Below, piece by piece: positions 1 through 64,000 of a DNA stretch of 64,000 nucleotides; position 1 is the stretch's first letter; every line of letters starts with the position of its first letter. Both the position numbers and the translations under genes were made by a program. The DNA is from Calditrichaceae bacterium (lineage in GTDB: Bacteria > Calditrichota > Calditrichia > Calditrichales > JBFXGD01). The notes under the pieces were generated by a model. It was not told where the DNA came from. It worked only from the letters and a program-made list of their open reading frames with translations, and did not search any database. The stretch is from NCBI GenBank assembly GCA_050173015.1, contig JBFXLE010000013.1:1-64000 (forward strand). Direction: 5' to 3'.

Positions 1-30
1 CTTTGGACTATTTAACATTGAGGTGTTCAT
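1..30 (-). CDS. 5' end of a gene running off the window (MNTSMLNSPK...)
   Basis: CAT at 28-30 (ATG on minus strand) preceded by a GGAG-type RBS (reverse complement of gtctcct at 35-41); frame open to the window edge. Confidence 0.5.
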   Translation of the reverse strand, partial: MNTSMLNSPK

Positions 31-161
31 AAGGGTCTCCTTTCTTTTTTGAGATGTCATATTACAAATGTATTTCATACATTTCTACACCATTAAAGAT
101 TGTGAGACCTTTTTCTCAATTTACCGAAATTATTGTAGAAAATAGACCCCACAAAATCCCT

Positions 162-178
162 CGACCCCGTCGGGGTCG
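162..178. repeat. REP-like perfect palindrome CGACCCC-GTC-GGGGTCG
   Basis: 7-bp GC-rich stem with 3-nt loop in intergenic DNA. Confidence 0.55.
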
Positions 179-374
179 TACAAATACACCGGGAATCCCT
201 GTTCTAAGGGTCAGGATAATCTGGTTGTTAATCACAAAGCAGTATTTGGATTCTTCGGGGCGAATTTTCTGTTCGAGTGAATGAAATAGAAAAACAAAAA
301 AATTTATACGAGTTAAAATTCGCCAGGGCTTTTTGCTACTTTTTGGCCATTCAAAAAGTAGGGAGAAGAAGATA

Positions 375-430
375 AGTAAGAAGTAGGAAGTGGGAAGTAG
401 GAAGTGGGAAGTAATAAGTAGGAAGTAGGA
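375..430 (+). repeat. Tandem heptamer tract, 8 x AGT(A/G)(G/A)(G/T)A
   Basis: agtaaga agtagga agtggga agtagga agtggga agtaata agtagga agtagga; further copies at 668-681 and an A(T/C)AAAAG tract at 767-794. Confidence 0.85.
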
Positions 431-511
431 ACGTTAAGAGTTAAGAGTGTAAGAGTAGGGGCGTCCGAGTGACATACAGGTCTTATTTGAGTCGTCCGAT
501 ACAATCGCAAA

Positions 512-649
512 CTGTCACCCCGCAGGGATCTTCTGCTTGTTAGGGAATGGCATCCGGGCAGAGAATAGGATTCCTCCTGAATGACATGTTGACGCGTTGT
601 AGGAATCAGTAGTTTTCCGTGTCTGTCATCCCGGTGGGATCTTCTGCTT
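512..649 (+). repeat. Two copies of a 27-bp REP-like element (512-538 and 623-649)
   Basis: ctgtcaccccgcagggatcttctgctt vs ctgtcatcccggtgggatcttctgctt (24/27 identical); a partner arm ggattcctcctgaatgaca lies at 568-586. Confidence 0.7.
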
Positions 650-947
650 ACTCGGGAAGAGACGGAAAGTAAGAAGTAGGAAGGATAAGAAAAAAGATCA
701 AAAAATAAAGATTAGAAAAATCATCATGAATGAAAAGCATGCTGTGACTGAAGTAAGAGCGTTAAGATAAAAGACAAAAGATAAAAGAAAAAGGAGTAGA
801 GGTTCAGCACACATAGCCGCCCGGGCATTACGCGTCAAGCGGATCATTGGAAAAAAGAAATACTCTTAGAGAATTGAAAAATTTTGAATATGCGCAAATA
901 TGAACACCTAAATATTTATCGCATTCCACATTTTCTATTTGATTTGT

Positions 948-2207
948 TTAGTACCTCAGCCACTTTATAATCTCCGGTAATGTAGGTCTCTTTCCGTACA
1001 TCAATATTCCCACCCTGTAAATTTTTGAAACTAACCAGATGAGAAATATAATTGTGATGATCAGAATAACGATGGAACCACCTATTTCAACAAAAGACGG
1101 CGCTGATATATTAATTCTGGCAAACATGATGATTGGTGAGAAAAAAGGAATTAATGATAAAATAACTGAGATGTTACTGTCCGGATTTTTTACTAAAAAC
1201 CCGAGTAACATCATAGGAATTATCAGCATAAATACGATGGGAAAAGATAATTGCTGTGCTTCCTGATCGGTATTGGTAATAGCCCCTACGGCCGCGTAAA
1301 GAGTTGAAAAAACGAAATATCCCAGAATGTAGAAGAGTACAAAATAAACAAAAAGCATCGGCGAAAAGTTAAAGTAATCCGATGAAATGGGAATAACTCT
1401 GCCGCCAAACAAAACCATACCTATCCCAAAAAGCGCCCAGATTAAATATTGTGTTAAACCCACGGATCCTTGCCCAAGAATTTTACCGGCCATCATCTGA
1501 AACGGGTTGGCGGATGACAGCAAAACCTCTATGATTCGGGAAGTTTTTTCCTGGACAATGCTTCTCATAATAGCTGTGCCATATAATATTAGCGTAACGT
1601 AAAGAATTAAAATGAAAATAAATGTGCTAAAATATTCTTCTCCAAAACCACGTTCGTTCTCTTCACCGCCCTTGGTGATTTTATATGTTTTTAAATTAAC
1701 CGATTTTGTGAGAGTGTTGATAAACTCCGGATCCAGTTGTGAGTCTTCCAGTCTTTTATTTACAATAATATCGGTCACGGTATTTTCAATACGGCGGTTC
1801 AGATCAAAATTAGCGACGTTTTTTGTATAAAAAGACAACTCACTGGTTTCAGAGATATCTTCCGGAATGAAAAGAAATCCGTCAATGACACCCGTCTCTA
1901 CCAATGTTTTTTCATTAGAAATTAAAAATTCCGGATTTGAACCATTACTTTTTAAATTCAGGAAGAACTTTTTTGAGCCATTGCTGAGCGTGTCGGATAA
2001 AGCTTCATTAAGGCGATCATAGACAAAACCAGGTTGGTCGACTACATTCAGGACCACAGGTTCCTCCGTTTCCAGCCCGATGAGTAGTGACGGTATAACA
2101 CCAAGTGCAATCATGATCAAAGGAGTTAATAAGGTTATAAAAATAAAACTTTTCTTGAATACGGACTCCATATATTCTCTCTTAACTAAAATCCATAATT
2201 TTTTCAT
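948..2207 (-). CDS. ABC-2 type transporter permease (NatB/YhaP-like)
   Basis: N-terminal TM helix, large periplasmic loop, EKTSRIIEVLLSS motif, multiple C-terminal TM helices; overlaps the ATPase stop codon. Confidence 0.9.
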   Translation of the reverse strand: MKKLWILVKREYMESVFKKSFIFITLLTPLIMIALGVIPSLLIGLETEEPVVLNVVDQPGFVYDRLNEALSDTLSNGSKKFFLNLKSNGSNPEFLISNEKTLVETGVIDGFLFIPEDISETSELSFYTKNVANFDLNRRIENTVTDIIVNKRLEDSQLDPEFINTLTKSVNLKTYKITKGGEENERGFGEEYFSTFIFILILYVTLILYGTAIMRSIVQEKTSRIIEVLLSSANPFQMMAGKILGQGSVGLTQYLIWALFGIGMVLFGGRVIPISSDYFNFSPMLFVYFVLFYILGYFVFSTLYAAVGAITNTDQEAQQLSFPIVFMLIIPMMLLGFLVKNPDSNISVILSLIPFFSPIIMFARINISAPSFVEIGGSIVILIITIIFLIWLVSKIYRVGILMYGKRPTLPEIIKWLRY

Positions 2208-3109
2208 GCCTTGACCCCTCCGTGAGAAACTGAAATAAATATTTCGTTTAAGCTGGATCTCTGAGACTGAATGCCCGTGACTTCTATTTTATCGGTAACA
2301 TTCTTTAGCAGATCATTGGGGGTATGTTTATCATTCAGAACTACCTCAACATAATTGCCAAAATCGTTAAATTTGCTTACAAAAGGAAGATCTTTAATAA
2401 AACGGGCATCGCCTTCATACTCAAGGTGAACGGAATTTTTTCCATAATTTTTTTGAATCTCCCTTAAATTTCCGTCAAGGACTTTCTGCCCTTTATTAAT
2501 CAGCAGAATCTCATCACATATCTTTTCGGCGGCATCCATCATATGCGTAGAAAGCATGATAGCTTTTCCCTGCTGTTTTAGTTCAAGCATTATATCCTTA
2601 ACAAGAATTACATTTACCGGGTCAAGTCCTGAAAAAGGTTCATCAAAAATGATTAATTCCGGTTCATGAATTATAGAACCGGCAATTTGTAGTTTTTGCT
2701 GCATACCCTTCGACAATTCCTGAACAGGATTGTTTTTATATGAGGACAATTCAAACCGATCAAGCCAAAAGTCAGATTTTCCGGCCGCATCTTCTCCGGA
2801 AAGGCCATGAAGTTCAGCAAGAAAAATGAGCATCTGACGGACCTTCATTTTGGGATAAAGACCACGTTCTTCGGGAAGATATCCAATTCTGCTCTTAAGC
2901 CGGTCTGACATCCGCTCGCCAAATAATTGTATCGATCCGCTGTCCGGTATAAGAATATTCATTACCATACGAAGAGTCGTTGTTTTCCCCGCGCCATTCG
3001 GACCTAATATGCCATAAATATGACCGGGATCCAGCGTAAAAGAGACATCATCGACCGCGTTATAATCACCATAGGATTTATAAATGTTATTTACTTTAAG
3101 TACGGCCAT
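2204..3109 (-). CDS. ABC transporter ATP-binding protein (NatA/YhaQ-like)
   Basis: Walker A GPNGAGKTT, signature LSKGMQQ, Walker B IIFDEP; start placed at 3109 (MAVLKV) after an AGGAG RBS. Confidence 0.92.
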   Translation of the reverse strand: MAVLKVNNIYKSYGDYNAVDDVSFTLDPGHIYGILGPNGAGKTTTLRMVMNILIPDSGSIQLFGERMSDRLKSRIGYLPEERGLYPKMKVRQMLIFLAELHGLSGEDAAGKSDFWLDRFELSSYKNNPVQELSKGMQQKLQIAGSIIHEPELIIFDEPFSGLDPVNVILVKDIMLELKQQGKAIMLSTHMMDAAEKICDEILLINKGQKVLDGNLREIQKNYGKNSVHLEYEGDARFIKDLPFVSKFNDFGNYVEVVLNDKHTPNDLLKNVTDKIEVTGIQSQRSSLNEIFISVSHGGVKA

Positions 3110-3378
3110 AGACTCTCCTGATTTAGAATGATAAGATCGTTGCTCATTATACACTAAAATTGAACCGGCTATATTAATAAATATATAATAATTTTAGAAA
3201 TAGGATACCGGATCGCAAGGTTTTATAGATAAATATTGAAGATTTTATATTTGTAATTGTCTATAATGAATAATATACATACAGTTTTATGTTGAATAAA
3301 CACCTTATTTTTTTTAATTTTACGTTTGATTAATATATCATCATTTGAATATGCTTTTCTAAGGATACCGTCTTTAAG

Positions 3379-4932
3379 ATGATTCGACGAAAATTTTTAA
3401 GCGCAGTTTTTGCTTTATCCGGAAGCCTTTTTCTTCTTCCGGGAAAAATATTCAGCGCGGCTGGCAGGCCTGCACAGTTTGATGATACGCCGGGGAAGAA
3501 AAAATTAATAATAAATATTGCCGCCAAAGGTATTACCGCGAAAGAGATTAAGGTGTTGTATAAATGGAAAGAACCTTATATCTCTCTCCCTGAATTCGTC
3601 GCGAGCTGTGATTATGGTATATATACGAATCCGGCTAAAAGAAAATCCGTAGTTTATATCGGAAATGACAAAGCTACTTTTACAGCCGATAACGCTTTCA
3701 TTATACTGAATGAACAAATTTATCAGTATTTATATGAATCAATCTGGAAAGATGCCGAGTTGTGGATACCGGTTCAGGCATTATCCGATCTTTTCAGTAA
3801 GTACACATCACAATATATGGAGTTCGACAAGGAAAATCTGCGACTAAATATCGGGATGAAAGCCGTAAATATTTCAAACATAAAAATTTCAGTAAAGGAA
3901 AACGGCACCTTAATCCGCATTATGCTACAAAAGAGATTCGCGGAAAAAGATATCACCCTGGATATCAGGAACGGCTGGTTACACGCGGATTTCCTGGGTG
4001 GTAAAGTTGATACCGAGATGTTGAGCAGGCAAAAAACCGCTGGCATCGTCTCCAAAATTCAGGCTATACAATTCGAACAGTTGGCTTCGGTCGCGTTTAA
4101 ATTAAAGACGGAGATATTATCGAAGGAACTTATATTTGATCAGGATTCTGATGATGTCTGGATAAATATCAGGACCAAAGAGAATATCTCACATGAAAAG
4201 ACTGAAGATTTGGAACGGCAGAAGAATAACTGGCTCATTGATACGATCATTATAGACGCGGGGCACGGAGGTAAAGATCCCGGCGCTGTTGGATATGGCA
4301 AATTGAAAGAGAAGGAAATCAATCTGGCGGTTGCCCTAAAATTGGGTGAACTAATCTCTAAAAAAAATCCGTCCATTAAAATTGTTTACACAAGAAAAAC
4401 TGACGTATTCATTCCTCTCTGGCAACGAACAAAGATTGCCAACGAAAACAAAGGAAAACTATTTATCAGCCTTCATTGTAACAGCAGCAAGAGTCAAAAA
4501 GCGGTCGGTTTTGAAACATATTTTTTAAGCGCTGACAAAAATGAAAAGGCAAAAGATGTGGTATTAAAAGAAAATGCTTCCATTGAGTTTGAGGAATCAC
4601 ATGACCGGCAGCGTTATGAAGGTGTAAATTTTATATTGGCGACGATGGCTCAGAGCGCTTTCATCAGGCAAAGCCAATACTTGTCTTCTCTTGTACAGAC
4701 TTCACTAAACCGGAAATTAAATCCGTTGGGAATGGTTGACCGGGGGGTCAAACAAGGCCCGTTCTGGGTGATGGTTGGGGCGACGATGCCCAATATCCTG
4801 ATAGAAATGGGGTATATCTCAAATAAATATGAATCCAAATTGCTAAAAAATAAATCAACACAGTTAAAACTCGCTGAAGCGATCTACGATGGTATCGAGA
4901 AATACAAAAATGATGTGGAAAGTTCTATATAA
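3379..4932 (+). CDS. amiC: N-acetylmuramoyl-L-alanine amidase (Amidase_3), probably Tat-exported
   Basis: IIIDAGHGGKDPGA, EKEINL, FISLHCNS and ILIEMGYISN motifs; N-terminal RRKFL twin-arginine-like signal. Confidence 0.88.
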   Translation: MIRRKFLSAVFALSGSLFLLPGKIFSAAGRPAQFDDTPGKKKLIINIAAKGITAKEIKVLYKWKEPYISLPEFVASCDYGIYTNPAKRKSVVYIGNDKATFTADNAFIILNEQIYQYLYESIWKDAELWIPVQALSDLFSKYTSQYMEFDKENLRLNIGMKAVNISNIKISVKENGTLIRIMLQKRFAEKDITLDIRNGWLHADFLGGKVDTEMLSRQKTAGIVSKIQAIQFEQLASVAFKLKTEILSKELIFDQDSDDVWINIRTKENISHEKTEDLERQKNNWLIDTIIIDAGHGGKDPGAVGYGKLKEKEINLAVALKLGELISKKNPSIKIVYTRKTDVFIPLWQRTKIANENKGKLFISLHCNSSKSQKAVGFETYFLSADKNEKAKDVVLKENASIEFEESHDRQRYEGVNFILATMAQSAFIRQSQYLSSLVQTSLNRKLNPLGMVDRGVKQGPFWVMVGATMPNILIEMGYISNKYESKLLKNKSTQLKLAEAIYDGIEKYKNDVESSI

Positions 4933-5783
4933 TGAGAAATCCTATAGGAATATTTGACTCGGGAATCGGCGGTTTAACGGTTGTAAAAGAGCTGATAAAA
5001 CTTCTGCCGGATGAACACCTTATTTATTTCGGAGACACGGCAAGAATTCCATACGGTACAAAATCCAAAAGACTGATCGAGCAATACGCGATGGAAGATG
5101 CGAGTTTTTTGCTTCAGTTTGATATAAAATTATTGGTTGTGGCATGCAATACGGCGTCTTCTCTCGCTTTACCGGTACTACAGGATAAACTGAAAATTCC
5201 GGTTGTAGGAGTTGTTAAACCCGGCGCCGGGGCCGCGGTAAAATTGTCTAAAAACAAGAGAATTGGAGTGATTGGAACCTCCGCCACCATAAACAGTTCT
5301 TCCTACAGCAAAGAAATTAGTCTAATCTTAAAAGACGCGCAGGTATTCGGTCAGCCTTGCCCGCTTCTTGTCCAACTGGTGGAAGAAGGATGGCTGGATG
5401 ATGAAATAACCATGTTGACATTAAAAAAATATCTGGAGCCGGTTTTAACGGAAAAAATTGATACGCTTATTTTAGGTTGTACGCATTACCCTTTATTGGA
5501 AACCGCGATACGCCGGGTAGCCGGCCCGGGAGTAAATTTGATTGATTCTGGACGTGAAACGGCAAAGACAGTAAAAAAATTACTAATTGATTTAAATTTA
5601 CTGAACGGATCCGGCCGGTTTGGTGAAAACAGATATTATGTAAGTGATATTCCGGCGAAATTTGAAGAAATTGGTTCACGTTTTCTTGGTCAGCCCTTAA
5701 AAAATGTTGAACGGGTTGAATTTGAAAAATTCCTGATTCAGTCAGGGATGAATATGGCTCATACAAAAGTGTACGGGACATAA
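4932..5783 (+). CDS. murI: Glutamate racemase
   Basis: IGIFDSGIGGLTV, PYGTKS, ACNTAS and LGCTHYP catalytic Cys motifs. Confidence 0.97.
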   Translation: MRNPIGIFDSGIGGLTVVKELIKLLPDEHLIYFGDTARIPYGTKSKRLIEQYAMEDASFLLQFDIKLLVVACNTASSLALPVLQDKLKIPVVGVVKPGAGAAVKLSKNKRIGVIGTSATINSSSYSKEISLILKDAQVFGQPCPLLVQLVEEGWLDDEITMLTLKKYLEPVLTEKIDTLILGCTHYPLLETAIRRVAGPGVNLIDSGRETAKTVKKLLIDLNLLNGSGRFGENRYYVSDIPAKFEEIGSRFLGQPLKNVERVEFEKFLIQSGMNMAHTKVYGT

Positions 5784-5806
5784 TTTTTATGTATTGAAAG
5801 GTTTGT

Positions 5807-6763
5807 GTGATGAGAACAGTCTGCAGATTGTTTTTTTTAATTATTCTGGGAAGTTTTCAGGTCTTTGCCGGTAATTCTCTAACAAGCGGGTTTGAGTTTT
5901 TAAAAACCGATTTCAGTCCCAGAACGGCGGCGCTTGGCAATGCGTTCACTGCGGTAAAAGGAGATATAAACGGTGTCTTTATAAATCCCGCCGGGTTGGC
6001 TTCCGTTGAAAACAGACAATACTGTTTCAATTATACAAATTATTTATTGGATATCTCCGGCGGATCAGCGGGTTATGTTCATCCGACCAAGGATTATGGC
6101 GTGCTTGGTATTAGCCTTATTTATATGGATTATGGCGAATTTGATGAAACAGATGAATTTGCAGTAAAAACGGGCGACAGTTTTGGAGCGAATGAACTCG
6201 CGCTGGCGTTCAGCATATCGAATTATCTTGACCGGCAGTTCAGTTATGGTGTCAATTTAAAATATGTATATTCAAAAATTGAAGATTATGACGCCTCGGC
6301 AGTTGCTCTGGATTTTAGCATTATGTATCAGGCATCATTTCAGGATGACCTGTATTTTGCGGTGTCACTGCTGAATGTTGGTCATAATTTTGAATATTAT
6401 GCGGGGAGAAAGGAATCGATGCCGACGAGTTTGCGCATCGGATTTACAAAAAAACTGGCTCACCTGCCGCTTGTGCTGGGGGGAAGCCTGAATGATATCA
6501 ATACGGAAGCGGATACAATCACAGACAGGTTAAAAAGATTTTCAATCGGAGGGGAATTTCAGCTGAGTCAAATGCTCGATCTCAGATTGGGTTACAATAA
6601 TGATCTCAGAAACAGCCTTGAAACCACATCTGAAACCGGATTTGACGGCATATCCGGCGGATTGGGGATCACCTGGCAACAATTCAGGTTTGATTATTCA
6701 TATTCGAGTTACGGGCTTCTTGGAAGCACTCATCGTGTAGGCATTACCGGCGCGATTAAATAA
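5807..6763 (+). CDS. PorV/PorQ-family outer-membrane beta-barrel protein
   Basis: Signal peptide, FLK...PRTAALG and NPAGLA N-terminal motifs, C-terminal FDYSY...GLLGSTHRVGI. Confidence 0.8.
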   Translation: MMRTVCRLFFLIILGSFQVFAGNSLTSGFEFLKTDFSPRTAALGNAFTAVKGDINGVFINPAGLASVENRQYCFNYTNYLLDISGGSAGYVHPTKDYGVLGISLIYMDYGEFDETDEFAVKTGDSFGANELALAFSISNYLDRQFSYGVNLKYVYSKIEDYDASAVALDFSIMYQASFQDDLYFAVSLLNVGHNFEYYAGRKESMPTSLRIGFTKKLAHLPLVLGGSLNDINTEADTITDRLKRFSIGGEFQLSQMLDLRLGYNNDLRNSLETTSETGFDGISGGLGITWQQFRFDYSYSSYGLLGSTHRVGITGAIK

Positions 6764-6794
6764 TTATTAATGAAAATGGATCGAGTTATCAGTT

Positions 6795-7796
6795 ATGTTT
6801 ATAGATTATGTTAGAATTCACGTGAAAGCGGGACAGGGTGGAAGCGGGTGTATGAGTTTTCACCGGGAAAAGTTTGTAGATAAAGGCGGGCCTGACGGTG
6901 GCGACGGAGGAAAAGGCGGCAGTATCATTCTGAAGGCCAACAAACAGTTAAGAACTCTGAGGGATTATAAATATCGCAGTGAATACCGGGTCAGACACGG
7001 CCAGCATGGAATGGGTTCCAACCGGCATGGCCGCAAGACGGATGATGTGCTTTTGGAAGTACCGGTCGGAACAATTGTTAAAGACGAAGTTTCCGGCGAA
7101 CTATTGGCCGATCTTATTGAAGACGGGCAGACCTTTGTAGCGGCAAAAGGAGGAAGAGGCGGTAAGGGCAACGCCCGTTTCGCGACACCTACTCACAGAA
7201 GCCCGAGAGAGTGGGAAGTTGGAGAAGCCGGTGAAGAGCGCTGGCTTGCTCTTGAGTTAAAGCTGATTGCCGATATTGGTTTTGTCGGATTACCGAATGC
7301 CGGGAAAAGTACTTTGCTGTCAAGAATATCTGCGGCAAAACCCAAAATTGCTGATTATCCGTTTACTACTCTCGAACCCAATTTAGGGATCGTTAATCAC
7401 CGGGATTACCAGAATTTTGTGGTAGCCGATATTCCGGGACTCATTGAAGGAGCGCATGAGGGGAAAGGACTGGGACATCAATTTTTAAGACATATTGAGA
7501 GAACACGAATTCTGGCCTATATCATAGATTGTACGGATGAAGATCCGGGTACAACATATAAGATTTTGCGTAATGAGTTAAAATCTCACAGCAAACTATT
7601 AGTAAAAAAGCCATCGGTCATTATTTTAACAAAATTGGATATCTATCAGGGGGATAAAAAAGACCTGAAATTCAAGACAAAATTACCGGTCATAAAAATT
7701 TCTGCTGTTAGCGGAGAAAATTTATCAGGTCTAAAAGATTCGCTTTTTGAATTAATTCAGCACACCGAAAAATTGGAAGAAGAAATTATTTCTTAA
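6795..7796 (+). CDS. obgE: GTPase ObgE
   Basis: Gly-rich Obg domain (GGPDGGDGGKGG), GLPNAGKST, DYPFTT, DIPGLIEGA. Confidence 0.98.
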   Translation: MFIDYVRIHVKAGQGGSGCMSFHREKFVDKGGPDGGDGGKGGSIILKANKQLRTLRDYKYRSEYRVRHGQHGMGSNRHGRKTDDVLLEVPVGTIVKDEVSGELLADLIEDGQTFVAAKGGRGGKGNARFATPTHRSPREWEVGEAGEERWLALELKLIADIGFVGLPNAGKSTLLSRISAAKPKIADYPFTTLEPNLGIVNHRDYQNFVVADIPGLIEGAHEGKGLGHQFLRHIERTRILAYIIDCTDEDPGTTYKILRNELKSHSKLLVKKPSVIILTKLDIYQGDKKDLKFKTKLPVIKISAVSGENLSGLKDSLFELIQHTEKLEEEIIS

Positions 7797-7797
7797 A

Positions 7798-8895
7798 ATG
7801 CACAAAACATTTTCTCTTGAAGCATTGATGGCCTTGTATTCGATTCCCTCAATCGGTCCGGCCAAAATGCGAAAATTGATTTCTATTTTTGATTCGCCGC
7901 AGGCGGTACTGGATGCAAGCGCCCGTCAATTGATGAATGTGGAAGGCATCGATCACAAAACCGCCGAGAAAATTAAAAGCGGACCGGATGAAAAATTTGT
8001 TCGTGAGCAGATGGAGCTTATAAAATCTCACGAAGTTAAAATTTTGACATACTGGGATAAACAATATCCAGAAAGACTTAAAAAAATTTATGATCCCCCC
8101 GCGTTTTTATTTGTCAAAGGAAATATAGATTGTCTCAACAACGCGGGAATCGGGGTTGTGGGATCGCGTGTACCCAGCACTTACGGTAAAATAATTACTG
8201 AACAGTTTACCCGTGAACTCGTGCAGAACGATTTTACAATCATTAGCGGATTTGCCCGGGGTGTCGATACCATCGCGCATAAAACCACGGTAAAAAACAA
8301 TGGAGTTACAATCGCTGTGCTTGGAAACGGGGTTGATTTGGTATATCCCTCGGAGAATGTACAGCTCCGTTCAGAAATTTTAAGCAAGGGCGCGGTTATA
8401 AGTGAGTATCCGATGAAAACGAATCCTGATTCCACAAATTTTCCAAAAAGAAACCGGATCATCAGCGGATTGAGCTATGGAGTATTAATCACAGAAGCAG
8501 GGGCTAAAAGCGGAGCGCTTATTACCGCATTTTACGCTCTTGATCAGAATCGTGAAGTTTTTTCTGTTCCCGGTCCCGTAAATTCAGGGAAAAGCGCCGG
8601 TACAAATCGACTAATAAAAGAGGGCGCCAAACTTGTGCAGGGCGTTCAGGATATACTTGTTGAACTTCCCGGGCAGATAAACCTGACAGGCAAAATAAAA
8701 GCTTCGGTTCCTCCACCGGATCTGAACGGATCATCTAAAGTTGTATATGATTTATTGAGCAGCGAACCACTGCATATTGATCAAATCGCGATTAAGGCTG
8801 ATCTTACAACCGCGGAAACTTTGGGAGTTCTGCTCAGCCTTGAGCTGATGAATCTGATCCGGCAAATGGCGGGCAAAATGTTTGTTAGATTATAA
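7798..8895 (+). CDS. dprA: DNA-processing protein DprA
   Basis: HhH N-terminus, VVGSR, ISGFARGVD, FPKRNRIISGLS, SGALITA, C-terminal winged helix. Confidence 0.96.
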   Translation: MHKTFSLEALMALYSIPSIGPAKMRKLISIFDSPQAVLDASARQLMNVEGIDHKTAEKIKSGPDEKFVREQMELIKSHEVKILTYWDKQYPERLKKIYDPPAFLFVKGNIDCLNNAGIGVVGSRVPSTYGKIITEQFTRELVQNDFTIISGFARGVDTIAHKTTVKNNGVTIAVLGNGVDLVYPSENVQLRSEILSKGAVISEYPMKTNPDSTNFPKRNRIISGLSYGVLITEAGAKSGALITAFYALDQNREVFSVPGPVNSGKSAGTNRLIKEGAKLVQGVQDILVELPGQINLTGKIKASVPPPDLNGSSKVVYDLLSSEPLHIDQIAIKADLTTAETLGVLLSLELMNLIRQMAGKMFVRL

Positions 8896-8900
8896 TGATG

Positions 8901-8933
8901 AAAAAAAATGGCAGGTGTAAATTCCTGCCATTT
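8901..8933 (-). terminator. Intrinsic terminator between convergent genes
   Basis: Stem aaatggcagg/cctgccattt; the A8 tract gives a U-tail on the minus strand. Confidence 0.7.
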
Positions 8934-8967
8934 CTATCCTGTATTAGAATAATACTCAAAATATAGA

Positions 8968-10131
8968 TTAACGCTTGAAGAAATCGTTGACTACCGTTTC
9001 AAGCTCTTTCTCTTTTAATCCCGATAGTTCACCAATATAAAGATGTCCGTCAGCCGGAAATTTATCTTCATCTTTGGTCGCGATCACTACTTTTTTGATA
9101 AATTCCTGCACCCGCTTTATGTCGGTATGATAAAAACTTACCGCGCTTTCACCGATTTTTAAATCTTTGATCTCTAAATCAAGCTGTGATGATTCCAGTT
9201 TACAAATCCAGTTTTTATCATATGTGGTAGTATCAAGTCTGTCAAGATCATCAAGCAGCGCTTTGTTAATCTTTTCCACTTTCCCGGATACAGGAGCATT
9301 GAACGGGATGGAATGTGTACCCTGCCGGATACTGAAAAGATTTTGTCCTTTTTTGATTTCCATGCCCAGATTGGGAAGTTCAATGGAATCAATCTTGCCG
9401 ATCAATTTTTTTGCAAAATCATCAATGCCCACATTCACTTTTCCGTCCTGGTCTATTCCCGCCCAGCAGTGGCCTTCTGATATGAAAACACCACCGGGGA
9501 TGGAGAATTCCACAGATGCCGGAATCTGAGTGTCTGTAAGATGAGTTATGTTGACCTGCGGAACCAGCTGACGATGGATACGCTCCTGTCTTTTGAACAG
9601 TGATTTTTTGATCATCGCGAGTAATTCATCTTCAGTAAAGGGTTTCTGAACATAATCCAATGCGCCGAATTTCATGGTCTCAACGGCCGTTTCCACGGAC
9701 GCGTAGCCGGTAATAATGATCACATCAATATCAGGCCGCAAATGTTTTACGCTTTTGCATACATCTACACCGTCCATTTCGGGCATTTTAAGATCGACAA
9801 ATACAAAATCGTAATGGTGTTTTTGTATTAATCCTAATGCCTCTTGTCCCGATTGAACCGTATCGACACAATATCCGTCAAGGACTAGAATTTTTCTGAA
9901 GCTGTCAAGAATTACCGCCTCATCATCGACGGCAAGAATTTTAGCTTTAGGATTATCAACTTCAACGCGTTTAAGGCTTTTAGCCTCATGAGTGAAATCA
10001 AGATTCAGGCTTACTTTTAGCGCTTCCTCGCGTTCACTTAAAATTCTTTTTGTGTTCACTTTTTTGATGATCATGCGAATGACGATATCTGCAATCACAA
10101 AAAGAATGACTGCTAATACTAAAAATAGCAT
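8968..10131 (-). CDS. Membrane-anchored response regulator: TM-REC-GcvH-like domain (no lipoyl Lys)
   Basis: Hydrophobic aa 1-22; REC motifs VDDE, D113 (FVDLKMP), TGY, KPF; C-terminal HCWAG..VGIDDFA..IELP..APVSGKV..IN..NWI resembles glycine cleavage H protein. Confidence 0.85.
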   Translation of the reverse strand: MLFLVLAVILFVIADIVIRMIIKKVNTKRILSEREEALKVSLNLDFTHEAKSLKRVEVDNPKAKILAVDDEAVILDSFRKILVLDGYCVDTVQSGQEALGLIQKHHYDFVFVDLKMPEMDGVDVCKSVKHLRPDIDVIIITGYASVETAVETMKFGALDYVQKPFTEDELLAMIKKSLFKRQERIHRQLVPQVNITHLTDTQIPASVEFSIPGGVFISEGHCWAGIDQDGKVNVGIDDFAKKLIGKIDSIELPNLGMEIKKGQNLFSIRQGTHSIPFNAPVSGKVEKINKALLDDLDRLDTTTYDKNWICKLESSQLDLEIKDLKIGESAVSFYHTDIKRVQEFIKKVVIATKDEDKFPADGHLYIGELSGLKEKELETVVNDFFKR

Positions 10132-10202
10132 TTTGTGGCTCCTTGGATAAGATTACATTTATAATCACATTCTAAGTTTTATTAATTTTTATTGTTCTCC
10201 TG

Positions 10203-11009
10203 TTAAATCCTGTCAGAGCTGCAGGGTGTTAAATGCTTTAATTCGTACTCAAGATCAGAAGGAATGATACGATAAAACCACCCTTTAAAATATGGATCCT
10301 TTTCGATAATCTGTTTATCTTTTAACAAGTGATCATTTATTTCTATGATTCTGCCCGTCATCGGCGCGAGAATATTGTGCACAATGCTATCAGAAGTGAC
10401 AAGTTGGGCGCATGCATTGCCCTGAACAATTTCCTCATCCATGTTTGCGAGTTCTATATGGTCGATGCTGTCAACCGTTCTCAAAAGCAAATCAGTTATG
10501 CCCGTTAATACAGAACCGTCGTGTTCAATGTACAACCAGCTTCCATAGCCAAGACGGAAATATTTTGCTGGACAAGGGACATAGATAATCGATGAATCAT
10601 TTTTTATTAAATTTGCTGATTTTAATGATTTATTTATTTCAGCATATTTTAAACCCCTGAAAACAGAACTCAACAGTTCATCTACCGTAAACGGTTTTGG
10701 CAGAAAATCTATCGCGCCCGTATATAAGGATTTTACGGCGTTCTCTACTGTGGAATACCCGGTAGTCATTATCACCGGAGAATCCAGATTCTGAGGTATA
10801 ATCTCATCAAGAAACATAAATCCATCCATCTCGGGAAGCATAATATCACAGATAATCAGCCGATACTGATTTTTTGCTATTTTATTCAATCCTTCAGTCG
10901 CGTCAAGTGAAGAATCAACACTAAATCCTTCAGTGCTGCATAGCTTGATTACGGAATCAATAATCACCTGTTCATCATCAATAATAAGTATGTCATAATC
11001 TTTGCTCAT
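10203..11009 (-). CDS. Soluble response regulator: REC-GcvH-like domain (no lipoyl Lys)
   Basis: REC motifs IDDE, D55 (CDIMLP), TGY, KPF; C-terminal SW..GITD..IEL..APMTGRIIEIN..DPYFKGWFYRI is GcvH-like. Confidence 0.85.
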   Translation of the reverse strand: MSKDYDILIIDDEQVIIDSVIKLCSTEGFSVDSSLDATEGLNKIAKNQYRLIICDIMLPEMDGFMFLDEIIPQNLDSPVIMTTGYSTVENAVKSLYTGAIDFLPKPFTVDELLSSVFRGLKYAEINKSLKSANLIKNDSSIIYVPCPAKYFRLGYGSWLYIEHDGSVLTGITDLLLRTVDSIDHIELANMDEEIVQGNACAQLVTSDSIVHNILAPMTGRIIEINDHLLKDKQIIEKDPYFKGWFYRIIPSDLEYELKHLTPCSSDRI

Positions 11010-11023
11010 ATGGATTCCTGATT

Positions 11024-12895
11024 TTAACTAGCCGACCTGGTGGCCGGGATTCTTATCGTAAAGGTTGTGCCTTCCCCAATATTGCTGTCAACGGTAATGG
11101 TACCGTTATGATTGTCAATAATCCCCCAGATAACCGCAAGACCTAACCCGGTTCCCCGTTGCCCCTTTGTTGAATAAAAAGGTTCAAATATGCGGTAGAG
11201 ATTTTCTTTGGGTATGCCGCAACCGGAGTCAGAGATTTTAACTTCTATAAATTCTTTTTTCCCTTCCAGTTCAATCATCTTCCAGTTTTGCCAGCCGCAA
11301 TCTCTGTTTGTGCAGCCTACAAACTCACCCTGTGTCGGGATTTCAAATGAATATACAGAAGATGCGCATTTTGGGCACTTGTTGTTTTTTTCGATCAGCG
11401 AAACATCGCAATGCGGGCACATTAACTGAAGTGTCTTGTTCTTGCTATATTCGATACCGAAATAATGTCTCGATTTTCCATAGATAGGGTCAAGATTTAC
11501 AATACCGGAGCTGCCGTTTGAAAGAGCTTTTAATTTTATCGAAGGTAAACCGTCTATTTTAATTTCATTGTCGATAAGGCTGTGTCCCTTCGGGCACGCG
11601 GCTCGCTTGATTTGCATATAACCTTTAGGCGGCACATACAGTAGCGTTGTTGACACATTTATGTTTCCACCGTTCTTCCCGATGGCGTCATTCGCATTGA
11701 CTACCAGATTTATAAATACCTGTTCAATCTGATTGGCGTCGATGGTTACTCTTGGCAATTTTAAATCAAGATTTTTAACAATTTTAACATTGTTAATGGC
11801 AAGCTGGTTCTCTACCACACCGATCGCGTGATTAAGTATTTCATTGATGTTTGCATTATTCTTTTTCGGAACCGATTGTCTGGCAAAATCAAGCAGTCCT
11901 TTTACAATTTCCCTGCTTCTTTTTGTTTCTCTGACAATGACTTCCAAATCTGACTGCAAATCGGAATTACCCTTGGTTCTCTTTAACAAAAAACTGCTGT
12001 AAGTTAAGATTCCGGTCAACGGATTGTTAATCTCATGCGCGACACCGGCGGCGAGACGGCCAAGCGATGCCAGTTTATCCGACTGGAATAACTGCATTCT
12101 GGCTTCAGATAATTTTTGAGTCATATTGTTAAATGAACGGGCAAGCATTCCCAATTCATCATTGCTGTGTTCTTTGATCGTGTAGCTCAGGTTTCCGGCA
12201 GCGACATTTTTTGTAGCCTGAAGAAGCGTATTCACCGGCTTGTCCACTAAACTTCTCACGAAGTACCATACCGTCCCACTCAATAGAATGATGGCAATGA
12301 TGGCGAACATAAGCATCTTGAATTTTGTTGATGCAATTTGATTATCAATTGCCTTGATGGAAATAGTGACATCAAGGACACCCAGCACTGTCCTTTCAGA
12401 TGGGTGCGCATGGCATTGGGCTTCCCAGCAGGATGGTTCATTATAAATCGGATTAATGATACCTAACACCCTTGAAGAATCGGGGGCTAATTTATAGACA
12501 CGCGTGCGCTTGTCAATCTCAAGTTTTTCCAGGGGTTTATTGGCCGCGTGGCAAGCATAGCATGCTTCGGTTTTTTTATCAACCATATGGCCGATGGCGG
12601 TGGTATCAGAAGAATAGATGATCTCACCTTCTTTATTAAAAACCCTGACTTCATTGATGCATGGTTGATTCCCGATGGTCTGTATAATGTTATGAATATG
12701 CGCGCGTTCGTTAAGAAGCATCCCGTATCTTGTGCTGTTCTTCACCGTTTCGCTTAACTGATTGACATGCCTCTCCACCTCATCAAAAAGAGCCTTGCTC
12801 TGAGATTGCACATTCAGATAGGCAAATACGAAGATGATGATAATGGTAGCCGTTCCCACAGCTGAAATTAATTTGAATCCTATTTTCTTGAACAT
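11024..12895 (-). CDS. Sensor histidine kinase with periplasmic heme-c motifs, HAMP, HisKA and HATPase with Cys-rich insertion
   Basis: Two TM helices flanking CYACH and CWEAQCH; HAMP (DELGMLARSFNNM); H-box AHEINNPL; N-box NLVVNANDA; DSGCGI, FEPFYSTK, GTGLGL. Confidence 0.92.
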   Translation of the reverse strand: MFKKIGFKLISAVGTATIIIIFVFAYLNVQSQSKALFDEVERHVNQLSETVKNSTRYGMLLNERAHIHNIIQTIGNQPCINEVRVFNKEGEIIYSSDTTAIGHMVDKKTEACYACHAANKPLEKLEIDKRTRVYKLAPDSSRVLGIINPIYNEPSCWEAQCHAHPSERTVLGVLDVTISIKAIDNQIASTKFKMLMFAIIAIILLSGTVWYFVRSLVDKPVNTLLQATKNVAAGNLSYTIKEHSNDELGMLARSFNNMTQKLSEARMQLFQSDKLASLGRLAAGVAHEINNPLTGILTYSSFLLKRTKGNSDLQSDLEVIVRETKRSREIVKGLLDFARQSVPKKNNANINEILNHAIGVVENQLAINNVKIVKNLDLKLPRVTIDANQIEQVFINLVVNANDAIGKNGGNINVSTTLLYVPPKGYMQIKRAACPKGHSLIDNEIKIDGLPSIKLKALSNGSSGIVNLDPIYGKSRHYFGIEYSKNKTLQLMCPHCDVSLIEKNNKCPKCASSVYSFEIPTQGEFVGCTNRDCGWQNWKMIELEGKKEFIEVKISDSGCGIPKENLYRIFEPFYSTKGQRGTGLGLAVIWGIIDNHNGTITVDSNIGEGTTFTIRIPATRSAS

Positions 12896-13059
12896 CTTAC
12901 TTTTCCAGGTGTCAATTTTTATTAACTATTAAGATTGTGGGCGGTATGCAGACAACAATATTCAAGGGATTACCCGCGCGACTAAGCAATGCATACCGTC
13001 AAAACCAATCTTACTATCATTACTGATATTACGAAACAATTCTATTCCTGTTCAATAGT

Positions 13060-14223
13060 TTAAAGTTTTGATTTTATCAAGCTACCGGGTTTTTTCGCCG
13101 GATACTTATAATCATCATGACAGTTGTCACATGTTGGTTTTTTGTTAAAATTGGAATCAATATGACATGATTCACAATCCATGGAACCATGGTTTTCATC
13201 AAGTACTAATCCGGTTACACGATGCTTAAAGGATTCAGGATTCCAGTTTTTGTGACAGCTTGTGCATGTAGGTTTCAAACTTGAAAAGATTTTACTCTCG
13301 CCATGACAAGTCTGACATTTTAAGGATGCGTGATAGCTTTTGAGAGGCCATTTTGCAGTAACCGAATGGTCAAACGGACCTTTTTGCTCACTGCTGTGAC
13401 ATTTGGTACAAGCATCATCAGCGTGACAGGCGAAACAGCTCTCATGTTTTTCATCAGCTGATTTCTTAACAGTTATCGGCTTGGCCGGGGCGGCCTGCTC
13501 TTTATAAGTTGATTTTGAAAGGTCGTGACAGCGACTGCAGCTCTCATTTGTATGACAATCCACACATTTAAATCCAAACTTTCCTGAATGTTCATTATGA
13601 TAGAAAGTTACATATTTACCCTCTTTGGCCGCGGTTTCGTACACCACTTTATCCGGTTCTTTAATTTTTGGATGTTTTGAGCCAATAATATCGCTTTTAT
13701 CCATAATCTTTGCATCGGGAACTTCCGTCCCTTTTAAAGCATGGCATACATTGCAGTCCGTTGTATGGCTCCATTCGCGGTGACAGCTTAAACACTGCCG
13801 GTGGTAAGCGCCTTTTAGACCCGGTTTACTAAGATCATCTCTCATGGGCGCTACTTCGTGGCATTCCTTACACGCGGCGATTCTACCGGGAGGGTTATGA
13901 TGATGACATGACACACAGCTTCCGGACATTTGTCCCATTTCAGCATGCAACTTATGCGGGAAAACGGTCGGTTCGTAAATATTAGATAAAATATCAATGT
14001 TTAATGTGTCGGGTCCCTCTTCAGGGGTATGGTGAATTGTTACCACATTCCGTTTGAATTCAGGACAGCATGTTAAACATGGGTCCGCTTCCGTCGGGTT
14101 ATCACAGCTGTGACAGGATTTGCAATCCAGGGCAAGTTTAGAATGATGCTCTTTGCTCACAGTCTGAGCAAACAACGGGGTAATGATGAGTAAAAAGCCA
14201 ATAATCAGATTTAATTTTTTCAT
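13060..14223 (-). CDS. Periplasmic multiheme cytochrome c (13 CxxCH; cytochrome c3-like domains)
   Basis: Sec signal; CKSCH, CVSCH, CKECH, CLSCH, CNVCH, CVDCH, CSRCH, CFACH, CTKCH, CQTCH, CTSCH, CESCH, CDNCH; FxHxxH distal-ligand motifs; LKGAYHRQC. Confidence 0.93.
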   Translation of the reverse strand: MKKLNLIIGFLLIITPLFAQTVSKEHHSKLALDCKSCHSCDNPTEADPCLTCCPEFKRNVVTIHHTPEEGPDTLNIDILSNIYEPTVFPHKLHAEMGQMSGSCVSCHHHNPPGRIAACKECHEVAPMRDDLSKPGLKGAYHRQCLSCHREWSHTTDCNVCHALKGTEVPDAKIMDKSDIIGSKHPKIKEPDKVVYETAAKEGKYVTFYHNEHSGKFGFKCVDCHTNESCSRCHDLSKSTYKEQAAPAKPITVKKSADEKHESCFACHADDACTKCHSSEQKGPFDHSVTAKWPLKSYHASLKCQTCHGESKIFSSLKPTCTSCHKNWNPESFKHRVTGLVLDENHGSMDCESCHIDSNFNKKPTCDNCHDDYKYPAKKPGSLIKSKL

Positions 14224-15464
14224 TTTGAAACCCCTCGAATAGCGAATTTTGTTTTTGGCTTATATCCTTTAACCGGTTGGCTTATCACAGGGAAAATCAA
14301 AACAAGTGCGCGGTACAATAATACTTCGAGAGCGATAAAGCCTACCGTGACGGAAATTTCACCGATTGACGGGAAATATGAATTCATTGCGTAAGGGGGT
14401 GTGTAGGCAATGAGAAATGTATTAATTCTGTTTAACAAAACTCCGAATATCACTAAAAGTGAGGCGGTAAACAACCAGTTTGGCGACTTCAGAGCTTTAT
14501 TCGAGAGGAAAATCCTTAGAGGGATGATCACGCCAAACAGCATTTCTATAATAAACATGATGCTTTCGAGATTGAAATCCAATAAATAGACATATGTTTC
14601 GCGTATAACCATGTCCCCTATTTTAAAGGCAAGGTAAATTCCCAACAATGGGCCTATTATCCGTCCTAAATTGGAGAGTACATGCATTTCCCTTTTTAAG
14701 CCGAAGGATTTTGAAGCGATCATGGACTCAAGGACGACCATTGGAAAACCCACTGAGATCGCTGAAAGTAAAAACAAAAGCGGCGCGATTGGAGTTTGCC
14801 AAAGAGGGTGAATCTTAGAACCTGCTAAGATCATCAGTGTTCCGAGTGATGACTGATGCAGACAGGATAGCACAACACCGGCAATCAAAAAGATAAACAT
14901 AAACGGATTCAGAATTTTATCAAGAAATTTTAACAGGGATTCCAAAGGTTTTACAAGGCCTGCCAGAAACCCGTTTAAATGCACCTGTCCTTTGAATCGT
15001 TCAATGACAACGGGGATAAATTCAATGTATAAAACAGTAAGATATGTCATGACGCATATACCTACTTCGAACAGCGCTGAATTCCCGTTCCACATATACA
15101 TAACGTGATAAATAGAATAATATCGTCCAAGGTCAATAAAAACTCCAAGAGCGACAAAGGTATATCCCAACATGGCTGTTAGCAGAGCGGGGCGCACTAT
15201 CACGTGATAGTCTCCTCTGTGGAAAACATGTCCGAGGGCGGCAGTCGTAAAACCTCCCGCGGCAAGGGCTACCCCCGCGGCCACATCAATGCCGATCCAG
15301 ATACCCCATGGGTGCTGATTATCCAGATTGGTCACAGCGCCGAGTCCAAAGACGAATCTCATCAACGCGAATATCAGGCCGTTTACAGCTAGTATCGTCA
15401 AGAAAATTACACCGGGTGTAAAAAATTTTTTTTCAATACGAGCAGGTTTAATCATTTCTTCCAT
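14220..15464 (-). CDS. NrfD/HybB/HmcC-family quinone-interacting membrane subunit
   Basis: PWGIWIGIDV..GVALAAGGF, DLGRY, SALFEV, LHQSSLG; about 10 TM helices. Confidence 0.92.
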   Translation of the reverse strand: MEEMIKPARIEKKFFTPGVIFLTILAVNGLIFALMRFVFGLGAVTNLDNQHPWGIWIGIDVAAGVALAAGGFTTAALGHVFHRGDYHVIVRPALLTAMLGYTFVALGVFIDLGRYYSIYHVMYMWNGNSALFEVGICVMTYLTVLYIEFIPVVIERFKGQVHLNGFLAGLVKPLESLLKFLDKILNPFMFIFLIAGVVLSCLHQSSLGTLMILAGSKIHPLWQTPIAPLLFLLSAISVGFPMVVLESMIASKSFGLKREMHVLSNLGRIIGPLLGIYLAFKIGDMVIRETYVYLLDFNLESIMFIIEMLFGVIIPLRIFLSNKALKSPNWLFTASLLVIFGVLLNRINTFLIAYTPPYAMNSYFPSIGEISVTVGFIALEVLLYRALVLIFPVISQPVKGYKPKTKFAIRGVSK

Positions 15465-15473
15465 TATCGCCTC

Positions 15474-16367
15474 CTACTCAACTTCTTCTTTGTTCTTATT
15501 GATCCACATGATACCGCCAAGAAGCGCATAAAGAGATACCGGTGGGATAAAATATTTAAATATTGCGTGCTGAATGGCTTCCGAAACACCTGGCGCCGGG
15601 TTTTCAGCTAATTTTGGGAAATCCAGATCAGAGAAATCTGTCGATGAAAGATACAACCATGATGTTCCGCCGACTTCTTTCTCACCGTAAATATGGTCAA
15701 AATATTTATCGGGATTTTTACTGATTCTTTCACGGGCGATTTTTAGCAGATCGGAACGTTTGCCAAAGGTCAGAGCTTCCACCGGACACATTTCTACACA
15801 TGCCGGAAGCAAACCTTCTTTTGTTCTTTCAAAACAAAAATCACATTTTTGTACCTGTGGTGTGAGGGCATTTTTGTACTCATAGGATGGAATCTGAAAA
15901 GGACAGGCGACCATACAGTAACGGCAGCCGATACACTTGTTGACATCATAGATCACTGATCCGTTCTCTTCTTTGGAAAACGCGCCTACAATACATGCGG
16001 ACACGCAAGCCGGGTGATCGCAGTGCATGCACTGAACCTTGACGTTTATGGGATATTTGCCCCCGTTATTGTTGTCATATTCATTAACAACAGTGTGACC
16101 GTCAATATCCGGCCTTCTTAAATTTTTGAAAACTGACCGGTCATCATAAGATTCAATGGATCCGGTAGGGAAATCATGCGCCTTTTTGCAGGCATACTCA
16201 CATTTGCGGCAACCAATGCAGACAGTTGTATCAACCAGGACACCGTTCCTGTCTTCCAGCAACACATTCTTTGGGGCGGCCTTCGCCTGTTTGGCTCCCA
16301 CACCGGTTAAACCGGCACCGACCAATCCGGCGGTTTTGAAAAAATCGCGTCGGCTCTGTTTACCCAT
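15474..16367 (-). CDS. Tat-exported 4x[4Fe-4S] protein, HybA/HmcB family
   Basis: SRRDFFK Tat signal; CIGCRKCEYAC, CMHCDHPACVSAC, CIGCRYCMVACP, CDFC..PACVEMCP; C-terminal TM anchor. Confidence 0.93.
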   Translation of the reverse strand: MGKQSRRDFFKTAGLVGAGLTGVGAKQAKAAPKNVLLEDRNGVLVDTTVCIGCRKCEYACKKAHDFPTGSIESYDDRSVFKNLRRPDIDGHTVVNEYDNNNGGKYPINVKVQCMHCDHPACVSACIVGAFSKEENGSVIYDVNKCIGCRYCMVACPFQIPSYEYKNALTPQVQKCDFCFERTKEGLLPACVEMCPVEALTFGKRSDLLKIARERISKNPDKYFDHIYGEKEVGGTSWLYLSSTDFSDLDFPKLAENPAPGVSEAIQHAIFKYFIPPVSLYALLGGIMWINKNKEEVE

Positions 16368-16483
16368 TTTTAACTCCTTGTATTCAATTCCAAAATAATA
16401 ATTTCACAAGATTGGCACAACATATAAATATATCTTCAAAAATCCTTAATATTATTTAAATCCGATTTGCTATGTGTGTTGAC

Positions 16484-16499
16484 AGCAAAAGTTGTGCCT
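16484..16499 (-). promoter_or_regulatory. Sigma-54 (-24/-12) promoter of the FeS/NrfD/cytochrome operon
   Basis: Minus strand AGGCACAACTTTTGCT = GG-N10-GC, matching TGGCAC-N5-TTGC, about 117 bp upstream of the ATG. Confidence 0.72.
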
Positions 16500-17143
16500 T
16501 TATTTTGAAAAGGGCGTTTTTACAAGATATGATCTGTTAAATGCAGGGCTGAGCCGATTCTTGCGGGAGCAACATTTTAATTTTTTCAGGTTGGAAATAA
16601 TAATTTCCGGATTAGTGAATAAAGTGTTTCAAAAAGTGTTTCATACGAGATATTTAAAATAGTATGTTTCAAAACCTGTTAAGCAATGTTAACATGATAA
16701 AAATAAATGAATTAGCATTCAATTATGAAACATTTTGTTCCTATATTCCTGATTCCATGTGTTTTTTTGCATATGATTACCGGATAAATATATATAAAAA
16801 TCAAAATTAATTATAAACGAATGTCTGTTTCTAATGTATGCGAACCGAACCGATATGTCGTGTTGCTCAGCGGAGTTGAAATCCAATTTGAGTATATTTG
16901 TACCAAATAAAATAATTTCAAATACATTTTTCCTATTTTTAGTAAAAACTTCTTTATTTCACAGATAAAACCCTTCGTTAAATACAATACTGCAGATGTT
17001 AAAGTTAAGAAATTGATTGATTTAACCACGGTTGCTTATGGATTTGCTGAAATGAAATTAACTGAATAAAATTAATTGAATGAATGGTATAATATTTGTA
17101 ACTTTAAAATTCAATAACATTGCAAGCGGAGGACTAATAAAGA

Positions 17144-18022
17144 ATGTATAAAATTGTAGAAGCCGGCTTTCTTGCGGAAAATATTAAACGATTTGTGATT
17201 CAAGCGCCGAGAATTGCCAGTAAACGAAAAGCGGGTCAGTTTGTCATTATAAGAATTGACGATCATGGTGAAAGAATCCCTCTAACCATCGCGGATTCTG
17301 ATAAAGAAAAGGGAACGATTACGATTATTGTCCAGGGAATTGGAAAAACGACAACCGCGCTGAATATGAAAGAAGCGGGAGATCAGATACTGGATGTGGT
17401 CGGGCCTTTGGGACATGAATCTGAAATTGAAAAATTTGGTACTGTCGTCAGTATTGGCGGTGGTGTGGGAACGGCGATTGCATTTCCGACAGCCGTTGCC
17501 CTAAAAGATGCCGGAAATTATGTAATTACCATTAACGGCGCCAGAAACAAAGATATGGTTATCCTGGAAGACGAGATGCGGTCGGTCAGTGATGAAGCAT
17601 ATGTTACTACAGATGACGGATCCTATGGTTTCCACGGTTTTGTAACCCAGAAACTGCAGGAATTGCTCGATTCCGGCAAAAAGATTGATTTTGTTCTGGC
17701 CATCGGTCCGATCCCGATGATGAAAGCGGTCGCTGAGGTCACACGTCCTTTTAATATTAAAACAGTTGTCAGTTTAAATCCCATTATGGTTGATGGTACC
17801 GGAATGTGCGGTGGGTGCCGGGTTGTCGTGGGTAATGAGTCTAAGTTTGCCTGTGTTGACGGTCCGGAATTTGACGCGCATCTTGTTGATTTCAAAAATC
17901 TTTCCGACCGAAACAAGATGTACGCAAAATACGAGAACTTATCATTGCAAAAATTTAAGCATGAATGCAATCTGGATAAACAGGCTAAGGCGCATAAGGA
18001 ACTAGAGCAGGTTGAGAGCTGA
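17144..18022 (+). CDS. nfnA: NfnA (NfnS), small subunit of electron-bifurcating transhydrogenase
   Basis: GQFVI, ERIPLTI, GGGVG, DGTGMCGGCR and CVDGPEF [2Fe-2S] motif; adjacent to an NfnB-like gene. Confidence 0.9.
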   Translation: MYKIVEAGFLAENIKRFVIQAPRIASKRKAGQFVIIRIDDHGERIPLTIADSDKEKGTITIIVQGIGKTTTALNMKEAGDQILDVVGPLGHESEIEKFGTVVSIGGGVGTAIAFPTAVALKDAGNYVITINGARNKDMVILEDEMRSVSDEAYVTTDDGSYGFHGFVTQKLQELLDSGKKIDFVLAIGPIPMMKAVAEVTRPFNIKTVVSLNPIMVDGTGMCGGCRVVVGNESKFACVDGPEFDAHLVDFKNLSDRNKMYAKYENLSLQKFKHECNLDKQAKAHKELEQVES

Positions 18023-18087
18023 TCCAGGTATTTGGAAATCTAATAATATTCATAAGAATTAATTCTAAATAAAAAAATGGTGAACGA

Positions 18088-19515
18088 ATGCAGAAGTTGA
18101 CAGCAAAAGAACGTATGAAAATTGCCCGGCATCCGATGGTCGAACAGGATCATGTTGAGCGGGGACATAATTTTAAAGAAGTTAACCTGGGATACACTAC
18201 CCAGATGGCACAGGAAGAGGCGATGAGATGTTTACAGTGCGCTAAACCGACATGTGTACAGGGGTGTCCGGTTAATATTCAAATAAAGGATTTTGTTACT
18301 TTGATCGCGGAAGGTGATTTTATCGGCGCCGTGCATAAAATCAAAGAAGATAATGCACTCCCCGCGATTTGCGGGCGTGTTTGTCCGCAGGAAGAGCAGT
18401 GTGAACAGGTTTGTGTAGTGGCGAAGAGAGGCGAGCCTGTCGCGATTGGAAATCTGGAACGGTTCGTGGCTGATTTTGAAAGGACAAGCGGAAAAGTCGA
18501 ACTGCCGCGGGTAGGAGCCCCGACAGGGAAAAAAGTAGCTATTGTGGGAAGCGGTCCGGCGGGATTAAGCTGCGCTAAAGATATGATTCAGATGGGACAT
18601 AAAGTGACCGTATTTGAAGCGCTCCATGAGTTGGGCGGGGTACTGGTGTATGGGATTCCGGAATTCCGTCTGCCGAAAGATATCGTGCGGCAGGAGATCG
18701 AAGGTCTGCAAAAAATGGGTGTTGAATTTGTGACCGATGCCGTAATCGGAAGAACTACCACGATTGATGAACTGATGGAAGAAGAAGGATACGACTCCGT
18801 GTTTGTCGGCGTAGGCGCGGGACTTCCCTGGTTTCTCGGAATTCCGGGCGAAAATCTGATCGGTGTTTATTCAGCAAATGAATTTCTTACACGTGTAAAT
18901 TTAATGAAGGCATACGATTTCCCAAATTACGATTCGCCGATTTTAGACTGCAAAGATAAAAATATTGCTGTTTTCGGTGGCGGCAACACCGCGATGGATT
19001 CAGTACGTACCGCGCTGAGGCTCGGAGCGAAAAACGCGTATATTGTCTATCGCCGTTCCGACAAAGAAATGCCCGCGCGCGCTGAGGAAGTAAAACATGC
19101 CAAGGAAGAAGGCATTCAGTTTTTGATGCTGACTAATCCCCTTGAATTTGTCGGAGACGAAAACGGCTGGTTAAATTCCATGAGATGCATCAAAATGGAA
19201 TTAGGCGAACCTGATGCATCCGGTCGGCGACGTCCGGTTCCTATTGATGATTCGGAGTTTGTCATGGATATAGATATGGCCGTGATTGCCATCGGCAACG
19301 GATCAAATCCCCTTATCAAACAAACTTCACCGGAAATCGAGTTTACTAAACGCGGTACGATCGCCGTTGACAGTGAGACCATGAAAACTTCAAAAAAAGG
19401 TGTTTTTGCCGGCGGGGATATTGTAACAGGCGGGGCAACGGTCATTCTGGCGATGGGGGCCGGTCGAAAAGCCGCAGCCGCCATGAATGATTTTATGAAT
19501 ACCGGTAACTGGTAG
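18088..19515 (+). CDS. nfnB: NfnB (NfnL), GltD-like large subunit (often annotated as homotetrameric gltA)
   Basis: RCLQC..CVQGCP, CGRVCPQEEQCE, GSGPAGL, GGGNTAMD, YRR, GGDIVTG; no gltB nearby. Confidence 0.88.
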   Translation: MQKLTAKERMKIARHPMVEQDHVERGHNFKEVNLGYTTQMAQEEAMRCLQCAKPTCVQGCPVNIQIKDFVTLIAEGDFIGAVHKIKEDNALPAICGRVCPQEEQCEQVCVVAKRGEPVAIGNLERFVADFERTSGKVELPRVGAPTGKKVAIVGSGPAGLSCAKDMIQMGHKVTVFEALHELGGVLVYGIPEFRLPKDIVRQEIEGLQKMGVEFVTDAVIGRTTTIDELMEEEGYDSVFVGVGAGLPWFLGIPGENLIGVYSANEFLTRVNLMKAYDFPNYDSPILDCKDKNIAVFGGGNTAMDSVRTALRLGAKNAYIVYRRSDKEMPARAEEVKHAKEEGIQFLMLTNPLEFVGDENGWLNSMRCIKMELGEPDASGRRRPVPIDDSEFVMDIDMAVIAIGNGSNPLIKQTSPEIEFTKRGTIAVDSETMKTSKKGVFAGGDIVTGGATVILAMGAGRKAAAAMNDFMNTGNW

Positions 19516-19528
19516 ATCATAATAATAT

Positions 19529-19567
19529 AAACAGGGTGATTGAAATTTGATCGCCCTGTTTTTTTTT
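19529..19567 (+). terminator. Intrinsic terminator after nfnB
   Basis: Stem acagggtgat/atcgccctgt followed by a T run. Confidence 0.8.
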
Positions 19568-19708
19568 GCATATGAATGATTATAACATTTATTGCTTTGC
19601 ATAAATGTTGTGGTTATATTTTTCCATCGTGTTATCTTCTTTGAAATCAATTATCCGGTATTACAACTATATTGTTTTTTCATCGTTTTAAAGTAAAAGG
19701 AGATCAAA

Positions 19709-20665
19709 ATGTTAAACAAAATTGCAGTTATCGGCGGCGGAAATATCGGCGGTGTGCTGGTACAGGAAATCGTCCGGCGACGTCTGGCGCGTACAGTTGC
19801 CCTCGTCGATGTGAAAGAACCTGAGCTTGCCAAAGGTAAAACCCTGGATATTTCAGAGGGTACTCCGGTGATCTCAACGGATATCAAAGTCATCGGTTCA
19901 AAAGAGTATGATGTGATCAAAGATGCCGACATGGTCATCAATACCGCCGGTGTGCCTCGCGCTGCCCGGCCGGACGGCACTCTGCCAACAAGAGAAGAAC
20001 TTCTGGCAACTAATCTAAAGATCACTGATTTTGTCAGCGCCGGAATTGGCAAATATTGTCCGAAAGCGATGGTCATTTCCATAGCAAATCCGCTTGACGC
20101 GATTGTATATCGGTTGAATATGAATCTAAAGCCTGATCGCAAACAAATGCTCGGTATGGCCGGCGTTTTGGATTCCGCGCGGTATCGCTATTTTATAGCC
20201 GAAGAAGCCGGTGTGAGTGTTGAGAATGTCGAGGCAATTGTATTGGGTGGACATGGTGACGATATGCTTCCGATACGCTCCGCGTGCCGGATCGCCGGTA
20301 TGCCCGTCGAAAAATTTGTTTCTTCGGAAAAACTGGATGCGATTGAAGCAAGAACCCGCAAAGCGGGCGGTGAAGTTGTAAAACTTCTGGGCGCCGGTTC
20401 CGCTTTTGTTTCACCGGCCTGGAGTGCTCTTGAAATGGCGGAAGCGATTATATTTGACAAAAAGAAAATTATGGCGATTAGCGCGCTTCTGAATGGTGAA
20501 TACGGAGTAAAAGGTTTGTTTATAGGTGTTCCCGCTATTCTTGGCGCGGGCGGTGTGGAAAAAATAATTGAGATGGATCTAACCGCGAAAGAGAAAGAAG
20601 CTTTCGCGAAGTCTGTTGAATCGGTTCAGAAAACCGCGAATGAAGTTGTCTCAATGACTAAATAA
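19709..20665 (+). CDS. mdh: LDH-like malate dehydrogenase
   Basis: IGGGNIG, TAGVPR (Arg at the specificity position), ANPLD, GMAGVLDSAR, LGGHGD. Confidence 0.88.
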   Translation: MLNKIAVIGGGNIGGVLVQEIVRRRLARTVALVDVKEPELAKGKTLDISEGTPVISTDIKVIGSKEYDVIKDADMVINTAGVPRAARPDGTLPTREELLATNLKITDFVSAGIGKYCPKAMVISIANPLDAIVYRLNMNLKPDRKQMLGMAGVLDSARYRYFIAEEAGVSVENVEAIVLGGHGDDMLPIRSACRIAGMPVEKFVSSEKLDAIEARTRKAGGEVVKLLGAGSAFVSPAWSALEMAEAIIFDKKKIMAISALLNGEYGVKGLFIGVPAILGAGGVEKIIEMDLTAKEKEAFAKSVESVQKTANEVVSMTK

Positions 20666-20676
20666 GTCTGATATTT

Positions 20677-20712
20677 AAAAAGGAATCCGTTGTCCGGATT
20701 CCTTTTTTTTTA
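20677..20712 (+). terminator. Intrinsic terminator after mdh
   Basis: aaaaggaatccg/cggattcctttt stem plus T run. Confidence 0.8.
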
Positions 20713-20844
20713 TGGTATATTGGTAGCTAATGTCAGAAATCAGGATTCCGGAGAACCGTCATCAAGTATGCGTGACGGATTCTTGCGATAAAGTTTAAAC
20801 CCTTCCCTAAAAAAATCCAGATTGATTAATCCGGAGAAGAGACC

Positions 20845-21528
20845 ATGCGATTGATCGCGGATGTACTGGAATCTCTTAAAAATATGGAAGATCCGGCACA
20901 TGCCGAACGGCATCGCGCATATCACAAAAGCAATCTAAAATTTTACGGCTTAAGAGTGCCGGAGATGCGCAAAATAGCAAAGAGAGCCGGGAAATCAATT
21001 TCCACCCGGGATGACCTGCTTAAATTTTTCCGGCAATTGTGGGTACTGCAAACTTTTGAAACAAGATCAATAGCGATCTTTGCGCTGATCAATCATATTG
21101 ATTATCTTTCAAGTGACGATTTTCATCTCTTTTATCCGGTCCTCAGGGAATGTGACGGCTGGGCGTTGACCGATTATCTTGCCACCGGAGTCTTAGGTGA
21201 ATTTTTATGGAAGTACCAATCGCATAGTCAAGCTGTTGATCAATGGAAATCCGATGATTGTTTATGGGTAAGACGAGCGGGTATTCTCCGTTTTATATCC
21301 ATGGCGAGACATAAGTCTCTCTGGTTAGAAGAAATGGAAAATATTTTAAATTATCATCTTAAGGAAGAGAATTTTTTTATAAGAAAAGCGCTCGGATGGA
21401 CACTCAGGGAATGGGCGAAATTTCAACCCGGGAAGGTCATCAAATATGTTGAAGAAAACAAAGCAAATATGAGTGGTCTGACATTCCGTGAGGCAACAAA
21501 GCATATTATCCGGAAAAACAAAAATTAA
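20845..21528 (+). CDS. DNA alkylation repair protein (AlkD-like HEAT-repeat glycosylase)
   Basis: GLRVP, WALTD, LWVRRAG, FFIRKALGWTLRE, LTFREA motifs. Confidence 0.88.
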   Translation: MRLIADVLESLKNMEDPAHAERHRAYHKSNLKFYGLRVPEMRKIAKRAGKSISTRDDLLKFFRQLWVLQTFETRSIAIFALINHIDYLSSDDFHLFYPVLRECDGWALTDYLATGVLGEFLWKYQSHSQAVDQWKSDDCLWVRRAGILRFISMARHKSLWLEEMENILNYHLKEENFFIRKALGWTLREWAKFQPGKVIKYVEENKANMSGLTFREATKHIIRKNKN

Positions 21529-21645
21529 AATCTGCCCATTGTTCCAATAGGTTGTATCGGGCAATAATCAATTTTTATTTTGGCGGGAATTTTTTAAATT
21601 TTACCATTACTGTGAATCGCGTATCTACAAATTTTGGAGGTTTAT

Positions 21646-22323
21646 ATGATCAAATTGACCTATCTGAGCCACTCAGCATGGCTGATAGAGACGGATCAGT
21701 ATAAAATTGCCATAGATCCGTTTCTTGATGGAAATCCAATGGCACAATCAAAACCTTCCGACATCAAAGCCGATTTTATAATTGTTACCCATGCGCATGG
21801 TGATCACTTGGGAGATGCGATCCCCATGGCAAAGGCCTCAAACGGAACCATCGTATCGAATTTCGAGATTGTTAATTATTGCGCTTCCAAAGGCGCGAAC
21901 GCTCATCCAATGCATATCGGGGGAGCTCATGATTTTCCATTTGGAAAAGTGAAATTGACTCCCGCCTGGCACGGATCTTCATTCCCGGATGGTTCATACG
22001 GTGGGACCCCCGCGGGCTGTCTACTTACAATCGGTGGCAAGACAATTTACCATACCGGAGATACCGGCCTGTTTATGGATATGAAACTCATCGGAGAAAT
22101 GAACCCTGTAGATCTCATGCTTGTCAATATCGGCGATAATTTCACAATGGGTATTGATGACGCGGTCAAAGCTGTTGAATTCGTCCGCCCCAAACTGGTG
22201 ATCCCGATGCATTATAAGACATTTGATGTGATTGATGTTGATCCCGCAGAATTCTCCGCCAAGGTGAAATCAAAAGGGTTTACGGCCAAAATCCTCGGTA
22301 TCGGCGAAAGTTACCAATTATGA
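21646..22323 (+). CDS. Metal-dependent hydrolase, metallo-beta-lactamase fold (UPF0173)
   Basis: THAHGDH, YHTGDT, FTMG, IPMHYKTF; start after GGAGG RBS. Confidence 0.9.
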   Translation: MIKLTYLSHSAWLIETDQYKIAIDPFLDGNPMAQSKPSDIKADFIIVTHAHGDHLGDAIPMAKASNGTIVSNFEIVNYCASKGANAHPMHIGGAHDFPFGKVKLTPAWHGSSFPDGSYGGTPAGCLLTIGGKTIYHTGDTGLFMDMKLIGEMNPVDLMLVNIGDNFTMGIDDAVKAVEFVRPKLVIPMHYKTFDVIDVDPAEFSAKVKSKGFTAKILGIGESYQL

Positions 22324-22371
22324 CAATTTTGATGGCGCCTGTAATGCAGGGCAGGCGTCTGTCATTTCCGG

Positions 22372-23076
22372 ATGAAGAATTATTTTATGAATGACACCCA
22401 GCTCCAGAGATTAATGACGGAACAATATCAATTCAATTTTCCGACCAAAAAGTATAAGTTAAAGGCGGAGTTTTATTCGACAAAATCACTGCGTCATACG
22501 ATCAGCTTAAGGTCCGGCCAAATTTCAATCAGAATTTCCGAATTATTCAAATCAGTGCCGGAAGAGATACTTGCTCTACTTGGCGTTATTTTGCTCGCGA
22601 AAATATTCAGATATAGAGTTGAACGGGACATCAGCAGCAAATACAGAGAATACGTTCGGGAACATGTCCTGCCGCAATACCCGCTTAATGAGCGCCGGCC
22701 GTCAACCAAATATACCGCGACAGGAAAATATTATGACCTTAATGAGATATTTGACAGTATAAATCTGCGATTTTTTAATAATAAGATACCAAAACCGATA
22801 CTTGGCTGGAGTTTGAACAAAAGTTACGGCCGGCTCGGGTTTTATTCGGACACAAGGAATCTTCTTGTCATCAGCCGGATATTTGATTCCCGAAAAGCCC
22901 CTTTACAGGTGGTTGAATATCTGATGTACCACGAAATGCTGCATATTTACCTGCCGGCCAGGTTCGTAAATGGGCGAAAATTGGTTCATACAGCGGATTT
23001 CAGGAAGCTGGAGACGCAGTTTCCTGAATTTGATAAGATTCAGAAGTGGATAAAAATTAAGCGATACAGACTTTAA
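22372..23076 (+). CDS. SprT/YgjP(M48)-like zincin metalloprotein
   Basis: YHEMLH (HExxH) with downstream H..F. Confidence 0.7.
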   Translation: MKNYFMNDTQLQRLMTEQYQFNFPTKKYKLKAEFYSTKSLRHTISLRSGQISIRISELFKSVPEEILALLGVILLAKIFRYRVERDISSKYREYVREHVLPQYPLNERRPSTKYTATGKYYDLNEIFDSINLRFFNNKIPKPILGWSLNKSYGRLGFYSDTRNLLVISRIFDSRKAPLQVVEYLMYHEMLHIYLPARFVNGRKLVHTADFRKLETQFPEFDKIQKWIKIKRYRL

Positions 23077-23310
23077 GAAAAAAAGAATTACTTCAATTTT
23101 TGCAAATAATTCAAGGTTTCCGGTGATGTCGAGATATGATATTTTTGTTGCAAACAAAAAATGAATTTCTTACTTTTTACACTTATGTAATCGAGAGCTT
23201 TAGGATAAAGCATATCGCATATTTCGATATTTCGGAATGTAAAATCGAATTTACCTGAAGTTAAAATAAATCTATACATAAAAACGAGAACTGTAGTAAA
23301 GGAGGCAACA

Positions 23311-25380
23311 TTGAAGGCTTTCCAGACTGAACAAATCCGCAACATTGCTTTTGGGGCGCACGGAGGCGCGGGCAAAACAACACTCGTTGAGGCGATGCTG
23401 TTTGACCTGAAAGAGACAACAAGAATCGGAACAATTGACCAGGGCTCGACAGTTTCGGATTATAACGAGGATGAAATCAAGAGACAAATTTCACTCAATA
23501 CCTCATTAATGCACGGATTTTGGAAAGACCGCAAAATCAATATCATCGATACTCCGGGATATTCGGACTTTTTCGGGGAAGTGGTCGGGGCGATGAAAGC
23601 TGCCGATACTGTTTTTGTAGTGGTTTCCGCGAGTTCAGGCGTGGAAGTGGGTACCGAGATGATATGGAATGAATCAGAAAAGAACAAGCTTCCCAGGTTT
23701 ATCATTTTAAATAAACTGGATCGTGAAAATATTAATTTTGATAAAGTTTTTAACGGCCTCGTAGAAAGTCTTGGCCATAAGGTTGTGCTCGCGCAATTTC
23801 CGGTTGAAACGGGACCCAATTTTGATAGCATAATCGACCTGTTCAGAATGAAAGTTTTAAAATATGCAAAAGACGGCAGCGGTGATTATACGGAAGAAGA
23901 TATTCCCGCGGATTTGAATGAGAAAGCGAATGAATTGCACCTCAAGCTGGTTGAGGCCGTCGCTGAAAGCGATGATACACTGATGGAAAAATATTTTGAA
24001 GCAGGCACATTAAGCGAAGAGGAATTCATTGTAGGTTTTAAAAAAGCTGTCGCGAAGGATGAAGTTTATCCTGTTTTTTGTGTGTCCGCGACAGAAAATG
24101 TCGGGATTAAAAGACTGCTCGATGTGATTGTTAATTTCTGTCCCGCGCCGAATGAACACGGAGAGAAAGCGACAAAAGATGAAAAGACAATAAAAATCAG
24201 CTCTGCAGATCCCCTTTCGGCATTTATCTTTAAGACGATCTCTGAAATGCATGTTGGAGAACTTTCATATTTTAAAGTAATGTCCGGCACCCTAAAGACA
24301 GGGGCTGACGTCATGAATACTACCAGGGATCATACCGAGAGAATTGGTCAGATTTTTATTCTAAACGGTAAAAACAAGAAAAATATTGAGGAGCTGCACG
24401 CCGGGGATATTGGCGCGCTGGTAAAACTCAAAAAGACGCATACCAGTGATACACTCGCGGTAAAAGAAAGACCTGTCGTTTTTCCCGCGATTGAATTTCC
24501 GGAACCGATTATCAGAGGCGCGATCAAGCCAAAAGCAAAAGGTGATGAGGATAAAATTGGTCAGGGTCTGCATATACTTCATGAAGAAGATCCGACCTTT
24601 GTTTACCATCAGGATCCGGAACTGCATCAGACGATCATATCAGGACAGGGCGAACTCCATCTCGCTATTATTTTACAGCGTCTGAAACAGAGATTCGGAG
24701 TCGAAGTTGAAGAAGAGGAACCAAGAATACCATATCGCGAAACAATAAAGGGAAAAGCCGAAGCTCAGGGTAAATATAAAAAACAATCCGGTGGCCGAGG
24801 CCAATACGGAGATTGTCATCTGAAGATTGAACCAATGGCCCGTGGTGAAAAATTTGAATTTGTTAATGGGATTGTCGGCGGTGTCATTCCCGGAAAATAC
24901 ATCCCTGCTGTTGAGAAGGGGGTGGTCGAAATCATGGAAAAAGGAGTGCTGGCAGGTTATCCTGTTGTTGATGTACGGGTGACTTGTTTTGACGGCAGTT
25001 ACCATAATGTCGATTCATCAGAAATGGCGTTTAAAATCGCGGCTTCCATGGGATTCAAAAAGGCCTTCCATGATGCTAAACCGGTTTTGTTGGAGCCGAT
25101 TTATTTACTTGAAGTCCGTGTTCCTGATGATTATATGGGGGACGTGATGGGTGATATCAGCAGTCGCCGCGGAAAAATTATGGGAATGGACAGTGACGGG
25201 AAATTCCAGGTTATCAAAGCGATGGTTCCTTTAGCTGAATTGTATAAATACTCAACGACATTGCGGTCCATAACTCAGGGACGTGGAATTCATAAACGGA
25301 CTTTCTCGCATTATGAGGATGTACCACCGGACAATGCGGCTAAAATTATATCCGAGGCTGAAAGTGAGACTGAAGAATAA
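23311..25380 (+). CDS. fusA: Elongation factor G paralog (EF-G2 type)
   Basis: Full five-domain EF-G (KQSGGRGQYG, DGSYH.VDSS) with divergent G motifs AHGGAGKTT, RQISL, DTPGY; TTG start after GGAGG. Confidence 0.93.
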   Translation: MKAFQTEQIRNIAFGAHGGAGKTTLVEAMLFDLKETTRIGTIDQGSTVSDYNEDEIKRQISLNTSLMHGFWKDRKINIIDTPGYSDFFGEVVGAMKAADTVFVVVSASSGVEVGTEMIWNESEKNKLPRFIILNKLDRENINFDKVFNGLVESLGHKVVLAQFPVETGPNFDSIIDLFRMKVLKYAKDGSGDYTEEDIPADLNEKANELHLKLVEAVAESDDTLMEKYFEAGTLSEEEFIVGFKKAVAKDEVYPVFCVSATENVGIKRLLDVIVNFCPAPNEHGEKATKDEKTIKISSADPLSAFIFKTISEMHVGELSYFKVMSGTLKTGADVMNTTRDHTERIGQIFILNGKNKKNIEELHAGDIGALVKLKKTHTSDTLAVKERPVVFPAIEFPEPIIRGAIKPKAKGDEDKIGQGLHILHEEDPTFVYHQDPELHQTIISGQGELHLAIILQRLKQRFGVEVEEEEPRIPYRETIKGKAEAQGKYKKQSGGRGQYGDCHLKIEPMARGEKFEFVNGIVGGVIPGKYIPAVEKGVVEIMEKGVLAGYPVVDVRVTCFDGSYHNVDSSEMAFKIAASMGFKKAFHDAKPVLLEPIYLLEVRVPDDYMGDVMGDISSRRGKIMGMDSDGKFQVIKAMVPLAELYKYSTTLRSITQGRGIHKRTFSHYEDVPPDNAAKIISEAESETEE

Positions 25381-25428
25381 TATTACCTGTTGATATGGAT
25401 TCTATTTAAAAAATATAATTATAGATTT

Positions 25429-25462
25429 TAGCCCAATGCTGCTTATCGGTATTGGGCTATTT
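25429..25462 (+). terminator. Hairpin / weak terminator after fusA
   Basis: tagcccaatgctg/cggtattgggcta stem followed by a short T run. Confidence 0.55.
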
Positions 25463-25485
25463 ATCTTGAAAGGAAGGAAGGCAAG

Positions 25486-25986
25486 ATGAAACGGCTTTGG
25501 GCCCCGTGGAGAATGGAATATATTTTGAATGAAATCGATCAAAAGCCCGAGGGTTGCATATTCTGTGATCTTCCATCCGAAAAGGATGACCGGAAAAATT
25601 TGATTGTTTACAGATCCGAAAAATGTTTTGTGATGCTAAATAAATTTCCTTACAACAATGGGCACCTGATGGTCGTCCCTTATCAGCATACGGGAGATAT
25701 TTTGGATTTGGATGATGAAATAATGCTGGATACGCAAAAAGTCATTCAAATGACAGTAAAAGTGCTCCAAAATGAAATGAATCCCCACGCCATGAACATT
25801 GGCATGAATCTGGGGCGTGTCGCCGGAGCCGGAATTGCCGATCACCTACATTATCACATTGTACCCCGATGGGATGGAGACACCAATTTTATGCCCGTAA
25901 TAAGCGGTACCAAGGTGATATCGGAGTCTCTAACCGTAAGCCGGGATAAGCTGCATGCGGGATTTAAAAAAATATCAGATAAATAA
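25486..25986 (+). CDS. HIT-family nucleotide hydrolase (Fhit/Ap4A phosphorylase-like)
   Basis: LWAPWR, CIFC, FPYNNGHLM, HLHYHIVPRW. Confidence 0.93.
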   Translation: MKRLWAPWRMEYILNEIDQKPEGCIFCDLPSEKDDRKNLIVYRSEKCFVMLNKFPYNNGHLMVVPYQHTGDILDLDDEIMLDTQKVIQMTVKVLQNEMNPHAMNIGMNLGRVAGAGIADHLHYHIVPRWDGDTNFMPVISGTKVISESLTVSRDKLHAGFKKISDK

Positions 25987-26001
25987 TTCTTTGGGGAAAT
26001 T

Positions 26002-27234
26002 TTGATGAGTGTGCTCATAAAAAATATCGGGAAAATGTTTACCCCTGTTTCGGGAGAAAAGTATGGCACCGTTCGGGAAATAGAGAATTGTCATTTGCTG
26101 ATCGAAAATCAGAAGTTTTCCAAAATCTTTACAAAAAGTACAGGTTTGCCGGATGTCAATATGGTGATAGACGCCCGGGGTAAAACAGCCCTGCCGGGGT
26201 TTGTCGATTCTCACACACATCCTGTCTTCTGGAAGACCCGCGAAGATGAATTCATTATGCGGATTCAGGGAAAAAGTTATGAAGAAATTGCTGAAGCGGG
26301 CGGGGGAATCCGGAATAGTGTCAGAACATTCCGCGAAGCCGGTAAAACTCAAATAAAAGATGTGACAAGGAACAGAATAAGCCGTTTTTTTGAGTATGGG
26401 ACAACAACGATAGAAGCAAAAAGCGGCTATGGTCTCTCCACTGCGGATGAAGTTAAATCACTCGAAATCATAAAAGAACTGTCAGTGGAGCAGGATTTGG
26501 AAATGATCCCCACTTTTCTCGGCGCGCATGAAATTCCTGATGAATACCAGAAAAACCGCAAGGCATATATCGATATAGTGATAAAGGAAATGATTCCTCT
26601 GATTGCCGAACAAAAATTAGCGGTTTTCTGCGATGTATTCTGCGAAAAAGGTGTTTTTACCGTTGATGAAAGCAGGGATATACTGGTGGCCGCGAAGGAG
26701 TACGGATTGATGCCAAAAATACATGCTGACGAACTTTCCGCATTTGGAGGCGGAGAACTGGCCGCGGAAGTCGGGGCGGTTTCGGCAGACCATCTGGTGA
26801 AGGTCTCAGACAAGGGGATTAAAAATATGGCGGAACAGGGTGTTATCCCCATACTGCTTCCGGGAACAACATTTTTCCTCCGAAAGGACGAGTACGCTCC
26901 GGCGCGCGAAATGATAGACGCCGGGTGTGAGCCGGCGTTGGCGACTGATTTTAATCCGGGTAGTTCCGCTACACAGAATATTCAACTGATGTGGACCATC
27001 GGGGCATTAAAAATGGGGCTTCTGCCGCATGAACTTTTATGGGCAACAACTCTGACAGCGGCCAAAGCGATAGGCATGGATGAGAAAATCGGATCTGTTG
27101 AAGAAGGAAAGTTTGCCGATCTTATATTACTGGATATCCCAAACTTGAATTATCTTCCTTATCATTATGGTGTTAATCATATAAATATGACTATTAAGAG
27201 AGGAAAAATCGTCTATCAAAGAGGATCAAACTAA
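26002..27234 (+). CDS. hutI: Imidazolonepropionase
   Basis: PGFVDSHTH, GGGI, EAKSGYGL, FLGAH, HADEL, SADHL, ATDFNPGS. Confidence 0.96.
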   Translation: MMSVLIKNIGKMFTPVSGEKYGTVREIENCHLLIENQKFSKIFTKSTGLPDVNMVIDARGKTALPGFVDSHTHPVFWKTREDEFIMRIQGKSYEEIAEAGGGIRNSVRTFREAGKTQIKDVTRNRISRFFEYGTTTIEAKSGYGLSTADEVKSLEIIKELSVEQDLEMIPTFLGAHEIPDEYQKNRKAYIDIVIKEMIPLIAEQKLAVFCDVFCEKGVFTVDESRDILVAAKEYGLMPKIHADELSAFGGGELAAEVGAVSADHLVKVSDKGIKNMAEQGVIPILLPGTTFFLRKDEYAPAREMIDAGCEPALATDFNPGSSATQNIQLMWTIGALKMGLLPHELLWATTLTAAKAIGMDEKIGSVEEGKFADLILLDIPNLNYLPYHYGVNHINMTIKRGKIVYQRGSN

Positions 27235-27348
27235 AATTAACCTTAATGGCCGTAAATATTCAAGTCACGATAAAAGCGTACGATACTCAATATACAATCC
27301 ATTTCATCCCGAGATATAATATTTAATCCAAAAAGAAGGAATAATTTC

Positions 27349-27888
27349 ATGAGCATTGAAATGCGCATCAATGAGAGCGTTCTTCATTTGGAGAAAGGCG
27401 ATATTACTGATTTGTCAGTAGACGCCATAGTCAATGCCGCAAACCAGCACCTGATCCTCGGTGGAGGCGTTGCGGGGGCAATTTCTGCAAAAGGCGGACC
27501 ATCCATCCAGGAGGAATGTAACCGAATCGGCGGTACCTATGTCGGAGGGGCTGTAATAACCGACGGGGGAAATCTTTCGGTTAAAAAGATTATTCATGCA
27601 GTCGGCCCCAAAATGGGTGAAGGCGAGGAAGATACCAAACTAAAAAACGCTACGATGAACAGCCTTATTCTTGCTGAAACCTATGGGCTTGGGAGTATCG
27701 CTTTTCCGGCGATCAGCACAGGCATATTCGGGTACCCGGTCGAACGGTGCGCGGAGATCATGCTTAGTACGACGATCGGTTTCCTGCAGAGACCGACCAA
27801 AATCAAAGATGTTTATTATTGTTTGTGGAGCGATGAAGATTATACGGTTTTTCAGTCAACGTTAGAGTCAAAAATGGAAAATTTGTGA
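27349..27888 (+). CDS. Macro domain protein (YmdB-like ADP-ribose hydrolase)
   Basis: GDIT, DAIVNAAN, GGGVAGAI, IHAVGP, AFPAISTGIFGYP. Confidence 0.93.
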   Translation: MSIEMRINESVLHLEKGDITDLSVDAIVNAANQHLILGGGVAGAISAKGGPSIQEECNRIGGTYVGGAVITDGGNLSVKKIIHAVGPKMGEGEEDTKLKNATMNSLILAETYGLGSIAFPAISTGIFGYPVERCAEIMLSTTIGFLQRPTKIKDVYYCLWSDEDYTVFQSTLESKMENL

Positions 27889-27933
27889 ATCCTCATTCCC
27901 GAATAGTTTTTAAATCCGGAAGATCATAAAGAT

Positions 27934-28674
27934 TCAAAATAATCCATCTTTTTTCATGTAGTACTCCGAAGTCAGTTTAGGTTCATCGGTTATAATTCCC
28001 TTAACCTGATCAAATCGGTCAATTCTGCTCAAATCCTGAAGATTATTGACTGTCCACGCGTAAACAGGCAAGTCTCTTTTCCGCGCCTCGGACATCAGAT
28101 TTTCATCAATAAGCGAATGAAACGGATGTATTGTGTCAATCCCGTTCAGATTTCTTATCACCCTGTGAAATAGAAAAAGACGTTTAAATAAAAATCCTGT
28201 TTTGATTTTATCGTTCCTGGATTTGAGTGAACGAAGCAAAAACGGATTGAAAGAAGAAATCCAGATTTGCTCCGCGGTTCCGCTTTTTTCTATCACTTTA
28301 CTCAGGTGGTGAACAAACTCGCGATTTGCCAGAAATCCGGATTTTGCTTCGATGTTTATCGGCACCGTATCTTTAAAATGTTCGAGTACTTCTGATAGTT
28401 TTGGTATTTTCACGGCGGAGGATTCTACCTGATTTGTAAATCTCATTGCCTGTAACCGCTCTAAATTGGTGCCGCTAACCCGATCAGGAGATCCAAATAG
28501 TCGTTTTAACGAATAATCGTGAAAAACCACAAGCTCATGGTCACCGCAAAGCCGGACATCGAGCTCCAGTCCGTTTGCCCCCTGCTTTAACGCTGTTTCC
28601 ATGGCGGGAATGGTATTTTCTGGGTAGGTGTTACCGTTTCCCCTGTGGGAAATGATAAGTGGATTCAACTTCAA
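27934..28674 (-). CDS. Glycerophosphodiester phosphodiesterase
   Basis: SHRG..PENT, ELDV, VVFHD, NIEAK, WTVN, GIITD. Confidence 0.92.
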   Translation of the reverse strand: MKLNPLIISHRGNGNTYPENTIPAMETALKQGANGLELDVRLCGDHELVVFHDYSLKRLFGSPDRVSGTNLERLQAMRFTNQVESSAVKIPKLSEVLEHFKDTVPINIEAKSGFLANREFVHHLSKVIEKSGTAEQIWISSFNPFLLRSLKSRNDKIKTGFLFKRLFLFHRVIRNLNGIDTIHPFHSLIDENLMSEARKRDLPVYAWTVNNLQDLSRIDRFDQVKGIITDEPKLTSEYYMKKDGLF

Positions 28675-28676
28675 TT

Positions 28677-29798
28677 TTACCGGTTCAATATTTCATTATA
28701 ATAATCTAAATAAAGCGGAACGATTTTGTCCGCGTTATACCTGCTTACGGCTAATTCCTTCGCGTTCCTCCCAAGTGACAATCTCAACTCCTTGTCTTCG
28801 AGAAGCTGAGCCACATGCTCCGCAAACGCCTTGGTATCGCCGATATCGACGGTAAAACCTGTCTCGCCGTGAATGTTGACTTCCGGTAATCCACCGGCGT
28901 TAGTAGAGACGCAAGGGACGCCGCAGGCCATCGCTTCAAGAACCGCTAACCCAAAACTCTCGTTTTCACTCGGCAGCAGGAATACATCGGTGCCGGCCAG
29001 AATTTCACTAACATTTTCCTGTTTGCCGAGGAATAATATGTAATCGCATAATCCTTTTTCCCGGCATTCTTTTTCTACCCGGTATCGTTCCGGCCCATCA
29101 CCAACCATAAGAAGTTTGAATTTGAATTTTTTTGAAAGCTGCTCAACTACGGGAATCAATTCGTGGACTCTTTTTAAAGGCCTGAAATTGGAGATGTGTG
29201 TCAGTACAAATTCATCCTCATTGACACAGTAAGGTTTTACACTTTTGGAATCATGAGTTTCCAGGAAATCATCTGGAATAAAATTTGGAATGACCCGAAT
29301 ATCATTTTTAATCTGAAAAGTGCTTTCCGTTTGTTTTTTTAGAAAATCAGATACAGCGGTAACGCCATTACTCTGCTCGATAGAAAACTTTACGATTTTA
29401 ATATAGGAAGGATCCGATCCGATCAGGGTGATATCCGTACCATGAAGCGTGGTGATGAATTTAAAATTCTTCTTCTCCGTCATTTCTCTTGCCAGATACG
29501 CGCTCGTCGCGTGGGGAATCGCATAATGCACATGAAGAATGTCAAGATTGGCGGATTCTATAATTTCAGCCATTTTTGAAGCCAGTGAAAGGGAGTAGGG
29601 TGGGTATTCAAATAATGGATATTTTAGAACTTCGACTTCATGAAAAAATAGATTTGCGGTGAATCTGTTTAAACGGTATGGCAGGGCATAGGTGATAAAA
29701 TGTACTTCATGCCCCATTAGCGCGAATTTTTTACCCAGCTCGGTTGCCACTACTCCGCTTCCGCCATAAGTCGGATAACATGTAATACCTATTTTCAT
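28677..29798 (-). CDS. bshA: N-acetyl-alpha-D-glucosaminyl L-malate synthase (bacillithiol biosynthesis)
   Basis: MKIGITCYPTYGGSGVVATELG, HVHYAIPHA, TTLHGTDIT, HISNFRPLKR, ESFGLA. Confidence 0.95.
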   Translation of the reverse strand: MKIGITCYPTYGGSGVVATELGKKFALMGHEVHFITYALPYRLNRFTANLFFHEVEVLKYPLFEYPPYSLSLASKMAEIIESANLDILHVHYAIPHATSAYLAREMTEKKNFKFITTLHGTDITLIGSDPSYIKIVKFSIEQSNGVTAVSDFLKKQTESTFQIKNDIRVIPNFIPDDFLETHDSKSVKPYCVNEDEFVLTHISNFRPLKRVHELIPVVEQLSKKFKFKLLMVGDGPERYRVEKECREKGLCDYILFLGKQENVSEILAGTDVFLLPSENESFGLAVLEAMACGVPCVSTNAGGLPEVNIHGETGFTVDIGDTKAFAEHVAQLLEDKELRLSLGRNAKELAVSRYNADKIVPLYLDYYNEILNR

Positions 29799-29801
29799 CT
29801 G

Positions 29802-31316
29802 CTACATCACCATTTTTTCGTTAAATTCTTTGATCTGATTTCGTCCGTTTCGTTTTGCATAATACAGCGCGGTGTCCGATTGATTTATTAAACTCTTATA
29901 ATCAACAGAATCTTCCATCAACGATGCAACTCCTATGCTTACCGTAATATTTCCGTTCGGCTGAACTTCTTCGTGCTCAAATGCAGCGCTTTCGATTCTT
30001 TCCCTTAAACGTTCAGCGAGGACCGATGCTCCATCCCTGTCAACCGCCGGTAGAATCACCGCGAATTCTTCCCCTCCGTATCTGGCGACGATGTCATTTT
30101 CACGAACAGTTTCTTTAAGAATATGACCGAGTTTACGCAGAACCTCGTCGCCTGCCTGATGACCAAGCGTATCGTTGTAATTTTTAAAAAAATCAACATC
30201 CAGAATCAGTAGTGAAAGTCCCGTTTTGGTACGATTATGACGCACAACCTCTTCTTTTAATCTCAGTTCAAAATACCGGAAATTATGTAAATCAGTCATT
30301 CCGTCCGTATATGAAAGCTGTTCGACTTCGTTGTATAACGCCGCGTTTGTCACGGCTACCGATATCATATTGCTGAGAATGGAAATTTGCTGTAATTCTC
30401 TTTCTTCATAGTTTTGCTTTTTTACTCTGGGACCAAGACAGATAAGCCCTTCGAGCGAATTTTTAACGATGATGGGTGTAATGATCTCAATATGCAGGTT
30501 CAGCATCGTTTTTAAGGCGGATGAATTTTTTAGCTTGTGGCTCATTTCTTTCAGCATGACCGGATAACCGCGTGTTTCGAAGAATTTCTCCAGCGGGTCG
30601 CTTTTTTGAATTACGAGATCTTCGACATCTTTTTGAAAGAAACCTTTTGAATTAATAACTTCGAGTCTTCTGGTGGCCGGTTTTAACGCGTATAAAAACA
30701 ATGCGCTTTTGCAGGAAAACTGCCCGATAATAGTCAGCAGCGTCGAGTTGATCAATCTTTTCATTTCAAGAATCGAGTTGAGCTCCATGGAAATTTCAAA
30801 CAGGGTATGGAGTCCAAAAATATTTTTTCTTAATTCTCTGTTTTTCTCAATCAGGGTTTGATTGAGATTGTTGATTTGCCTGTTAGCGGAAGCAAGTTGA
30901 AGAGATTGACTAAGAAGCAGTTCATTCAGTTTTTTTAGTCGCAACGCCGAGTTGACACGCGCGATGAGTTCATCCAGATGAAAAGGTTTTACCAGATAAT
31001 CATCAGCGCCCGCATCCAAACCCTGCACAATGTCGCTCACCGTGTTCTTGGCGGTGATGATAATGATGGGAGTATAATTAGAACCCTGATCGATCTTTTT
31101 AATTTCTTTAATTACATCCAGCCCGGACATCCCAGGAAGCATAATATCCATAAGAACCAGGTCCGGGTCTTCATCCTTGAATTTTTGCAGACCCAGCTCA
31201 CCGTTTTCAGCTTCGATGGCCGTATAATTCTGAGATTTGAGATACTTTTTAAGTATCTTCATCATGTCCTGATGATCTTCGACGATCAGGATTTTCTTTT
31301 GGTCGGTAACTTCCAT
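29802..31316 (-). CDS. Response-regulator diguanylate cyclase (REC-coiled coil-GAF-GGDEF)
   Basis: REC (MDIMLP, KPF), GAF-like middle region, GGEEF active site with RxxD (REND) I-site. Confidence 0.92.
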   Translation of the reverse strand: MEVTDQKKILIVEDHQDMMKILKKYLKSQNYTAIEAENGELGLQKFKDEDPDLVLMDIMLPGMSGLDVIKEIKKIDQGSNYTPIIIITAKNTVSDIVQGLDAGADDYLVKPFHLDELIARVNSALRLKKLNELLLSQSLQLASANRQINNLNQTLIEKNRELRKNIFGLHTLFEISMELNSILEMKRLINSTLLTIIGQFSCKSALFLYALKPATRRLEVINSKGFFQKDVEDLVIQKSDPLEKFFETRGYPVMLKEMSHKLKNSSALKTMLNLHIEIITPIIVKNSLEGLICLGPRVKKQNYEERELQQISILSNMISVAVTNAALYNEVEQLSYTDGMTDLHNFRYFELRLKEEVVRHNRTKTGLSLLILDVDFFKNYNDTLGHQAGDEVLRKLGHILKETVRENDIVARYGGEEFAVILPAVDRDGASVLAERLRERIESAAFEHEEVQPNGNITVSIGVASLMEDSVDYKSLINQSDTALYYAKRNGRNQIKEFNEKMVM

Positions 31317-31490
31317 ATTGTTCTCATTGGCCTTTTGATTAAATGATCATGTTGATTTAGAATATATAAATATCTAATTTCATTAAAAATAATTATTAAA
31401 TTTTAGTCATTCGGACTCCAACCAGGTTCCTGTTTGATTTTTTATACGTCATTTGATAAATATATTTATCAAAATATCAGGGGTGTTGAT

Positions 31491-31943
31491 GTGAAGCAAA
31501 TCAATTTTTATGCGTTTTTTATTTTTGGTTCGATTATTTTGAGCATTATTTTAACGCAAAGCTGCGAGAGCGGAACAAATCCTGCCGATATCGATTATGA
31601 GCTGCCGGAAAAAAATTTGAGTTATTATGACGACCTTCAGCCGATGTTCAACGGAAAATGCGCGTTTGAATCCGGATGTCATGGAACAGATAACCCGGAG
31701 TTATTTATAAATTTTGATCAGAAAAATGATGTAATGAACTATCGTTTTCGTGTAACCGGAGAAAAACTTGTCGACATTGTGAGAGATCTGCCAAATCCCG
31801 AATTATCGCCATTATACCTGATTGTCACGGAAGGATATAATTCCTACAAAGAAATAAAACGGATGCCGCTGGACCGGAACCGTCTTCCCCAAAATAATAC
31901 CGATGGTATTAAACAATGGATAAAAGAAGGCGCTAAGGACTGA
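31491..31943 (+). CDS. Putative lipoprotein with monoheme cytochrome-c-like domain (CX5CH)
   Basis: Signal peptide ending QSC; SYYDDLQPMF..CAFESGCH...RMP...IKQWIKEGA pattern resembles planctomycete-type cytochrome c domains; GTG start inferred. Confidence 0.6.
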   Translation: MKQINFYAFFIFGSIILSIILTQSCESGTNPADIDYELPEKNLSYYDDLQPMFNGKCAFESGCHGTDNPELFINFDQKNDVMNYRFRVTGEKLVDIVRDLPNPELSPLYLIVTEGYNSYKEIKRMPLDRNRLPQNNTDGIKQWIKEGAKD

Positions 31944-31954
31944 AAGATTTCAGG

Positions 31955-34654
31955 TTATAATTTCAAATGTATATAAGAATAGGGTATAAGCCGCACCGGT
32001 CCGTATAACCCGTATTCTCTTGTAAAATATTCGTTGTTGCCGCCGGCATTCTGTTCCGCCAGATAATTTGAGAGGTTGTTCGCGACAGTGATGCTTATTT
32101 TATTTTCTCCGGCGTTCACATAGTTTGTAATGTCAAAAAGCCAAGGTGGAGAATAAATACTTCCCACAAACTGATTATTGACAGATAGTCTGCACCAGTC
32201 GCTTAAATCTCCCAGATCAAGCAGCAGTTTTTTATTCTCCAGATAATCTTTATTAATAACGATGAGTTTGTGATAAGTCAGAAAATCACTATGGAACGGA
32301 AAAGCGGCGCTCTGATCGCCAAGATTTACCTTGTTTTTAAAATGTTTGCTTTCCATGAACCAGTTTTCAGGACTTACCACTAAAATCGGGAGTTTTTTCT
32401 TTACTTCATAGGCTAATTTTTTAGTTTCCCCGCCTTTTCTGACCATTACAGCATATTCACCGATTTCTCTTTGCCACCCGACCAGTTCCAATTCAGACTC
32501 ATTTTGATTAAGTATCTCACAATGATCCAATTTTGCTTCACTGATCTGCCAAAAATTTTCAGCTTTCGTTTTGTCAATAATGATCAGGTTGCTCTCTCCG
32601 CCGTGTAATTTAACATAAAATGTCAAACCGCCTGAGTCACAGACCCATCTGGGGACGGGCACTTTCCGGGCATCTCCAAATTCCCACTTATAGGGGACGC
32701 CAACAAGACGCGTTTTAAAATTAATCTCAATTTTCTCATCCCGGTTGGAATTAAAAAGAAACAGAATATAGGATTCATCTGTTTCACGCAGGATATATTT
32801 AAGTCCGGGGCGTTTTGATTCGGGGAAGATTATAATATGCTGTTTAATGTCCTGCAGAACCTCGGAGAAACGTTCGATATTTTCCTGAAAATAGCCCATT
32901 CCTCCCGCGCCGTTAAGTTTGAAATGAGTGCTGGGCAGATCGGCCTCTTCCGGCCATATTTCACTTTTAAGCCGATTAAATCCATCTTGATTTTTTGATG
33001 AATTATCTTGCGAAGGGAGCTGCGCCAGGGCAATCACAAAACCGCCATTGGCATAAAAAACCGCCAATTTTTTCATGGTGGACAGAGACACAGTATTTAC
33101 ACCGGGCAGAATGATGAATTTGAATTTTTTATCCCGAAATGTAAACAGGCCATCCGCGACCTGACAATAGTTATCATCTTCCAAAGTACTAAACTCAATA
33201 ATATCATAATCCAGACTCAATTCTTCCGCTTTTTTTATTGTCTCAAAAAATGAAGTTTTGTCTTCATCAAGTTCGGGATAAACGATAAGGAATTCAGGTC
33301 TGTGCTTACCTTGCAGTAGATATTTTTCCAATCCCCGGAGATAATCATACCAGTGTAAGTATTCATTAAAATTAGGATCAGTTTCAGGGAGATCGCTGTA
33401 AAATTCACGCTCAAACGCGGGAAATTTAAAATAAAACCGATTCACTCCTCGGCTCATCAGATAATCAATCTGATATTTCTTTTCGTGAAATGAGTATCCT
33501 GTATTTATAATATCATGAATGCCGGCTTTAATTTCCTTTACATTGTTTTTAAGGGCTTGTCCGGACGCTCTTTTCAAATTCGCGATGACCCGATATAAAT
33601 AGGGGTTTTCGGGAAAGAATCGTTTTTCATCGATCATGAATATGCATTTTGTGCTAAATTGAGTTCCGGGAATGATGGAATTTATGGCTTCAACTGTAAA
33701 TTCATTTTTATTGTTCTTGCTGCTCAGGAGGGGGTATATTTCTTTGTCAATATAATCGCGAAAAAACCGGTTGAATTTTATGTTTTGACTGAATGATTTC
33801 CCGCCGTTCAGCAAAAATTCCGCCAGATCATAATTAAATTCATTTTTAGTGAATTTTTTATACGCGTTCCTGATGGATTCTGTTGCGGAGACTAATAAAT
33901 CGTTTTTTATGATACGGTTCAAGTCGAAGTATATGCCCGGGTCAGGATGAATTTGAGTTGATTTTATATTGTCGCCATTCTTACCGGTTAATAAAGACGA
34001 ATAATCTTGATAAAATACCGGCTTGTTTTCAAAGAAAACCTGTAATTTCCGTATGATGATAATCCGGATATTCTCAACAGATCCGGTCCTGACGTGGAGT
34101 ACGCCGCTATTCAGATTAAGATATTTGGTGACATCTTTAATGTCCTGATCCGGGGAAGCGCCCGGCGACATAAATACAGCTTCAATATCTTCAGGGGAAG
34201 GAAGGGTAAGTATCGCGTGTTTTTTCTCGGCATTTATGGTATAAATTTCCGGTTCATCTCCCCAGAAATTAAAAATATCAAGTCCGAGATAATGCTGATT
34301 TTTATGGTATTGGTTCGTACAGAAGAATAATGGCTGGAGAAATTGCTTTAACTGATCACGGTACTGATTCAACAACCGGAGAGAATCGAGAGTACTATAT
34401 CGGGAATAGTTGATGCCCGAATCAGAATGATCAATATAATGATTGAATGATTCCGGTTTCCCGGAAAGATCCCTTATGGACAAAGACTGTATTTTTATTG
34501 ATTTTAGAATGGACAGAATATCAGATAAATAGGTATTGTCAAGCTGGCCGTTGATGTCGATAAATGCTGAAACCGCCTGAGGAAGTTTGGATGTTGTCAA
34601 AATTCTTCCTCCTTCGGTTCTTTCGTCGGGCGCTCTGAATTCAGACTTTATCAT
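31955..34654 (-). CDS. Large glycoside-hydrolase-like protein (divergent GH106/GH2-like C-terminal half)
   Basis: DYLMSRGVN, YLLQGK.RPEFLIVYP, IILPG, FLFN, LDLGDL..L.VN, P.LFDIT....GENKISITVAN, GLYGPV. Confidence 0.55.
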   Translation of the reverse strand: MIKSEFRAPDERTEGGRILTTSKLPQAVSAFIDINGQLDNTYLSDILSILKSIKIQSLSIRDLSGKPESFNHYIDHSDSGINYSRYSTLDSLRLLNQYRDQLKQFLQPLFFCTNQYHKNQHYLGLDIFNFWGDEPEIYTINAEKKHAILTLPSPEDIEAVFMSPGASPDQDIKDVTKYLNLNSGVLHVRTGSVENIRIIIIRKLQVFFENKPVFYQDYSSLLTGKNGDNIKSTQIHPDPGIYFDLNRIIKNDLLVSATESIRNAYKKFTKNEFNYDLAEFLLNGGKSFSQNIKFNRFFRDYIDKEIYPLLSSKNNKNEFTVEAINSIIPGTQFSTKCIFMIDEKRFFPENPYLYRVIANLKRASGQALKNNVKEIKAGIHDIINTGYSFHEKKYQIDYLMSRGVNRFYFKFPAFEREFYSDLPETDPNFNEYLHWYDYLRGLEKYLLQGKHRPEFLIVYPELDEDKTSFFETIKKAEELSLDYDIIEFSTLEDDNYCQVADGLFTFRDKKFKFIILPGVNTVSLSTMKKLAVFYANGGFVIALAQLPSQDNSSKNQDGFNRLKSEIWPEEADLPSTHFKLNGAGGMGYFQENIERFSEVLQDIKQHIIIFPESKRPGLKYILRETDESYILFLFNSNRDEKIEINFKTRLVGVPYKWEFGDARKVPVPRWVCDSGGLTFYVKLHGGESNLIIIDKTKAENFWQISEAKLDHCEILNQNESELELVGWQREIGEYAVMVRKGGETKKLAYEVKKKLPILVVSPENWFMESKHFKNKVNLGDQSAAFPFHSDFLTYHKLIVINKDYLENKKLLLDLGDLSDWCRLSVNNQFVGSIYSPPWLFDITNYVNAGENKISITVANNLSNYLAEQNAGGNNEYFTREYGLYGPVRLIPYSYIHLKL

Positions 34655-34932
34655 AATTTATAACTTCTCCGGGATTTCCGGATAAGGATTCCGGTTTGTT
34701 GTTTCGTTTCAGATCTTCAAATATATTTGTTTTAAGCGTAAAATATTTTAAAATACATTCTTGTTCGGAGGAATACCGGGTGTATCGATAATTTTTGATT
34801 TAAGTTATCATTATCATTACAAATTTGTTGAGTAATAAGTCACAATTCAACCATTTTTTTGATAATTTATAAAAATGAAAAATAACTGATTCTTTAGCAA
34901 TTTTAAGTTTATTGGGAACGAGCAAAATAGAA

Positions 34933-35676
34933 ATGACCATTAAAAAGAGTATATTAATAGTATTTCTGATATTATTTAGCGCCGGGTTCATACTTGGAGG
35001 ATACATCTATTCTTCGATACCCGATTTGACCTATCTGAAAGGGAAAAATCCGGAAATGACCGCGCTCATGAATATGAGGGTCGCGGATGCGAAGGCCGCG
35101 GGAAAAAAACTACACATCAGGCAAAGCTGGGTTGCCTTCGATAACATACCGGATATTCTGCAAAAATCCGTACGTATTACGGAGGACGCGTCCTTTTATA
35201 CACATCAGGGCGTTGACAGAATTGAATTATGGGAATCGTTGAAGAGAAATTGGGAGAAGGGCAGGTACGCGCGTGGAGGAAGCACTATTACTCAACAGCT
35301 CGCGAAAAATTTATTTCTCAGTACCAAAAAAAGCCTGCTCCGAAAGGTCAAAGAAATTATAATTGCCCGGAAAATGGAAGCGACTCTGAGCAAAAACAGG
35401 ATATTCCATCTATATTTAAATGTCATCGAATTTGGTCCTGGAATTTTCGGAGTTGAAGCGGCATCAGAATTTTATTTTTATAAAAGTGTCACTGAACTAA
35501 ATCTGGAAGAGATCGTGCGGCTGACAGCAGTAATTCCCCGACCTCTTGTTACACGCCCGACCGATAACAGCAAGTGGCTCAACTGGAAATCAAGATGGAT
35601 TTTAGGCAAACTGTTAAAATACGGATATATAAGTCAGGACGCATATGATGAAACCATTGAAAAATTCGGATCATAA
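34933..35676 (+). CDS. mtgA: Monofunctional peptidoglycan transglycosylase
   Basis: EDASFYTHQG, GGSTITQQLAKNLFL, RKVKE, YLNVIEFG; start codon uncertain (34912-34933). Confidence 0.92.
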   Translation: MTIKKSILIVFLILFSAGFILGGYIYSSIPDLTYLKGKNPEMTALMNMRVADAKAAGKKLHIRQSWVAFDNIPDILQKSVRITEDASFYTHQGVDRIELWESLKRNWEKGRYARGGSTITQQLAKNLFLSTKKSLLRKVKEIIIARKMEATLSKNRIFHLYLNVIEFGPGIFGVEAASEFYFYKSVTELNLEEIVRLTAVIPRPLVTRPTDNSKWLNWKSRWILGKLLKYGYISQDAYDETIEKFGS

Positions 35677-35738
35677 AAATGTTGTTCAGAAGCCTGAAAC
35701 CTCTGCAAATTCTGGAATGCTCAATTAAGCGGTCACTT

Positions 35739-37505
35739 ATGAATAGAAAAATATTATTTCTGACATCAATTATTGTCATAATCCTTTGTTTTGAGTTAAA
35801 CGCTCAAAATTCCGTCACGGTCAGAAAGGTGGAATTTGCCGGTAATTTATCCGCGCCTTCCGCTGAAATAAAAAAGGGTTGGGAGCTCAAAAAAGGTCGA
35901 ATATTTAATAAACAGAAGCTGGCGGAGAGTGTCGATAAATATGAACGCTATCTAAATGACCTCGGCTATCTGTTTATGAGGATTGATTCAGTCCAAACGG
36001 TTTATGAAAAAGACTCAACAGCAGTGCTGCTCAGAATTTATGGTGATGAAGGAAAACGGGTTGTATGGGGGAATATTGAAGTCAAATCCGATTCCGTTTC
36101 GGCAGACTTGTACCGCAGGCAATTAAATGTCACTGAAAATTCAAATTATTCGCGCAGCGGTCTGGAGAAGGATTTGAAACGGTTGTTGTCCGTGGCTGCG
36201 GATTCAGGATTTTTGTTTGCCGAAGTTGATTTTCAAAACATGCAATTCAGACCTGAAGACAATAACTATTATTTGGATATTAATATTAAAATCAATGAAA
36301 ATGAGCGCGCTTCTATACAGAATATACTGGTAAAAGGTAATCATTATACAAGAGATCATGTTATTTTAAGAGAGCTGAATGTCAGTAACGGGGATGTTTA
36401 CTCCGACCGGAGGATAAAACAGATTCCGGAAAAATTGACTCGTCTTTCTTTTTTTAAAAATGTAAAAAAACCGGCCATTATAATGAATGGCGAAAAGGAT
36501 ATAGATCTGGTAATTGAGGTGGAAGAGGGAAACGCGACATATTTTGACGGTGTCGTGGGGTATATTCCGGGTGACAATACGGTAGCTAATCCCGATGGGT
36601 ATTTCACGGGACTGGTTGATCTAAATTTTAAAAATTTGTTTGGGACCGGACGCCAATTTGATATCCACTGGAAGAAAGCCGATCAGTATTCGGAAGAATT
36701 CAGCCTGGCATATACCGAACCCTGGATACTGGGCTATCCGCTTGACCTGGGTTTGGGGTTGGACAGGGTAGTAAGAGACAGCACTTACGTTGAATGGAAT
36801 TACAGTCTGAACGCGCGTCTCAAAATATTTGATAATCTGTCTTTAGTAAGCCTGTTGGAACAAAAAACAGTGACTCCTGATTCGGCCGCGAGCCGGGATC
36901 TGAGACTGGCAAAGAATTCGGTGCTAAATATGGAAATAGGTGTTGAATATGATACCAGAGATTATCAAATAAATCCGAGATCCGGAATTTTTTATAACAG
37001 TTCCTATAGTTACGGGGTCAAAAATAATTTGGGTCCCGACTATCTCCTGGATGAGGATAACATTTCAAAAAGTGAAGAGCTTCAGACCATTAAATTAAAA
37101 TTTGAATGGTTTTATAATTTTTATAAAAATCAGGTGTTTTCTGTCTCAATGAATGCGAATCAGATTAAAGGGGACCGTCTGCAGTTGTCCGATTACTTTT
37201 GGTTTGGAGGCGCGAGAAGTCTGCGCGGATACAGGGAAAATCAGTTCAGGGGAGACATCATAGCCTGGTCAAACATCGAGTATCGCTTTATTCTAAACCG
37301 CAATTCGCGTATATTTCTGTTTAGTGATTGGGGTTATTACCAGTATACAGAGAATGACCGGGTTGTCGATGACACGCTCCCGGGGTATGGTCTGGGTATC
37401 CGCATGGATACGCCGATGGGTATTCTTGGCGTGGACTTTGGTTTAGGACGGGGCGATAGTTTCAGCGAGGGTAAAATACATTTTGGCATTATTAACAGGT
37501 TTTAA
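35739..37505 (+). CDS. BamA/TamA (Omp85) family outer-membrane protein
   Basis: Signal peptide, POTRA motifs (GNHYTRDHVILREL), NLFGTGR, GGARSLRGY lid motif, C-terminal Phe. Confidence 0.88.
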   Translation: MNRKILFLTSIIVIILCFELNAQNSVTVRKVEFAGNLSAPSAEIKKGWELKKGRIFNKQKLAESVDKYERYLNDLGYLFMRIDSVQTVYEKDSTAVLLRIYGDEGKRVVWGNIEVKSDSVSADLYRRQLNVTENSNYSRSGLEKDLKRLLSVAADSGFLFAEVDFQNMQFRPEDNNYYLDINIKINENERASIQNILVKGNHYTRDHVILRELNVSNGDVYSDRRIKQIPEKLTRLSFFKNVKKPAIIMNGEKDIDLVIEVEEGNATYFDGVVGYIPGDNTVANPDGYFTGLVDLNFKNLFGTGRQFDIHWKKADQYSEEFSLAYTEPWILGYPLDLGLGLDRVVRDSTYVEWNYSLNARLKIFDNLSLVSLLEQKTVTPDSAASRDLRLAKNSVLNMEIGVEYDTRDYQINPRSGIFYNSSYSYGVKNNLGPDYLLDEDNISKSEELQTIKLKFEWFYNFYKNQVFSVSMNANQIKGDRLQLSDYFWFGGARSLRGYRENQFRGDIIAWSNIEYRFILNRNSRIFLFSDWGYYQYTENDRVVDDTLPGYGLGIRMDTPMGILGVDFGLGRGDSFSEGKIHFGIINRF

Positions 37506-39267
37506 CGCCCGGGTGATCAAGGACCGGTCGAAATCGATCATAAAAGGTCTTGATATCCTCTTTTTGGTATTAAGTCTTGGCGCCATCGCCAGCCTTGTCG
37601 CGCAGTACGGTTTTTATCTTTCCGTGACAATGGAACGGTGGTTCGAACGCATGGATATAATAATCGTTCACTACTTCGTTCTGCATTATATTCTCAAGCT
37701 GATACTGGTTGAAGACCGGCTCGATTATCTTAAAAAGCATTGGTTTCAGGGTGTTCTGGTGGTACTGATCATCTCACAGACCGTATTGATTATCAATACG
37801 CTGGGGATTGACTTAATTCAAAAATATTTTTCTAACTTAAACGTCTCCGCGATCACAAGACTTACAATTATTTATGTCCAGATAATCATCCTTCTTTCCG
37901 TTATCAGCGCGGCAATCCGCTATAATCGAAAAATAGCTTCTCTAAGGTTTCATCCCGCTCAGACCATTTTGATGAGCTTTTTACTGGTTATCCTGGTGGG
38001 TACCGTGTTATTGCAAATGCCCAGGGCAAGCGCCACGGGTGAAACCATAGGCTTCCTTGACGCGCTATTTACATCCACCAGCGCTACATGTGTGACAGGA
38101 TTGATCGTGGTGGATACGGGGAGCTATTTTTCTTTAACCGGTCAAATCATCATTTTGATGTTAATCCAGATTGGCGGGTTAGGAATAATGACACTCTCAA
38201 GTTCCCTGGCCATGTTTTTCGGCCAGGGAGTCGGAATCAGGGAGCGGGTTTTGCTTCAGGAGATGATGAATATCGACCGGCTGGGAATGATAACAAGCAG
38301 TTTGCGAAATGCGGTTCTCCTAACATTTTCGTTTGAGGCAATCGGATCAATTATGCTTTTCTTTTCATGGAATCATCCGGATTGGTCCATGGGAGAGAGG
38401 ATTTACCACTCTGTATTTCATTCAATCTCAGCGTTTTGTAACGCGGGATTTTCATTAAATTCAGATTCTCTTATGAGTTACAGCAATAATTACCCGGTCC
38501 TGCTGATCATTGCCGTTTTGATAATATTCGGCGGGCTGGGTTTTGTTGTAATCATGGAACTGGGCGGCGCGCGTGTATTTTCCGCGAACAAATCGGCAAA
38601 AAACAAAAAATGGTCGGTACAGACAAAACTGGTTGTGCTGATATCAACGATATTGCTGGTTGCGGGAACATTTGTTATCTTTATTCTTGAAAGTTCTGAC
38701 GGTTCGGTCGGGGACAGGTTAATGCAGGCATTCTTCAGTTCAGTAACGGCCCGCACGGCCGGTTTTAATACGCTGGATTTTGCCCGTTTATCCATGCCCG
38801 CCACATTGCTGATTTTGATATTAATGTTTATCGGAGCTTCACCAGGGTCAACGGGAGGCGGAATAAAAACAACAACGCTTGGAGTGCTGTTCGGAAGCTT
38901 ATATTCAATTATAACCGGCCATAATAAAATTAAAATGTTTAACCGGAATGTTTCGTTTATGGTGCTGAACAGAGCCCTGGTGGTTTTCGCGTTTTCGATA
39001 ACAGTGATAGCCGTTTCGACATTTTTTCTTTCAATCACCGAGAACGCGCAATATCTGGATATTCTGTTTGAGGAAATCTCCGCCTTTGGCACGGTAGGGC
39101 TATCAAGGGGTTTGACGCCAAATCTTACAGGATGGGGAAGATTTATTATCATTTTAACGATGTTTATCGGAAGGATTGGGACATTGACGCTGGCATTCGC
39201 GATAACCACTCCTAAAGAAAACCAAAAAATTGAATATCCTACCGAACGAAATATTATGATAGGATAG
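37483..39267 (+). CDS. trkH: Trk/Ktr K+ uptake membrane subunit with N-terminal TM extension
   Basis: Four pore motifs SATCVTGL, SAFCNAGF, TARTAGF, SAFGTVGL; GSTGGGIK; exact start uncertain. Confidence 0.9.
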   Translation: MALLTGFNARVIKDRSKSIIKGLDILFLVLSLGAIASLVAQYGFYLSVTMERWFERMDIIIVHYFVLHYILKLILVEDRLDYLKKHWFQGVLVVLIISQTVLIINTLGIDLIQKYFSNLNVSAITRLTIIYVQIIILLSVISAAIRYNRKIASLRFHPAQTILMSFLLVILVGTVLLQMPRASATGETIGFLDALFTSTSATCVTGLIVVDTGSYFSLTGQIIILMLIQIGGLGIMTLSSSLAMFFGQGVGIRERVLLQEMMNIDRLGMITSSLRNAVLLTFSFEAIGSIMLFFSWNHPDWSMGERIYHSVFHSISAFCNAGFSLNSDSLMSYSNNYPVLLIIAVLIIFGGLGFVVIMELGGARVFSANKSAKNKKWSVQTKLVVLISTILLVAGTFVIFILESSDGSVGDRLMQAFFSSVTARTAGFNTLDFARLSMPATLLILILMFIGASPGSTGGGIKTTTLGVLFGSLYSIITGHNKIKMFNRNVSFMVLNRALVVFAFSITVIAVSTFFLSITENAQYLDILFEEISAFGTVGLSRGLTPNLTGWGRFIIILTMFIGRIGTLTLAFAITTPKENQKIEYPTERNIMIG

Positions 39268-39278
39268 AGGAGTTATTT

Positions 39279-39959
39279 ATGGATAAATATTTAATCATCG
39301 GCCTGGGTGTGTTTGGGAAAGAATTGGCGACAAATCTGATCGAGAAGGGCGCCGAGGTGATCGTTGTGGATAAAAGCATGACTCTTGTCGAAGAAATGCA
39401 GGATATGGTCACTTACGCGGTAAAACTGGATGCCACGGATGAATCCGCACTTTCAGCGCTCGGTGTCGCGGATATTGATGTAGCTGTCGTGTGCATAGGG
39501 GAACATTTTGAATCAAATCTATTGGCTGCCGTCAATCTCAAACATCTTGGAGTAAAGAAAGTGATCGCCCGCGCATCGGATCCGGTTCATGTCAAAATCC
39601 TGAGAGCAGTCGGTGTGGACATGATCATCACGCCGGAGGTTGAAGCGGCGGAAAAACTATCTTACCGGCTGATGCATAAAGGTCTGATTGATATTACCTT
39701 TATTGGTGACGGTAACGCCGCGGCCAAAGTGGCAGCTCCGAAAGTATTTATAGGCAAGTCAATCGCGCAGATTGCGTTGCGGGTAAAATACGGTGTAAAT
39801 TTAATAGCAATTCAGTCTCCGCGGAAGGAGGATAAAGATGGAACCCCCCTGCCGCCTGTCATCAATAATAATCCATCGGCGGATACAATAATCACTGAAG
39901 GTGATATGATGATTGTCATCGGAAGTAATCGTGATTTGCAAAATTTGACCAAATTATAG
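39279..39959 (+). CDS. trkA: TrkA/KtrA RCK regulatory subunit
   Basis: IGLGVFG Rossmann motif, DATD, C-terminal TrkA_C domain. Confidence 0.92.
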   Translation: MDKYLIIGLGVFGKELATNLIEKGAEVIVVDKSMTLVEEMQDMVTYAVKLDATDESALSALGVADIDVAVVCIGEHFESNLLAAVNLKHLGVKKVIARASDPVHVKILRAVGVDMIITPEVEAAEKLSYRLMHKGLIDITFIGDGNAAAKVAAPKVFIGKSIAQIALRVKYGVNLIAIQSPRKEDKDGTPLPPVINNNPSADTIITEGDMMIVIGSNRDLQNLTKL

Positions 39960-40009
39960 TTCCCGAACGCGAATAAATGATTTAAATCTGTTTTAAAGTG
40001 CATTTTTTC

Positions 40010-40038
40010 TTGACATTAATGGCCTTGTGAAATATATT
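40010..40038 (+). promoter_or_regulatory. Sigma-70 promoter of tRNA-Arg
   Basis: TTGACA-N17-TATATT. Confidence 0.7.
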
Positions 40039-40058
40039 TCGCCTCCGTGTAAAATCAC

Positions 40059-40132
40059 GCGCCTGTAGCTCAATTGGATAGAGCGTTGGATTCCGGTTCC
40101 AAAGGTTGGGGGTTCGATTCCCTCCAGGCGTA
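40059..40132 (+). tRNA. tRNA-Arg(CCG)
   Basis: Acceptor GCGCCTG/CAGGCGT, anticodon arm TTGGA-TTCCGGT-TCCAA, T-loop GGTTCGATTCC; CCA not encoded. Confidence 0.96.
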
Positions 40133-40275
40133 CTTTTTATGGGTAAAATTAGTAACTGTGAAAGAGTCCCGAATTTAAATGCTTGACGTCATGCCGAAAT
40201 TATCGTCCGGTTTTATTTTTACTTTCCAAACAGGGTTTTTCACAAATTTAATATCTGAAATAGATTGAGGATCTT

Positions 40276-41706
40276 ATGGCTGAGAAGGTGACACCGAGAG
40301 AAGTTGATTATTCACGCTGGTACACGGACGTGGTTTTACAGGCGAAGCTGGCAGATTATTCACCCGTAAAAGGCGCGATGGTTATACGGCCGAACGGATA
40401 TGCTATATGGGAAATGATCCAGAGCAATCTTGATAAAATGTTTAAGGATTCAGGACACGTTAATGCCTATTTCCCGCTTTTGATACCAGAAAGTTTTATG
40501 AAAAAAGAAGCCGAGCATGTGGAAGGTTTTGCCCCTGAGTGCGCGGTTGTAACGCACGGCGGAGGTCAGGAGCTGGAAGAAAAATTATATATCCGGCCCA
40601 CTTCCGAGACGATGATCTGGAGCATGTATAAAAAATGGATCATGAGTTACAGGGATTTGCCGATCCTGATAAATCAGTGGGCAAATGTCATGCGCTGGGA
40701 GCTTCGTACAAGGTTATTCCTGAGAACATCAGAATTCCTTTGGCAGGAAGGACATACCGCCCATGAAACTTATGATGAGGCGGAGGAAGAGTCATTAAAA
40801 CTGCTGGAAATTTACCGAACTTTTTCCGAAGAATTTTTAGCGATTCCCGTGATTCCGGGTAAAAAATCGGATTCTGAAAAATTTGCAGGCGCGCTTCATA
40901 CTTATTGTATTGAAGCGATGATGCAGGACCGTAAGGCGCTCCAGGCAGGGACTTCCCACCATCTGGGACAAAATTTCGCGAAAGCGTTCGATGTGCAGTT
41001 TCAGGACAGAGAAGGGAAATTGAATTATGTTTGGGCCACTTCCTGGGGGGTAAGTACAAGATTAATCGGCGCGCTTATCATGACTCACAGCGACGATCGT
41101 GGGGTTGTTATACCTCCGCGTGTGGCGCAGCGGCCCGTAGTGATTGTTCCGATCTGGCGTGGGGATGATCAGAAAAAAGTCGTTCTTGATTATGCCGATT
41201 CCGTATATAAAGAGTTAAAGACTCAACATAATGTGATATTTGATGACCGGGATCAATATAAACCCGGATATAAATTTGCAGACTGGGAATTGCAGGGAAT
41301 CCCTATCCGGCTCGAGATCGGTCCAAAGGATGTCGAGAAGAACCAGATGGTAATGGTTCGAAGGGACACGCTTGAGAAAAAGAACGTGAACAGAGATGGG
41401 ATTTTGGAACGAGTCACTTCGGAATTAGAGCTCATGCAGAAGGAATTATTGGAACGGGCAAGGAATTTTCAGAATGAGAATACGTTTGAAATTGATAATT
41501 ATGATCGGTTCAAAGACGTTATCGCGAAAGACGGGGGATTCATCAAAAGTCATTGGTGTGGAAGCCCTGAATGCGAGGCAAAGGTAAAGGATGACACAAA
41601 AGCGACGCTTCGGTGTATCCCGTTTGATCAGCAAAAAGAGAGCGGCAAATGTATTATCTGCGGTAAAGATTCAGAGGGACGCGTAATATTCGCGAAGGCC
41701 TATTAA
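40276..41706 (+). CDS. proS: Proline--tRNA ligase (archaeal/eukaryotic type)
   Basis: [44 protein letters not shown]-terminal Zn-binding Cys and AKAY. Confidence 0.97.
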
Positions 41707-41792
41707 TAAGTTTTTGTGTTCTTCGGAAACTTAAAGAGCGTTTTTGGAGTAGATTTTATAAAATCGGATATTCATTGAAATAAAGAAGAAAT

Positions 41793-42623
41793 ATGAATAA
41801 CAACAAGTCTTTTGGTTTTGGACCGGGCGGTGTCCTGCCTCCGGCTGTAAAGAATATCATCTTCCTCAATGGGGTGGTGTTTTTAATGCAGTTTATAAAT
41901 CCGAGCCTCAACAGCGTTCTGGTCAATAATTTCGCGCTCGATCCGTATGGTGTGCTGCACCAGTTCAAAATTTGGCAATTGGTGACATACATGTTTCTGC
42001 ACGGCGGATTCTGGCATGTGTTTTTCAATATGTTCATTTTCTGGATGTTTGGAGCGGAACTGGAACGGGAGTGGGGAACGAGAGAGTTTTTAAAATACTA
42101 TTTTTTAACGGGAATCGGAGCGGGTTTAACAGTAATTCTACTCTCCAACGCCCCGACAATCGGCGCCTCAGGCGCGGTTTACGGTATTATGGTTGCCTAT
42201 GCTTTAAGATATCCTGACCGGATGATATACATCTACTTTCTTTTTCCGGTTAAGGTTAAATATTTTATGGCATTTCTTGCTCTGGTCTCTTTCTTTTCGA
42301 CACTTGGTCCGGGTACGGACGGGATCGCGCACGCGGCGCATCTTGGCGGAATGGTGATCGGATTTGTTTACCTGAAATACTGGTATCTGTTTTATAAAAT
42401 CAAAGGCAGCTTTGATTCTATATCTAAAAAAGCTTCTCGTAACGCGGATATGAAATACACCAAAGGCGGGTCGGATAAAACCCAGTATTACAGACAGGTT
42501 TTGGATGATTTACTGGATAAAATGAATCGGGTTGGATTCATGAATCTGACCGAAGAGGAGCGGAAACTGCTTGACGAGAGCAGTAAATATCTCCGCGAAC
42601 ATGATGAAGGAAATTATAATTAA
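41793..42623 (+). CDS. Rhomboid intramembrane serine protease
   Basis: WQLVTYMFLH, HVFFNM, GASG, AHLGG. Confidence 0.93.
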   Translation: MNNNKSFGFGPGGVLPPAVKNIIFLNGVVFLMQFINPSLNSVLVNNFALDPYGVLHQFKIWQLVTYMFLHGGFWHVFFNMFIFWMFGAELEREWGTREFLKYYFLTGIGAGLTVILLSNAPTIGASGAVYGIMVAYALRYPDRMIYIYFLFPVKVKYFMAFLALVSFFSTLGPGTDGIAHAAHLGGMVIGFVYLKYWYLFYKIKGSFDSISKKASRNADMKYTKGGSDKTQYYRQVLDDLLDKMNRVGFMNLTEEERKLLDESSKYLREHDEGNYN

Positions 42624-42656
42624 TGACAGATAAGTCTTTCAAGGGAGGCTGTCTCA

Positions 42657-42893
42657 ATGGCTTACTTCGAGAATTTACGGTGCAGCGCTGAAGATTGTCA
42701 TTATAATCATGATATGTTATGCTATCGGGAATCAATCACACTTGACCTAAACGGTACGTGTGAGGACATGACGGATTGCGATGATTTTGAATGTCATGAT
42801 TGTGAGTTTTTCGATTTTTGTAAAAAAGAAAAAAAATTCAATTCAGCTGCTTTCACGGGGAACGAAGATTATTACAACGAAGACGAATATTGA
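42657..42893 (+). CDS. Small acidic Cys-rich protein (DUF1540-like)
   Basis: GGAGG RBS; 8 Cys in 78 aa with C-x4-C-x-YN-x4-C pattern; followed by a terminator. Confidence 0.7.
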   Translation: MAYFENLRCSAEDCHYNHDMLCYRESITLDLNGTCEDMTDCDDFECHDCEFFDFCKKEKKFNSAAFTGNEDYYNEDEY

Positions 42894-42914
42894 TCCCCGT
42901 CGTCGCACGAAATG

Positions 42915-42946
42915 AAAAAGCCCGGTAATTTGCCGGGCTTTTTTTT
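42915..42946. terminator. Bidirectional intrinsic terminator
   Basis: aaaaagcccggtaa-t-ttgccgggcttttttt between convergent genes. Confidence 0.85.
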
Positions 42947-44072
42947 ATAATGGATATGAATAAATCCTGTATTTCTTGTATATCCGCGAACCAACAGCCT
43001 CAATCGCGCGATTCATGGCGTGGTTATCTTCCAGAATCCATGACATTTCACCCGCCTGATAGCCCAATTTTCTGGCTCGGCGAATCGATTCAATATAAAA
43101 GATGGCGCCTAAGCCAAGAAACTGATACTCTTTTTTGACTCCGAGTATCACGACACGGACGGTTTTTATCTTTTTTAATCCCGTAAGCAGTTTAAATATT
43201 CCGGTCGGCAGCAACCGGCCATTGGGGATTTTTGCAAAAATTTCATTGACATTAGGAAGCGTGACGCTAAAGCCTATGGGCTCGCCGTTTTTCTCGGCCA
43301 AAAGGAGTAGATTCTCATCGGCGATATCCTTTAAATCCGCCGCGACATGGTTTATCTCCTCATCAGTGAAAGGGACAAAGCCCCAGTTTTCACTCCAGGC
43401 GTTATTGTATATCTCTTTGACCAGTTTGATCTCATTTTTAAGATCTTTTACCTTCAAATTGCGGATTTTCAGGTCATATTTTTTAATAATCTTTTCGGAG
43501 ACCCTTATCATCTTCTCGGTGATGTTTTTTTCCGCTTCTTCCGTTGTAATCATCCATGCATAAAGATCTTTAGCTTTTACATTTCCGAATCCCTCAACAA
43601 TCCCGGGATAGTAATCCGGATTATGCGTCATCATCAGATACGGCGGCGTGTCAAATCCGGTAATCAGAAGACCCGCCTCGTCGTTTGTGGATGGGTTCAT
43701 CGGGCCGATCATCACATCGCGTTTTTTCTCTTTAAGCCAGTCCGCGGCAGCCCGGAAGAGGGCATTTGCGGCATCCTGGTCATCGATACAGTCAAAGAAG
43801 CCCCAGAATCCAGTCTTATCATTATGAAAATCGTTGTAGTTACGGTTTGTGATGGCCGCTATGCGTCCAACAATTTTCCCGTTTTTGTGAGCTAAAAACA
43901 TCTCCATTTCGGAATGTGAAAAGAAGGGATTCTTTTTTGGGTTGAGCAAATCTTTTCTTGCCAGTTTCAAAGGGCTCACCCAGTTTGGAGTGTGCCGGTT
44001 GATTTCCCACTCAAAGTTGATGAAACTTTTTTTTTCTTTCGCGGATCGGACAGGTTCAACTCTTACTTCCAT
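42945..44072 (-). CDS. Tandem-GNAT acyltransferase, candidate bacterial ceramide synthase (bCerS)
   Basis: VGRIAA, GFWGFFDC, GPMNPSTNDE.GLL, MM.HNP.YY, AW..NWGFVP, EMSWILEDN; immediately downstream of spt. Confidence 0.75.
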   Translation of the reverse strand: MEVRVEPVRSAKEKKSFINFEWEINRHTPNWVSPLKLARKDLLNPKKNPFFSHSEMEMFLAHKNGKIVGRIAAITNRNYNDFHNDKTGFWGFFDCIDDQDAANALFRAAADWLKEKKRDVMIGPMNPSTNDEAGLLITGFDTPPYLMMTHNPDYYPGIVEGFGNVKAKDLYAWMITTEEAEKNITEKMIRVSEKIIKKYDLKIRNLKVKDLKNEIKLVKEIYNNAWSENWGFVPFTDEEINHVAADLKDIADENLLLLAEKNGEPIGFSVTLPNVNEIFAKIPNGRLLPTGIFKLLTGLKKIKTVRVVILGVKKEYQFLGLGAIFYIESIRRARKLGYQAGEMSWILEDNHAMNRAIEAVGSRIYKKYRIYSYPL

Positions 44073-44093
44073 ATTTTATCCTCGCTTAAAGAA

Positions 44094-45281
44094 TTAGATG
44101 ATTCCTGTTTCTTTGCCGATTCTTTTCATGATATCAAGAACCTGCTCCAAATCTTCATCAGTATGACTGGACATAAAACTTGTTCTCAGGAGCGCCTGGT
44201 CTGGCGGCACCGCCGGGCTGATAACTGCGTTGGCAAATACACCGGCATCAAATAATTTCCGCCAGAAATAAAAGGTTTTTTCATCATTCCGCACAAAAAT
44301 AGGAATTATTGGTGTATCATTGCTTACCCCTGTGTCAAATCCAATGGATTGAAATTCTTTACGCATAAAAGACGCGATATATTGAAGTCTTTGTAGATGT
44401 TCCGGTTCACTCTTTATGATATCGATCGCTTTCATTACCGAAGCGGTTGCCGCGGGTGTGGGCGATGCGCTAAAAATCAAAGGACTGGCTTTATGTTTGA
44501 TATAGCTGATAACCTCCTCGCTGCCGGCAATAAATCCGCCAATGGAAGCAAGAGATTTGCTGAAAGTACTCATGACAATATCCACATCCTCTTCAAAACC
44601 GAGATGTTCACAACTGCCTCTTCCGTTTTTTCCAAGCACGCCTACACCATGGGCTTCATCAATATAAACCCGCGCATTATATTTTTTTGCAATTTCTATT
44701 AATTTATCAAGCTTTACAAGATCGCCTTCCATACTAAAGACTCCGTCGCTGACGATCATCTTGCCTTTTTCAGGTTCGAGACGCGAAATAACCCGTTCCA
44801 GGTCTTCCATATCATTATGCCGGTATCTCTTAATGTTAGCGCCCAGAGCCGCGATTGTTCCGGCGTAAATTGACGCGTGATCCGCTTTATCCATGATGAT
44901 ATAATCATCTTTTCCCGCCAGGGTCGAGATAGCCCCTAAATTAGTCATATAGCCCGTGCTGAAAATAAGGGCGGCTTCACGATTCATGAATTGGGCGATT
45001 TTCTGTTCCAGTTCAAGATGCATGTCAAGTGTGCCGTTTAAAAAACGGGAACCGGAACAGCTGGTACCATATTTTCTGGTGGCTTCGATCGCTGCTTCAA
45101 TAACACGGGGATCCTGAGTCAGGCCAAGATAATTATTTGAACCGATCATGATCACTTCATGTCCGTCCATCCGGACCCGGGGGCCGTCATTACCGGAAAG
45201 TGGTATAAAATAGGGATACATTCCCGCTTTTATTGTTTCCTTAGCGCGGGTGAAATTTTTGCATTTAGTAAATATATCCAA
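44094..45281 (-). CDS. spt: Alpha-oxoamine synthase, probable serine palmitoyltransferase
   Basis: G.YPYF, GSNNYLGL, GTSCSGSRFLNGT, HASI, DEAH, TFSKS (PLP Lys); TTG start after GGAGG. Confidence 0.82.
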   Translation of the reverse strand: MDIFTKCKNFTRAKETIKAGMYPYFIPLSGNDGPRVRMDGHEVIMIGSNNYLGLTQDPRVIEAAIEATRKYGTSCSGSRFLNGTLDMHLELEQKIAQFMNREAALIFSTGYMTNLGAISTLAGKDDYIIMDKADHASIYAGTIAALGANIKRYRHNDMEDLERVISRLEPEKGKMIVSDGVFSMEGDLVKLDKLIEIAKKYNARVYIDEAHGVGVLGKNGRGSCEHLGFEEDVDIVMSTFSKSLASIGGFIAGSEEVISYIKHKASPLIFSASPTPAATASVMKAIDIIKSEPEHLQRLQYIASFMRKEFQSIGFDTGVSNDTPIIPIFVRNDEKTFYFWRKLFDAGVFANAVISPAVPPDQALLRTSFMSSHTDEDLEQVLDIMKRIGKETGII

Positions 45282-45480
45282 TAACCCTCCTGGAAAAAAA
45301 TGAAGTTTCAATTAAGGATTTCAGGATTTTAAAGTCCTTTTAATAAATAAAAAATAATAAATTAACAATGGTAAAAAGTTTGCGAAATTTAATAAACTTT
45401 TTTAAAATATGCTAATCATTTTATGAGAACCGATCTATAAAATTATAAAAAACAATAAATTGCAAAGAAAGTTTTTTTGA

Positions 45481-46461
45481 ATGAAAATTTTATTGACAGG
45501 CGCGACAGGATTTATCGGCAGCTTCCTTGCTGAATCGCTGCTAAACAGGGGATATGAAGTCCGTTGTCTCGTTCGCAGTACAAGCAACCTGCGATGGATC
45601 GCGGATCTTGATGTTGAATGTTTTTACGGCAGTCTTAATGACCGGAAAGCGCTTGGCGACGCGATAAAGGATGTGGATTACGTTTATCATATTGCCGGCG
45701 TGACAAAGGCGGACAGCGAAGAGAAGTTCTACCGGGGTAATTATGAAGGCACAAAAAATCTGATTGACGCTGTTATAAATTCGAAACACAAAATTAAGCG
45801 GTTTCTGATGGTGAGTTCTCAGGCCGCCTGTGGGCCAAGTCCCACAATCAGTCCCGTTAATGAGTCTATCGATCCTGTACCGATTACCTTCTATGGTAGA
45901 AGCAAGCTCGCTGCGGAGAGATATGTCATGGGACTCAGCAAAAAAGTGCCGGTTACTATCGTCAGACCACCGGTCGTATATGGTCCTCGCGATACTGATG
46001 TGCTCGAAATGTTTAAAACAGCAAAAATGCGCCTGATTCCGCAATTGGGCGGAAGGGAAAAGTATTTTAGCCTGATATATGCAAAAGATCTTGTGAATGG
46101 TATCATCCTTGCCGCAGAAAATAAAAAATCCGCCGGGAAAATATACTTTCTGGCGAATTCAAAGCCGGTCAGCGCGGACGAATTTGCGCGGATTATACTG
46201 GATTTGCTGGGTAAAAGAGGAATCCGCGTGAGTATTCCCATGCCGTTGATGAAATTGATAGCAACGGTTTCAGAGACCTATGCAAAATTTTCAGGGAAAG
46301 ATACGATTATTAACCGCCAGAAGATTCTCGAAATGGAACCGGATTTCTGGGTATGCAGCGCTAAAAAAGCAAAGGAAGATTTTGGTTTTGAAGCAGAAAC
46401 ATCTCTGGAAGATGGTATCCGGGAGACACTGAGCTGGTATGTCAGAAACAACTGGTTATAA
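45481..46461 (+). CDS. NAD-dependent epimerase/dehydratase (extended SDR), candidate ceramide/3-keto reductase
   Basis: TGATGFIG, SSQAA, YGRSK catalytic motif, VYGPRD; divergent from spt. Confidence 0.8.
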   Translation: MKILLTGATGFIGSFLAESLLNRGYEVRCLVRSTSNLRWIADLDVECFYGSLNDRKALGDAIKDVDYVYHIAGVTKADSEEKFYRGNYEGTKNLIDAVINSKHKIKRFLMVSSQAACGPSPTISPVNESIDPVPITFYGRSKLAAERYVMGLSKKVPVTIVRPPVVYGPRDTDVLEMFKTAKMRLIPQLGGREKYFSLIYAKDLVNGIILAAENKKSAGKIYFLANSKPVSADEFARIILDLLGKRGIRVSIPMPLMKLIATVSETYAKFSGKDTIINRQKILEMEPDFWVCSAKKAKEDFGFEAETSLEDGIRETLSWYVRNNWL

Positions 46462-47191
46462 TAAAAATTGGTATAAAGAATGGTTCGGTGAAGATTATCT
46501 AACCGTATATGAACACCGTGACCAGGATGACGCGCTGAAATTAATCGATTTGATCTTCAGAGAAGTCCCCATTAAAATCCAAAGCAAAATCCTTGATGTG
46601 GCGTGCGGAAACGGACGTCATGCTTATTTGTTAGGGGATCAGTCATACAAAGTTTTTGGTGTTGATCTGTCGGCGCATCTTCTCGAAGAGGCAAAAAACA
46701 GACAGACTGCCGGAATTTCCCCTTCACTTGCCCAGGCAGATATGCGATATTTGCCGTTTCGCCCGCAATATTTCGATGTTATTTTTAGTTTGTTTACATC
46801 GTTCGGATATTTTGAGAAGGACCGGACGAACCAATCCGTCGCGATGGAGCTGTCCAGGGTTTTAAAGAAGGAAGGATATTTTGTGATGGATTACTTAAAT
46901 CCCGATTATGTTGTCGCCAATTTAAACCCCTACGGAAACCGGAGAGCCGGTGATCTCGAGATTGAAGAGGAACGCTGGGTTGATGAAAAGAGAGTTTATA
47001 AAAAAATCACGATCAACAAAAATGCCGGACACAAGGTGTTTTATGAATCAGTCCGCTTGTATTCAGCAAAAGAAATGACTGAAATTCTGGGAACAGCCGG
47101 AATCCGTATCGAAAAATTATTTGGTGAGTATGACGGAAGCGTTTACCATCCGGGATCGAGCCGGATGATCATATTTGGAAAGAAAGATTAA
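46439..47191 (+). CDS. Class I SAM-dependent methyltransferase
   Basis: LDVACGNGRH motif I, GVDLS, ADMR, LFTSFGYF; abuts bshC. Confidence 0.88.
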   Translation: MSETTGYNKNWYKEWFGEDYLTVYEHRDQDDALKLIDLIFREVPIKIQSKILDVACGNGRHAYLLGDQSYKVFGVDLSAHLLEEAKNRQTAGISPSLAQADMRYLPFRPQYFDVIFSLFTSFGYFEKDRTNQSVAMELSRVLKKEGYFVMDYLNPDYVVANLNPYGNRRAGDLEIEEERWVDEKRVYKKITINKNAGHKVFYESVRLYSAKEMTEILGTAGIRIEKLFGEYDGSVYHPGSSRMIIFGKKD

Positions 47192-47193
47192 AT

Positions 47194-48801
47194 TTGCAGC
47201 CAATTTTTTACAATACAAACACCATCCATCAGGATTATCTCGAAGATACCGAAAAACTAAAAGCCTTCTTCAGGCAACCATTAAACCCCGACTGGAAAAG
47301 TATCTGCGGTGACGTTCTAAAATGTGATCGACACCGGATTTTTATCAATGAATTAATCCACCAGAATCAGATGGACGCGGGCGCGAAGATATCTGAAAAT
47401 ATAAATCTTCTTGAAAAAAATAACACGGTTATCATAATAACAGGGCAGCAGCTTGGATTATTTGTTTCGCCGCTTTATACAATTTACAAAACTATTACAA
47501 CAATCATGCTCGCGAACAAATTAAATGCCGAGAAAAACGGGTTTCATTTTGTACCTGTTTTCTGGCTGGAAACAGAAGATCATGATTTTCAGGAAGTAAA
47601 TCATTTCAATTTCTGGTCTGATGACGGCACTTTAGCCAAAATAAATTATGAAGACGATCAGGGTGACAAATATGTCTCGATGGGCAGCCGTGGTCTGAAT
47701 GATAAAATTATTCCAATCCTGAAACAACTGCGGGAAAATCTTCAGGAGACTGAATTTACAGCATCTCTGGCTGAAGCGCTGGAGAGAATTTATAAACCGG
47801 GAAGACCATGGCACGAGGCTTTTTCTGACCAGATGAAGATGCTTTTTGAAGAATACGGCCTGCTGTTGTTTAATCCGTCAACAGCATCCGTAAAGGAAAA
47901 AAGTGTTAAATTTTTTGAACAAATTATCAATAAAAATTCTGAACTCTTAGAGGAAATAGCGGAGCAGTCCGGGCGTCTCGAGCAAGCAGGTTATTTTCAG
48001 CAGGTTCATGTACAGGATAATAAAAGTTATTTGTTTTATAAAACAAAAGAAGGAAAGCGTGAAGCCATAATACGGGATGGTGATTTTTTCAGAATTTTTG
48101 ACCATGATGAAAAGCTCTCCGGAAACGAATTGATCAGACTGATACAATCAGATCCGGAATCAGTCTCTTCAACGGTTCTGACAAGGCCATTATGGCAAAG
48201 CTGGATGCTTCCCGTGGTTTCCTATGTTGCCGGACCCGCGGAAATCGCTTACTGGGGGCAAATCGCTCCGGCATTTGATGCGCTTGACCTCGTCATGCCC
48301 CATTTGCAAGCAAGGATTTCGGCCACACTGATTGAACCAAAAATTCAAAGATTGCTCAATAAGTATGAAATCGATCCAAATCTCCTGCCGGCTGATGCGG
48401 ATGAGTTTACGTCAGACTTTTTAAGAGCCTCGCAATTCAGGGATTTAGACGAGATTTTTACGAATCTGAAAAACACTTTTAACGAATACAGGCGAAAAAT
48501 TGCCGAGAAAACCGCCATTCTTGATCCTACGGCGGTATCTCCCGTTGAAAAAGCATTTGATTCGACAGAAGCCAATATGGATCGTCTGGCCGGGAGGCTG
48601 ATCAAAAAAGCCCGGGATCAGAATGAATTAATGGCCGGGCACTTTGAAACAATCTATAAAGCTATTTTTCCTGACAAACATCTGCAGGAAAGATTTATCG
48701 GCAGCATTTATTTTTTGAATAAATATGGCCCGGACTGGATTCAATCTTTGTTTGACAATTTAAAAATGGACAGCAATTCACATCAGATCATACAACTTTA
48801 A
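47194..48801 (+). CDS. bshC: Bacillithiol biosynthesis cysteine-adding enzyme
   Basis: ITGQQLGLF..PLYTIYK, PVFWL..EDHDF.E, YVAGPAEIAYW.Q, LQER. Confidence 0.92.
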   Translation: MQPIFYNTNTIHQDYLEDTEKLKAFFRQPLNPDWKSICGDVLKCDRHRIFINELIHQNQMDAGAKISENINLLEKNNTVIIITGQQLGLFVSPLYTIYKTITTIMLANKLNAEKNGFHFVPVFWLETEDHDFQEVNHFNFWSDDGTLAKINYEDDQGDKYVSMGSRGLNDKIIPILKQLRENLQETEFTASLAEALERIYKPGRPWHEAFSDQMKMLFEEYGLLLFNPSTASVKEKSVKFFEQIINKNSELLEEIAEQSGRLEQAGYFQQVHVQDNKSYLFYKTKEGKREAIIRDGDFFRIFDHDEKLSGNELIRLIQSDPESVSSTVLTRPLWQSWMLPVVSYVAGPAEIAYWGQIAPAFDALDLVMPHLQARISATLIEPKIQRLLNKYEIDPNLLPADADEFTSDFLRASQFRDLDEIFTNLKNTFNEYRRKIAEKTAILDPTAVSPVEKAFDSTEANMDRLAGRLIKKARDQNELMAGHFETIYKAIFPDKHLQERFIGSIYFLNKYGPDWIQSLFDNLKMDSNSHQIIQL

Positions 48802-48870
48802 ATCATCCCGTGAAAGATTGCCGCGCAGGCTTAGCTTCATAGTGTATTGTTACGAGGTCGATGGTTAATT

Positions 48871-49104
48871 ATGCCGGAAAAAAATAATGACCGGGAGTTC
48901 CCGGGGAAAAAACCGCTTTGGGAAGAGATAGCGCGTTTTACAAAGAAAAAATTTTTAATAGCCGGTTTACTTCTTCTATTAGGATTGGCCGGATTTGTTA
49001 TTCCGGTAATACCGGGGGTACTGTTGATTTTGTTCGCGGTGGCTTTGCTGAAACCCGGTTTGATGAAGAAAATACGTGAAAAATTAAAAAAATGGAATAT
49101 ATAA
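48871..49104 (+). CDS. Small membrane protein (PGPGW/DUF454-like)
   Basis: Hydrophobic hairpin GLAGFVIPVIPG flanked by basic residues. Confidence 0.55.
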   Translation: MPEKNNDREFPGKKPLWEEIARFTKKKFLIAGLLLLLGLAGFVIPVIPGVLLILFAVALLKPGLMKKIREKLKKWNI

Positions 49105-49108
49105 CCGC

Positions 49109-49549
49109 TTAACGCCTGACTCCGTCCAAATAAATGGTCACTTCAACGGGCTGAACGGAGCGCTTGCACCATCCTTCGGTTTCGGAGCAATGCACATAAG
49201 AAATTTCCCCTTTTACCACACATGAATCAGGCCGGGTCGCTCCGGTAAATTTGAAAAACAGCTGAAAAATTTCATCACCCGAAAAATAGGATTCGTCACT
49301 TTTTGTGTCATTCTCAACGCGGAAACCCGTATAAATCAGAGCGCAGGCGGTATCAATTAACGCGAAACCAATTTCGGGTTCTCTGTTGAGATGTTGATGC
49401 TCGCCGGTAATCATTTTTAAAGGAAGTATCATTTTATTGTTATTATCGACGATGATTTTGTCGGTATCCGTTTCGAAATGGAGATCTTCGGCAAAGATAA
49501 AGCCGGCTAAAATCAATATAATTGAGAGAGCGGTGAATATATACTTCAT
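49109..49549 (-). CDS. Exported hypothetical protein with C-terminal C-x6-C (DsbD-N-like)
   Basis: Signal peptide; YVHCSETEGWCK; last gene of the add operon. Confidence 0.55.
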   Translation of the reverse strand: MKYIFTALSIILILAGFIFAEDLHFETDTDKIIVDNNNKMILPLKMITGEHQHLNREPEIGFALIDTACALIYTGFRVENDTKSDESYFSGDEIFQLFFKFTGATRPDSCVVKGEISYVHCSETEGWCKRSVQPVEVTIYLDGVRR

Positions 49550-49558
49550 TATTAATTC

Positions 49559-50587
49559 CTAATATTTAGCTAAATCAGCGTTCACCATATTGAGCATCAA
49601 CGCTTTTTCACGCATGGGTAAAAACGCGCTTTTAAATCCGCCTACGATGATATCCTTCAAACCCTCCACATCAAGGTCGGCATATTTGGCGGCCAGATAA
49701 AGTTCATCTGTCATGGTCGTATTTGAAATCAACCGGTTATCGGTGTTGATCGTCACGCGAAGCCCGTAATCATAATAAAACTTTAAAGGATGGTTCTTAA
49801 ATGATGTTGCCGCTTTTGTCTGAATATTGCTCGTAAGGCATATTTCCATGGGAATTCGATGGTCGTTTACAAAATTAAGTAAATCGCCGTTTTCTTTTAA
49901 CCGGGTTCCGTGGCCGATTCTGTGAGCGCCGCAATAATGGATGGCCTGATGAATACTTTCCGGTCCATAGGCTTCCCCGGCATGGGCCGTGCAATTGATG
50001 TTGTTATTTAAAATCAGATAAAATGCCTCACGATGATGTTTCGCGGGAAAGTTTTCCTCGGCTCCGGCAAGATCAAATCCGACCACACCCTGATTTTTGT
50101 AAGCGACTGACAGTTCCGCCAGGAGGATAGATGTTTCCGGATTAATATTGCGCATACCGCAGATGATAACACCTGTTTTAATATGGTATTTTCTCTCAGC
50201 CTCTTTTAAACCATGAAGCACCGCGTCCACAACGTCCGGGAGATTCATGCCCTTATTCGTATGCAGAATGGGGGAATATCTAACCTCAAGATACCAGATA
50301 TTTTCCATTGCCGCGTCCTCGGCGAGTTCAAATGCCGCTCTTTTCAGCGCTTCAAATTCCTGCAGTACTGAAAGCGTGATATCAAAGGGGCGAAGGTATT
50401 CCACCAGGCTTTTGCATTGCAGGCCGGGGACCAGAAGACGGGTTAAATCTTCTTTATTATCCGCGGGCAATTTTACATTTTGAATTTTTGCGAGGTCCAA
50501 AATTGTGTCCACTCTCATACTTCCGTCCAAATGACAGTGCAGGTCTGTTTTTGGCATTTGGCGAATGAGTTTTTTATCTATTTCCAT
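49559..50587 (-). CDS. add: Adenosine deaminase
   Basis: DLHCHLDGS, GFDLAGAE, HAGE, RIGHG, EICLTSN, NTDN. Confidence 0.94.
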   Translation of the reverse strand: MEIDKKLIRQMPKTDLHCHLDGSMRVDTILDLAKIQNVKLPADNKEDLTRLLVPGLQCKSLVEYLRPFDITLSVLQEFEALKRAAFELAEDAAMENIWYLEVRYSPILHTNKGMNLPDVVDAVLHGLKEAERKYHIKTGVIICGMRNINPETSILLAELSVAYKNQGVVGFDLAGAEENFPAKHHREAFYLILNNNINCTAHAGEAYGPESIHQAIHYCGAHRIGHGTRLKENGDLLNFVNDHRIPMEICLTSNIQTKAATSFKNHPLKFYYDYGLRVTINTDNRLISNTTMTDELYLAAKYADLDVEGLKDIIVGGFKSAFLPMREKALMLNMVNADLAKY

Positions 50588-50596
50588 GAAAGCCTC

Positions 50597-51175
50597 TTAT
50601 TTGTAATAATTTGTATTTATAAATGGGGTCATCGCGGTGATCAGAGCAGATTCAAAAGCCCCTGTTCTGGTAATCAGGTTATTCGTTAATATACCGAATG
50701 CGCCTTCCCTGGACCGGACATCTTCCTGACCGCTAACCTCATCGATTATTTCTGATAGCTCTCTCTTCTTTTCATATAACTGCGCTTCAATGGAGACCGG
50801 TAGAGGAAGTCCCGGGGAGCAGCCAAAATATCCCTCAATACCGTTAAAAATATAGACCCAGCTTTGTAAAAAGACGTGATGTTTACTGTTTTGAGTAAAA
50901 TCTAACCGATATGTTCCGCCTTCCATCCCAATGGCGTAATCCACTGCTCGATCTTGTTTTTTTAATAAATCAAATACAACATGAGCTCTTTCTGACGCGC
51001 CATTTAATAAATGTTCCAGTGAAAGCGGCATATCGGGAACCGTGGTTTCAGCATTAAGTGGAATGAATTCTATTTTTGAATGGATGACTCCGGGAAATTT
51101 TCCACTTAATATTTTGAAAGCACTTTTACAGGCATTTACCTTAGCGTCATTTGTTGATCCGATTCCCACAATCAT
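50597..51175 (-). CDS. yjjX: Non-canonical purine NTP phosphatase (YjjX, ITP/XTP)
   Basis: GSTN.AKV, GA..RA, IGMEGG, ELS...D, GAFGILT, R. Confidence 0.82.
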   Translation of the reverse strand: MIVGIGSTNDAKVNACKSAFKILSGKFPGVIHSKIEFIPLNAETTVPDMPLSLEHLLNGASERAHVVFDLLKKQDRAVDYAIGMEGGTYRLDFTQNSKHHVFLQSWVYIFNGIEGYFGCSPGLPLPVSIEAQLYEKKRELSEIIDEVSGQEDVRSREGAFGILTNNLITRTGAFESALITAMTPFINTNYYK

Positions 51176-52095
51176 TATTGTACTGCTTGAGTTGTGTCGC
51201 TTTCTGACGGACTCATTTCCTCTTCCTGAATGTCATCTGTCTGCATATCTTCTTCAGGCTCAATTTCAGGGGAAACATCGGTTTTTGATGATTCTTCATC
51301 CGTCTTCCGCTCTTCCGGCACAATTTGCTTTAGATCGGATGACGTGGCTTTTTCCAATGGCACAACTTCATCACTCCCTGATGAAACCGGTTTCGCGCTG
51401 GTTTCAGAAGTGATGCCAAGCTGCTCTTTATAATTTTTTAATGATGTAGCGTCGGTCGGTAATTCCTTCGAATCTTCCGGATTTACAAGTTTTATCCGGG
51501 CGAGAATGCTATACATTGATTCAGGGAACAGAACGGGCACCTTTTTATATTCAATTACCGCGTCATCTGTCCTGCCTGTCTTAGCCTTTACGAGCGCCTT
51601 GCGGTATTGAGCTTCCGATTTGCTGAACTGATCGTCGCTGTCAGGATACTTTACCGCCTTTTCATAATATCGGATGGCCAGTTGGTAATCACTGGAATCG
51701 GATGTGACGATCCCGGGGTTAAACAAAGCGGCGCGTTCATAAAATCTGCCGATTTGCGTATAAATTCGGGGCACTCGGTCAGGGATGATATTTTCTTTTA
51801 AAAGCCGCAGAAGAAGATCCATTTGTTCTTCATATTTATCCATTGCTCCGTATGAATCCGCCATCCTTAACTGCGTTTCGATATGAAGATCGGAGGTTGG
51901 AAATTTTAACAAAAGAGATTCATAAGTATTTATTGCCTCGTTATACTTTCCGGCGTTGAATTGTTCATTCCCTGCCTGAAGTAATTCTTCAGCGGTAATT
52001 TGCTCCGATTCAATCCCCTTTTTTTTACCGAAGATGCATCCGGTCGCAAAGATCAGAGTAAGAGCAAGGATAGATGCCATTTTTAGGTATTTCAT
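51175..52095 (-). CDS. TPR lipoprotein (BamD/YbgF-like) with acidic disordered tail
   Basis: Lipobox ATGC, TPR helices (GKYNEAI..Y, FP.S), Glu/Asp/Ser-rich C-terminus; start after AGGAGA. Confidence 0.78.
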   Translation of the reverse strand: MKYLKMASILALTLIFATGCIFGKKKGIESEQITAEELLQAGNEQFNAGKYNEAINTYESLLLKFPTSDLHIETQLRMADSYGAMDKYEEQMDLLLRLLKENIIPDRVPRIYTQIGRFYERAALFNPGIVTSDSSDYQLAIRYYEKAVKYPDSDDQFSKSEAQYRKALVKAKTGRTDDAVIEYKKVPVLFPESMYSILARIKLVNPEDSKELPTDATSLKNYKEQLGITSETSAKPVSSGSDEVVPLEKATSSDLKQIVPEERKTDEESSKTDVSPEIEPEEDMQTDDIQEEEMSPSESDTTQAVQ

Positions 52096-52124
52096 GGTTT
52101 TATCTCCTGAAATAGATAATAATT

Positions 52125-53429
52125 TCATAATACCGCCGCATAGCTGTTAACTGAGTGAATAATCTCAAGTTCATTTAATGTCAGTAATTCTCTGTTTTTC
52201 ATCAGCCATTTGCCATCGGTCATCACATGTTTCACGTCTTCAGCTTTTGACGAATAAACCATTTTTGAATAGATATCTTCGTACGGAACGGAATGAACTT
52301 GATTTAAATCTATGAATGAAAGATCAGCTTTCTTTCCTTCTTCTATACTGCCAATGGTATTCTGCATGCCAAGAGTCTTCGCGCCGTTTATGGTAGCCAT
52401 TTTAAACACTTCAAAAGCCGGCATTGAAGCGGGGCCGTATTTGGGCTTTTGAATGAGAGCCGCGAGACGCATCTCGTTAAAGATGTCCAGGTTGTTATTG
52501 CAGGGCGCTCCGTCCGCGCCGAGAGAAACAGTTATCCCATCGGCAAGATAGTCCGGTATGGGAGCGATACCTGAAGCGAGTTTCAGATTCGCGGATGGAC
52601 AGTGAAGCACTTTTATATTTTTTTCCTTTAATAGAGCGCGCTCATCTTTATCGGTCCATATACAGTGAGCAAGACAGAGTTTTTCGTCGGCGACACCCAG
52701 TTTTTCAAACAGTTGGATGTTTGAAACTCCGAAACGTTCACGGACCAGGTTCACTTCATCGATGTTTTCTGACGCGTGTGTGTGGTAGAGAACGTCATAT
52801 TCCCGCGAAAGTCTGCCTGTTTCCGTTAAAAGGTCGTCCGAACAGGACAGCGCGAACCGCGGCGCGAAGGCATACTGCAAACGTCCGTCATCAAAGAGAT
52901 GCCATTTTTTTAATAATCTTAAACTTTCATCAATACTCCAGGCGGTCTCTTCCTTAAGTTTTTCCGGGAGATTGCCGTAATCCATCATCGCTTTACCGGC
53001 AAAAGCGCGCAATCCCGATTCCGCGAGCGCCCGGAATATCATATCCTGATGATTCACCGTACCCATATCAAGAATCGTAGTTGTACCGGATTTAATTAAT
53101 TCGGCGATACCAAGTCTGGCGCTCAATTCCAGGCTCTCAGGAGTGTGTCCGGCTTCAAAAGGCCAGATTTTTTTCTGCAGCCAGTCAAGCAGTCGCAAAT
53201 CATCCGCCATATTCCGGAACAATACCTGACATAAATGTATATGTGTTTGGATAAATCCCGGAACAACTGCCAGGTTTTCAGCATTGAACACTTCATGACA
53301 AGGCTCATCAATGTTCTTTGCAATGCGGATAATCCGGCGGTCTTCGACCAGAATGTCTCCGGTCAGAATTTCACTTTCAGGATTCATGGTAACGATCAGG
53401 GCATTTTTAATAAGAATTTTTTGAGACAT
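52125..53429 (-). CDS. Amidohydrolase, 5'-deoxyadenosine/MTA/SAH deaminase-like
   Basis: PGFIQTHIHL, HTHASEN, AHC, HCPSANLKLASG, LGADGAPCNN. Confidence 0.85.
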   Translation of the reverse strand: MSQKILIKNALIVTMNPESEILTGDILVEDRRIIRIAKNIDEPCHEVFNAENLAVVPGFIQTHIHLCQVLFRNMADDLRLLDWLQKKIWPFEAGHTPESLELSARLGIAELIKSGTTTILDMGTVNHQDMIFRALAESGLRAFAGKAMMDYGNLPEKLKEETAWSIDESLRLLKKWHLFDDGRLQYAFAPRFALSCSDDLLTETGRLSREYDVLYHTHASENIDEVNLVRERFGVSNIQLFEKLGVADEKLCLAHCIWTDKDERALLKEKNIKVLHCPSANLKLASGIAPIPDYLADGITVSLGADGAPCNNNLDIFNEMRLAALIQKPKYGPASMPAFEVFKMATINGAKTLGMQNTIGSIEEGKKADLSFIDLNQVHSVPYEDIYSKMVYSSKAEDVKHVMTDGKWLMKNRELLTLNELEIIHSVNSYAAVL

Positions 53430-53546
53430 TTTCTAAGCGTAACCCTATGTAAATAAAAAAATAATATAAACGATAGCCATATTTTTATCAAGTGAAAAAA
53501 GTGATCCGGGCTTTCCGGGAGGCATATCCATGAACCCGCTTTGTCC

Positions 53547-53575
53547 TTGACATATAAAGGTAGATTAATTAAATT
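53547..53575 (+). promoter_or_regulatory. Sigma-70 promoter of gap
   Basis: TTGACA-N17-TAAATT. Confidence 0.6.
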
Positions 53576-53635
53576 TAATATTTACGTAAACCTAATAAAT
53601 ACAAAATCTTTCCATAATTGAGAAGGAGAATAGAA

Positions 53636-54637
53636 ATGAGTGTACGTGTTGCTATAAATGGCTTTGGAAGAATTGGCAGGCTTGTGTTCAAGGCAAGTCA
53701 TAAAGACCCTGAAATTGAAATAGTCGCGATCAATGATCTGACTGACGCTAAAACACTGGCTCATCTATTGAAATATGATTCGGTACATGGGCGTTATCCG
53801 GAACCTGTAAAACATGACGGTGTTTATCTGATCGCCGGAAAACACAAAGTAAAAGTGCTTGCCGAAAAGGACCCGGCAAATCTGCCGTGGAAAGAACTGA
53901 ATATTGATATCGTGATTGAATCAACGGGTGTTTTCCGTTCACGCGCGAAGATTGAGAGTCATTTAAAGGCCGGAGCTAAAAAAGTAATACTCACCGTACC
54001 GGCAAAAGATGAAATTGATAATACCATCGTCATGGGTGTTAATGACAATACTTTAAAAGCTTCTGATAAAATTGTTTCAAACGCTTCCTGCACCACCAAC
54101 TGTCTTGGCCCTATCGCCAAGGTATTGCATGAAAACTTCGGCATCAAACGCGGATTAATGACAACGATTCATTCATATACAAACGACCAGAAAATATTAG
54201 ATTTGCCGCATAGTGATCTGCGACGCGCCAGAGCCGCGGGTGTAAGTATGATTCCGACAACCACGGGCGCCGCAAGGGCTGTCGGTAAAGTGATTCCGGA
54301 ACTAAACGGCAAACTGGACGGTATGGCGTTGCGTGTGCCTACAAGCGATGGTTCAATTGTTGATCTGGTTGCCGAATTGAATAAAAACGTAACGGTTGAA
54401 GAAGTCAATGCCGCGATGAAGAAAGCGTCAGAAGGTTCTTTGAAAGGTTACCTTGAATATTGTGAAGATCCGATTGTGTCGGTTGATATCATTGGCAACC
54501 CGCACTCAAGCATCTTTGACAGTCTTTCCACCAGTGTCATGGACGGTAATTTTGTAAAGGTACTGTCATGGTATGACAATGAATGGGGATATTCAAGCAG
54601 AACGGTTGACCTGATCAAAAGAATGGCCAGTCTGTAG
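53636..54637 (+). CDS. gap: Glyceraldehyde-3-phosphate dehydrogenase (type I)
   Basis: INGFGRIGR, SNASCTTNCL, WYDNEWGYS; start after AAGGAG. Confidence 0.98.
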   Translation: MSVRVAINGFGRIGRLVFKASHKDPEIEIVAINDLTDAKTLAHLLKYDSVHGRYPEPVKHDGVYLIAGKHKVKVLAEKDPANLPWKELNIDIVIESTGVFRSRAKIESHLKAGAKKVILTVPAKDEIDNTIVMGVNDNTLKASDKIVSNASCTTNCLGPIAKVLHENFGIKRGLMTTIHSYTNDQKILDLPHSDLRRARAAGVSMIPTTTGAARAVGKVIPELNGKLDGMALRVPTSDGSIVDLVAELNKNVTVEEVNAAMKKASEGSLKGYLEYCEDPIVSVDIIGNPHSSIFDSLSTSVMDGNFVKVLSWYDNEWGYSSRTVDLIKRMASL

Positions 54638-54655
54638 GATTTATGTGGATAAATG

Positions 54656-54685
54656 AGGCTGTCTGTTTCAGATGGCCTTTTTTTT
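54656..54685 (+). terminator. Internal terminator/attenuator between gap and pgk
   Basis: aggctgtctg-ttt-cagatggcct stem followed by T7. Confidence 0.65.
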
Positions 54686-54703
54686 GCATCGAAGGAGAAA
54701 ATC

Positions 54704-55900
54704 ATGGCAAAGCTCACAATTGATAAGATGAATTTTAAGGGTAAAAAGGTTCTGGTTCGTTGTGATTTTAATGTCCCTCTGGATAAGGATTTGAAAATAA
54801 CAGATGACCGGAGAATTGCAGCTTCTCTGCCCACAATAAAAAAAATCATCTCAGACGGCGGCAGCGCGGTTTTATGCAGCCACCTGGGACGTCCAAAAGG
54901 GGTCGCAAAGGACGAAATGCGATTAAAGCCTGTGGCGGAGCGCCTCGCGGAGCTGCTTGGACACGATGTAATCATGGCTCCGGATTGTATAGGTGACAGC
55001 GTTAAAATACTAAAAAGTAATCTGAAAAACGGTGATATACTTTTGCTGGAAAATTTACGATTTCACAAGGAAGAAACGGAGAATGATCCTGCATTTGCGG
55101 CTAAATTGGCCGAAGACTTAGATATATATGTAAACGACGCGTTTGGGACTGCTCACAGGGCGCACGCATCGACGGAAGGTGTGACAAAATATTTTGATCA
55201 ATCCGCGGCGGGATATCTTATCGAAAAAGAATTAAATTATCTCGGCGGAGCCATAGAGACTCCCATAAGACCTCTGGTGGCAATACTCGGAGGAGCAAAG
55301 ATATCCGGAAAAATCGATGTTATTAAAAACCTGTTTAATAAGGTTGACGCGTTGATCATCGGTGGTGGAATGATGTTTACATTCTATAAATCCCGGGGAC
55401 AGGAGATAGGAAAGTCATTGCTCGAGGAAGATAAACTTGATCTGGCCGGGGAGATTCTGGATGAAGCGCAAAAGAGGAATGTAAAACTGCTGCTGCCGAC
55501 CGATGTGGTTGTCGCCGATAAATTTGATAACGAAGCCGTCAGGAAAGTGGTACCGGCAAATTCAATACCGGAGAACTTCCTGGGCATGGATATCGGTCCT
55601 GAATCGCTAAAACTGTTTGCTTCCGTTATAGAAAGCGCGAAGACGATCATCTGGAACGGGCCGATGGGTGTTTTTGAGATGCCTAACTTTGCCGACGGTA
55701 CACGGAAAATTGCCAAAGCAATGGCGGACGCGACCGCTAAGGGCGCGATAACGATAGTCGGCGGAGGAGATTCCGCCGCGGCGGTAAGCCAATTCGGGAT
55801 GGATGAGCAGTTTTCACACATATCCACGGGCGGAGGGGCGTCGCTGGAATTTCTGGAAGGCAAAGAACTGCCGGGTATATCAGCGTTAACCGATATTTAA
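54704..55900 (+). CDS. pgk: Phosphoglycerate kinase
   Basis: [43 protein letters not shown]. Confidence 0.98.
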
Positions 55901-55919
55901 AGTGGGAGAAGAGGATAAG

Positions 55920-56684
55920 ATGAAAAGAAACAAAGTCATTGCCGGAAACTGGAAAATGTATAAGACCAATTCGGAAGCGATCCAGTTGGCGAATCAAATC
56001 CGTATTAAAACCACAGACATAAAAAGGACACAAATGATCCTGTGCCCGCCTTTTACAGCTTTGTCGGTTGTTTCGGAGGTAATTAAAGAGAGTCCGATCG
56101 CTCTCGGCGCGCAAAATATGTACTGGGAAAAAGAAGGAGCGTTTACGGGTGAGATCAGCGCCGGTATGATTAAAAGCGCCGGGGCTAATTACGTTATTCT
56201 GGGACATTCGGAACGCCGGCAGTACTACGGGGAAACGGATGAAACGGTGAATAAGAAGGTTAAATATGCCCTTGATAACGGCTTAAAAACCATTGTTTGT
56301 GTAGGCGAATCCCTTGAACAACGTGAATCCAATATCACCAAAAAAGTAGTTCAAAAACAGATTCGCGGCGCGTTCGCCGATCTGACTGCGGAAGATCTGT
56401 CCCATATTATAGTCGCCTATGAACCGATCTGGGCGATAGGAACAGGAAAAACCGCCAGTCCGGAACAAGCTCAGGAAGTGCATTATGAAATCCGTATGCT
56501 GATCAGTGAAATGTATGGTGAACAGGCCGCTGGAAAATTAGTAATACAGTACGGAGGAAGTGTGAAGCCCGAAAACGCGGAGACGCTGTTGTCGCAGCCG
56601 GATATTGACGGCGCGCTGGTTGGCGGCGCTTGCCTCGTGGCGGAATCTTTCTCATCCATTATTCATACGGCAGAAAAATTGTAA
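55920..56684 (+). CDS. tpiA: Triosephosphate isomerase
   Basis: AGNWKM, GHSERR, AYEPIWAIGTG, YGGSV, DGALVGGA. Confidence 0.98.
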   Translation: MKRNKVIAGNWKMYKTNSEAIQLANQIRIKTTDIKRTQMILCPPFTALSVVSEVIKESPIALGAQNMYWEKEGAFTGEISAGMIKSAGANYVILGHSERRQYYGETDETVNKKVKYALDNGLKTIVCVGESLEQRESNITKKVVQKQIRGAFADLTAEDLSHIIVAYEPIWAIGTGKTASPEQAQEVHYEIRMLISEMYGEQAAGKLVIQYGGSVKPENAETLLSQPDIDGALVGGACLVAESFSSIIHTAEKL

Positions 56685-56701
56685 TATTATCATAAAAGCA
56701 C

Positions 56702-56730
56702 TTGATACTTTATGATATATTATTTAAATT
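56702..56730 (+). promoter_or_regulatory. Sigma-70 promoter of secG-tRNA-Leu
   Basis: TTGATA-N17-TAAATT. Confidence 0.55.
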
Positions 56731-56761
56731 AAAAGCTTTGATTTTAACCGGAGCGCGATAG

Positions 56762-57115
56762 ATGTATACATTTCTGATAATTTTGTTTGTCTTGCTGAGT
56801 TTTTCCATGGTCGTAGTAATTCTTTTACAGGCCGGAAAAGGTCAGGGTCTTGCCGGATCAATCGGTGGTGGAATGGGTGGCAGTTCAGTTTTTGGTGGTA
56901 GAGGCGCGGCTGATTTTCTTAGTAAATCTACTACATGGATAGCCGCGGCGTATATGATTCTGGCAATTTTGATAGGATTTCTTTATAAATCGGAAGCTGA
57001 GACCACTCAGAAGAGCCTGATTCAGCAACGTGTCGAGGAACAGCAGTCATTGCCGGCCTCGAATATTCCTGTTGCACCGCTCCCTGAGACCGAACAGCCT
57101 TCACCGAATAATTAG
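56762..57115 (+). CDS. secG: Preprotein translocase subunit SecG
   Basis: Two TM helices with LLQ.GKG.GL and FGG...FL.K.T; canonical tpiA-secG-tRNA-Leu synteny. Confidence 0.94.
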   Translation: MYTFLIILFVLLSFSMVVVILLQAGKGQGLAGSIGGGMGGSSVFGGRGAADFLSKSTTWIAAAYMILAILIGFLYKSEAETTQKSLIQQRVEEQQSLPASNIPVAPLPETEQPSPNN

Positions 57116-57123
57116 TTTTTGCT

Positions 57124-57209
57124 GCTGGAGTGGTGGAATTTGGTAGACACGCTATCTTGAGGGGGTAGTGGGTGAGATACCCGTGCGGGTTCAAGTCCCG
57201 CCTCCAGCA
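57124..57209 (+). tRNA. tRNA-Leu(GAG)
   Basis: Acceptor GCTGGAG/CTCCAGC, anticodon arm CTATC-TTGAGGG-GGTAG, long variable arm, GGTTCAAGTCC. Confidence 0.96.
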
Positions 57210-57251
57210 CAATTTAAATATTTAACGACTGCTTCTTAATCTCTTATTTTA

Positions 57252-57821
57252 ATGGCATTTTCTATGCTGGTTCAATTTTTTCAAAGAGTTGATACTTTAC
57301 TGTTTTACATCATAAACGTACATCTGGCCAATCCAATTTCAGACTGGATCATGCCGATTATCACCAATAAATATACCTGGCTTCCTGTATGGGCCATTCT
57401 TGTGGTTGGTTTAATCTGGAAGGGTGGAGTGAAGGGGAGATGGGCCGTTCTGATAGCGATTCTTGCCGTTGCTCTGGCGGATCAGATCGTAAATGAGTTA
57501 ATGAAGCCCTATTTTCAGCGCATCAGACCTTGTAATGTACTTGAAAATATAAACCTGCTCGGGAATAAGAAATCATCAAAATCCATGCCTTCCTCCCATG
57601 CCGCTAATTTCTTTGCTTTGGCAACTGTTTTTTCCTGGTTTTACAGGAAATATCAGTGGTATTTCTGGTTTTTTGCAACACTGGTGGCGTATTCCAGGGT
57701 TGCTGTCGGTGTTCATTATCCCTTCGATGTGATTGTCGGCGCGATTTGCGGAATATTGTTTGGATTGACCGTTGTATATCTTGCCAGGCGTTTCCCCACC
57801 TTTGTACGTCAGGTTCGATAA
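57252..57821 (+). CDS. PAP2-family membrane lipid phosphatase
   Basis: K-x6-RP, PSSH, SR-x5-H-x3-D motifs. Confidence 0.92.
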   Translation: MAFSMLVQFFQRVDTLLFYIINVHLANPISDWIMPIITNKYTWLPVWAILVVGLIWKGGVKGRWAVLIAILAVALADQIVNELMKPYFQRIRPCNVLENINLLGNKKSSKSMPSSHAANFFALATVFSWFYRKYQWYFWFFATLVAYSRVAVGVHYPFDVIVGAICGILFGLTVVYLARRFPTFVRQVR

Positions 57822-57950
57822 TTTTAAGGGTAGATAGTTTCTCTTGAATTAGGATCGGCTCTCTCGGTCGGGTATCACCTTCCAAATTAAATAAATTTTT
57901 CTTTTTATTCAGCATTTCTTATATTGATCACTTTTTTAGGAGGGTCTCAA

Positions 57951-58955
57951 TTGAACTCAAAAAATTTACCGTCAAAATATCCCCAAAAAATTTATGAATT
58001 TATTGTCTCGAATAATAATTTTCTGTTATCCGCGCATATGAATGCCGATGGAGACGCGATCGCATCCGTAGTTGCGGTCAGTCTGTTACTTGATTCTTTA
58101 AAAAAAAACTATATCATGGTGTTTCATGATCAGAAGGTGGATCTTAAATACCAATATTTGAAAAACTCCGACCGGATCATGCATTACGAAGAAAATGTTG
58201 ATTTTGGGAAATATTTGCCATCGGGGAAAATTGAGAGCGCCATCATTCTCGATGTCCCCGGCTATAAGAGACTCGGCGATGTTTCAGCGCTTCTTCCCGA
58301 TAGAAAAAATGTTGTCAAAATTGATCATCATCCCATCGAGGATGTGATGGGCGAGATCGATTGGATTGATGAAAGCGCATCATCGACAACAGCAATGTTT
58401 TATGAAGTCATCGATATCTCAGAAATGGATATAGATGTTGAGCTTGCCAAGGCTGTTTTTACAGGTATTGTTTATGATACCGGCCGTTTTTCATTTTCGA
58501 ATACCTCCGCCAGAGATCTTTATATCTGCTCCAGGATGGTGGAAAAAGGAGCAAAGCCCGATGAAATTACCGACAGGCTGTTTTTTCAAAACAGCATCGC
58601 TGCTCTCAGAACAATAGGAAAGGGGCTGAATTCTCTTGAATCTCACCTGGACGGCCTTGTGAGTGTTGTTTATCTGAGTAATGAAGATCTGACCGGAAAT
58701 AACCAGAGTGAAATAGAGGAACTTGCTAACTACAGCGTGGCGATTAAAGGCAGTAAAATTGGACTTTTTATTCGCGAAGCTCAGCCCGGATTTCATAAAG
58801 TCAGTTTTCGATCAAAATGTGATGTCGATGTCAATGTGGTTGCCAAAGCTCTAAACGGAGGCGGTCATGCGCGCGCCGCAGGCGCAAGACTGACCGGCAC
58901 AAAAGATGAGATCATTAATAAAATCCTACTGGAAATAAAAAAACAGATAAAATAA
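57951..58955 (+). CDS. nrnA: DHH/DHHA1 phosphoesterase (NrnA-like)
   Basis: H.NADGDA, ILD, IDHH, DTGRF, SFRS, GGGH..AAG; TTG start after AGGAGG. Confidence 0.88.
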   Translation: MNSKNLPSKYPQKIYEFIVSNNNFLLSAHMNADGDAIASVVAVSLLLDSLKKNYIMVFHDQKVDLKYQYLKNSDRIMHYEENVDFGKYLPSGKIESAIILDVPGYKRLGDVSALLPDRKNVVKIDHHPIEDVMGEIDWIDESASSTTAMFYEVIDISEMDIDVELAKAVFTGIVYDTGRFSFSNTSARDLYICSRMVEKGAKPDEITDRLFFQNSIAALRTIGKGLNSLESHLDGLVSVVYLSNEDLTGNNQSEIEELANYSVAIKGSKIGLFIREAQPGFHKVSFRSKCDVDVNVVAKALNGGGHARAAGARLTGTKDEIINKILLEIKKQIK

Positions 58956-58976
58956 GCCGGATCAGCGATCCACAGG

Positions 58977-59014
58977 TGTACCATACAGTACACTTTGCCG
59001 TACGGTCCGGTACA
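58977..59014. promoter_or_regulatory. Tandem palindromic sites YGTAC-N6-GTACA (candidate enhancer/UAS)
   Basis: TGTAC-CATACA-GTACA (58977-58992) and CGTAC-GGTCCG-GTACA (58999-59014), 22 bp apart. Confidence 0.6.
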
Positions 59015-59101
59015 ATATAGCCCGCCCATCTTCTATCTTCCTTATACATCAACTTCCATAAATGTTTGTATTTACTGAATTTAAATTCCTGTAAGAATTG
59101 T

Positions 59102-59117
59102 TGGCACGGATTCTGTA
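59102..59117 (+). promoter_or_regulatory. Sigma-54 promoter candidate
   Basis: TGGCACGGATTCTGTA: perfect -24 TGGCACG, GT variant at -12. Confidence 0.65.
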
Positions 59118-59215
59118 TAATATTCCGGCAGCATAGCAAATACCCAATGGATTAGTTCCGCGGGCCCGGAAAATATCCTATCATTTATCATCAAATCAGA
59201 TATGGGAGATTTAAA

Positions 59216-60193
59216 ATGAAGAAAATATTATTTATTATGTCCGGTATCGCGATGTTGTATTTCGCGGGTTGTCAAAATTCCAATGATCCTTCATTGTCGG
59301 GTGTTGAGGAAAGCGCGAATAATGAAGCGATTGAATATATCCTCGAACAGGATTCGGTTGATGTTCTTTTTGATCCGATTGATGATGGTTCCGAAGAAAA
59401 TTTTGGCGATGAACCGGACTGGATGGCCGCAAAGATTACTGATACGAGCGCGGACAGCGTTTCTTACCGGTTTGGAAGAATCGGAACCCGACCGGTTGAG
59501 CGATCAATTCAAATTATATATGATACGGATACGACCGCGACAGCCTATATCTACAAGAAACTTGAAGGCAAGTTTATAGTCATCAAAAAAGAAATTCTGC
59601 CTGACACGGTACAATTGACAAGATATGAAAAACCGATGATTCATGAAACCAACAAAATCGTTCATCTGAAAAAAATCCGTAATACCGACCAACCGCGGCT
59701 GAACTGGAAAATCAGCGATATATCGCTTGCCGAAGGAAATTCACCCGATAATACTGTAAGGATTGTGGAATTGACCATTATGCCTTCAGACCAGGATGAA
59801 GTAGTGATTACCGATCCTCTTGATTACTGGTTAAACGGCGTCAACGTATTTACTTTCCCGAGATGGACCGATGTCAAGCTTCGCGCTGTGGTGGAAAACA
59901 GTTCGGCAAATAAGATAGAATACCCTCAAGGTACCGGAGCCACCGAGAAAGTGCTGCTTCATTACGGGCGGAATCGCAGAGGTAATCATGCAAGATCGCC
60001 ATTGTTTTGGGTAGGTCAGGATGAAAATGGTAACAATATCTATGAAGGCAGCTGGACAGTGAAACAGTTTGCCGGTTATCATCATGCCATCATTGATGTG
60101 ATAGATAACGGCACAATTCTGGAAAATGACGGCGACACATTCCCCTACAATTCAAATACATGGTCGACACCATATCGTGTCACGAATTTTTAA
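59216..60193 (+). CDS. Hypothetical lipoprotein (beta-rich)
   Basis: GGAG RBS, lipobox FAGC, 325-aa ORF followed by a terminator. Confidence 0.8.
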   Translation: MKKILFIMSGIAMLYFAGCQNSNDPSLSGVEESANNEAIEYILEQDSVDVLFDPIDDGSEENFGDEPDWMAAKITDTSADSVSYRFGRIGTRPVERSIQIIYDTDTTATAYIYKKLEGKFIVIKKEILPDTVQLTRYEKPMIHETNKIVHLKKIRNTDQPRLNWKISDISLAEGNSPDNTVRIVELTIMPSDQDEVVITDPLDYWLNGVNVFTFPRWTDVKLRAVVENSSANKIEYPQGTGATEKVLLHYGRNRRGNHARSPLFWVGQDENGNNIYEGSWTVKQFAGYHHAIIDVIDNGTILENDGDTFPYNSNTWSTPYRVTNF

Positions 60194-60211
60194 AACACTG
60201 AACATATTCAA

Positions 60212-60245
60212 GGCGCGTGGCCCAGATGCCGCGCGCCATTTTTTT
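60212..60245 (+). terminator. Intrinsic terminator after the lipoprotein gene
   Basis: ggcgcgtggc/gccgcgcgcc stem plus T run. Confidence 0.75.
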
Positions 60246-60347
60246 GTTTGATTTATGTAGTGTAATTTAAGAAATGAATGAAATTGCAATTAAATGGAGA
60301 ATGGCTTAAACTTAAAATCAGATACTGTTTTCAGTGAAAGATTAAGG

Positions 60348-61844
60348 ATGAAAATAAAATATTTTATATTACTGCTCGTGTTCGCGGTAAATCTAAACGG
60401 ACAGACCACTGATGCCCAGGAAGTCCGGGACAGGCTGCAAAAACTCGCTTTGAAAATCACGACAATAAGATCACAGGCGATTAGATACAATAATCAGGCG
60501 GCGATTGAAAAAATAGAAAATGCACAGCAGGAATATGTGCTCGCATTTGATTTTCTCCGACAGGATCCTCCGGATTTGCTCAAGGCCAAATTTCACTTCC
60601 TGAATGCCGACCGGCTTGCCAATCAGGCGGCTAAACTTGTACTATATGAACCTCTTTCCAGATTAAAAAAAGAACTCGATCAGATGATGCACCGGGCGGA
60701 ACTGGCGGTGCATCGCTCGGGGAGTGACGAAGCGCGGTATTTTCTGACAAAAGCAGGGGCGTTCAGGAATAAAGCAGAAGAAGAATTCAGAAACGGCCGG
60801 CCTATTCGCAGCCAGGAACTTGCGCGGATTTCATATTATTTTGCCCAGAAAACGATTGATATAGCGGAGGGTAATTTAAATACCGGTATAACGGATAATG
60901 ATTATGAAGATAAATTAATCAATATCGAAAACTTGTATAGCGAAGTTGCCGGCAGCATGGAAAAGAACACGGATCTGGATGATTTATTGAAAAAATCACG
61001 GCTGTTTATAGATAAATCATCAAAACTGTATGAACAGGGTTCGGTGAGACAAGCGTTGGTTCAATTACAGATAAGTGAACGTCTTTTATATCGCGCGCTG
61101 GATATTAGCCAGAGTAAGGGAACAAACCGCGAGAACGAGTACAAAATCAATTTATATTCATTAAGACGATATATTGAAGCCGTGGAGTCCGGTTTTTCAG
61201 AAAATACTCCCGCGCGTGCCGGTGAGTTTCTCCGCAAAGCAAAGCAATTTTATCTGGGTGCTGAGAAAGCATTGGATTCAAAAAAATATAAGGAATTTGA
61301 GAGCAACGTCGCCTTGTCCAATCGTTTTGCAGGCAAAGCGCTGCAGCTGAGTACTGCCGAGACCGATGATGATTTTGAAAATATACCGGACCGGCTTAAT
61401 GAGATCGGGCAGATTTTCCGGCTACAGAATGCAAAAGCAGTTAATTCGGGGAATACAATTGTAATTTTTTTTAATGAAGAGGCGGGAAGAAATCTAAATA
61501 TGGCCCGGCGCGCTTATGCAAACGGTAACAGTGTGAAAGCCCTGGTACGGCTGCAAATAGCGCTTCGCTTCATAAATCGCGCTGAATACATGCTGGGCAG
61601 GCAGGAAGACTCCGAACTCAGCGACATGGACTTTGAAGGATTCATAAACCGTTATAATGATATACTTGATAGATTAAAACAAAATCGGGAAATCGACAGC
61701 AGAATGGTTTCAATGATAGAAGCCATAGAAGATATGCTGGATATTCTGGTAATGAATTACAGAAAGGGAGATATCGGGACTGCTTCTGAACTTGCAAATA
61801 TTATTCAAAGCCAGGTGAATGAATTGTTGAAAAAAAGCCGTTGA
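60348..61844 (+). CDS. Exported all-helical repeat protein
   Basis: Signal peptide MKIKYFILLLVFAVNLNG; about six degenerate 75-80 aa helical repeats. Confidence 0.75.
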   Translation: MKIKYFILLLVFAVNLNGQTTDAQEVRDRLQKLALKITTIRSQAIRYNNQAAIEKIENAQQEYVLAFDFLRQDPPDLLKAKFHFLNADRLANQAAKLVLYEPLSRLKKELDQMMHRAELAVHRSGSDEARYFLTKAGAFRNKAEEEFRNGRPIRSQELARISYYFAQKTIDIAEGNLNTGITDNDYEDKLINIENLYSEVAGSMEKNTDLDDLLKKSRLFIDKSSKLYEQGSVRQALVQLQISERLLYRALDISQSKGTNRENEYKINLYSLRRYIEAVESGFSENTPARAGEFLRKAKQFYLGAEKALDSKKYKEFESNVALSNRFAGKALQLSTAETDDDFENIPDRLNEIGQIFRLQNAKAVNSGNTIVIFFNEEAGRNLNMARRAYANGNSVKALVRLQIALRFINRAEYMLGRQEDSELSDMDFEGFINRYNDILDRLKQNREIDSRMVSMIEAIEDMLDILVMNYRKGDIGTASELANIIQSQVNELLKKSR

Positions 61845-63382
61845 GTAGTAATTGCATGATTAAATCAATCCGTATGTTCATGTTATTGACTTTTGCGGCT
61901 CTGACCGGGCAACTGGCAGCCCAAAGCAACCCATCCCATAACTATCAACTCCTTCTTGAGGAAATCAGCTTCTTCCAACAATATTATCCATTGGAAAACA
62001 ATACTCAGGCGCTGCTTGACTCTGCCGCAGCCTATGCAGAGAGCAGTGATTTTGATATGGCTTCGGTTTTTCTTGAACAGATTGTCTCAAAAATAACAAC
62101 AGAGCACACGATAGCGGCGCCCGAAGACGAAAAATCTATTATTATGAATTCTGATCAATATGACCGGTTTGAATGGATGGTCAGATCGGGGATTGATTTT
62201 AATCGCCAGGAATTTGAAATTAATTATGTAGAAAACGATTCGCTTCTCATAGAAGAGATACAAAAGCCATTTATTGGACTGGAAACACGGTATTGGCTTT
62301 TCCGAAAACCCGGCGGCGCGGGTTTGATGGTTAAAAATAATTTCCGGTATGATGAAGAAAGCCTTGAGGAGACACTGGAAATCAGGCATATTTTTTCCGG
62401 CTTAAATTTAAACGGGTATACAGAATTCGGATTCAGTTATGACAGAAACAATGTATATGAAGATCTGGGATATTTGGAGACCAGCGGAATACAGTATCTG
62501 AGCTGGAATATTACACCTGCATATCAGTTACAATTAGATAATACCATCCGGTACAAAAAATATAAAAACGCGTCCGAAAGCATCCCTGATTTTGTAAAAA
62601 ACACACTAAGTCTGAATTTATATCATTTTAACAGATCCGGAAGATCGATAAATTACTATTATAACGCGGATTTGAATGAAAGTCTAAAATACTCAAATAA
62701 TGATTTTTTAGAACAGAATATTAAATTGTCATTCGGTAATTGGCTTACAAATTCTTTCAATAATGAATTAAGTCTGGGTTTCCGTCACAATCGTTATGAA
62801 TATTCGTTTGACGGGAGTGTGACACATAACCAGTCGAGATTGTTTTCCGCGGGGACGGAAGCCGCTTTCTTATTGATGAAGAATTTGTTTTGGGAATCGG
62901 AATACGTTCTGGATTATAAAAATTATTCGCAAAAATCAGGACAGGAACCGGATTACATAAGGCATCAGTTTGAATCGGTGGTAAAAAAATATTTTAATGA
63001 TAATTTTGATTTTCAATTGGGTTACCTGTTTGAATCAAGGCATCATTTCAATAATGCAAATGCCGGGGAAGTCTATGTGGATGAGCAAAATTATACGGGT
63101 AACGGAGTCACTACGGGGTTTGATTATACGGGAAAAGAAAATACATTCATTTCCTTAAGTGCCTCTTATACATGGCGAAGATATCCTCACGCGCAGGATG
63201 CGGCATTATCAGTTTATTCGGATCGTAATGTGTTTAGTCTTTTTGTAATCGGGCAGATCCCGGTTGCGGGGAATGTTACCGCGAATGTTTTTGCTTCCTA
63301 TGACAACGATCAGGATAAAGACAGGGACAGAAATGATACCAGAAGCGCGTTTTTTACATTCGAAATCGAATATAAGTTTTGA
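61841..63382 (+). CDS. Putative outer-membrane beta-barrel protein
   Basis: Signal peptide, Tyr/Asn/Phe-rich alternating beta strands, C-terminal FEIEYKF beta-signal; overlaps the upstream stop codon. Confidence 0.72.
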   Translation: MSSNCMIKSIRMFMLLTFAALTGQLAAQSNPSHNYQLLLEEISFFQQYYPLENNTQALLDSAAAYAESSDFDMASVFLEQIVSKITTEHTIAAPEDEKSIIMNSDQYDRFEWMVRSGIDFNRQEFEINYVENDSLLIEEIQKPFIGLETRYWLFRKPGGAGLMVKNNFRYDEESLEETLEIRHIFSGLNLNGYTEFGFSYDRNNVYEDLGYLETSGIQYLSWNITPAYQLQLDNTIRYKKYKNASESIPDFVKNTLSLNLYHFNRSGRSINYYYNADLNESLKYSNNDFLEQNIKLSFGNWLTNSFNNELSLGFRHNRYEYSFDGSVTHNQSRLFSAGTEAAFLLMKNLFWESEYVLDYKNYSQKSGQEPDYIRHQFESVVKKYFNDNFDFQLGYLFESRHHFNNANAGEVYVDEQNYTGNGVTTGFDYTGKENTFISLSASYTWRRYPHAQDAALSVYSDRNVFSLFVIGQIPVAGNVTANVFASYDNDQDKDRDRNDTRSAFFTFEIEYKF

Positions 63383-63775
63383 CCACCTGAGTCTGTGATT
63401 TAATTAAGTAGAGTGATCAACTGAAACTATAATAGTAATCAATCGTACAATTTAAATAGAATGGGATTATGACTTTGTCTTCTTATCTGATCAAAGTTTA
63501 AATATTATAATTAACTTGATTTCAAATAAGTAGATTAATATATTCCAAGTGTTTTAAGTTTTCTGCCGTCAGTTAAAATTAGACTAAAGTTTTAAGCCTT
63601 CAAGACTTTATTTATTTTATTATTACGGTTCTCTTTTTATCGGAAAATTTTGTTTCAAGTTCAGTAGTCATCTGAAATACTAAAATATCGTGAATACATT
63701 TTCAGCAATGTTCAATTTAAGTCTGCGGGATTACTGTGTTCTAAAAGATGTTTTTAATCTTCTTAGGAGTTTCTA

Positions 63776-64000
63776 ATGGAATTAATTAATCTCTTTCTTC
63801 TTTCAGCTTATTTGAAGAAGTGGTCATATGGAGATGGCCGGATTTCAATAAATTATTCTTATTGTACAGAGCATGGATATGACCGGCACCATATTGATAT
63901 GCGAATCGGATCGCCCGGAAATATGGTAAACGAAATAATGAACAATGTTTTTTACAGGGCCAAGGAAAAGATTTTTGCTGACCAGAACGGCTCTGATGAT
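63776..64000 (+). CDS. Hypothetical protein, truncated by the window end (MELINLFLLSAYLKKWSYGDG...)
   Basis: AGGAG RBS, ATG at 63776, 75 codons open to the edge; absent from the ORF track because it has no stop. Confidence 0.55.
   Translation, partial: MELINLFLLSAYLKKWSYGDGRISINYSYCTEHGYDRHHIDMRIGSPGNMVNEIMNNVFYRAKEKIFADQNGSDD

Follow-up and report, generated by a model that had tools for sequence, protein, structure and literature searches.

Receiver domains fused to lysine-less H-protein folds in a conserved gene cluster with a FeS-NrfD quinone module

Introduction

What might an H-protein fold do at the output end of a response regulator once the lysine that carries lipoate has gone? The question is raised by two adjacent genes, here called A and B, in a stretch of 64,000 nucleotides from a Calditrichaceae bacterium (GCA_050173015.1 JBFXLE010000013.1:1-64000; "the window" refers to the whole of this stretch). 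A first-pass annotation had described their products as receivers fused to glycine-cleavage-H (GcvH)-like domains and had suggested that the fold was repurposed as a phosphorylation-controlled interaction or decoy domain, possibly in a heterodimer. That annotation did not see the cluster in which the two genes lie, which is the main clue to their function. A search of article texts and abstracts returned no paper that treats either the fusion of a receiver to an H-protein or the pairing of H-like genes with NrfD modules, and no description of the H-protein fold as a response regulator output.

Results

Two response regulators with H-protein-like output domains

A and B are the fifth and sixth genes of a collinear cluster and have the following features.

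10203-11009, minus strand: gene 5 (A), 268 aa, soluble response regulator with a receiver and a lysine-less H-protein-like domain
10662-10991, minus strand: A receiver domain (Pfam), residues 7-116, with D11, D12, D55, T83 and K105
10236-10541, minus strand: A H-like domain, Pfam residues 157-258, with Ser208 (10386-10388) in the lipoyl-Lys column
8968-10131, minus strand: gene 6 (B), 387 aa, membrane-anchored response regulator with a TM helix, a receiver, a lysine-less H-like domain and a helical C-extension
10066-10131, minus strand: B N-terminal TM helix, residues 1-22, followed by basic residues (hydropathy 2.79; AF2 helix 2-42)
9607-9939, minus strand: B receiver domain (Pfam), residues 65-175, with D69, D70, D113, T141 and K163
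9142-9477, minus strand: B H-like domain, residues 219-330, with Thr272 (9316-9318) in the lipoyl-Lys column
8971-9141, minus strand: B C-terminal helical extension ending in DFF (AF2 helices 328-348 and 374-385), common to the receiver-less, membrane-anchored H-like proteins of H2 type

The two open reading frames have the lengths given in the first-pass annotation, and its reading of them as receivers fused to GcvH-like domains is borne out by Pfam matches above the cut-offs for both domains in each: Response_reg (PF00072) at E 2e-30 and 105.6 bits in B and E 5.4e-25 and 88.2 bits in A (cut-off 30.2), and GCV_H (PF01597) at E 2.1e-18 and 66.8 bits in B and E 1e-15 and 58.2 bits in A (cut-off 22.2). 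The acidic pair, phospho-Asp, Thr and Lys that had been read in both receivers are present and are invariant across the A family (n=54 aligned sequences) and the B family (n=50), and judged by these residues both receivers look competent. Neither protein has a DNA-binding or enzymatic output domain in Pfam or NCBIfam. One protein had been called membrane-anchored and the other soluble, which agrees with a single N-terminal hydrophobic helix in B (hydropathy 2.79 over residues 1-19) and none in A. Because this helix is trailed by basic residues, the remainder of B is predicted by the positive-inside rule to be cytoplasmic.

The identity of A and B across phyla is 58-76%, indicating strong constraint, and in the family alignments of both proteins the H-like domains are conserved to the same degree as the receivers. 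For the A-B heterodimer that the first-pass annotation put forward as possible, the one indirect hint is a single A-B fusion protein (P0196, 675 aa); among 122 candidates for longer fused forms of the A H-like domain none was significant, a weak negative given that P0196 exists. Complex prediction with A residues 135-268 and B residues 46-387 gave a score of 0.01 (mark 0.32), which speaks neither for nor against binding. Searching the Protein Atlas returned generic GCV_H clusters only, with feature scores of 0.81, below the lead threshold.

The H-protein fold is retained without its lipoyl lysine

Structure prediction confirmed that the C-terminal domains of A and B, as modelled, adopt the H-protein hybrid-barrel fold. 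The top Foldseek match of the A model (AF2, pLDDT 82.9) is E. coli apo-H (3a7a_B; TM 0.82, rmsd 2.0 Å over 116 columns), and ranks 1-8 for the B model (AF2, pLDDT 82.0) are the H-proteins of E. coli, bovine and Thermus origin (TM 0.87-0.91), with an rmsd of 1.5-2.1 Å between the predicted structures and the solved H-proteins. In phmmer searches of the PDB the C-terminal half of B matched 14 sequences (best E 1.4e-11) and that of A 12 (best E 5.3e-13), all of them H-proteins apart from one weak NqrA match. The phmmer alignments place the lipoyl Lys of the E. coli and Thermus H-proteins opposite Thr272 of B and Ser208 of A, and a MAFFT alignment with the true GcvH of the same genome gives the identical column; the codons were verified, and the missing lysine noted in the first-pass annotation therefore stands. 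Neither another fold nor a Lys at the hairpin tip, either of which would contradict that annotation, was found: no Lys occurs within six residues on either side of the column (A 202-214, B 266-278). Being lysine-less, the domains would therefore be non-lipoylated. The hairpin-tip column varies across the families (E43/G40/D20 among 120 A homologs; T59/N19/R11 among 119 B homologs, with K in only 5), which fits a non-lipoylated and repurposed fold. The combination of receiver and GCV_H domains, fold and lysine loss is no chance match.

A whole-genome Pfam scan found exactly three GCV_H genes: A and B on the window's contig (C13) and a true GcvH of 129 aa, with its Lys, on another (C17), where it adjoins a gcvP-like ORF. 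The genome also holds three BPL_LplA_LipB-family genes. A and B fall below the NCBIfam GcvH cut-off (NF002270 / TIGR00527; 68.5 and 65.1 bits respectively, against 117), and gcv genes are never found beside either of them.

A and B close a conserved six-gene redox and signalling cluster

Upstream of A and B lie genes for a sensor kinase and for three redox proteins, arranged collinearly in the order Tat iron-sulphur protein, NrfD/HybB-like protein, 13-haem cytochrome c, kinase, A and B.

15474-16367, minus strand: gene 1, Tat-exported, C-tail-anchored 4Fe-4S protein (HybA/HmcB-like), 297 aa (Pfam Fer4_11 E 1.1e-22, weak TAT_signal)
14220-15464, minus strand: gene 2, NrfD/HybB/HmcC-like integral membrane quinone-interacting subunit, 414 aa, about 10 hydrophobic segments (Pfam NrfD E 3.7e-20)
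13060-14223, minus strand: gene 3, periplasmic multihaem cytochrome c, 387 aa, 13 CxxCH motifs (Pfam Cytochrom_CIII, Cytochrome_C7 and c3_2; N-terminal signal-like helix)
11024-12895, minus strand: gene 4, sensor histidine kinase, 623 aa, in the order TM, periplasmic domain, TM, HAMP, HisKA, HATPase_c (Pfam; hydrophobic segments 4-22 and 186-204)
12548-12562, minus strand: kinase periplasmic CxxCH (CYACH, residues 112-116), a c-type haem-binding motif
12410-12430, minus strand: kinase periplasmic CX4CH (CWEAQCH, residues 156-162), a second putative haem site
11276-11638, minus strand: Cys-rich, zinc-ribbon-like insert of about 125-140 aa inside the kinase ATPase domain (C434, C493, C496, C507, C510 and C528; weak Pfam DZR match)

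The iron-sulphur protein carries a twin-arginine motif (SRRDFFK) and a hydrophobic C-tail. Both it and the NrfD-like subunit miss equivalog level in NCBIfam, the former scoring 341 bits for HmcB (cut-off 420) and 255.5 for HybA (cut-off 263), the latter 363.7 for the HybB type (cut-off 450) and 265.9 for HmcC (cut-off 550). The kinase stop codon lies 14 bp upstream of A. Both Cys of each periplasmic motif are kept in all 63 kinases compared, and the insert Cys are 98% conserved in the same set.

The arrangement is widely conserved. B follows A immediately in 77 of 80 loci, the remaining three stopping at a contig edge, and tblastn finds a kinase match in 75 of the 80, two of them (L038 and L067) weak and non-adjacent. 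Where at least 5.5 kb of sequence is available upstream of A, the complete collinear cluster is present in 50 of 55 loci, counts that overstate independence because the loci come from related genomes; of the other five, four have a paralogous FeS/NrfD set and one (L067) has no adjacent kinase match passing the filter. Complete clusters are spread over Calditrichia, Ignavibacteria, Melioribacteraceae, Gemmatimonadota and KSB1, and include that of a cultured isolate, Rosettibacter primus (L064). By Pfam, one variant locus (L016) has an additional B-like REC-H-like gene, a small c7-type cytochrome, a Tat-FeS gene and an NrfD gene directly upstream of kinase, A and B.

Outside the six genes no conserved flanking gene emerged, no family occurring in more than 18 of the 50 loci. 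The cluster itself holds no HmcD, HmcE or HmcF gene, no hydrogenase catalytic subunit and no Hdr/CCG-domain gene, encodes no redox route to the cytoplasm, and has unrelated flanks. Scanning positions 8700-17300 gave terminator-like sites at chance (7 against 7.2) and promoter-like sites slightly above it (35 against 24.0, sd 4.7). A candidate sigma54 -24/-12 element about 120 nt upstream of gene 1 (16484-16499, minus strand), the sole match in the window with one mismatch, was dropped; such elements occur at chance in the window (21 against 24.1 expected), and of 49 loci only 4 have one ahead of the FeS gene, where about 2.4 would be expected.

Receiver-less relatives recur beside FeS-NrfD pairs

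The H-like domain also occurs in receiver-less proteins (H1 and H2) that consist of a TM helix and the domain, with or without a C-extension. In the window's phylum such membrane-anchored genes flank paralogous FeS-NrfD pairs in 11 of the 13 loci of their size class, and two extended loci (L084 and L085) both show the same association; in a second phylum it recurs in 7 of 8 independently fetched loci. At one locus (L006) a divergent H-like-FeS-NrfD operon lies upstream of the six-gene cluster. A class of H-like proteins of about 155 aa has FeS/NrfD neighbours in none of 7 loci.

The C-terminal half of B aligns end to end with an H2-type protein (P0392; BLASTP over 177 residues through the DFF motif, E 5e-22), so that B looks like such a protein into which a receiver has been inserted. 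The kinases beside receiver-less H-like genes (type II) have the CxxCH and CX4CH motif pair in 11 of 11 cases and, over 421 columns, share 35% identity with the window-type kinase. In one type II kinase the insert is absent: BLASTP aligns only residues 22-409 and 550-617, and where the window-type kinase has 140 residues between these blocks the type II kinase has about 14. The type II kinase is followed by a sigma54 regulator. Since type II kinases pair with this regulator and are without the insert, the receiver fusion, the Cys-rich insert in the kinase and the lack of a DNA-binding regulator occur as a set. The deep relations of A, B, H1 and H2 were not resolved in a domain tree (quick search, SH-aLRT only). 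More distant relatives of the H-like domain are fused to redox modules, as REC+GCV_H+Fer4_8 (P0356) and as three GCV_H domains with an FAD oxidase, Fer4 and two CCG domains (P0242).

Discussion

A proposed phosphorylation-controlled partner of the NrfD-type complex

We propose, with about even confidence, that FeS/NrfD quinone modules have lysine-less H-fold proteins as accessory partners on their cytoplasmic side, and that receiver fusions of the window type bring direct phosphorylation control. In A and B the C-terminal domains would be partners of a HybA/HybB-type (HmcB/HmcC-like) FeS-NrfD module. The kinase may read a redox state or ligand at the periplasmic 13-haem cytochrome/FeS/NrfD complex through its two c-type haem motifs and, as its position beside A and B suggests, would phosphorylate the receivers of both. 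Phosphorylation would then alter how the H-folds interact with their target on the cytoplasmic side of the membrane. From gene neighbourhood alone we infer that the likeliest target is the NrfD-type complex itself, the kinase and the paralog being other candidates, in which case the complex may be tuned post-translationally and not through transcription. The cluster thus suggests direct phosphorylation switching of a respiratory complex, of a kind previously undescribed. Two features are unexplained by the accessory-partner model: the lack of an anchor in A, and the near-invariant A residues Cys146, Cys200, His211 and Cys263.

In a bolder and more tentative form, which we consider possible and no better than that, lysine-less H-fold proteins would be an unrecognised class of cytoplasmic subunits of NrfD-type (HybA/HybB-like) complexes, the receiver fusion a direct phospho-switch, and the haem-sensing kinase a gate on quinone turnover or ion coupling that acts within seconds and without a transcription factor. 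Against the accessory-partner model, the abstract of a survey of characterised NrfD-type complexes names no cytoplasmic H-fold partner among them (PMC8076601), and the cluster encodes no redox route to the cytoplasm. The main text of the survey has no occurrence of glycine, lipoyl or response regulator.

Alternative roles for the H-like domains

The kinase insert raises the question of whether the H-folds dock on the kinase instead, for example on that insert, with A and B shaping the signal as phosphate sink, scaffold or connector to a distant regulator. Kinases paired with REC-H-like proteins have the insert and the sigma54-paired type II kinase does not, and two receivers per kinase, a common layout for phosphate sinks, would suit such a role. 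However, receiver-less H-like proteins flank FeS-NrfD pairs whose kinases are without the insert, which makes the insert unlikely as the ancestral partner of the fold, and a sink needs no conserved output of 130 aa, whereas here the H-like domains match the receivers in conservation. We regard a kinase-centred role as unlikely.

A further reading takes the cysteines of A, and perhaps of B, as a thiol carrier or redox relay, in which Cys residues on flexible tails serve as a swinging arm or redox switch in place of the lipoyl arm. DsrC has a C-terminal Cys arm that resembles the one proposed for A, as does SoxY. Across the A family alignment Cys146 and Cys263 never vary, Cys200 is kept in 94% and His211 in 96% of sequences, and the protein ends in a conserved PCSSDR motif; the tails that bear the Cys are modelled at low confidence and are probably flexible (pLDDT below 50 at 143-147 and 265-268). 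The invariant residues of the B family are His221 and Cys310, with Cys222 at 82%. The fusions of relatives to redox modules (P0356 and P0242) point the same way, as does LbpA, which has one strictly conserved Cys near each terminus that is absent from GcvH (PMC6067878, accessible text); this pattern resembles Cys146 and Cys263 on either side of the A H-like domain, an equivalence of position being putative, and these Cys are not shared by B, H1 or H2. The mean number of Cys per domain falls from 3.1 in A to 2.0 in B, 0.9 in H1 and 0.1 in H2; since the cysteines are not common to the whole family they cannot be the general function of NrfD-associated H-like proteins. The cluster also lacks a cytoplasmic thiol/disulfide enzyme of HdrD/DsrK-like type. 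A thiol relay in A, and perhaps in B, is rather improbable.

Alternatively, H-like proteins could serve the biogenesis of the tail-anchored FeS protein or of NrfD, by helping to load cofactors, to proofread Tat substrates or to insert the protein into the membrane, with phosphorylation as the gate. Tat redox substrates are well known to have cytoplasmic chaperones of their own, and the H-like genes consistently co-occur with Tat-dependent, C-tail-anchored FeS proteins, RR motifs being present in all 4 of the FeS N-termini inspected. The L006-type FeS protein, however, has an H-like neighbour even though its sequence leaves no room for a signal peptide. Proteins that are anchored in the membrane, come as two paralogs per module and are served by a redox-sensing kinase of their own are more easily seen as a permanent component than as a transient chaperone, and we know of no Tat chaperone with an H-protein fold. 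Such a biogenesis role appears quite improbable.

The decoy proposed in the first-pass annotation would be a lysine-less H-fold that competes with true GcvH for lipoate ligases or for the P, T or L proteins, phosphorylation thereby restraining glycine cleavage or lipoylation. This reading draws on the well-kept H-fold core (TM 0.82-0.91, including H complexed with T-protein and with LplA) and on the true GcvH and three BPL_LplA_LipB-family genes of this genome, but is very improbable and finds no support, because A and B sit with the kinase and the cytochrome/FeS/NrfD module and never adjoin gcv or lipoylation genes, the true GcvH lies beside gcvP on another contig, the arm-presenting hairpin is the least conserved part of the domain and the FeS/NrfD link is seen in four operon arrangements. 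The first-pass interpretation is borne out in part, in the H-fold without its lipoyl lysine, the competent-looking receivers and the pairing of an anchored with a soluble protein.

Implications

Many anaerobic respiratory enzymes are anchored by an NrfD-type subunit, which is also thought to be where ions are translocated (PMC8076601, accessible text). For the little-understood regulation of these subunits after assembly the cluster offers a conserved and genetically compact candidate. If the accessory-partner model holds, a haem-based periplasmic sensor would be wired to two proteins probably located at the cytoplasmic face of the complex, and the H-protein fold would gain a function independent of lipoate. 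The two proteins also define a type of receiver output for which no function has been described. In Ignavibacteria, Calditrichia, Gemmatimonadota and KSB1 genomes they give a context to hundreds of genes annotated as "response regulator" or "glycine cleavage system protein H"; the cultured carrier Rosettibacter primus makes the system testable.

Comparison with known systems

A and B share the Pfam family and fold of GcvH, with 25-30% identity to solved H-proteins, and differ from it in lacking the lipoyl lysine, in lying C-terminal to a receiver, in having no gcv neighbours and in scoring below the NCBIfam GcvH cut-off. Like sHdr LbpA and S. aureus GcvH-L, they represent recruitment of the H-fold outside glycine cleavage. 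The first-pass annotation had set them apart from LbpA by the lysine, correctly: in 95 LbpA proteins the lipoyl Lys is strictly conserved and lipoylated, and these are stand-alone proteins encoded beside hdr-like genes (PMC6067878, accessible text), whereas A and B have no such Lys, are receiver fusions and are encoded beside FeS/NrfD genes.

Response regulators with protein-binding outputs resemble A and B in their full set of receiver residues, an adjacent cognate-looking kinase and the lack of a DNA-binding or enzymatic signature; B differs in being itself membrane-anchored. For a lysine-less hybrid-fold domain EIIA-Glc offers a functional analogy. The N-terminal domains of NqrA and RnfC are lysine-less barrel-sandwich-hybrid folds of lipoyl/biotinyl-like type, carried on cytoplasmic subunits of membrane redox complexes, and the hairpin region of B has weak Pfam matches to both (NQRA_N E 0.0072, RnfC_N E 0.051; below cut-offs, about 35 residues). 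Nqr and Rnf are complexes unrelated to that of the cluster, and we know of no receiver control of either.

The redox parts of the cluster, a Tat-exported C-tail FeS protein, a cofactor-less NrfD/HybB-like subunit and a periplasmic multihaem cytochrome, are those of the modules that combine a tail-anchored FeS protein, a HybB-like quinol oxidase and a multihaem cytochrome c, such as Hmc (HmcABC), Nhc and, in HybAB, Hyd-2. A three-gene redox module of this kind has been described (bioRxiv 10.1101/2023.11.02.564894), the accessible part of that report giving no pattern of conserved flanking genes for its dataset; three-part complexes are included among the NrfD complexes of PMC8076601 (accessible text), and similar complexes of Melioribacter roseus have been proposed to be quinol:acceptor reductases (PMC9386147, accessible text). 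Compared with Hmc, the cluster is without HmcD, HmcE and HmcF, and its cytochrome has 13 haem motifs against 8, 9 or 16 in the known modules. What sets it apart from the three-gene modules is that a haem-type kinase and two REC-H-like genes are here fixed to the module.

Receiver domains joined to H-protein-like domains that lack the lipoyl lysine

The two fusion proteins are encoded by:

8968-10131, (-), gene B, ORF of 387 aa
10203-11009, (-), gene A, ORF of 268 aa

Pfam places one receiver (REC) and one H-protein-like (GCV_H) domain in each protein, far above the curated cut-offs, and phmmer searches of the C-terminal halves against all PDB sequences retrieve H-proteins (best E of 5.3e-13 for A and 1.4e-11 for B). 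In these alignments the lipoyl lysine of the E. coli and Thermus H-proteins lies opposite Ser208 of A and Thr272 of B, the same residues fall in the lysine column when the genome's own true GcvH is aligned, and a check of codons and peptides finds no lysine within six residues on either side. AlphaFold models of A and B (pLDDT of 82.9 and 82.0) match solved H-proteins with TM-scores of 0.82 and 0.87–0.91 respectively (rmsd 1.5–2.1 Å). Both receivers have the acidic pair, phospho-Asp, Thr and Lys, none of which varies in the family alignments (54 sequences for A, 50 for B). The N-terminus of B is a strongly hydrophobic helix with basic residues behind it; A has no hydrophobic segment. The ORFs, Pfam domains, alignments, models, receiver residues and hydropathy agree, and the first-pass observation is therefore confirmed throughout: two REC–H-like proteins, one anchored and one soluble, with intact receivers and an H-protein fold from which the lipoyl lysine is missing.

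A and B are paralogs (34% identity over 262 residues, covering both domains), and such genes are publicly annotated as ‘response regulator’ or ‘glycine cleavage system protein H’. One protein cluster from five contigs (P0196, 675 aa) carries A-type and B-type sequence in a single chain, ordered as the genes are in the window and with the TM helix mid-protein; this may be a genuine fusion or the result of an overlooked stop codon.

Distribution of the A and B families

Relatives of A and B number hundreds each at 58–76% identity, from Ignavibacteria, Calditrichia, Melioribacteraceae, KSB1 and Gemmatimonadota bins, with the window's own species represented by a Calditrichaceae bin (94–97% identity). 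Matches occur in 36 of 86 genomes of the window's phylum (rows counted at best E ≤ 1e-38), nearly always paired and about 1 kb apart, and A/B pairs are found in 11 genomes from a sample of 151 in the phylum of the isolate Rosettibacter primus. The lysine column holds Glu (43), Gly (40), Asp (20) or other residues in A-type proteins (n = 120), and Thr (59), Asn (19), Arg (11) or others in the B type, with Lys in 5 of 119. Since this column varies across both types, no part of the domain is under less constraint than the hairpin tip, whereas the core motifs of the H-fold are preserved. Judged from the sequences, lysine loss is a trait of the A and B families.

An ordinary GcvH (129 aa, lysine present) is encoded on a separate contig adjoining a gcvP-like gene, and the same genome has three BPL/LplA/LipB-family genes. 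In this region (L001:1495-3250, (-)) a biotin carboxylase (AccC-like) ORF lies directly before the true gcvH, and a gcvP-like ORF lies after it.

A conserved six-gene cluster

A and B are the last genes of a cluster in which all members share one strand, with gaps of 9, 164, 14 and 71 bp and a 4 bp overlap between the NrfD and cytochrome genes:

gene 1, same strand as A and B, 4Fe-4S protein with a Tat signal and C-tail anchor
gene 2, same strand, NrfD/HybB/HmcC-like membrane protein
gene 3, same strand, cytochrome c with 13 CxxCH motifs
gene 4, same strand, HAMP histidine kinase
genes 5 and 6, same strand, A, then B
16484-16499, (-), sigma54 -24/-12-like match, about 120 nt upstream of gene 1
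17144-19515, (+), NfnAB/GltD-type-like oxidoreductase pair (DHODB_Fe-S_bind/FAD/NAD; Fer4_20 + Pyr_redox_2), divergent from the cluster

The A-family alignment served to find loci: of 600 pattern matches, 519 were confirmed, and tblastn was run on the best 80. B directly follows A in 77 of the 80, the contig ending there in the remaining three; as the genomes are related, these counts are not independent. The complete collinear cluster is present in 50 of the 55 loci having at least 5.5 kb upstream of A. A paralogous FeS/NrfD set replaces the usual one in four of the 55, and tblastn gave no adjacent kinase match passing the filter in one (L067). The flanks are not conserved: no family outside the six genes occurs in more than 18 of the 50 loci, and the murI, porin, obg, dprA and Nfn/GltD-like neighbors are seen again in the same-species locus L004 alone. 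The sigma54-like match, the best in the 64-kb window (one mismatch), recurs in the same-species locus but is present in only 4 of the 49 loci as a whole.

In 13 of 50 loci, the window not among them, B is followed on its own strand, after about 190 bp, by a gene for a Macro domain (e.g. L006:11272-11799, (+); Pfam E 6.6e-50). Operons of Firmicutes also combine Macro domains with GcvH-L, so this pairing may be of interest, though it could equally reflect lineage synteny. At L084 the A gene is broken into ORFs of 113 and 165 aa (8906-9701), and several cluster genes are fragmented at L098, which may reflect decay or assembly errors.

H-like genes travel with FeS–NrfD pairs

Behind the six-gene cluster at L084 come genes for an H-like protein of 226 aa, Tat-FeS, NrfD, a second H-like protein of 252 aa, a kinase and a sigma54 regulator, both short H-like proteins consisting of a TM helix, an H-like domain and a helical extension. 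The C-terminal half of B can be aligned with the 252-aa protein for 177 residues, up to and including the DFF motif at the end (E 5e-22); B therefore resembles a protein of this kind into which a receiver was placed behind the membrane helix. The order H-like–FeS–NrfD–H-like is found in 11 of 13 loci fetched for an H-like ORF of ~220–290 aa (hereafter type II, with receiver-less proteins H1 and H2), while of the other two one is cut off at its start by the contig edge and the second is the six-gene cluster in a broken copy. FeS/NrfD neighbors were found at none of seven loci of an H-like class of ~155 aa. In an independent test in a second phylum, seven of eight fetched receiver-less H-like ORFs of the type II kind sit with FeS–NrfD, usually with a second H-like gene. 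Further arrangements occur at L016, where Pfam identifies an additional B-like gene, a small c7-type cytochrome, FeS and NrfD directly upstream of kinase-A-B (tblastn profiles of L066, L070 and L074 are similar), and at L006, where a divergent H-like–FeS–NrfD operon lies upstream of the six-gene cluster and matches upstream clusters seen in 16–18 of 50 loci. From the window, L084, L016 and L006 types, H-fold genes therefore travel with FeS–NrfD pairs in four gene orders.

The kinase

The periplasmic domain of the kinase contains CxxCH (112–116) and CX4CH (156–162) motifs, with all four Cys kept in 63 of 63 aligned kinases; the natural reading is a periplasmic sensor with putatively attached c-type haem. 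The ATPase domain is split by an insert:

11276-11638, (-), Cys-rich, zinc-ribbon-like kinase insert of ~125–140 aa

Its six Cys are 98% conserved, it is present in all aligned kinases paired with REC–H-like genes, and it may be a docking site. Kinases adjoining the receiver-less type also have the CxxCH...CX4CH pair (11/11). One type II kinase is 35% identical to the window kinase over 421 alignment columns, periplasmic domain included, and is without the insert, having ~14 residues where the window kinase has residues 410–549.

A wider H-like family

A search of 1.84 billion representatives with a profile built from the H-like domains of A and B yields 9520 proteins at E ≤ 1e-3, of which 31 reach E ≤ 1e-30. 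The best 150 of the 9520 comprise A-like and B-like proteins plus several further classes, including one of ~230 aa with a short N-terminal extension, which is the most telling class through its type II loci, and one of ~560 aa with PBP_like_2 and a C-terminal GCV_H (P0284–P0390; 56 domains of the best 150). The Atlas has a cluster of the latter kind mostly in Bacteroidota. The aligned lysine column of the ~560-aa class is Gly in 56 of 56 with Lys immediately after, so that lysine loss is not certain there. Two proteins link the H-like fold to Hdr/GlpC-like redox chemistry: P0356 (REC, GCV_H and a 4Fe-4S dicluster) and P0242 (1391 aa; three GCV_H, FAD oxidase, Fer4 and two CCG domains). A class of ~150–160 aa (L099–L103, from genomes G049, G050, G054, G052 and G063), often in two copies ~6 kb apart and lacking FeS/NrfD neighbors, groups with true GcvH in a quick tree whose deep nodes are unresolved.

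Two putative wirings and a proposed mechanism

A sigma54-type regulator lies after or near the kinases that adjoin receiver-less H-like genes in most type II loci and in four of eight second-phylum loci; a fifth second-phylum locus, L114, has kinase and regulator and gave no FeS/NrfD match. The six-gene type has no DNA-binding regulator and instead has receivers on both H-like proteins and the kinase insert. The simplest reading is a shift of control, away from transcription and towards phosphorylating the H-fold partners of the module directly. The kinase would sense periplasmic redox state or a ligand via c-haem and phosphorylate A and B. Their H-fold domains, which would be cytoplasmic (B by the positive-inside rule, A by solubility), would bind the NrfD-type complex from its cytoplasmic side, or else each other or the kinase, and phosphorylation would alter this engagement and thereby the activity or assembly of the complex. 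These functional statements draw on sequence, predicted structure and gene neighborhood. We give about an even chance to A and B being kinase-controlled H-fold partners of an NrfD-type module; the stronger claim, that the H-fold proteins are true subunits gating the complex, is given a lower chance.

A thiol-based carrier or switch is suggested by the near-invariance of Cys146, Cys200, His211 and Cys263 in A, whose Cys-bearing tails are the low-confidence parts of its model, and by the precedent of two additional conserved Cys in LbpA (PMC6067878); however, the cysteines of A are not shared by B, H1 or H2, and the cluster encodes no cytoplasmic thiol enzyme. A rival reading centered on the kinase makes A and B an adaptor or phosphate sink docking on the Cys-rich insert, and another gives them an assembly or Tat chaperone role. 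The first-pass proposal of a decoy in glycine cleavage or lipoylation finds no genomic support, given a true GcvH encoded elsewhere and the variable hairpin tip.

Comparison with known systems

A preprint on Tat tail-anchored proteins describes FeS/HybB-like/cytochrome c three-gene units with no conserved flanking genes in its dataset (bioRxiv 10.1101/2023.11.02.564894), and the window's redox core is such a module. Similar complexes of Melioribacter roseus have been proposed as quinol:acceptor reductases (PMC9386147). NCBIfam names the window subunits HmcB/HybA-like and HmcC/HybB-like with scores under the equivalog cut-offs; HmcD, HmcE, HmcF and hydrogenase genes are absent from the cluster. 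LbpA and GcvH-L use the H-fold outside glycine cleavage and keep the lysine, unlike A and B, a distinction from LbpA that the first-pass annotation had drawn. Literature searches and a term search of the main text of the NrfD review returned neither receiver–H-protein fusions nor H-like genes with NrfD modules. What is new is an undescribed output and accessory domain joining a two-component system and an NrfD-type module, both of known kinds.

Follow-up and report, generated by a model that had tools for sequence, protein, structure and literature searches.

A six-gene cluster of Ignavibacteria and Calditrichia that joins a Nhc/Hmc/Hyb-like redox module to a heme-motif kinase and two response regulators with lipoate-less GcvH-like domains

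Introduction

The closest described relatives of the locus studied here are the NhcABCD and HmcABCDEF complexes of Desulfovibrio, the HybA/HybB pair of Escherichia coli hydrogenase-2, and a three-gene module of a tail-anchored ferredoxin, a HybB-like quinol oxidase and a c-type cytochrome (accessible part of bioRxiv 10.1101/2023.11.02.564894). The accessible text of PMC8076601 counts NhcABCD among the NrfD-type complexes, names R89, Y99, D109, S129, E148, H184, and R329 as quinone-site or ion-pathway residues of HybB, and treats the coupling of quinone chemistry to ion movement by NrfD-type subunits as an open question.

The signalling genes of the locus have their relatives elsewhere, among NtrC-type two-component systems (ZraS/ZraR, AtoS/AtoC), among the lipoyl carriers GcvH, LbpA, and GcvH-L, and among sensors of the Pfam family Mcp40H-20_sensor, which we take to be the periplasmic heme-c sensor domain of Geobacter chemoreceptors. 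Genes for GcvH-L and macrodomains occur as a pair, as far as partly accessible sources go. To our knowledge, nearly all two-component outputs that have been studied act on transcription, c-di-GMP turnover, or the flagellar motor. Here we compare with these systems a cluster found in a 64-kb window, by which we mean the whole stretch of DNA analysed (64,000 nucleotides).

Results

Organization of the locus

ORF calling placed six co-oriented genes on the minus strand from position 16367 to 8968, in the order FeS protein, NrfD subunit, cytochrome, kinase, and two regulators (RG1 and RG2). The ORF calls, together with Pfam and NCBIfam, bear out the gene contents proposed in an earlier note made from the sequence alone. 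The features, listed from the upstream end, are:

16624..16733, minus strand: TGAAACAY repeat cluster, possible enhancer-binding-protein site (UAS), 130-235 nt 5' of the -24 box
16485..16499, minus strand: sigma-54-type -24/-12 box GGCACaacttTTGCT, 118 nt 5' of the first ATG
15474..16367, minus strand: gene 1, HybA/HmcB-like periplasmic 4x[4Fe-4S] protein, 297 aa (Pfam/NCBIfam)
14220..15464, minus strand: gene 2, HybB/NrfD-like quinone-interacting membrane subunit, 414 aa (Pfam/NCBIfam)
13060..14223, minus strand: gene 3, secreted cytochrome c with 13 CXXCH, 387 aa (motif count, class III cytochrome models)
12896..13059, minus strand: cytochrome-kinase spacer, 164 bp, with a long hairpin without a T-run
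11024..12895, minus strand: gene 4, sensor histidine kinase (TM, periplasmic domain, TM, HAMP, HisKA, split HATPase_c), 623 aa
12341..12802, minus strand: periplasmic sensor domain of the kinase, with CYACH at 12548-12562 and CWEAQCH(AH) at 12410-12430
11249..11659, minus strand: Cys/His-rich all-beta insert of about 135 aa within the kinase ATPase domain
10203..11009, minus strand: gene 5, RG1, soluble response regulator, 268 aa (REC 10662-10991, GcvH-like domain 10236-10541)
8968..10131, minus strand: gene 6, RG2, membrane-anchored response regulator, 387 aa (TM helix 10054-10131, REC 9607-9939, GcvH-like domain 9142-9477, helical tail 8971-9141)
about 8900..8939, minus strand: intrinsic terminator hairpin and T-run, common to the convergent dprA gene (7798-8895, plus strand)

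The single terminator that had been placed at the end of the cluster is well supported: the hairpin has a folding energy of -21.9 kcal/mol (z -5.1; 0 of 200 shuffles were as stable) and is followed by a T-run. A consensus terminator scan of the window did not list it. The gap that had been noted between the cytochrome and kinase genes has the right coordinates (12896-13059) but is 164 bp long, not 165. Its hairpin (-37.9 kcal/mol, z -2.06) has no T-run, the spacer belongs to no Rfam family, and an Rfam search of positions 8700-17300 gave nothing meaningful (a single snoRNA match, E 0.39).

Conservation of the cluster

We searched species-representative genomes for the locus with a six-row domain alignment as the query, and it is because of this query that only close relatives were retrieved. 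The search confirmed 361 loci, the best 80 of which, all from related lineages, were examined. All six genes are present in order in 57 of the 59 loci with enough flank (Ignavibacteria/Calditrichia), and the median gaps between successive genes are 1.5, -1, 58.5, 3, and 55.5 bp among these best 80 of 361. The six-gene order is not chance, and the synteny survey that the earlier note had called for finds the signalling genes kept with the redox module. Part of the synteny reflects shared ancestry, since the 80 closest loci all come from related lineages. An Atlas search returned only the family's own clusters, mostly from Ignavibacteriota.

Taken by itself, the 164-bp gap with its hairpin would fit a fortuitous juxtaposition in which the signalling genes form a separate operon. 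In the relatives, however, the median spacer is 58.5 bp and the shortest -1; in several of them the cytochrome and kinase genes touch or overlap, and the hairpin has no T-run. Together with the order kept in nearly all loci, this synteny largely refutes a separate operon, an explanation that we regard as scarcely credible.

Further genes adjoin the cluster in subsets of the loci. About 23 loci carry a four-gene set composed of a TM-GcvH-like protein (about 224 aa, no REC), an FeS protein, an NrfD protein, and a 242-aa protein. The TM-GcvH-like ORFs are nearer RG2 than RG1 in 27 of 27 cases, one of these being a truncated activator rather than a true member, and an Asp-containing helix is common to 11 true members among those listed. 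The 242-aa protein is weakly linked to the GcvH-like fold (hhalign probability 34%; no match with the A1 domain profile). Because a REC-less paralogue adjoins a second FeS/NrfD pair, the GcvH-like fold is tied to such pairs independently of the kinase, and this kinase-free association speaks for the membrane complex being what the regulators target. A second kinase, about 530 aa long and with the same CXXCH + CX4CH sensor, adjoins the cluster in 11 loci, and beside it lies a REC protein of about 450 aa, which in locus L066 is a full NtrC-type activator (Pfam). In 36 of the 80 best loci of the 361, a Macro-domain gene lies behind RG2.

The redox module

The identities proposed for the first three genes, a HybA-like FeS protein, an NrfD/HybB subunit, and a 13-heme cytochrome, were confirmed by Pfam, NCBIfam, motif counts, and alignment with E. 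coli HybA and HybB. Gene 1 matches Fer4_11 and further 4Fe-4S dicluster models in Pfam and has the 16 Cys, the four 4Fe-4S motifs, and the hydrophobic C-tail of a HybA/HmcB-type ferredoxin. An SRRDFFK motif is visible at the Tat signal, for which the Pfam TAT_signal match is weak (E 0.0018, below cut-off). In NCBIfam the protein scores best with HmcB (341 bits against a cut-off of 420) and HybA (255.5 against 263), reaching neither equivalog threshold, and identity with E. coli HybA is 35% over the full length (E 4e-58).

Gene 2 passes the NrfD profile PF03916 (E 3.7e-20; 73.2 bits, cut-off 25.8) and is closest in NCBIfam to the HybB-type Ni/Fe-hydrogenase cytochrome b subunit NF008133, at 363.7 bits and below its cut-off of 450. 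It is 33% identical to E. coli HybB (E 2e-65). In the alignment, all seven HybB residues listed in the accessible text of PMC8076601 are kept, as R91, Y101, D111, S129, E148, H203, and R346, and they are invariant or nearly so across 47 family members.

Gene 3 has exactly 13 CXXCH motifs, a number shared by 59 of 64 family cytochromes (those not at a contig edge), and matches the Pfam class III cytochrome c models. Its closest solved relatives are the 16-heme Hmc and the nine-heme cytochromes, aligned over residues 65-165 only, and the HmcA (44.6 bits against 400) and 9HemeCytC (26.5 against 640) models both stay below cut-off. No genes for HmcD, HmcE (cytochrome b), or HmcF (CCG protein) were found in the cluster, which places it outside the Hmc complexes; with a cytochrome that is not the nine-heme NhcA and no fourth redox gene (NhcD) in the cluster, it is not an Nhc complex either. 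The redox module is of an ordinary, known kind (Nhc/Hmc/Hyb-like).

The sensor kinase

The kinase contains HAMP, HisKA, and HATPase_c domains and two TM segments (4-31 and 186-217). Between these lie CYACH (at 112) and CWEAQCH (at 156). The gene had been described as a heme-motif kinase, and the motifs are indeed invariant: C112, C115, H116, C156, C161, H162, and H164 are the same in 66 of 66 sequences. They are, however, not two CXXCH motifs but one classical CXXCH and one CX4CH, a combination found in 65 of 65 full-length kinases. From these motifs, the periplasmic domain would carry two covalently bound c-type hemes. It matches the Mcp40H-20_sensor model at 18.4 bits, below the cut-off of 27. 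The HisKA phospho-His (H287) is 100% conserved, the closest solved structure is ZraS (9jfj), and the top NCBIfam-type partners of the kinase core are AtoS and ZraS.

The insert in the ATPase domain is equally constant, with C434, H438, C493, C496, C507, C510, and C528 the same in 66 of 66 kinases. Its structure model (pLDDT 89) is predicted to be all-beta, and a PDB fold search gave no match at E<=0.001. The insert was seen only in kinases that share the HAMP/HisKA/HATPase_c domains and are about 620 aa long, shorter entries looking like fragments, and no description of such a Cys-rich ATPase-domain insert was found in the open-access literature searched.

The regulators and their GcvH-like domains

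RG1 consists of Response_reg and GCV_H, and RG2 of the same two domains behind an N-terminal TM segment (1-26). As had been claimed, neither has a DNA-binding domain, nor did Pfam find any further domain in them. The receiver sites are intact, with D12, D55, and K105 of RG1 invariant in 100 sequences and D69, D70, D113, T141, and K163 of RG2 invariant in 47; the same 47 sequences share A7, F11, D15, I18, and R19 of the RG2 TM helix. Judged by sequence, the three proteins appear complete for two-component signalling, with the HisKA His, HATPase_c, and receivers that hold the acidic pocket, phospho-Asp, Thr/Ser, and Lys. The receivers score highest with the AtoC, ZraR, NtrX, and NtrC models of NCBIfam. 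No description of RG1/RG2-type regulators was found in the open-access literature searched, in line with the earlier note, which knew of no characterised system with this architecture.

The H-protein-like folds that had been proposed stand, but lipoylation at the canonical site is impossible. The model of the RG2 GcvH-like domain superposes on E. coli H-protein (3a8k_E) with a target-normalised TM-score of 0.93, an rmsd of 1.4 A, and 25% identity, and by this prediction the fold is a true GcvH fold; similarity to GcvH is also evident in sequence (E ~1e-12). At the position of the lipoyl Lys, RG1 has Ser and RG2 has Thr, and the ES-V/T-K lipoyl-lysine pattern is absent. Lipoylation of these domains at the canonical site was rejected, as the Lys is replaced. 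Among the nearest relatives only 13 of 149 domain instances carry Lys in this column, 8 of them in GcvH forms that lack REC and are either short and stand-alone or fused to DGC, and the short stand-alone representatives of GcvH length in the same alignment do carry it.

The domains might nevertheless be carriers that hold a covalent cofactor or substrate on the hairpin for a redox or sulfur-transfer reaction, as do lipoylated GcvH, LbpA of sHdr, and GcvH-L. The true GcvH fold fits this, as do a nearly invariant His three residues past the Lys position, distant relatives fused to Fer4 (P0177) and to an HdrD-like FAD-oxidase/Fer4/CCG module (P0150), and the Macro-domain gene behind RG2, which recalls the GcvH-L/macrodomain pair of partly accessible reports. 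Yet the lipoyl Lys is missing in RG1, RG2, and most relatives, and no lipoate ligase, gcvT, or gcvP was seen among the annotated ORFs of the 64-kb window. We consider a carrier role very unlikely.

Among the 150 cluster representatives nearest to the domain, 96 include a receiver; the architectures of the domain's relatives include TM-only forms, signal-peptide forms of about 555 aa, DGC-GCV_H proteins, and Fer4 and CCG fusions. So many architectures suggest that the GcvH-like fold is a versatile adaptor, and RG1 and RG2 might then act on an unlinked target, a metabolic enzyme or another membrane complex, being encoded here only because the kinase senses the state of the redox module. Such a target is doubtful in our view, given that the fold adjoins FeS/NrfD genes twice and that RG2 is tethered to the same membrane.

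Transcription signals

A sigma-54-type promoter had been read upstream of the cluster. The box is present: GGCACaacttTTGC at 16485-16498 on the minus strand, with canonical -24 GG / -12 GC spacing 5' of the first gene, is the only match in the 64-kb window. It is plausible but not proven by itself, because chance alone would give 0.24 matches in 64 kb, and at least one appeared in 21 of 100 shuffles. It is also conserved in only some relatives: 19 of 64 family members have a box of the same spacing 5' of the first gene (background 0.0075 per 250 nt) under a pattern, TTGC or TTGT at -12, that was chosen after inspection of the upstream regions. A stricter pattern matched 2 of 62 upstream regions and a mis-spaced relaxed pattern 1 of 63. 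Of the eight TGAAACAY copies in the window, four lie at 16624..16733. The same repeats occur in locus L001 and inverted TGAAACA..TGTTTCA copies lie 5' of the box in L080, and this cluster is possibly an enhancer-binding-protein site.

No sigma-54 activator was found in the operon or among the annotated ORFs of the 64-kb window, while an NtrC-type activator adjoins the cluster in L066 and genes of similar size do so in other loci. RG1 and RG2 could act on transcription indirectly, setting operon expression by modulating a sigma-54 activator or the holoenzyme as anti-activator, co-activator, or phosphate sink. Since the receivers and kinase core resemble the NtrC family (AtoC/ZraR and ZraS/AtoS), a transcription-linked role fits too, which counts against direct action on the redox module; the boxes in the window and in the 19 relatives and the second heme-motif kinases with their REC proteins point the same way. 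Against it, the activator gene is absent from the window, such a role explains neither the membrane anchor of RG2 with its invariant Asp nor the REC-less paralogue next to a second FeS/NrfD pair, and we know of no role for the GcvH fold with sigma-54. We judge indirect transcriptional action to be unlikely.

Discussion

Proposed mechanism

Our tentative reading, to which we give somewhat less than even credence, is that the cluster is a self-contained respiratory-control unit of Ignavibacteria and Calditrichia in which the regulators tune the FeS/NrfD complex post-translationally, depending on phosphorylation. A lipoate-less GcvH fold as the output of a regulator suggests that respiration is controlled directly and not through transcription. 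The 13-heme periplasmic cytochrome would be wired through the Tat-exported four-cluster ferredoxin to the cofactor-less HybB/NrfD subunit, which would exchange electrons with menaquinone, probably coupled to proton movement. The heme-motif kinase may report the redox or ligand state of the periplasm, perhaps that of the cytochrome itself, and would phosphorylate the soluble RG1 and also RG2, which a conserved helix with a buried Asp would tether to the membrane. Without its lipoyl lysine, the GcvH fold would serve both regulators as a protein-docking output module. Their most likely target would be the FeS/NrfD complex, whose electron flow or coupling they would tune, and a sigma-54 activator whose gene lies elsewhere would independently set operon transcription. 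Counting against this reading, the FeS protein of the window is periplasmic, which leaves no more than the N-side of NrfD and the FeS tail within reach of a GcvH-like domain in the cytoplasm.

A bolder form, in our estimate improbable, makes RG2, with RG1, a phosphorylation-controlled subunit of the complex. Its Asp-helix would pack into the HybB-like membrane part and its GcvH fold would cap the cytoplasmic (N-side) proton half-channel, such that the periplasmic heme sensor would switch the coupling or direction of a quinone:cytochrome oxidoreductase within seconds and without transcription. A complex prediction of NrfD with RG2, run without controls, scored 0.00 in both runs (mark 0.32) and counts neither way.

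Significance

The cluster holds members of a regulator family whose sole output is a GcvH fold unable to carry lipoate and which is operon-locked with a quinone-linked electron-transfer module in one lineage. If the regulators do act on the module, they would form a sensory brake or clutch acting directly on respiration and would offer a way into the question of how quinone chemistry is coupled to ion movement in NrfD-type subunits. If RG2 and RG1 were subunits of the complex, this would be the first two-component output to gate a respiratory complex directly, and Fe-S redox modules would gain a new, widespread class of "GcvH-like adaptor". The analysis also flags a new domain within the kinase ATPase fold and points to lipoate-less GcvH-like domains being associated more widely with Fe-S, NrfD, and HdrD-like proteins.

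Comparison with known systems

The Desulfovibrio NhcABCD and HmcABCDEF complexes share the same three blocks, a multiheme cytochrome, an HmcB/NhcB ferredoxin, and an NrfD-like HmcC/NhcC; HmcB and HmcC are among the top NCBIfam matches, and Hmc and the nine-heme cytochromes are the best solved relatives of the cytochrome. The present locus differs in having 13 hemes rather than 9 or 16, scores far below the equivalog cut-offs, no NhcD or HmcD/E/F, the order FeS-NrfD-cytochrome, and hosts in other phyla. Hydrogenase-2 of E. coli shares the 35% (HybA) and 33% (HybB) identity, the Tat signal, the C-tail, and the seven HybB residues, but here a cytochrome takes the place of the hydrogenase subunits. 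The three-gene module of bioRxiv 10.1101/2023.11.02.564894 is of the same type; its accessible part describes no conserved flanking genes, whereas a kinase and two regulators are conserved here.

In D. vulgaris, the regulators rrf1 and rrf2, one a receiver, lie 3' of the hmc operon with its cytochrome, FeS, and NrfD genes, according to partly accessible literature. A comparison by description only indicates that Rrf1 is treated there as CheY-like and as affecting hmc expression, and the accessible portions mention neither a kinase nor a GcvH-like domain. The idea that Rrf1 is itself a REC-GcvH protein was dropped on account of that CheY-like treatment.

The Geobacter chemoreceptor heme-c sensors also have CXXCH in a periplasmic domain between two TM helices, but the Pfam match is sub-threshold and the kinase has an extra CX4CH motif. 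GcvH, LbpA, and GcvH-L share fold and sequence similarity with the output domains, which differ by the missing lipoyl Lys, the receiver fusion, and a neighbourhood without glycine-cleavage or lipoylation genes. The kinase core and receivers are most similar to those of ZraS/ZraR and AtoS/AtoC, from which this system departs in having regulators without AAA+ and HTH domains and a kinase with a heme sensor and an ATPase insert of about 135 aa.

Gene Organization and Conservation

Six co-oriented genes form a cluster on the minus strand of the window.

16367 to 8968, minus strand: six-gene cluster, six ORFs, encoding in order a FeS protein, an NrfD/HybB-like protein, a 13-CXXCH cytochrome, a histidine kinase, a soluble REC-GcvH-like regulator (RG1) and a membrane-anchored one (RG2)

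The intergenic gaps, in the order of the genes, are 9, -4, 164, 14, and 71 bp. An earlier note had described this set as six co-oriented genes preceded by a sigma-54-type promoter and ending at one terminator, and the ORFs, the box, and a strong hairpin with a T-run 3' of gene 6 confirmed that arrangement. The cluster neighbors are housekeeping genes: obg, dprA, and a divergent NfnAB-like pair. The last, resembling NfnAB or sulfide dehydrogenase (17144-19515, plus strand; DHODB_Fe-S_bind, and Fer4_20 with Pyr_redox_2), shares a 776-bp intergenic region with the operon. A REC-GGDEF response regulator gene at 29802-31316 (minus strand) is, as far as seen, unrelated to the cluster.

We searched species-representative genomes with a profile of the gene 5 GcvH-like domain, built from a six-row alignment, and obtained 361 confirmed loci. 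The best 80 were taken for neighborhood comparison; they come from Ignavibacteria/Calditrichia-type assemblies, some labeled Bacteroidetes and one Gemmatimonadales, and include another Calditrichaceae assembly (L001) whose proteins are 93-97% identical to those of the window. Among these best 80 of 361, all six genes were found in the same order and orientation in 57 of the 59 loci with enough flanking sequence, so the signaling genes are syntenic with the redox module in other genomes. Part of this conservation is inheritance, because the compared loci (80 of 361) are relatives. The two exceptions (L038 and L041) have no cytochrome gene and carry an additional gene-6-like copy upstream. The 164-bp gap between the cytochrome and kinase genes of the window forms a hairpin without a T-run; in relatives the corresponding spacer measures 58.5 bp at the median and -1 at the minimum, so no conserved operon boundary lies in this gap.

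A Macro-domain gene lies directly 3' of RG2 in 36 of the 80 loci, on the cluster strand in 33 (e.g., L009:11700-12218), and at 27349-27888, 18 kb from the cluster, in the window. This position, which may reflect lineage synteny, recalls the pairing of GcvH-L with macrodomain proteins in Firmicutes.

The Redox Module

The redox genes are of an ordinary kind. The gene 1 product (297 aa) matched 4Fe-4S dicluster models, with HmcB and HybA as its best NCBIfam matches, both under the equivalog cut-offs. It has a twin-arginine motif (SRRDFFK), 16 Cys, a hydrophobic C-terminal tail, and 35% identity to E. coli HybA. The gene 2 product (414 aa) belongs to the NrfD family and is 33% identical to E. coli HybB. 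A review names seven HybB residues, R89, Y99, D109, S129, E148, H184, and R329, as belonging to the quinone site and ion pathway (PMC8076601); their aligned counterparts, R91, Y101, D111, S129, E148, H203, and R346, are invariant or nearly invariant across 47 family members. Gene 3 encodes a 387-aa protein that has a signal peptide and 13 CXXCH motifs in all, a number shared by 59 of the 64 cytochromes of family members not at a contig edge. Its likeness to solved 16-heme and nine-heme cytochromes is confined to residues 65-165. The three-gene redox module has been described before, in a study that reports no conserved flanks (10.1101/2023.11.02.564894).

The Putative Heme Kinase and Its Insert

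Gene 4 encodes a 623-aa kinase with two TM segments, HAMP, HisKA, and a HATPase_c domain interrupted by an insert of about 135 residues. Its periplasmic domain contains the motifs CYACH and CWEAQCH, and one CXXCH plus one CX4CH were present in all 65 full-length kinases. Across 66 kinases, C112, C115, H116, C156, C161, H162, and H164 are identical, as are H287 and, within the insert, C434, H438, C493, C496, C507, C510, and C528. This Cys/His pattern suggests that the insert may hold metal sites. The insert (11249-11659) gave a confident all-beta model (pLDDT 89), which had no match at E<=0.001 in a PDB fold search, and no Pfam family was found for it. A word-based search recovered the insert only in kinases with HAMP, HisKA, and HATPase_c (58 matches), mostly of about 620 aa, the shorter ones being apparent fragments.

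In 11 loci the cluster is adjoined by a kinase paralog of about 530 aa that shares the CXXCH and CX4CH sensor and lacks the insert, and in several loci the gene of a 242-aa protein precedes this kinase and its neighbor.

L066, 508-3457, minus strand: ~530-aa kinase locus
L003, L016, L021, L024, L054, L073, L075, L076, L067, and L032: the other ~530-aa kinase loci

RG1, RG2, and the GcvH-Like Domain Family

Both regulators, RG1 (268 aa) and RG2 (387 aa), combine Response_reg with GCV_H, RG2 having an N-terminal TM helix in addition, and both keep the acidic pocket, phospho-Asp, Thr, and Lys of the receiver. In the RG2 model, a long N-terminal helix is followed by the receiver, a disordered linker, the GcvH-like domain, and a helical tail. 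When superposed, its GcvH-like domain matched E. coli H-protein with a TM score of 0.93 and an rmsd of 1.4 A at 25% identity. In the alignment, RG1 has Ser and RG2 has Thr at the position of the lipoyl Lys. Of 149 domain instances taken from the nearest representatives, only 13 have Lys in this column, and eight of those 13 listed are GcvH forms that lack REC, either short and stand-alone or fused to DGC. What is nearly invariant instead is a His three positions C-terminal to the column. Residues A7, F11, D15, I18, and R19 of the RG2 helix are invariant; for the buried Asp, such conservation suggests that it makes a specific contact within the membrane.

The GcvH-like domain of RG1 is flanked by two Cys in VPCP and PCSSD motifs (residues about 129-151 and 263-268; window 10626-10559 and 10211-10203). 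These are invariant in the closer relatives of the six-row alignment and lost in the distant ones of a 15-row domain alignment; they could form a disulfide or a metal site.

With the GcvH-like domain alone as query, 1833 cluster representatives were matched at E<=1e-3, of which 146 reached E<=1e-10. A receiver is present in 96 of the best 150 representatives, and the best 120 full-length matches are all REC + GCV_H, with automatic names that include [quoted passage not shown]. Other architectures were found among relatives.

TM + GCV_H
~555-aa form with a signal peptide
DGC + GCV_H
REC + GCV_H + Fer4 (representative P0177)
3xGCV_H + FAD oxidase + Fer4 + 2xCCG, an HdrD-like module (representative P0150)

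None of the three GcvH-like domains of P0150 has the lipoyl Lys. Together with P0177, this fusion points to a wider adaptor role of the lipoate-less GcvH-like fold in Fe-S redox proteins.

A Second FeS/NrfD Module

The GcvH-like fold is tied to FeS/NrfD a second time, independently: a four-gene set adjoins the cluster in 23 of the 80 loci, divergent and upstream except in L032, and partial sets occur in four more.

L019:62-3430, minus strand: example of the second module (TM-GcvH-like, FeS, NrfD, 242-aa protein)
TM + GcvH-like protein, ~224 aa, without a receiver
HybA-like FeS protein, ~258 aa
HybB-like NrfD protein, ~392 aa
242-aa protein, beginning YKLCx6CxxC

None of 26 second-module FeS proteins has a twin-arginine motif; the C-terminal tail is kept and followed by basic residues. 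All 27 TM-GcvH-like ORFs, one being a truncated activator and not a member, scored higher to RG2 than to RG1, and the Asp-bearing helix is common to the 11 true members listed. The 242-aa protein has a weak link to the GcvH-like fold. It matched a GCV_H protein (P0236) by BLASTP at E 3e-8. Its counterpart in L063 was matched by the GcvH-like domain profile (6e-19) and itself matched the 242-aa group (1e-16), but an hhalign comparison of that group with the 15-row alignment yielded a probability of only 34%. With this second module and its TM-GcvH-like and 242-aa proteins, FeS/NrfD pairs are therefore accompanied by one anchored GcvH-like protein, and probably by a soluble one also, whether receivers are present or absent.

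Transcription of the Cluster

The sigma-54-type box lies 118 nt 5' of gene 1 and is the sole match in the window (chance expectation 0.24). Scanning the 250 nt that precede gene 1 with the family pattern GGC[AT][CT]-N5-TTG[CT], we found such a box in 19 of 64 family members, the window included, against a background of 0.0075 per 250 nt. In another 22 the box reads TGGCAT..T.TT.T, its -12 half being poor, and the remaining 23 show neither type. Four of eight TGAAACAY copies in the window are clustered 130-235 nt upstream of the box, an arrangement that resembles an activator site; the repeats also occur in L001, and as inverted copies in L080. No sigma-54 activator was found within the 64-kb window; the gene beside the ~530-aa kinase in L066 encodes a full NtrC-type one (Pfam, L066 alone). 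Given the box, the upstream repeats, and this activator, a separate sigma-54 system probably governs transcription of the cluster; RG1 and RG2 could then either act outside transcription or modulate that system.

Proposed Mechanism and Comparison With Known Systems

The best-supported reading is that the kinase acts through RG1 and RG2 to control the FeS/NrfD complex. The kinase would sense periplasmic redox or ligand state via two c-hemes and phosphorylate both regulators, whose lipoate-less GcvH folds would dock on the complex and alter its activity or coupling. The control system proposed in the note is supported in part, by the six-gene linkage, heme motifs, and receiver sites; the redox module itself proved ordinary.

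In open-access PMC and bioRxiv we looked for GcvH in connection with response regulators, receiver domains, NrfD, histidine kinases, and multiheme cytochromes, and for work on Melioribacter, Ignavibacteria, and Caldithrix. No description of this six-gene architecture or of REC-GcvH regulators was found in these open-access sources, and we regard both as provisionally undescribed. The novelty, which merits experiments, lies in the joining of a redox module to a putative heme kinase that carries a new insert, and to two GcvH-fold regulators. The sequence is compatible with electron flow in either direction, by quinol oxidation toward periplasmic or extracellular acceptors or by transfer from cytochrome to quinone, as in Nhc and Hyd-2.
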